NCBI GenBank assembly: GCA_030747675.1
Contig: JASLKH010000078.1
Location: 1-17,276 of the forward strand
From: Candidatus Thalassarchaeaceae archaeon
GTDB taxonomy: Archaea; Thermoplasmatota; Poseidoniia; Poseidoniales; Thalassarchaeaceae
DNA length: 17,276 nt
Direction of reading: 5' to 3'
Below the pieces are notes generated by a model. It saw only the letters and a program-made list of their open reading frames with translations, had not been told where the DNA came from and did not search any database. The position numbers and the translations under genes are program-made. Every line of letters starts with the position of its first letter. Position 1 is the first letter of the stretch. This document shows positions 1 to 17,276 of this stretch, in pieces.

Positions 1-2
1 AT

Positions 3-470
3 TTATCTCGTCCAGTTATCGAAGTGCGCACATTTCCAACCAACAAAATGACACACGAAATATTCTCCTTTGGGGAACAAATTGTAGTCGTTCCAGTAGA
101 CTCAGAAGCAGGACCAAGTCCCGCGAAACGCCTTGCAGCAGCCGAAGTAGCAAGAGTAGTTCAAAGATACACAGGGGCCAGAGTGCATCATGTGGATATG
201 GCCTCTGATACAGCTGCAACAATATATACAGATGAGAGTGCAATTGGTGCTATAGTAGGACAAGGCGGCTCAGGAGTCCGTGGCTTAGAAGAAGAAATTG
301 GTTTGAAATTGAAAATAAAAGGGGCGAAGGAATTACCTAAAGGAACCCGTAGAATTAGCAGTAACCCTTCTGATAATTGGGACATTCAATCTGAAAGATC
401 AGTTGGTAGCCGTTCATGGGAAAGCACATCTGGTGGTGGCCGCAGAAAGAAAGGAAAGAGGCGAAGATAA
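3..470 (+). CDS. C-terminal part (5'-truncated by window edge) of a PINA-type PIN-domain/VirB11-like ATPase with C-terminal KH domain
   Basis: Frame is open from position 3 (LSRPVIEVRTFPTNKMTHEIFSFGEQIVVVPV), matching the DLARPVIEVRDF..EIYxFGEExVVVPV segment of archaeal PINA. It is followed by a KH domain with a GxxG loop (IVGQGGSGVRGLEEEIGLKLKI). The ORF-track start at 24 is an internal GTG. Confidence 0.8.
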   Translation, partial: LSRPVIEVRTFPTNKMTHEIFSFGEQIVVVPVDSEAGPSPAKRLAAAEVARVVQRYTGARVHHVDMASDTAATIYTDESAIGAIVGQGGSGVRGLEEEIGLKLKIKGAKELPKGTRRISSNPSDNWDIQSERSVGSRSWESTSGGGRRKKGKRRR

Positions 471-521
471 TCGATATATTCACTCAAAGCCTTCTTGAAT
501 CATACCAAAGTCGCGGACATC

Positions 522-2114
522 ATGGGCGAAGAGGCTGCAGGGAAACCGCCCGTGGTTATTTTACGAGAAGAATCCACCGTCACTAGTGGAACAGCAGTCC
601 AAGAGAAATTAATTGCCGCCGCGCGAGTATTCGCAGATCTGTTACGCCCCACTTTCGGTCCAAGAGGACTTGACAAAATGTTATACAAAACAGATGGGAC
701 AACAGCAATCACAAATGATGGTGCGAAAATTATTGCTGAATTAATGGTAAAACACCCCGCAGCAAAAATGCTTGTCTCAATGGCAGAAACACAAGAAAAC
801 ACATGTGGCGACGGTGTCACTGGAACTTTACTAATGTGTTCTGAACTATTAATGGAAGCAGGACGCCTTATGGAGAAAGGCCTCCACCCCTTAGTGGTAC
901 ATTCGGGATATGAACGAGCGAGAGAAGTGTCTTTGGAAAAAATCCAAACCCTATGTATCGACGTTGATGTTAAAGACAAAGAAACGCTTCAATCAATTGC
1001 TGCAACATCACTTACTGGAAAAGGTGCAGAAGGTGCGATAAAAACACTTTCAAAATTAGTAATAAACGCCCTTATGAGCGTATCTCGCATTGAAGAAGAC
1101 GGAACACACCGTTGTGAAGCTGAAGATGTTACAATGCATAAAACTGGCAAAGGATCGATAACAGATAGTCAATTTGTGAAAGGTATAGTTATCCGCCGCC
1201 GGATATTATTAGATGCCCTACCAACCCACATTCAATCTCCAAATGTGGCAGTTTTGAATTGTGATTTAGCTCCAAGAAAACAGATACGCTCGTCAGAAAT
1301 TGAAATTGAAGAGGTAGAACAATTAGAAGCATTTTTGGAAATGGAAGAAACATTACGCGATAAATTATCAAAGTCACTTATTGCCACGGGAGCAAATGTG
1401 TTTTTATCAAGTGGAGAAATCGATAAAGGCATTCTTCACAGGTTGATGAGGTCTGGGTGCTTTGTTGTTGGCGAATTAGATGACCGAGAACTACGTAATG
1501 CAGCCGCAGCAACTGGGGCAAGGATAGTTGAATTTGCAGCAGATTTAGAGGAAACCGATGTAGGTCAAGCGGGTGAATTGAAAACCGAAAGGCGACCTAC
1601 AACTGACAAAGTCGAAGATATAATCCGATTAGTAGGTTGTATAAATCCCAAAGTAGTAACATGTGAAATAGGTGGTGCCAACGATTTGGCTACCGAAGAA
1701 ACAATTCGTGCAATTCATGACGCCCTCCGCTCAACAAGTCTAACAATCCAAGATGGAAGAATTTTGCATGGTGGAGGGGCAACACACATGGCTTGTGCTT
1801 TAGCAATTCGTGAGGCAGCAGAACGTGAACCTGGTCGTGAAAGACTAGCCATGGAAGCCTACGCCAGGGCTTTAGAAATCATCCCAATTAGCCTTGCAAA
1901 AAATGCCGGTGCAGACCCATTAGACCGGATTTTAGAACTTCGTGCCGCCCACCGATCGGGTTCAGAATCAGCAGGGATTGATTCATCAGGAAAAGTTGGA
2001 CAAACCGATGCTAGAGTTTCAGCAACAACTCTAGAATCTGCTATTGAGGCGGCTTCAGAGACATGTGGAAGCATGCTTCGAATAGATCAAGTTATCAGTG
2101 CACGTGGAGATTAA
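522..2114 (+). CDS. ths: Group II chaperonin (thermosome) subunit, divergent paralog
   Basis: PTFGPRGLDKML, ITNDGAKII, GDGVTG, helical-protrusion region, IHDAL, GGGATH, LRIDQVI. ATG at 522 (MGEEAAGKPPVVILRE) is preferred over the TTG at 495 because it matches typical thermosome N-termini. Confidence 0.92.
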   Translation: MGEEAAGKPPVVILREESTVTSGTAVQEKLIAAARVFADLLRPTFGPRGLDKMLYKTDGTTAITNDGAKIIAELMVKHPAAKMLVSMAETQENTCGDGVTGTLLMCSELLMEAGRLMEKGLHPLVVHSGYERAREVSLEKIQTLCIDVDVKDKETLQSIAATSLTGKGAEGAIKTLSKLVINALMSVSRIEEDGTHRCEAEDVTMHKTGKGSITDSQFVKGIVIRRRILLDALPTHIQSPNVAVLNCDLAPRKQIRSSEIEIEEVEQLEAFLEMEETLRDKLSKSLIATGANVFLSSGEIDKGILHRLMRSGCFVVGELDDRELRNAAAATGARIVEFAADLEETDVGQAGELKTERRPTTDKVEDIIRLVGCINPKVVTCEIGGANDLATEETIRAIHDALRSTSLTIQDGRILHGGGATHMACALAIREAAEREPGRERLAMEAYARALEIIPISLAKNAGADPLDRILELRAAHRSGSESAGIDSSGKVGQTDARVSATTLESAIEAASETCGSMLRIDQVISARGD

Positions 2115-2129
2115 ACACGGGGCTGACCC

Positions 2130-2153
2130 ACGGATGGGTTCAAAGACATCCGT
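2130..2153. promoter_or_regulatory. Inverted repeat upstream of purH (possible hairpin or operator)
   Basis: ACGGATG-GGTTCAAAGA-CATCCGT: perfect 7 bp arms with a 10 nt loop in the ths-purH spacer. Confidence 0.35.
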
Positions 2154-2180
2154 ACTTTCCATGAGTAACGGGTTCCTGCT

Positions 2181-3851
2181 ATGGTCGACCATAATCAGCC
2201 CACGCTGACATCATCAGTGCCCGGGAAAGAAGGCAATGATGCCCCACGCGCTCTAATTAGTGTATACGATAAAAAAGGGGTGACCGCCTTAGCTACAGCC
2301 CTCACTGCGATGGGTTGGCAAATCCTTTCCACAGGGGGCACGGCCCGCCTTCTCAGAGAAAATGGCCTTGAAGTAATAGATGTCACAGATGTCACAGGAC
2401 ACCCTGAAGTATTCGATGGTAGAGTGAAAACCCTGCACCCCGCAATACATGCTGCAATTCTTGCTAGAGGAGATAACCCCGCTGACATGCAGACACTTTC
2501 TGAGTTAGGATACCCTAGAATCGACTTGGTCGCTGTGAATTTATATCCTTTTGAAGAAGTTGCAGCACAAGTTCCACCTGTGAGCGAATCAGCATTAATT
2601 GAGATGATTGATATTGGGGGCCCCACCTTAGTGCGAGCCTCTGCAAAAGCCCATTCTGATGTGTTAGTTGTAACCGACCCAACTGATTACAGTGACTTAT
2701 TGGAAACATTGCAGGAGGCCAATGGTGACCCAACCGGGGTAGACATTTCTACCCGTCAACGACTTGCACTTACTGCATATCAAAGGACAGCAGCATATGA
2801 CGTTGCTCTGGCCAATATTCTAGCTAATAGATTGGAGTCACTAGCCGATGAAGCCGAAGCCACTCTACCTGAAAAACTCCTCATTAGTGGGGGAAATCGC
2901 GTACTTTTACGATACGGGGAAAACCCTCACCAACCTGCAGCCTTCTATCCAAATTCAGTAACAGAAGAGGAACCAACAGGTCTCGCCTCGGCAATCCAGC
3001 ATGGCGGAAAGGCACTATCATTCAATAATTATCTAGATCTAGATGCCGCCCTCCGCTTCTGCCGCTCATTTATTGGCCCAGAGTGGGAACAATGGCCCCA
3101 TTGTTGCATCATCATTAAACACACCAATGCATGTGGTGTAGCAATCAGTACCAAGAGTCAAGCAGAAGCATGGAAAGATGCACTTGCAAGCGACCCAGAA
3201 TCGGCATTTGGATGTGTAGTTGCATTCAACACCCCGTTGAATAAAGAAACAGCTGACACCATTGGCAACCACTTTGTTGAATGTATTATCGCCCCAGGGT
3301 ACGATGAAGGTGCTTTGGAAGAACTGTCAATCAAGAAAAACCGCCGAATGCTCACTATGGAAAACATGACACCACTCGATATGGAAGTACATTACCGCGA
3401 AATTGATGGCGGATGGTTGGCACAAACTGAAGGCGCACCAATCATTGACTGGAAGTCGGTGAAATGCGTTTCAAAGGCGCAAGCAAATGATATACTAATG
3501 GATTTGTCAAGATTCGGAGTTGCCATCTGCGCCCAAGTGAAGAGTAATTGTGTTGTTTTCGTTAAAGCCACAGAAACAGGATTTGCATCAGTAGGTATAG
3601 GGCCAGGCCAAACTAGCCGTGTTGAAGCAGTTCGAATTGCTGCACGCCGAGCCGGCCCTCGCGCTAGCGGAGCAGTTATGGTATCTGATGCATTTTTCCC
3701 ATTCAGAGATGGAATAGATGCCGCCCATGAGATGGGCATCACAACAGTAGTTCAACCGGGCGGCTCTATTAGGGACGCCGAAGTAATCGAAGCCGCTAAT
3801 GAACATGGAATGGCGATGATTTTCACTGGAACACGCTTGTTTAGGCACTAA
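2181..3851 (+). CDS. purH: Bifunctional IMP cyclohydrolase / AICAR transformylase PurH
   Basis: ALISVYDK, ILSTGGTA, GRVKTLHPAIH, VNLYPF, IDIGGPTLVRASAK, LRYGENPHQ, LSFNNYLD, KHTNACG, QVKSN, GQTSRV, SDAFFPFRDG, QPGGSIRD, terminal RLFRH. Confidence 0.97.
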   Translation: MVDHNQPTLTSSVPGKEGNDAPRALISVYDKKGVTALATALTAMGWQILSTGGTARLLRENGLEVIDVTDVTGHPEVFDGRVKTLHPAIHAAILARGDNPADMQTLSELGYPRIDLVAVNLYPFEEVAAQVPPVSESALIEMIDIGGPTLVRASAKAHSDVLVVTDPTDYSDLLETLQEANGDPTGVDISTRQRLALTAYQRTAAYDVALANILANRLESLADEAEATLPEKLLISGGNRVLLRYGENPHQPAAFYPNSVTEEEPTGLASAIQHGGKALSFNNYLDLDAALRFCRSFIGPEWEQWPHCCIIIKHTNACGVAISTKSQAEAWKDALASDPESAFGCVVAFNTPLNKETADTIGNHFVECIIAPGYDEGALEELSIKKNRRMLTMENMTPLDMEVHYREIDGGWLAQTEGAPIIDWKSVKCVSKAQANDILMDLSRFGVAICAQVKSNCVVFVKATETGFASVGIGPGQTSRVEAVRIAARRAGPRASGAVMVSDAFFPFRDGIDAAHEMGITTVVQPGGSIRDAEVIEAANEHGMAMIFTGTRLFRH

Positions 3852-5144
3852 TCAGGAACTTTTCTGAATTCGTTCTGCACCGACCCATTCATCCCAACTT
3901 GAATCGAATCCTACGTAGTGGATGAGATACTTATCGCCCATGACTTCACGAATCAATGCATCCCACCATTGCCCCTTCCACTCAACTTTGACTTGTTCTC
4001 CGGTAGAGTATGGGTTGTTGAATGGATGATCTGCAGGTGGTGTAATCCACCCAGTCGGGCCAACGACATACATTGTGTTTCGAGTTTCCACTCGTGCAGT
4101 TGCCCTTTCATCGTAGGCAATCCCCAAAATACTGGAGGTGCTTACCGCACCCTCTCCAAGTTTTGGATGCGCATATGCAAACCCCTTGAGACGCCCTTCG
4201 ACAATTTCAGCATCACGGATAATAACCTCGGGTTTCTGCTCGACAACTTCCCCCTCACTGCTGACCATGTACTTGGCCAATTCTCGGTAATCGATTTCAG
4301 AATCCATACTAATTCCAAGTTCTGAAAATTCAGTCAACACGTCACTGACAGAAATAGGTTCATCGCCGATTTCAGTGAGAATTTCGAAATATTTCTTAGC
4401 GGGAATGGTGCCCGTTCCGTTCTCATCGAACACTTGGAATGCTTCAATTAGTTCTTGTTCTGCACCCATGACACTTTCCACATATTCCTGAACTTCCACA
4501 GAATCTTCCTGCATGGCTTCGATTCGACCCCATTCAACATTATTCTCGACATCACCATCATCAAAGTGAATCATGAATGTGTGATCATCGTGTTCACTTG
4601 CAATGCGACCAGGGTAGTAGTGCCCGTAATTCTTCCAATTCACAAGAACACGATCTCCTGCACTAAATGGTGGAGCAGCGGGCCGAATAGTACCTGGAGC
4701 AGAACCAATGACGACCGCATGCTTTGTTTCCACTCGCGTGTTTTTTGGCACATCGATTTTGTATGTCCCATCATCATTAATGGCAACAACCGTACATCTA
4801 TCTAACCAACGTGCATTGGTGGGACTATGATATTCAACATGGTCGCCAACATTGAAAGAAGCTGGCAACTCAATCTCGGGTGTTGGAGGGGGAGCAGCAG
4901 GCGCAGCAGGTGCTTGATTGACCATCCCCATTTGTTGTAATGCTGTAATAACGGCAGTTGTGACCGCAGCGGGATCGTTGTTGATGACTGTGCTGTGGAC
5001 AACATCACCTCCAATTACCGAATCTTGCATACTGAGCGCTTGTTCACTGGGTGCCACTGATTCCTCAGATGTCGGTGGAGCAGGAATCCATTCGCTCCCT
5101 GTCCACATGAATTTACCATCTGGACTCAAAATAGGGTCTGACAT
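3852..5144 (-). CDS. Multidomain protein: N-terminal Trp motif, two Tudor/Agenet-like barrels, EF-hand pair, unnamed module, C-terminal Tudor-knot/chromo-barrel
   Basis: FSAGDRVLVNW..YYPGRI..F.IHFDDGD (Tudor/Agenet); EAFQVFDENGTGTI..IDYRELAKYM (calmodulin-like lobe); KYLIHYVGFDSSWDEWV..ERI (MRG15/MOF-type Tudor-knot). ATG at 5144 (MSDPILSPDG) is preferred over the GTG at 5180, which overlaps the upstream stop codon. Confidence 0.85.
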   Translation of the reverse strand: MSDPILSPDGKFMWTGSEWIPAPPTSEESVAPSEQALSMQDSVIGGDVVHSTVINNDPAAVTTAVITALQQMGMVNQAPAAPAAPPPTPEIELPASFNVGDHVEYHSPTNARWLDRCTVVAINDDGTYKIDVPKNTRVETKHAVVIGSAPGTIRPAAPPFSAGDRVLVNWKNYGHYYPGRIASEHDDHTFMIHFDDGDVENNVEWGRIEAMQEDSVEVQEYVESVMGAEQELIEAFQVFDENGTGTIPAKKYFEILTEIGDEPISVSDVLTEFSELGISMDSEIDYRELAKYMVSSEGEVVEQKPEVIIRDAEIVEGRLKGFAYAHPKLGEGAVSTSSILGIAYDERATARVETRNTMYVVGPTGWITPPADHPFNNPYSTGEQVKVEWKGQWWDALIREVMGDKYLIHYVGFDSSWDEWVGAERIQKSS

Positions 5145-5176
5145 GAAAGCAGGTCTGAATAGTGATATATGACATA

Positions 5177-5950
5177 TCACTCTAGAATCGCTCTTATTGC
5201 TGCAAGTGTTTCAGGAGTTTTGATACCCATCATTTCTTGCTCATTTGCTATTGCAATTCCGTCTACCATTTGATTATTCATAAGACATCCTTTAACCATC
5301 TCATTCGGGTAACCCAATTCTCCAGAAACTGTGCTATAGCGATTCAATTTCTCATCAAACATTTCAGTATGCAAACCATCCAGCACTCCGTCTAAAGCCC
5401 TTCTACTGGCCCAGTAAGCGCCAATATTCGTCTCACCACGTGCTGGCATTTCTGCACCATCAAGGTGGGTTTCAACTGAACCACAAACTTGCCCTGACTT
5501 ATCCCTTAGTAAAGGGGCGTATGGGTTATCCATTACTACAGTAGCCAACGTGAAATCCAAATTGTGCCTGATATGGTGCCCATAGGATCCTTCTACAGTT
5601 TTATTTTCGATCAAAGGTTGAGTACCAAATGAAACGTATACGTGCTCCACGGGCATCAACAAATGCTCAAGAGTAGTATAGACGGCGTTCCCAGTCCCTA
5701 ACGCCATCTTTTGTGTAATTATTTTACAATCAACACCCCTTAATGCATCATGATATTCAGATTCTCTACCAGGCGGAATTACAACAATCAATTGTGAGAA
5801 GTCCAATGAAGACTGCATTAACTTACCAATCACAAGTTTCGTTGCTGGCACCCCACCAATCTCTAACAGCGGCTTATGAGTAGTAACTCCACCCTCTAAC
5901 ATTCGACTTCCTTTTCCACCACAAAGAAGCACGGCAGCGAGGGCGACCAT
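5177..5950 (-). CDS. Stand-alone sugar-phosphate nucleotidyltransferase resembling the GlmU N-terminal domain, with no left-handed beta-helix domain
   Basis: AVLLCGGKGSRM..KPLLEIGG, Q..ALGTGNAV, LRDKSGQV.G.VE, ETNIGAY, EMMGI. ATG at 5950 is preceded by GGCGGGGT. The ORF-track extension to 6133 overlaps pfdA and looks non-coding. Confidence 0.8.
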   Translation of the reverse strand: MVALAAVLLCGGKGSRMLEGGVTTHKPLLEIGGVPATKLVIGKLMQSSLDFSQLIVVIPPGRESEYHDALRGVDCKIITQKMALGTGNAVYTTLEHLLMPVEHVYVSFGTQPLIENKTVEGSYGHHIRHNLDFTLATVVMDNPYAPLLRDKSGQVCGSVETHLDGAEMPARGETNIGAYWASRRALDGVLDGLHTEMFDEKLNRYSTVSGELGYPNEMVKGCLMNNQMVDGIAIANEQEMMGIKTPETLAAIRAILE

Positions 5951-6047
5951 ACCCCGCCGAAGAACACCAAGCACTTCAGAATGGCGCGAGGCCCACATCG
6001 ACGGCTTGATGACACCCAAGCGATTCGAGTAACCCGGAGGGCTATGA

Positions 6048-6536
6048 GTGGAAGCGGCTGAATTGCAAAGAATTGCACAACTCGTTGAATTAAATCGCCA
6101 GAAAATGGCACGCTTAGAGGAACAGATTAGCAAGTTACGTGAAATCCACGTTGAACAAACCGGCGTTCTTTCTGCCCTTCAGGCAATGGACAACTCAAAA
6201 CAGACCATGATTCCATTAGGCGCAGGTGTGCAATTACCAACAACATCAACCAATGATGCTGTAGTGATAGATATTGGATCCGGGATTCAAGCAGAACGTC
6301 CGAGAGAAGAGGCAATTATAATCCTTCAAACAAGAATGACAGATGTAATGGAGGTATTAACCGCCCTTGAATCAGAATTCAATTCCACAGAAAAAATGGT
6401 TATCGAACTCGCAACTACCTTCAATGAAGCTGCCAACGCTTTGAAGGCTTCCGAAGAAGAAACTACATCTGAACCTGAACCCACGCAAAAATCCAGACGG
6501 CGGCGTAGAGGGACTGAATTAACCCTTGACGATTAG
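6048..6536 (+). CDS. pfdA: Prefoldin subunit alpha
   Basis: Coiled-coil / beta-hairpin / coiled-coil layout with TMIPLGAGVQL..VVIDIGSGIQAERPREEAIIIL..R. GGAGG lies 7 nt before the GTG start. It is followed by ftsY, as is common in archaea. Confidence 0.92.
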   Translation: MEAAELQRIAQLVELNRQKMARLEEQISKLREIHVEQTGVLSALQAMDNSKQTMIPLGAGVQLPTTSTNDAVVIDIGSGIQAERPREEAIIILQTRMTDVMEVLTALESEFNSTEKMVIELATTFNEAANALKASEEETTSEPEPTQKSRRRRRGTELTLDD

Positions 6537-6544
6537 GTGATTAG

Positions 6545-7918
6545 ATGGGATTTTTCGATCGATTTCGGAAGCGAGTCAAAGAGGTGGCTGAAGATACAGA
6601 TCTAGAATCATTGACGGTAGAAGAAGACAGCGCGGAGGGAATTGAGGCACTTGCCACACCCACACCCTCTGAACAAGTAGAAGAGGATTGGGACAATATC
6701 GAGGAGATAGAAGCCCCAGTAGAAATTGCAGACCAAGAAGAGGACTGGGATGACTGGGACGAGGAACCCGAAACCCCAGCCGCACCCTCCATTTCTAAAA
6801 AAGAACGAAAGCGAATAGAAAGAGAAAAACGCCAACGTGAAAAAGAAAAGAAAAAGTTAGCAAAGAAAGGCATCGACATAGATCAAGTAGTCAGGCCAGA
6901 CGGCTCCCGTGTTGATTTACATGTAATGCGCTCAACAACAGGCCGTAAATTAGTCGAAGTAGAACATGCACCTCGAATGTCTGTTGGTAAAAAAAAGGTG
7001 GAGACTGAAAAAGGAACATCCTTCGAAATAGACCTTGGAGGAGGGATGGTGGAGAAAGGCGGTCGAATTGTTAAAGATGGTCCCGTATTAGAAAACCTTC
7101 TCGAAGAATTAGAATTGGTTATGCTTGAAGCTGACATGGGGCGCAAGGCCATGCAAGAGGTGATCGACGCCCTAAGGATGGAGTTAATTGGAAGCCGTTT
7201 GCGCAAGGGTGCAGACCTAACCAAAGTAATTGAGGCAAGCCTTAAGCGAGCCCTTCACAGTCTACTTATCGCAGGATACTGGGATTTCAACAAGACTGTT
7301 GATAGTATGATAGAAGATGGAGACACCCCTGTGATTATCATGATGGTCGGTGTTAATGGAACTGGTAAAACAACCACCACTGCAAAGATTGCACACCGCC
7401 TCAATAATGAGGGGCGATCAGTTGTTTTAGCCGCTGCCGACACGTTTCGTGCAGGCGCTATTGATCAATTAGAAACGCATGCTGAGAGAATCGGAGTTAG
7501 GTGTGTATCCAGCGAGAGAGGCGGGGACTCTGCAGCGATCGCAAGAGATGCAGTTGAAAGTGCAAAGGCTCGAGGTGCCGATGTTGTGATAGTTGATACA
7601 GCAGGCAGGATGACCAACAAAATTAATCTCATGAACGAATTACAAAAAGTCCACAGGGTAGCACAACCACATTTAGTACTCTTTGTTGGTGATGCTTTAG
7701 CAGGTAATGACGCAGTCGAACAAGCAGTGGAATTCCAAAGAATGCTCAAATTCGATGGAGCAGTATTGTGTAAACTAGACACAGATGCCAAAGGGGGTGC
7801 CGCCCTCTCAATTGCCCATGCAACTGGCCGACCAATTGTCTTGGCTGGGGTGGGACAAGATTATGCTGACCTCAAACAATTTGACTCAGATTGGCTTCTA
7901 GAAATGATGTTTGAATAG
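6545..7918 (+). CDS. ftsY: Signal recognition particle receptor FtsY with long N-terminal region
   Basis: SRP GTPase motifs GVNGTGKTTT, AADTFRAGAIDQL, DTAGR, CKLDTDAKGGAALS, GVGQDY; NG domain from LEELELVMLEADM. Confidence 0.96.
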   Translation: MGFFDRFRKRVKEVAEDTDLESLTVEEDSAEGIEALATPTPSEQVEEDWDNIEEIEAPVEIADQEEDWDDWDEEPETPAAPSISKKERKRIEREKRQREKEKKKLAKKGIDIDQVVRPDGSRVDLHVMRSTTGRKLVEVEHAPRMSVGKKKVETEKGTSFEIDLGGGMVEKGGRIVKDGPVLENLLEELELVMLEADMGRKAMQEVIDALRMELIGSRLRKGADLTKVIEASLKRALHSLLIAGYWDFNKTVDSMIEDGDTPVIIMMVGVNGTGKTTTTAKIAHRLNNEGRSVVLAAADTFRAGAIDQLETHAERIGVRCVSSERGGDSAAIARDAVESAKARGADVVIVDTAGRMTNKINLMNELQKVHRVAQPHLVLFVGDALAGNDAVEQAVEFQRMLKFDGAVLCKLDTDAKGGAALSIAHATGRPIVLAGVGQDYADLKQFDSDWLLEMMFE

Positions 7919-7929
7919 GGTGTGATACG

Positions 7930-8301
7930 ATGGACGAGATATTAAATTCAGACGAAAGTCAACGATTCTTCTCTTTAGTGTACATGTTGCAACGCAGTAC
8001 TTTGATGAACATGGGAATGATTGCAGATGCGGAAGGAATGATCCACTTCAACTTGGGAGAGGCTAAGGAAGGAATTGACATTCTTGACACACTCAATAAA
8101 AGAACTGAAGGCAATCTGGAAGAAGTTGAAGCAACACTTCTGAAAGGAATCGTTTCTGAATTGAAGATGGCATTTGTCCGCGCACCATCTCAGCAGCAAG
8201 CAATTGAAGCAGAAAAGAATCGACAAGAGGAACTCCGTGAGACATTTGTATCCCCTGAAACCGCACCTTCTGACACACTAATTGATGATGAAGAGGAGTG
8301 A
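7930..8301 (+). CDS. DUF1844 family protein
   Basis: FFSLVYML..MG....G..HFNL.EAKEGIDIL.TL..RTEGNL...E..LL..IVSELKMAFV matches the DUF1844 pattern; GGGTGTGA upstream of the ATG. Confidence 0.8.
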   Translation: MDEILNSDESQRFFSLVYMLQRSTLMNMGMIADAEGMIHFNLGEAKEGIDILDTLNKRTEGNLEEVEATLLKGIVSELKMAFVRAPSQQQAIEAEKNRQEELRETFVSPETAPSDTLIDDEEE

Positions 8302-8354
8302 ACCGCCCATCCGTTCGTTTGATGAATCAACCCGTTTTCCGAGAAGTGGTAGCC

Positions 8355-9029
8355 ATGGTACGAGTCACCGCGTCAGACGACCCAGACGCTAACATTGTCC
8401 TCATTGTAGACAACAACCCAATGAACACCCATCGGCTTACTCAAGTATTCACTCAAAAGGGTTGGAGAATAGAAGTATGCGAGGACGGAGACCTGGCTGT
8501 AGACACTTATGTTGAACTCAAACCAAACCTCACTCTTCTTGCTCTTGATCTGCCGACAATGGATGGCCACATTGCAGCGTTAGAAATGCGCGAATCCGAT
8601 CCTAACGCACGAATTGCCTTCATGTCTTCCCGCAGTCAACGAAACCTCGCAGCTGATGCTACACATTCAGCGGGTGCAGTGGTTTGGTTAGAGAAACCAG
8701 TGACCAAACAAATCATTGATGTAAATTGGGAGATGATCATGGGAGATATTCCTGAAGCACCTGGTTTAGAAGACATGGACCAACTTTATCCAGATGTTGA
8801 TACCCATCGTGCAAAAAGAGACGGTGAAGAAGTTGTGGATGTGACATCTGCTTTACCACCACTTCCGGCTTTACCGACAATATCTCTCCCGGCACCCGAG
8901 GTTGCATCCACACCTGAACCAAAGAAAAAAGGAAACAAACTCAAAATCACACTCTTATTCTTGCTTTTAGCAGGGGCCGGAGTAGGTATGTGGGTATATT
9001 CAACCCCGTGGCAACAGGGTTTGATTTGA
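8355..9029 (+). CDS. CheY-like receiver domain lacking the phosphoacceptor Asp, with Pro-rich linker and C-terminal transmembrane anchor
   Basis: VLIVDNN, EDG, PNLTLLALDLPTMDG, AGAVVWLEKP; hydrophobic ITLLFLLLAGAGVGMWVY near the C-terminus. ATG 8355 is preferred; GTG 8298 (overlapping the DUF1844 stop) is the alternative. Confidence 0.82.
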   Translation: MVRVTASDDPDANIVLIVDNNPMNTHRLTQVFTQKGWRIEVCEDGDLAVDTYVELKPNLTLLALDLPTMDGHIAALEMRESDPNARIAFMSSRSQRNLAADATHSAGAVVWLEKPVTKQIIDVNWEMIMGDIPEAPGLEDMDQLYPDVDTHRAKRDGEEVVDVTSALPPLPALPTISLPAPEVASTPEPKKKGNKLKITLLFLLLAGAGVGMWVYSTPWQQGLI

Positions 9030-9033
9030 ACAA

Positions 9034-9282
9034 TCAGAAAGGCGGCTGCTGTTGAATTGGTACCGCCTGTGCCGGTACATATGGAACAATAACACTCCCT
9101 TCAGGAGCATCAAGAATAGTTTCTACTTTAGTGCTAGAACTGTGCAATAAAGTTTCATCACATTGATCAATTCGTTGATCTAGAGTAACATAGGAATTCC
9201 ATTGCCACCAACTAACCACCACTAACAAACTCAACATCACAACGAATAGAATTAAGCCAAAGAAATTAGTTGCAACAGACAT
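9034..9282 (-). CDS. Small (82 aa) single-pass membrane protein of unknown function
   Basis: ATG at 9282 overlaps the pyrF stop (TGATG) with GGAGG 6 nt upstream; N-terminal hydrophobic helix FFGLILFVVMLSLLVVVSWW; fills the gap between pyrF and the convergent receiver gene. Confidence 0.68.
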   Translation of the reverse strand: MSVATNFFGLILFVVMLSLLVVVSWWQWNSYVTLDQRIDQCDETLLHSSSTKVETILDAPEGSVIVPYVPAQAVPIQQQPPF

Positions 9283-10088
9283 CAAAATCCTCCACGTTCC
9301 AACAAAGCCTCCCAAGAAACAAGTGCATATTCTTCTGCTGCACCACGAGGGTTGTTGACACCGTGTATTCCGCTGCCAACAATAATCCCATCACTTCCAG
9401 AGAGCACCGCCTTGCGCGGATCCCCATACCTTTGACCCATTTCCCCATCACCAATTGCAATATTAACACCTGGAGTCCAAATCATTTTTTTGTCACCCAC
9501 ACGACTCCGCAAGGACGCAACATCATCTGAATTACTTCCATTGCCAATGAAACCAAATACTCCAGAATGTGAGCAACCTGCAGCTACCATAGCATCCGTG
9601 TACCCTGGAATTTCCAAAAGATTACCGCGGCTTGACATTTGAGCGAGTAATAACACCCCTCCCTCCCTGTCAACATCAGACCACCCTGCACATAATCCAT
9701 CAACGATGTCAGGCCCTGAAATCCCATGCGCAGTTACTATGTCACTCCAAGAGCGAATATCGTAAGCCCCAGCCATTTGCCCACGGCTTATTTTCCCAAT
9801 ATCTGCAAATTTACGGTCTTCAAAAATCAATAAGTCGTGCTTTTTAGCATGATGACACAACTCCCCCCACTCCTCAGCATCCCAATCGTCAACGAGATCG
9901 ACATGAGTTTTTAGTGCTGCAATATGGGGCCCAACAAGATTAATCATTGATTTCAAATCACCCATAGTTCTCAAATCAGCAGCTAAAACCACTAAACTTT
10001 GCTTACGTGAAGCCACTTCCATATAGCGACGAGCTAGTGAATTGTCACACATTTTCCAACGTGGACCCCACACTTCACTTGCTTCCAT
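9282..10088 (-). CDS. pyrF: Orotidine 5'-phosphate decarboxylase, URA3/UMPS-like subfamily
   Basis: LAADL, LKTHVD, catalytic FEDRKFADIG, WSDIVTAHG, LLAQMSSRGNL, WTPGV, GQRY, DGIIVG. Confidence 0.93.
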   Translation of the reverse strand: MEASEVWGPRWKMCDNSLARRYMEVASRKQSLVVLAADLRTMGDLKSMINLVGPHIAALKTHVDLVDDWDAEEWGELCHHAKKHDLLIFEDRKFADIGKISRGQMAGAYDIRSWSDIVTAHGISGPDIVDGLCAGWSDVDREGGVLLLAQMSSRGNLLEIPGYTDAMVAAGCSHSGVFGFIGNGSNSDDVASLRSRVGDKKMIWTPGVNIAIGDGEMGQRYGDPRKAVLSGSDGIIVGSGIHGVNNPRGAAEEYALVSWEALLERGGF

Positions 10089-10133
10089 CAGGCACGGGTA
10101 GGGTCACCACCCCTCAATCCTTCGGGTCGGAAA

Positions 10134-11150
10134 TTATCTCCAACCTGCATCAACTACAGAGTTAACACCGTCTACGATGGTATCTTCAAGAGACATCCAA
10201 TTCATACCTAATTGATCCACCGCTGGACTTGAGTCATATTCACAAGTAGTACCAATATTTGTTTTGACCCATTTTGGAGAGATTAGAGGATGAAATATGG
10301 AAATTCCATAAGCAACCAATTTTGGCGCCACAAGCTTCGGCCATTTTCGTTGAGGAACTTTCTGCCGCAACAAAGCAGCAATTTCTTTCATCCACATTGA
10401 ATCATTAAACACAATGTATCTTCCTAAATTTTCTCCTTTGTCAAGAGCATTTACATGCGCAATAGCTACATCTCTAACATCCACAATGTTCACGTGCATT
10501 TTCAGAAGAACAGGAGGTTTACGTTTCAATAGGTGATCAAGGACAGACATAGATCCTTTCAGGTGTCTTTCAGACATGATTGGGCCCAGTACTATGCAGG
10601 GATTAATAGAAACGTAACGCGGTCGCAAACCTTCTTCCTGAGAATTAACCCATTCTCTTGCCATTTTTTCCGCTCCTGCTTTAGCAAGCCCGTATGCATT
10701 TGTTTTGACAGTTGCATCATCACACCAATCTTCGTTGGTAAATGTTAGTCCATTTCGATACCCCGTCCTTCGCACTGCTGCCACAGATGATGTGTGCACA
10801 ATTCTCTTGACCGCACCTTCACGTTCTAACGCACTCAACAAATTTCTAGTCCCATCAATCGATGGATCTATGACATCACGCTGCGGGTCCATAGCCCCTG
10901 CATATAGGGCTGCAGCACAGTGTATAACATCCTCACAACCAACAACGGCAGATGACACAGAAGCCCTATCCAACAAATCCATTTTTACAATTTCTAAATT
11001 TTCTGAGCTAGGGAGATCAAGTAAAAATTTAGCATTCACAGGATCTCTAACAGTTGCCCGCACCTTCTTTCCATTTGCAAGGAGTTCACGTACCACATGC
11101 GAACCAATGAATCCAGCGGCACCGGTGACCAAGACAATTTCTTCGCCCAT
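10134..11150 (-). CDS. NAD(P)-dependent epimerase/dehydratase, extended SDR of the dihydroflavonol-reductase/Gre2-like group
   Basis: LVTGAAGFIGSHVV (TGxxGxxG), VIHCAA, HTSSVAAV, catalytic YGLAK (YxxxK), INPCIVLGP, VDVRDVAIAHV. Confidence 0.9.
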   Translation of the reverse strand: MGEEIVLVTGAAGFIGSHVVRELLANGKKVRATVRDPVNAKFLLDLPSSENLEIVKMDLLDRASVSSAVVGCEDVIHCAAALYAGAMDPQRDVIDPSIDGTRNLLSALEREGAVKRIVHTSSVAAVRRTGYRNGLTFTNEDWCDDATVKTNAYGLAKAGAEKMAREWVNSQEEGLRPRYVSINPCIVLGPIMSERHLKGSMSVLDHLLKRKPPVLLKMHVNIVDVRDVAIAHVNALDKGENLGRYIVFNDSMWMKEIAALLRQKVPQRKWPKLVAPKLVAYGISIFHPLISPKWVKTNIGTTCEYDSSPAVDQLGMNWMSLEDTIVDGVNSVVDAGWR

Positions 11151-11211
11151 AATCTCACATCCATTCTTTGTCCATGAACTCTCCTAAGGGCCCGACCTGT
11201 GGCGGAAAGTG

Positions 11212-11230
11212 TCAAAGGGAGACCCTTTGA
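11212..11230. promoter_or_regulatory. Perfect 8 bp inverted repeat in the divergent SDR / membrane-protein spacer (candidate operator)
   Basis: TCAAAGGG-AGA-CCCTTTGA, ending 9 nt before the ATG at 11240. Confidence 0.45.
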
Positions 11231-11239
11231 GCCGTAATC

Positions 11240-11845
11240 ATGGCGAAAGGAACGCAAACGGATGATAACAACTCGTCCGGCCTCAAGAAATGGTTTATGC
11301 GACAGTATTGGCGCCTTCAACAATCCCAATCAATAATTTCAATGGGCTTTTGGGTAATATTGCTCACGTTAAACATCTGGCCATATATCCGATGGCGATT
11401 TGAAGATAACGAATCATTTCTCGGACTTTCCATGACGTATTGGGGCTTTGCGTCTATTGGCATAATTGTGATTTTCTTCGTCATGTTTGTAGGATGGGTC
11501 TATGATCACTTCTTTTCATTGTGGAAGGAACATCAGAACGTAATCATTGAGCGCAATCCATTTGCAACATATTTACTCACTCCCCGGGACGCCATAATAA
11601 TCGGACATCTTTCTACGGCTTTGAGATCACAACACCCTGATGATGAAAAAATCCAGGCGCAGTGTGATTGGATGGAGAAATGGATTGCTACAACCCCCGA
11701 CCTTGAAGTCTTCCGAAGAATGGTTACCGAATTAGATGCTAAATTGGGCGAACCTGTTCCAGAATTCACCTTCTTGCCCGATGGAGCTGTTGAAAAAGCT
11801 CGAAATACAGCCCGCAAAGATCTGATGAAGCCCGATGATAATTGA
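11240..11845 (+). CDS. Hypothetical membrane protein with two predicted TM helices
   Basis: 201 aa ORF with hydrophobic stretches IISMGFWVILLTLNIWPYI and YWGFASIGIIVIFFVMFVGWVY, then ERNPF; 9 nt gap to the next gene. Confidence 0.8.
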   Translation: MAKGTQTDDNNSSGLKKWFMRQYWRLQQSQSIISMGFWVILLTLNIWPYIRWRFEDNESFLGLSMTYWGFASIGIIVIFFVMFVGWVYDHFFSLWKEHQNVIIERNPFATYLLTPRDAIIIGHLSTALRSQHPDDEKIQAQCDWMEKWIATTPDLEVFRRMVTELDAKLGEPVPEFTFLPDGAVEKARNTARKDLMKPDDN

Positions 11846-11854
11846 GGTGTTGAA

Positions 11855-12397
11855 ATGCGAATTGTAGGGATGGTTCCAGCCCGCCTCGGCTCCAAAAGAC
11901 TGGTTCGTAAAAACCTGCAGGATTTGAATGGGCACCCACTCATTTCATACGCCATTAGAGCACTACAAAGCATCCCAGTAATCGATGAAGTCTACGTGTC
12001 CACAGAAGCAGAAGAAATTGCTGAAACTGCACGAGATTATGGTGCCACCCCAATCATGAGGCCCCCCGCATTAGCCGAAGATCACATTCGAAGTCAAGAT
12101 GTGTTTCAGCACTTTGCCTCAGAAGTCGAATTCGACATCCTCGTAATCGCTCAGGCAAACAGCCCAAATGTCCAAGCAAGTAATATCGAGAAAGGAATTA
12201 ATTTGATGAGAAAGAACGATTTATGGGAGGTCCGTAGTGTGAACAACGAAGGTTTAGAAAATGGAGCATTTTGGATTTTGAAAAGAAATACAATTGCATG
12301 GGAGGGCCTTTCTTGTTACTTCGGAATCGTAATCGATGACGCTGTTGACATTCATACCACAGATGATCTCCATGCAGCAAAGGAGATGATGGAATAA
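11855..12397 (+). CDS. neuA: Acylneuraminate (nonulosonate) cytidylyltransferase, NeuA/SpsF family, compact 180 aa form
   Basis: VPARLGSKRL.RKNL..LNGHPLI, VSTE, RP..LAED, QANSP, ENGAFWI, DIHT.DDL; GAGGTG upstream. The symbol is family-level only. Confidence 0.88.
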   Translation: MRIVGMVPARLGSKRLVRKNLQDLNGHPLISYAIRALQSIPVIDEVYVSTEAEEIAETARDYGATPIMRPPALAEDHIRSQDVFQHFASEVEFDILVIAQANSPNVQASNIEKGINLMRKNDLWEVRSVNNEGLENGAFWILKRNTIAWEGLSCYFGIVIDDAVDIHTTDDLHAAKEMME

Positions 12398-13116
12398 TGT
12401 TGAAAGTCAGTGTAATTGTTACGAATTACAATTACTCCTCGTTCATTGGTCGATGCTTACGCTCATTACTTTCTCAAAGTATGCCGACCGAAGAATATGA
12501 AGTCATAGTAGTGGACGATGGGTCCACAGACAATAGTCGCGAAATCATCGAATCATTTGGAGATAAAATCAATGCAATATATGTTGAAAACGGGGGCGTT
12601 GCCAAAGCATCCAATATTGGAATTCAAGCCGCAAAAGGACCCTTTGTAATGCGGGTCGATGCTGATGATTACGTGAACCCACATATGTTGCTAATAATGA
12701 GTGAGGCCCTATTTTGGAACCCTGACTTTGGGTTTGTATATTGTGATCATTTTCGGGTCGATGAGCGTGAAGAACGAGTTGAAAGAATCCGTCTAAATAC
12801 AGTTGATAAATTATACAACCACGGTGCAGGCATTCTATTTCGAAAGGCGAATTTAGAGAGTCTAGGTTTGTATGACGTAGATATTGACAATTGTGAAGAT
12901 TTTGATTTACTCATTCGTTACCTGAAGAATTGGGATGGTTACCATGTCAAAATGCCATTATATCGGTATACACAGCATGGAAATAGCTTGACAGACAATA
13001 TTGAACAGCGGACAGAACGCGAAAAAACAGTACGCGAGAAACACAATTTGTATCCAGATTATACTCATGAGGCATCTAGAATATTAGATGGTAAAAAAAT
13101 AGATGGTCAGGAGTAG
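12397..13116 (+). CDS. Glycosyltransferase family 2 (GT-A, SpsA-like)
   Basis: VSVIVTNYNY, VVDDGSTD, NIGIQAAKG, RVDADD (DxD), EDFDLLIR; start overlaps the neuA stop (TAATG). Confidence 0.9.
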   Translation: MLKVSVIVTNYNYSSFIGRCLRSLLSQSMPTEEYEVIVVDDGSTDNSREIIESFGDKINAIYVENGGVAKASNIGIQAAKGPFVMRVDADDYVNPHMLLIMSEALFWNPDFGFVYCDHFRVDEREERVERIRLNTVDKLYNHGAGILFRKANLESLGLYDVDIDNCEDFDLLIRYLKNWDGYHVKMPLYRYTQHGNSLTDNIEQRTEREKTVREKHNLYPDYTHEASRILDGKKIDGQE

Positions 13117-13122
13117 AACAAG

Positions 13123-14181
13123 ATGAGAGAAATAGAAATAGGCACACGTACAGTCGGATTAGGACACCCATGCTTTGTTATTGCTGAGGCAGGAGTAAAT
13201 CACAATGGAGAACTTTCTAGGGCCATTGAATTAATCGAAAAAGCCGCCGCGGCGGGGGTTGATGCCGTCAAGTTTCAAACATACAAAGCATCGAAATTAG
13301 TGGTGAGAGACGCCCCACGATTTTGGGACTGGGAGGGCGAATCCGATTCTGAAGGGACACAATACGATTCATATTCCCAACTCGACGGCTTACCCCTTGA
13401 TGCGTATCCTGTGATGTTTAATCGGTGCGAAGAATTAGGTGTGGAATTCATGTCAACCCCCTTTGATTTTGAGAGTGCAGATTTCCTTGATGAACTGGGG
13501 ATGCGGGCCTACAAAATCGCTTCTTGTGATTTGACAAACCATCCCTTCCTTGCGCATGTGGCAAGTAAAGGGAAACCAATGTTTCTTTCAACAGGTACAT
13601 CTACAATTGAAGAAATTCAGGCCGCAGTCAATGTTGTTCAAAAAGCAGGGAATGAGAAATTAATGCTCATGCATTGCACATTAACATACCCTACACCATA
13701 CAAAGACAGCAATCTTCGAATGATGCAGACTATGATGGAAACGTGGCCAGACATCCCTATCGGATTGTCTGATCACACACTGGGAATCTCAATTCCTGTT
13801 GCGGCCGCAGCCCTTGGTGCAACAAGCCTAGAGAAGCACTACACCGTCGATAAAACACTACCAATGTCTGCTGACCATTGGTTAAGCGTTGATCCCCCTG
13901 AGGTTACAATGATGATTGAGATGATGCGCCAAGTAGAAGTGGGACTTGGGAGTGCTGAGAAGAAACCAGTCGAAAGTGAATTAATCGCGATGAGCAATGC
14001 CCGACGAAGCGTAGTTAGTGCTTGCAATATTCCATTAGGGACTAAAATTACTGAAGATATGCTGACACAAAAGCGACCAGGCCACGGAATATCTCCCATT
14101 GAACAACATAAAGTGGTGGGCATGAAAGCAAAGGTGGACATTACCGAAGACCGCCTAATTCTTTGGGACCAACTTGAGTGA
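13123..14181 (+). CDS. neuB: N-acetylneuraminate/nonulosonate synthase, NeuB/SpsE family, with C-terminal SAF/AFP domain
   Basis: IAEAGVNHNG, DAVKFQTY, STPFD, YKIAS, LSTG, MHCT..YPT, GLSDHT, LEKHYT, DH..S, RRS, KRPGHGISP. The product (Neu/Leg/Pse/other) cannot be determined from sequence. Confidence 0.93.
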   Translation: MREIEIGTRTVGLGHPCFVIAEAGVNHNGELSRAIELIEKAAAAGVDAVKFQTYKASKLVVRDAPRFWDWEGESDSEGTQYDSYSQLDGLPLDAYPVMFNRCEELGVEFMSTPFDFESADFLDELGMRAYKIASCDLTNHPFLAHVASKGKPMFLSTGTSTIEEIQAAVNVVQKAGNEKLMLMHCTLTYPTPYKDSNLRMMQTMMETWPDIPIGLSDHTLGISIPVAAAALGATSLEKHYTVDKTLPMSADHWLSVDPPEVTMMIEMMRQVEVGLGSAEKKPVESELIAMSNARRSVVSACNIPLGTKITEDMLTQKRPGHGISPIEQHKVVGMKAKVDITEDRLILWDQLE

Positions 14182-14195
14182 ATGGAGTCGAACCC

Positions 14196-15365
14196 ATGCG
14201 CATCCTAATTCATGGAAGCGAACGACCATTACACATTCAACAATTCATCCCACTGATGAAATTACTCGATTCAAATCCAAATTCTGAATATATTTTCTTC
14301 CAGTCGAAATCTGATTTACCAATTCAACCAACGAACAAATTATTTCATAGAATTCGGGATTTCTGTTGGGATCGTTTCAACTATGCTCGAAACTCTTTCA
14401 ATCCAAAAGATTGGCGTTGGATTTGGAAACAAAAAGGACAAGGTCCAAACAAATTAGAATCTCCTGCAGAGCAATGGGAATTCCCATGCCCTCCAACAAA
14501 ATCGAATATCCCATGGAAGCCAGACCTCGTTATTGGGACAACACCGCATGAAGGACATATGCGCTACCAACTAATACCGTGGGCAAGCAAAAATAACATC
14601 CCAATTCTTTCAATTGACCATGGAGCACCCATGGTTCCTTATTCATTTGGAAACTATCGTGGTTCGATGATGGGTTGCACTGCAAACGCAGTTTGGGGCG
14701 AAGTTTCGAAAACAATCAATACAGGTTATGGTGCACCATCCACCGGTCAAATAATCACAGGTTCCCCAACTCTTGATGAGTTATCCTCCATGGACGTATC
14801 AAAGAAAACATCCCGCAAACAAATTCTCTTAATGACCACACATCGTGAACCACTTAAATCGGCTATGGATTCAATGATGGAGCGAGTCATTGAGCAATAC
14901 ATTTCCAATACAGAATTCGAAATTGTAGTCAAACCCCACCCTGTTGAATTAATCAGAGGCACATTACAAAAATTACCTCAAGAAATCCGAATAATCACCG
15001 AACAAGGTGATTTGCATGCTTGTATGCAAGCAGCACACTGTATTGTTTCTCCTGCAACATCTGTCATTATTCCAGCACTTGCAATGGGGATACCATTTGT
15101 CAACATCCTGCAACCAGGCAGTGGTTTAACCGATGAAAAGGAACTCCAAATCTTGAATCAACACATTGGTTTAGCCACTTTCACCCCTGAACAACTTGAG
15201 GATGTAGTTGAAGGCCGATTAACTCCCGATCCCAATGAGTGCAAAATTGCATTCGAGCGATTGGGCTACAAAGCAGATGGGCAAAATGCAGCTAGAGTAT
15301 TACATCTAGCAAAACACATCGTCTTGGGCAATGAACCCGATACATGGACAGACCCATTTAATTGA
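14196..15365 (+). CDS. Hypothetical GT-B-like protein, candidate nonulosonate transferase (TagF/SpsB or UDP-GlcNAc 2-epimerase-like fold)
   Basis: IDHG, ITGSPTLD, VVKPHP, L..C...AHCIVSPATSVIIPALAMGIP (the GT-B 'S....EA...G.P' region); last gene of the neu operon. ATG 14196 has GGAG 8 nt upstream; GTG 14178 is the alternative. Confidence 0.6.
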   Translation: MRILIHGSERPLHIQQFIPLMKLLDSNPNSEYIFFQSKSDLPIQPTNKLFHRIRDFCWDRFNYARNSFNPKDWRWIWKQKGQGPNKLESPAEQWEFPCPPTKSNIPWKPDLVIGTTPHEGHMRYQLIPWASKNNIPILSIDHGAPMVPYSFGNYRGSMMGCTANAVWGEVSKTINTGYGAPSTGQIITGSPTLDELSSMDVSKKTSRKQILLMTTHREPLKSAMDSMMERVIEQYISNTEFEIVVKPHPVELIRGTLQKLPQEIRIITEQGDLHACMQAAHCIVSPATSVIIPALAMGIPFVNILQPGSGLTDEKELQILNQHIGLATFTPEQLEDVVEGRLTPDPNECKIAFERLGYKADGQNAARVLHLAKHIVLGNEPDTWTDPFN

Positions 15366-16434
15366 GTCTAGCCATCAACGTTCGGCCAGCAAAGGATTGT
15401 TCAATATCTGTTTCTGAAACGGTGACTAGACCACTCCCATCAGTAAGAGTAATTGCGTGGAAGTTACCTATTTGCAGCAAACGCTCCCCTTTTGCCGGTA
15501 GCACTCTCATCTCACTTTCACGTAAGAGAACCCCCTCTTCCACACGTGCGATCCAGAGAGGCGCACGCCACCGGAAAACACGTTCATTTATGGCACTCCT
15601 TCTTGTGTAAATAAGATGCAAACCTCCTTTGGTAACCACCCATCGCTGTTGGGTTGTATCTGTAACCAAAGGCATACCATCGTCAAATTCCCAATTTGTA
15701 ATTTCTGACCAGTTTAATCCATTATCAGATATTGACCAATAACCCCGCCCATCTTCAGCGCGTATTGTCATCCAATATTTCCCCCCCGATTCAATTAGCG
15801 AAGGCTCAAGCAACCCCCTCCCTGCCTCCAAATTAAGTGAGTTACTATTATCCAGAACCACAATCTCCTCTGCTGTAACAGAAAGTTGCAGAACTGCAAC
15901 CCCCCTTCCCCCATCTGAATTAGTATGTGAAACAGGCAAAAGAATCGAACCATCCTCAAGCGTTACCCTTTGCGCACAACCAGCATATAACGAACGAGCG
16001 CACCTTTTATCATCCCACTTAAGGAACCGACGTTCAGACCAAAATCCATCCCGATCAAGAAATGTGTAAATGGTTTTTCTATTCTCATTAGCACTAGCTA
16101 AAACCCCATTGCAATAATACACATTTTGGCCGATTAGAAGCAAGCGACCATCTGCTAATTCGGAAGGAACAACATCACAAACAGCTTCTTCCCATTCTCC
16201 TTCAACTCCAGCATTAAACACTGATCTTTGCAAACTTGTAACTGGAACAGGCTCACTCCAATTTCGCCCCCTATCTTCACTCCATGCAATATGTACACCC
16301 TCATAGCCATCTTCAGCATTGATTCGTTGACAAGTCATAACCAACCGACCGTCGGCCAATTGACATGTCCTTGGAGAAAACCATGCCCCAACATCAGAAA
16401 CCGCCGGCCATATCACCGTTTGTTCGATTTCCAT
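15358..16434 (-). CDS. BNR/Asp-box beta-propeller, sialidase-like (exo-alpha-sialidase family); no signal peptide seen
   Basis: Asp-boxes SEDRGRNW and SDNGLNW; RGLLEPSL, WEFDDG, TQQRW, LIYTRR, RWRAPLWIA, GNF. ATG 16434 has GGAGGGGGT upstream; ATG 16455 is the alternative. Confidence 0.75.
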   Translation of the reverse strand: MEIEQTVIWPAVSDVGAWFSPRTCQLADGRLVMTCQRINAEDGYEGVHIAWSEDRGRNWSEPVPVTSLQRSVFNAGVEGEWEEAVCDVVPSELADGRLLLIGQNVYYCNGVLASANENRKTIYTFLDRDGFWSERRFLKWDDKRCARSLYAGCAQRVTLEDGSILLPVSHTNSDGGRGVAVLQLSVTAEEIVVLDNSNSLNLEAGRGLLEPSLIESGGKYWMTIRAEDGRGYWSISDNGLNWSEITNWEFDDGMPLVTDTTQQRWVVTKGGLHLIYTRRSAINERVFRWRAPLWIARVEEGVLLRESEMRVLPAKGERLLQIGNFHAITLTDGSGLVTVSETDIEQSFAGRTLMARLN

Positions 16435-16478
16435 GTACCCTGATACCCCCTCCATCTTTTTTGTCCTCCCGTCTGCAC

Positions 16479-16500
16479 ATCACGTTCAAATCAAAGTGAT
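16479..16500. promoter_or_regulatory. Imperfect palindrome in the divergent sialidase / CocE spacer (candidate operator)
   Basis: ATCACGTT-CAAATC-AAAGTGAT: 7 of 8 arm positions pair. Confidence 0.35.
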
Positions 16501-16515
16501 ATCCCCCACCCCCAC

Positions 16516-17276
16516 ATGGGTCGGCGCCTCCAAGCGACAATCATCGCCTTCCTGTTTATTGTTACAAGTTTCACTGGATGTCTAGGCTCTAAAACGGTTA
16601 AAGAAACAGAAGAAATCGAATCCTACCCTGATATTTACAAACGTCATGAATTGAATTGGAATATGAGCCACACCCACTCTTTCCTTCTCAATACTGGCCC
16701 ATATTCTGTATTGGATGTTCAGGAAGAAACAATTCAAGTGGATACAACGGGGGTGTGGGAGGGTGGCCCAAATTCCGCCGAAGTTCACCTTTCTTATTGG
16801 CTCCCTTCAAACACTGTATCTGGTGAAAAAGTACCAGTAATTGCAATCGTTAGCCCCTATTTTTCATATGGCCAACCAGGTGATGAATCCAATCCAACCA
16901 ACATCGTTGGTGCAGGGCGAGGTGCCTTTCTCTATGACAATTTCATTCCACATGGTTATGCTCTAGCCCAAGTAGCAGTATTTGCAACCGAGGAAAGTAC
17001 AGGATGTTTTGATTATCGAGGTGACGGCGAAGGCCTCAGTATTCACACTGCAGTTGAATGGCTAGGCACCCAAAATTGGAGCAATGGGAATGTAGCGATT
17101 TACGGCAAATCATACGAAGGCGCCACAGCTTGGGAAGCCGCAGCCCAAGGTAGCGACCATCTCAAAACGATAGTTCCCATTTCAGGGACAACAGCACTCG
17201 GCCCTCTTCTTTACAAAAATGGAAGTGCTGAAGCGCGTAGTCAAGTGATGCATTCTAATTATGGAGGTAGCATATT
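16516..17276 (+). CDS. CocE/NonD (peptidase S15-like) alpha/beta hydrolase lipoprotein, 3'-truncated by the window edge
   Basis: Not in the ORF track because it has no stop. My translation is open to the window end: MGRRLQATIIAFLFIVTSFTGCLG (lipobox Cys22), VPVIAIVSPY, PHGYALAQV, STGCFD, AVEWLGTQNWSNGNVAIYGKSYEG (nucleophile Ser codon 17110-17112), LKTIVPISG. Confidence 0.9.
   Translation, partial: MGRRLQATIIAFLFIVTSFTGCLGSKTVKETEEIESYPDIYKRHELNWNMSHTHSFLLNTGPYSVLDVQEETIQVDTTGVWEGGPNSAEVHLSYWLPSNTVSGEKVPVIAIVSPYFSYGQPGDESNPTNIVGAGRGAFLYDNFIPHGYALAQVAVFATEESTGCFDYRGDGEGLSIHTAVEWLGTQNWSNGNVAIYGKSYEGATAWEAAAQGSDHLKTIVPISGTTALGPLLYKNGSAEARSQVMHSNYGGSI

Follow-up and report, generated by a model that had tools for sequence, protein, structure and literature searches.

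Introduction

Domains that read methyl marks have been described as essentially eukaryotic innovations (bioRxiv 10.1101/2021.11.30.470311), and no dedicated reader domains have been reported in Asgard archaea (bioRxiv 10.64898/2026.07.02.735847). For prokaryotic chromo-like domains, Kaur et al. (2018) proposed the binding of methyl-lysine-like peptides from the same cage argument that is applied below, placed the bacterial chromo-like repeat proteins outside the cell and mentioned rare euryarchaeal cases as well as combinations with EF-hands (PMC5906684); the text of their supplement names no archaeon. Proteins of this type are secreted and carry 2-6 tandem copies of one domain. Among eukaryotes, Eaf3, MRG15 and MRG2 use a chromo-barrel to read H3K36me/H3K4me, and stramenopiles possess giant multi-Tudor proteins of 1,000-7,600 aa with 10-29 repeats.

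Here we describe a protein of 430 aa that is encoded on the minus strand at positions 3855-5144 of the window, i.e. the whole stretch of DNA analysed (17,276 nucleotides, contig JASLKH010000078.1 of a Candidatus Thalassarchaeaceae archaeon). Its C-terminal barrel (barrel 3) shares with the family of Kaur et al. the motif VEW.G.W..A.V......Y.IHY.G.D.SWDEWV and the aromatic cage, but it is present as a single copy in a protein that has no signal peptide and that, unlike the secreted repeat proteins, combines it with two Tudor-type barrels, an EF-hand lobe and a private module. Barrel 3 also has sequence motif and fold in common with Eaf3/MRG15/MRG2, although the archaeal protein lacks an MRG domain and its host lineage appears to lack a histone substrate. 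Our literature search found no study of Tudor domains in Poseidoniales or MGII; proteins of the multi-Tudor family described here already bear automatic names in NCBI. An abundant marine archaeal order bears, in this family, a conserved protein that is probably intracellular and in which two reader cages are intact. If these cages bind methylated residues, the protein would represent reader-type recognition of non-histone targets in a prokaryote and would offer a tractable recombinant system for the role of reader domains before chromatin.

Results and discussion

The gene, its host and its relatives

The translated reading frame at 3852..5144 is open throughout, and, of the ATG at 5144 and a GTG that lies upstream of it at 5180, we take the former as the start codon because the homologues begin at the same MxDP..SPDGK, their common N-terminal start. 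Thermosome, prefoldin and FtsY genes are present in the flanks and the relatives whose source is named bear a Poseidoniales or Thalassarchaeaceae label, which together confirm the archaeal host. More than 396 homologues (67-89% identity) and a dN of 0.12-0.24 versus orthologues at saturated dS (dN/dS < 0.07) confirm, at the level of sequence comparison, that the protein is real and more than a chance ORF, and they indicate that purifying selection on the gene is strong. A preliminary description of the window had named a chain of domains with their positions, and matches to Pfam families and PDB sequences together with AF2 models found all of these segments in place (Table 1).

Table 1. Features of the gene and its product, with positions in the window and residue numbers of the protein.
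Feature	Position	Strand	Residues	Description and basis
Whole gene	3852..5144	(-)	430 codons + stop (3852-3854)	ORF translation, start of homologues, dN/dS
N-terminal Trp hairpin motif	5073..5126	(-)	7-24	SPDGKFMWTGSEWIPAPP; invariant residues
Second leader motif	4920..5030	(-)	39-75	DSVIGGDVVH..INND, then amphipathic helix
Pro/Ala-rich linker	4863..4919	(-)	76-94	Sequence; AF2 pLDDT < 50
Barrel 1	4680..4856	(-)	97-155	Divergent Tudor/SH3-like, without canonical cage motif
Barrel 2	4512..4667	(-)	160-211	Tudor; cage intact (W170, Y176, Y177, F194, D196)
Linker helix and calmodulin-like EF-hand pair	4254..4499	(-)	216-297	Degenerate loops
Family-specific all-beta module	4020..4235	(-)	304-375	AF2
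Barrel 3	3861..4010	(-)	379-428	Cage intact (W389, W393, Y410, F413, W417)

Near-full-length copies (about 28 in 151 genomes) are distributed patchily and are confined to Poseidoniales, as a search through Thermoplasmatota, advised in the preliminary description, bore out: none of the 46+ other families searched yielded relatives. Since the family is patchy even inside genera, it is accessory rather than core. Variants P0082, P0054 and P0063 have one additional barrel, the latter two being the only ones seen with barrel 3 in two copies; P0130 carries barrel 2 twice and P0124 is devoid of barrel 1. To judge from such gains and losses of barrels, multivalency is a theme of the family.

In the window the gene is adjoined by PurH and NTP-transferase genes, neither of which is adjacent to the homologues in 11 other genomes. 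No conserved neighbour genes were found, the synteny of three long contigs being lineage-local only, and without a conserved gene neighbourhood the dedicated signalling system that had been envisaged for the protein loses its footing. The GC content of the gene region (0.47) is inside the range of the window (0.41-0.485) and so gives no compositional sign of a recent transfer. The host organisms are uncultured.

Barrels and cages

Residues 163-201 of barrel 2 match Tudor_3 (Pfam PF18115) at 29.3 bits (cut-off 25.8), and the barrel also matches the Tudor domains of KDM4B and PHF20L1 among PDB sequences. AF2 predicts a five-stranded SH3-like barrel (strands 165-169, 176-184, 190-194, 199-203 and 208-210), for which Foldseek returned the triple Tudor of SETDB1, the Agenet domain of AGDP3/ADCP1 and Sgf29 as structure matches. 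Barrel 3 scores 28.9 bits against Tudor-knot (Pfam PF11717, cut-off 20.8), aligns with the Eaf3 chromo-barrel at E 2e-6, HY.G...SWDEWV included, and superimposes on the MRG2 chromodomain of the MRG2-H3K4me3 structure (4pl6_A) with a TM-score of 0.86 and an rmsd of 1.3 A over 56 columns at 30% identity. The Tudor-family folds and the parallel to the MRG15/MOF chromo-barrel, both proposed earlier from the letters of the sequence, were recovered in this way. Barrel 1, for which AF2 also predicts five strands, has no Pfam match of its own; a profile-profile comparison (hhalign) relates it to barrel 2 (probability 87%, E 4e-6), and it occurs four times in paralogue P0141.

Among the members that carry these domains, the cage positions do not vary in barrels 2 and 3. 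Over 122 relatives, W170 is kept in 122, Y176 in 121 and F194 in 120; Y177 is invariant or nearly so, and D195, D196 and D198 are kept in all 122. The position occupied by Asp in barrel 2 is presumably that of a fifth cage aromatic in 53BP1. Among the 114-115 relatives having barrel 3, W389, W393 and Y410 are retained in 114, W417 in 113 and F413 in essentially all. To judge from the superposition on 4pl6 only, the cage residues would cluster in space. Barrel 2 is a putative binder of methyl-Lys/methyl-Arg.

The bacterial repeats (from proteins of the P0178, P0198, P0202 and P0204 type) are 41-55% identical to barrel 3 and are nearer to it in sequence than the eukaryotic chromo-barrels. The best matches outside the family come from Polyangiaceae and Deltaproteobacteria, in proteins with a signal peptide and tandem repeats, in caspase fusions and in sigma-70-linked proteins. 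The preliminary description did not recognise the combination of domains from any archaeon, and this novelty holds in part: the full architecture was found in Poseidoniales only and in no bacteria by the homologue searches, but its C-terminal barrel is, by sequence, a member of the already described prokaryotic chromo-like family (PMC5906684).

The EF-hand lobe

The EF-hand pair (residues 229-294) resembles the calmodulin C-lobe in being a helix-loop-helix pair with calmodulin spacing and matches residues 80-147 of Paramecium calmodulin at E 1.6e-11. Its score against Pfam EF-hand_7 (25.2 bits) is under the cut-off of 30, and relative P0122 reaches 36.9. Unlike lobes of the calmodulin or myosin-light-chain type, it is a single lobe inside a larger protein. 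As to its origin, the only sequences that a word-index search for the isolated lobe brought up were fragments of the family.

In EF-hands, Lys at position 12 and Gly at position 1 each remove a key ligand. In loop 1 of the present protein, DENGTGTIPAKK, Lys takes the place of the bidentate Glu (position 12), and in loop 2, GISMDSEIDYRE, Gly takes that of Asp (position 1); the canonical set of Ca2+ ligands (Asp at position 1 with Glu at position 12) is incomplete in both loops. These two substitutions make calcium coupling unlikely for this copy, contrary to the earlier suggestion of ion coupling through a calmodulin-like lobe. The protein could conceivably be a Ca2+-switched reader, in which calcium on the lobe would regulate the binding of methyl marks or the capture of partners within a signalling system: the pair is clearly calmodulin-like, loop 1 is still fully canonical, Glu at position 12 included, in 13 of the 122 relatives (P0105 and P0119 are examples of relatives with this Glu), and gene modules that are specific to Poseidoniales and abound in calcium-binding domains have been described (PMC9258230). 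We nevertheless consider such a switch unlikely on the basis that Lys occupies position 12 of loop 1 here and in 94 of the 122 relatives, that 121 of them begin loop 2 with Gly and that, when the homologue loci were compared, neither kinases nor channels nor other genes for signalling turned up as conserved neighbours.

The family-specific module and the charge of the protein

The module preceding barrel 3 has no Pfam match and is, by sequence, confined to the multi-Tudor family, within which a stand-alone form of 127 aa exists in another Poseidoniales genome (L014). Modelled alone with AF2, it yields six strands at a pLDDT of 90.2. Foldseek found nothing in the PDB at E <= 0.001, an exhaustive VIA structure search peaked at Z 5.1 and a protein-atlas feature search returned no usable match. 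The RFTS barrels of DNMT1, MET1 and DIM2 came out top in both aligners, weakly and within background (Z 5.0-5.1; Foldseek E 0.3, probability 0.85, TM 0.5), and the matches in the ESM Atlas were mainly to the family itself, followed by 196-aa archaeal and 288-aa Bacillota clusters (TM 0.77-0.79).

ProQ, MOF and the KOW domains of Spt5 bind RNA or DNA, and the SH3-fold barrels of the present protein (Tudor, KOW-like, 'RNA binding activity-knot') might likewise hold nucleic acid. Spt5 KOW repeats are indeed among the Foldseek matches, PF11717 is named by Pfam for RNA binding and the best folds for the module, albeit weak, are those of DNA-methyltransferases. However, the RFTS match stays at background level, the conserved residues are peptide-cage aromatics and not basic patches, and 70 Asp and Glu versus 30 Lys and Arg residues confer a net charge of about -40, with each barrel neutral or acidic and none basic. 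With such an excess of acidic residues, cationic peptides are likelier ligands than nucleic acid, and a role as nucleic-acid binder seems improbable to us.

The N-terminal leader and cell location

The leader consists of two motifs. In the first, the Trp hairpin, which matches no Pfam family, residues S7, P8, D9, G10, K11, W14, G16, W19 and P21 are invariant in A3. In the second, which also occurs in paralogues P0130 and P0141, D41, S42, V43, D47, T52, N56, D57, T62 and G73 are invariant, and AF2 places a helix at 58-71 with low confidence. The Trp motif and leader are also found at the N-terminus of otherwise unrelated Poseidoniales proteins, including a TPR protein and one with a TM segment, a Ca-repeat and a transglutaminase-like domain, and the leader precedes TM helices in proteins L002 and L017. 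Predicted docking of the leader on the EF lobe, either intramolecularly or in trans, scored 0.06, a value that speaks neither for nor against such docking.

The highest Kyte-Doolittle value of any 19-residue window is 0.91, and the protein has no TM segment and no signal-peptide-like N-terminus. It is probably cytoplasmic, in agreement with the preliminary description. The leader in L002 and L017 would also suit a membrane-proximal scaffold, with the leader targeting the membrane and the cages taking choline-type lipid head groups or the tails of membrane proteins. This is a rather improbable arrangement, as the protein itself contains no segment that would bind a membrane, no flotillin gene is near, Band_7 homologues being absent both from the window and from the surroundings of 16 homologue loci (the two Band_7 genes of the genome are on another contig, C14), and the longer variants gain barrels, not SPFH domains. 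A cell-envelope or extracellular peptide binder akin to the secreted bacterial chromo-like repeat proteins is very improbable: despite 45-55% identity of barrel 3 to repeats of bacterial secreted, caspase-fused and sigma/anti-sigma-linked proteins, there is neither signal peptide nor TM segment, barrel 3 is present once, and in the leader-bearing membrane proteins the Trp motif sits N-terminal of the TM helix.

A candidate adaptor for methylated or cationic motifs

The reading that we favour, albeit tentatively, makes the protein a cytoplasmic adaptor, acidic and multivalent, that would recognise methylated or cationic Lys/Arg motifs of partners other than histones, with a structural EF lobe and a shared leader tag. 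Barrels 2 and 3 would each hold a Lys/Arg side chain that is methylated or at any rate cationic and that belongs to a short peptide motif of one or more non-histone partner proteins, with barrel 1 and the beta module as possible extra binding surfaces. Having lost key Ca2+ ligands in this orthologue, the EF lobe would, instead of switching with calcium, act constitutively as a structural or helix-clamping lobe comparable to a myosin light chain, and the leader (Trp hairpin plus the DSVIGGD..NND helix) is probably a common tag that directs its carriers to one site or partner. Counting against the adaptor are the Asp of barrel 2 at the presumed place of the 53BP1 aromatic, the lack of a conserved neighbour pointing to a pathway, the patchy distribution of the family and the ability of aromatic cages to accommodate RNA, quaternary amines of other kinds and residues that bear no modification.

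Histones and lysine/arginine methyltransferases had been named as genes to look for alongside a methyl reader. Only one of 101 Poseidoniales genomes has a histone-fold gene above the cut-off, and likewise only one has a SET gene; as both are essentially not found in Poseidoniales, a role in chromatin or in reading histone marks is unlikely. SET enzymes were rejected as candidate writers on account of the same scarcity in about 100 Poseidoniales genomes. Methyltransf_16 was rejected as well, its matches being weak and generic and showing no genus-level co-occurrence with the family.

Barrel 2 and the stramenopile repeats

Over 67 residues, barrel 2 and the linker in front of it share 45% identity with a repeat of Pythium oligandrum TMW64474.1, one of the giant multi-Tudor proteins that differ so much in length and repeat number from the 430-aa archaeal protein. 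Among the top 150 representative hits of barrel 2, repeats of this kind number 117, and those hits that carry an organism name (8/8) are from stramenopiles. This affinity is a hint that MGII archaea and co-living algae may have exchanged genes. Per-domain trees had been recommended at the outset, and the one run for barrel 2 (55 columns, unrooted) clusters the MGII copies (aLRT 85) and is otherwise mostly unresolved; no donor of barrel 2 is nameable from a tree of a 55-residue domain that is both unresolved and unrooted.

It is possible, if unlikely, that the protein is an intracellular methyl-mark adaptor built in Poseidoniales from parts of mixed origin, namely a Tudor barrel (perhaps with the EF lobe) that passed between these archaea and algae or oomycetes of the stramenopiles, a chromo-barrel derived from secreted proteins of bacteria and a private module. 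If true, protein methylation in a prokaryote that has neither histones nor SET enzymes would be served by a reader-based signalling layer whose evolution was independent of eukaryotic chromatin. Lagenidium giganteum DAZ98959.1 and Tribonema minus KAG5192664.1 are further stramenopile examples, and some of the stramenopile multi-Tudor proteins carry EF-hands too, although these do not adjoin a repeat in the arrangement seen in the archaeal protein.

Domain architecture and gene start

The preliminary description had listed a Trp motif, a Pro/Ala linker, two barrels, an EF-hand pair, a module and a C-terminal Tudor-knot (barrel 3) in P0001, the 430-residue multi-Tudor/EF-hand protein, and every one of these segments was found again at the same coordinates. 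Pfam recognized Tudor_3 at residues 163-201 (29.3 bits versus a cut-off of 25.8) and Tudor-knot at residues 382-427 (28.9 bits versus 20.8), and scored EF-hand_7 at residues 229-293 below its cut-off (25.2 bits versus 30). Against PDB sequences, barrel 2 matched the Tudor domains of KDM4B/A and PHF20L1, the EF region matched calmodulin C-lobes (E 1.6e-11), and barrel 3 matched the chromo-barrels of Eaf3, MRG15 and MRG2 (E 2e-6). In the full-length AF2 model (pLDDT 68.9), residues 102-155, 165-210 and 384-428 each form a five-stranded barrel, the EF pair is helical, and residues 306-361 contain six strands. Foldseek matched this model to Agenet arrays, the SETDB1 triple Tudor and the Sgf29 tandem Tudor, and superposed barrel 3 on MRG2 bound to H3K4me3 (4pl6) with a TM of 0.86, an rmsd of 1.3 A and 30% identity. 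Barrel 1 has no Pfam match of its own; it aligns with barrel 2 in profile-to-profile comparison (probability 87%, E 4e-6) but, unlike barrel 2, lacks the W...YYPG...FDDG cage motif.

Because an alignment of relatives showed that homologues begin at the same MxDP..SPDGK as P0001, ATG 5144 and not GTG 5180 is the start. The flanking genes (thermosome, purH, a prefoldin subunit and ftsY) show that the window is archaeal, and relatives, where labeled by source, are from Candidatus Poseidoniales or Thalassarchaeaceae.

Positions in the window of the P0001 gene, its leader and other features
Feature	Position	Strand	Remarks
P0001 gene	3852-5144	-	Single open frame; 430 residues from ATG 5144
N-terminal leader, Trp hairpin	5073-5126		SPDGK.xW.G.EWIP
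Leader, second motif	4920-5030		DSVI.GD..NND (P0001: DSVIGGD..NND) plus amphipathic helix
MobA-like NTP-transferase ORF	5177-6133	-	Ends 32 nt before the P0001 gene begins, same strand
Prefoldin gene	6048-6536	+	Overlapped on the opposite strand by the long form of the MobA-like NTP-transferase ORF
DUF1844 protein, then receiver-domain protein	7930-9029		Stop/start overlap; receiver-domain protein has a Pro-rich linker and a hydrophobic C-terminal helix
Sugar-modification cluster	11855-16455		CMP-sugar cytidylyltransferase (CTP_transf_3), GT2 glycosyltransferase, NeuB-family synthase with SAF domain, epimerase-like or GT-like ORF; BNR/sialidase-like protein on the opposite strand

Conservation and distribution

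P0001 is encoded by a real gene on which selection acts. Its homologues of nearly equal length, at 67-89% identity, number more than 396; the mean column identity is 72% across 27 diverse members, and comparison with eight orthologues gave a dN of 0.12-0.24 with dS saturated and hence a dN/dS below 0.07. Of 151 Poseidoniales genomes, ~28 have a near-full-length copy, and in ~7 others a contig end holds part of one; copies span all three families and are patchy inside genera. Thermoplasmatota genomes had been suggested as the place to look for the same architecture, and in 301 of them matches are confined to Poseidoniales: the leaderless part matched just the two large families, with no match in more than 46 other Thermoplasmatota families. 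No conserved gene neighbors were seen at the compared loci. A link to flotillin was not seen either: Band_7 genes are absent from the window and from the flanks of 16 homologue loci, and the two in the source genome are on another contig (C14). Longer variants have added barrels, and paralogous families combine the same parts in other ways: in P0130 a zinc ribbon takes the place of the leader hairpin and is joined to barrel 1, barrel 2 twice and an EF pair, and in P0141 barrel 1 occurs four times.

In some orthologues (G038:C12, G062:C2, G094:C41) a TGA or TAA interrupts the frame near residue 380, between module and barrel 3, which could reflect a split gene, a pseudogene or an error of assembly. 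At the same junction, the P0122/P0169 branch has an extra insert of ~110 residues, Trp- and Gly-rich, covered by no Pfam match.

Candidate ligands of the caged barrels

We tentatively propose that P0001 is a cytoplasmic multivalent adaptor, in which the two caged barrels, 2 and 3, would grip methylated or cationic Lys/Arg motifs of non-histone partners, additional surfaces might come from barrel 1 and the module, the degenerate EF pair could be a fixed lobe, structural or helix-binding, and the leader may be a targeting tag common to several proteins. The cages of barrel 2 (W170, Y176, Y177, F194, D196; 122 relatives) and barrel 3 (W389, W393, Y410, F413, W417; the relatives that have this barrel) are invariant or nearly so. 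P0001 is very acidic (70 D+E versus 30 K+R) and none of its barrels is basic, which speaks for cationic peptide ligands and makes a nucleic-acid binder the less likely alternative. No TM or signal-like segment was found in P0001; the adaptor is likewise more likely than either a membrane scaffold or an extracellular binder.

Histones and lysine/arginine methyltransferases had been named in the preliminary description as genes to look for. No histone-fold gene was found in the source genome (1.68 Mb, 100 contigs, 78% complete), and histone-fold and SET domains each exceeded the cut-off in just 1 of 101 Poseidoniales genomes, so that histone-tail reading by P0001 is unlikely. Methyltransf_16 gave weak matches that did not track with the P0001 family.

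Calcium coupling through the EF lobe is unlikely in the P0001 copy. Position 12 of EF loop 1 (DENGTGTIPAKK) is Lys, as in 94 of 122 relatives (Glu in 13), and position 1 of EF loop 2 (GISMDSEIDYRE) is Gly, as in 121 of 122; by established EF-hand rules these changes remove key ligands, and a Ca2+-switched reader is therefore less likely than an adaptor with a fixed lobe. The source genome has two more EF-hand-containing ORFs (C8:23175-23345, 406 aa; C90:18261-18401, 582 aa).

Relatives of the individual parts

A search of 1.84 billion representatives showed that different parts of P0001 have different relatives. Barrel 2 matched repeats in 117 of the 150 best hits, in proteins of 1,000-7,600 residues with 10-29 repeats each, and all eight organism-named matches are stramenopiles (Pythium and Tribonema, two each, Lagenidium, Ascophyllum, Laminaria and Phaeothamnion). 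By best matches, these giant Tudor-repeat proteins are the nearest non-archaeal relatives of barrel 2, which, with its preceding linker, is 45% identical to a Pythium oligandrum repeat over 67 residues. In an unrooted domain tree the MGII copies group together as a single cluster (aLRT 85) within a poorly resolved radiation; since the tree is unrooted, it assigns no direction of transfer. Such giants occur in oomycetes, brown and yellow-green algae (P0123, P0125-P0133, P0139 and others), some also with PUB or EF-hand domains, and TMW64474.1 of P. oligandrum has 12 nearly identical 95-residue units.

Barrel 3 matched tandem repeats of bacterial proteins (Polyangiaceae, Deltaproteobacteria) with signal peptides, caspase domains or sigma-70 parts, which are the chromo-like family of Kaur et al. 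2018 (PMC5906684), where rare euryarchaeal cases and EF-hand combinations are mentioned. The domain families in P0001 are already known and prokaryotic chromo-like domains already described; NCBI names relatives 'Tudor-knot domain-containing protein'. Neither this architecture nor the Tudor domains of Poseidoniales were treated in any paper that we found. Readers were called eukaryotic innovations in a survey (bioRxiv 10.1101/2021.11.30.470311), and none were reported in Asgard archaea (bioRxiv 10.64898/2026.07.02.735847).

By sequence, the module (residues 304-375) is confined to the P0001 family and one stand-alone 127-residue form in another Poseidoniales genome, 49% identical to P0001 residues 301-375. 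Modeled alone it reached a pLDDT of 90.2, and its top solved-structure matches in two independent aligners were the RFTS barrels of DNMT1, MET1 and DIM2, at background level (Z 5.1, Foldseek probability 0.85). The stand-alone form (L014, G023:C3 993-1373, minus strand) consists of a hydrophobic N-terminus and the beta module.

The two-part leader, which matches no Pfam family, also heads many unrelated Poseidoniales proteins (L002, L016, L017, L018), including a TPR protein, a 692-aa protein and a membrane protein in which Ca-binding-type repeats are combined with a transglutaminase-like end. Its only two bearers in the source genome are P0001 and the membrane protein L002 (C82, 173-238).

Other genes of the window

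The MobA-like NTP-transferase ORF probably starts downstream of its listed TTG, as its nucleotide-binding motif begins near residue 62 and its long form runs into the prefoldin gene on the opposite strand. The sugar-modification cluster looks like a nonulosonic-acid pathway.
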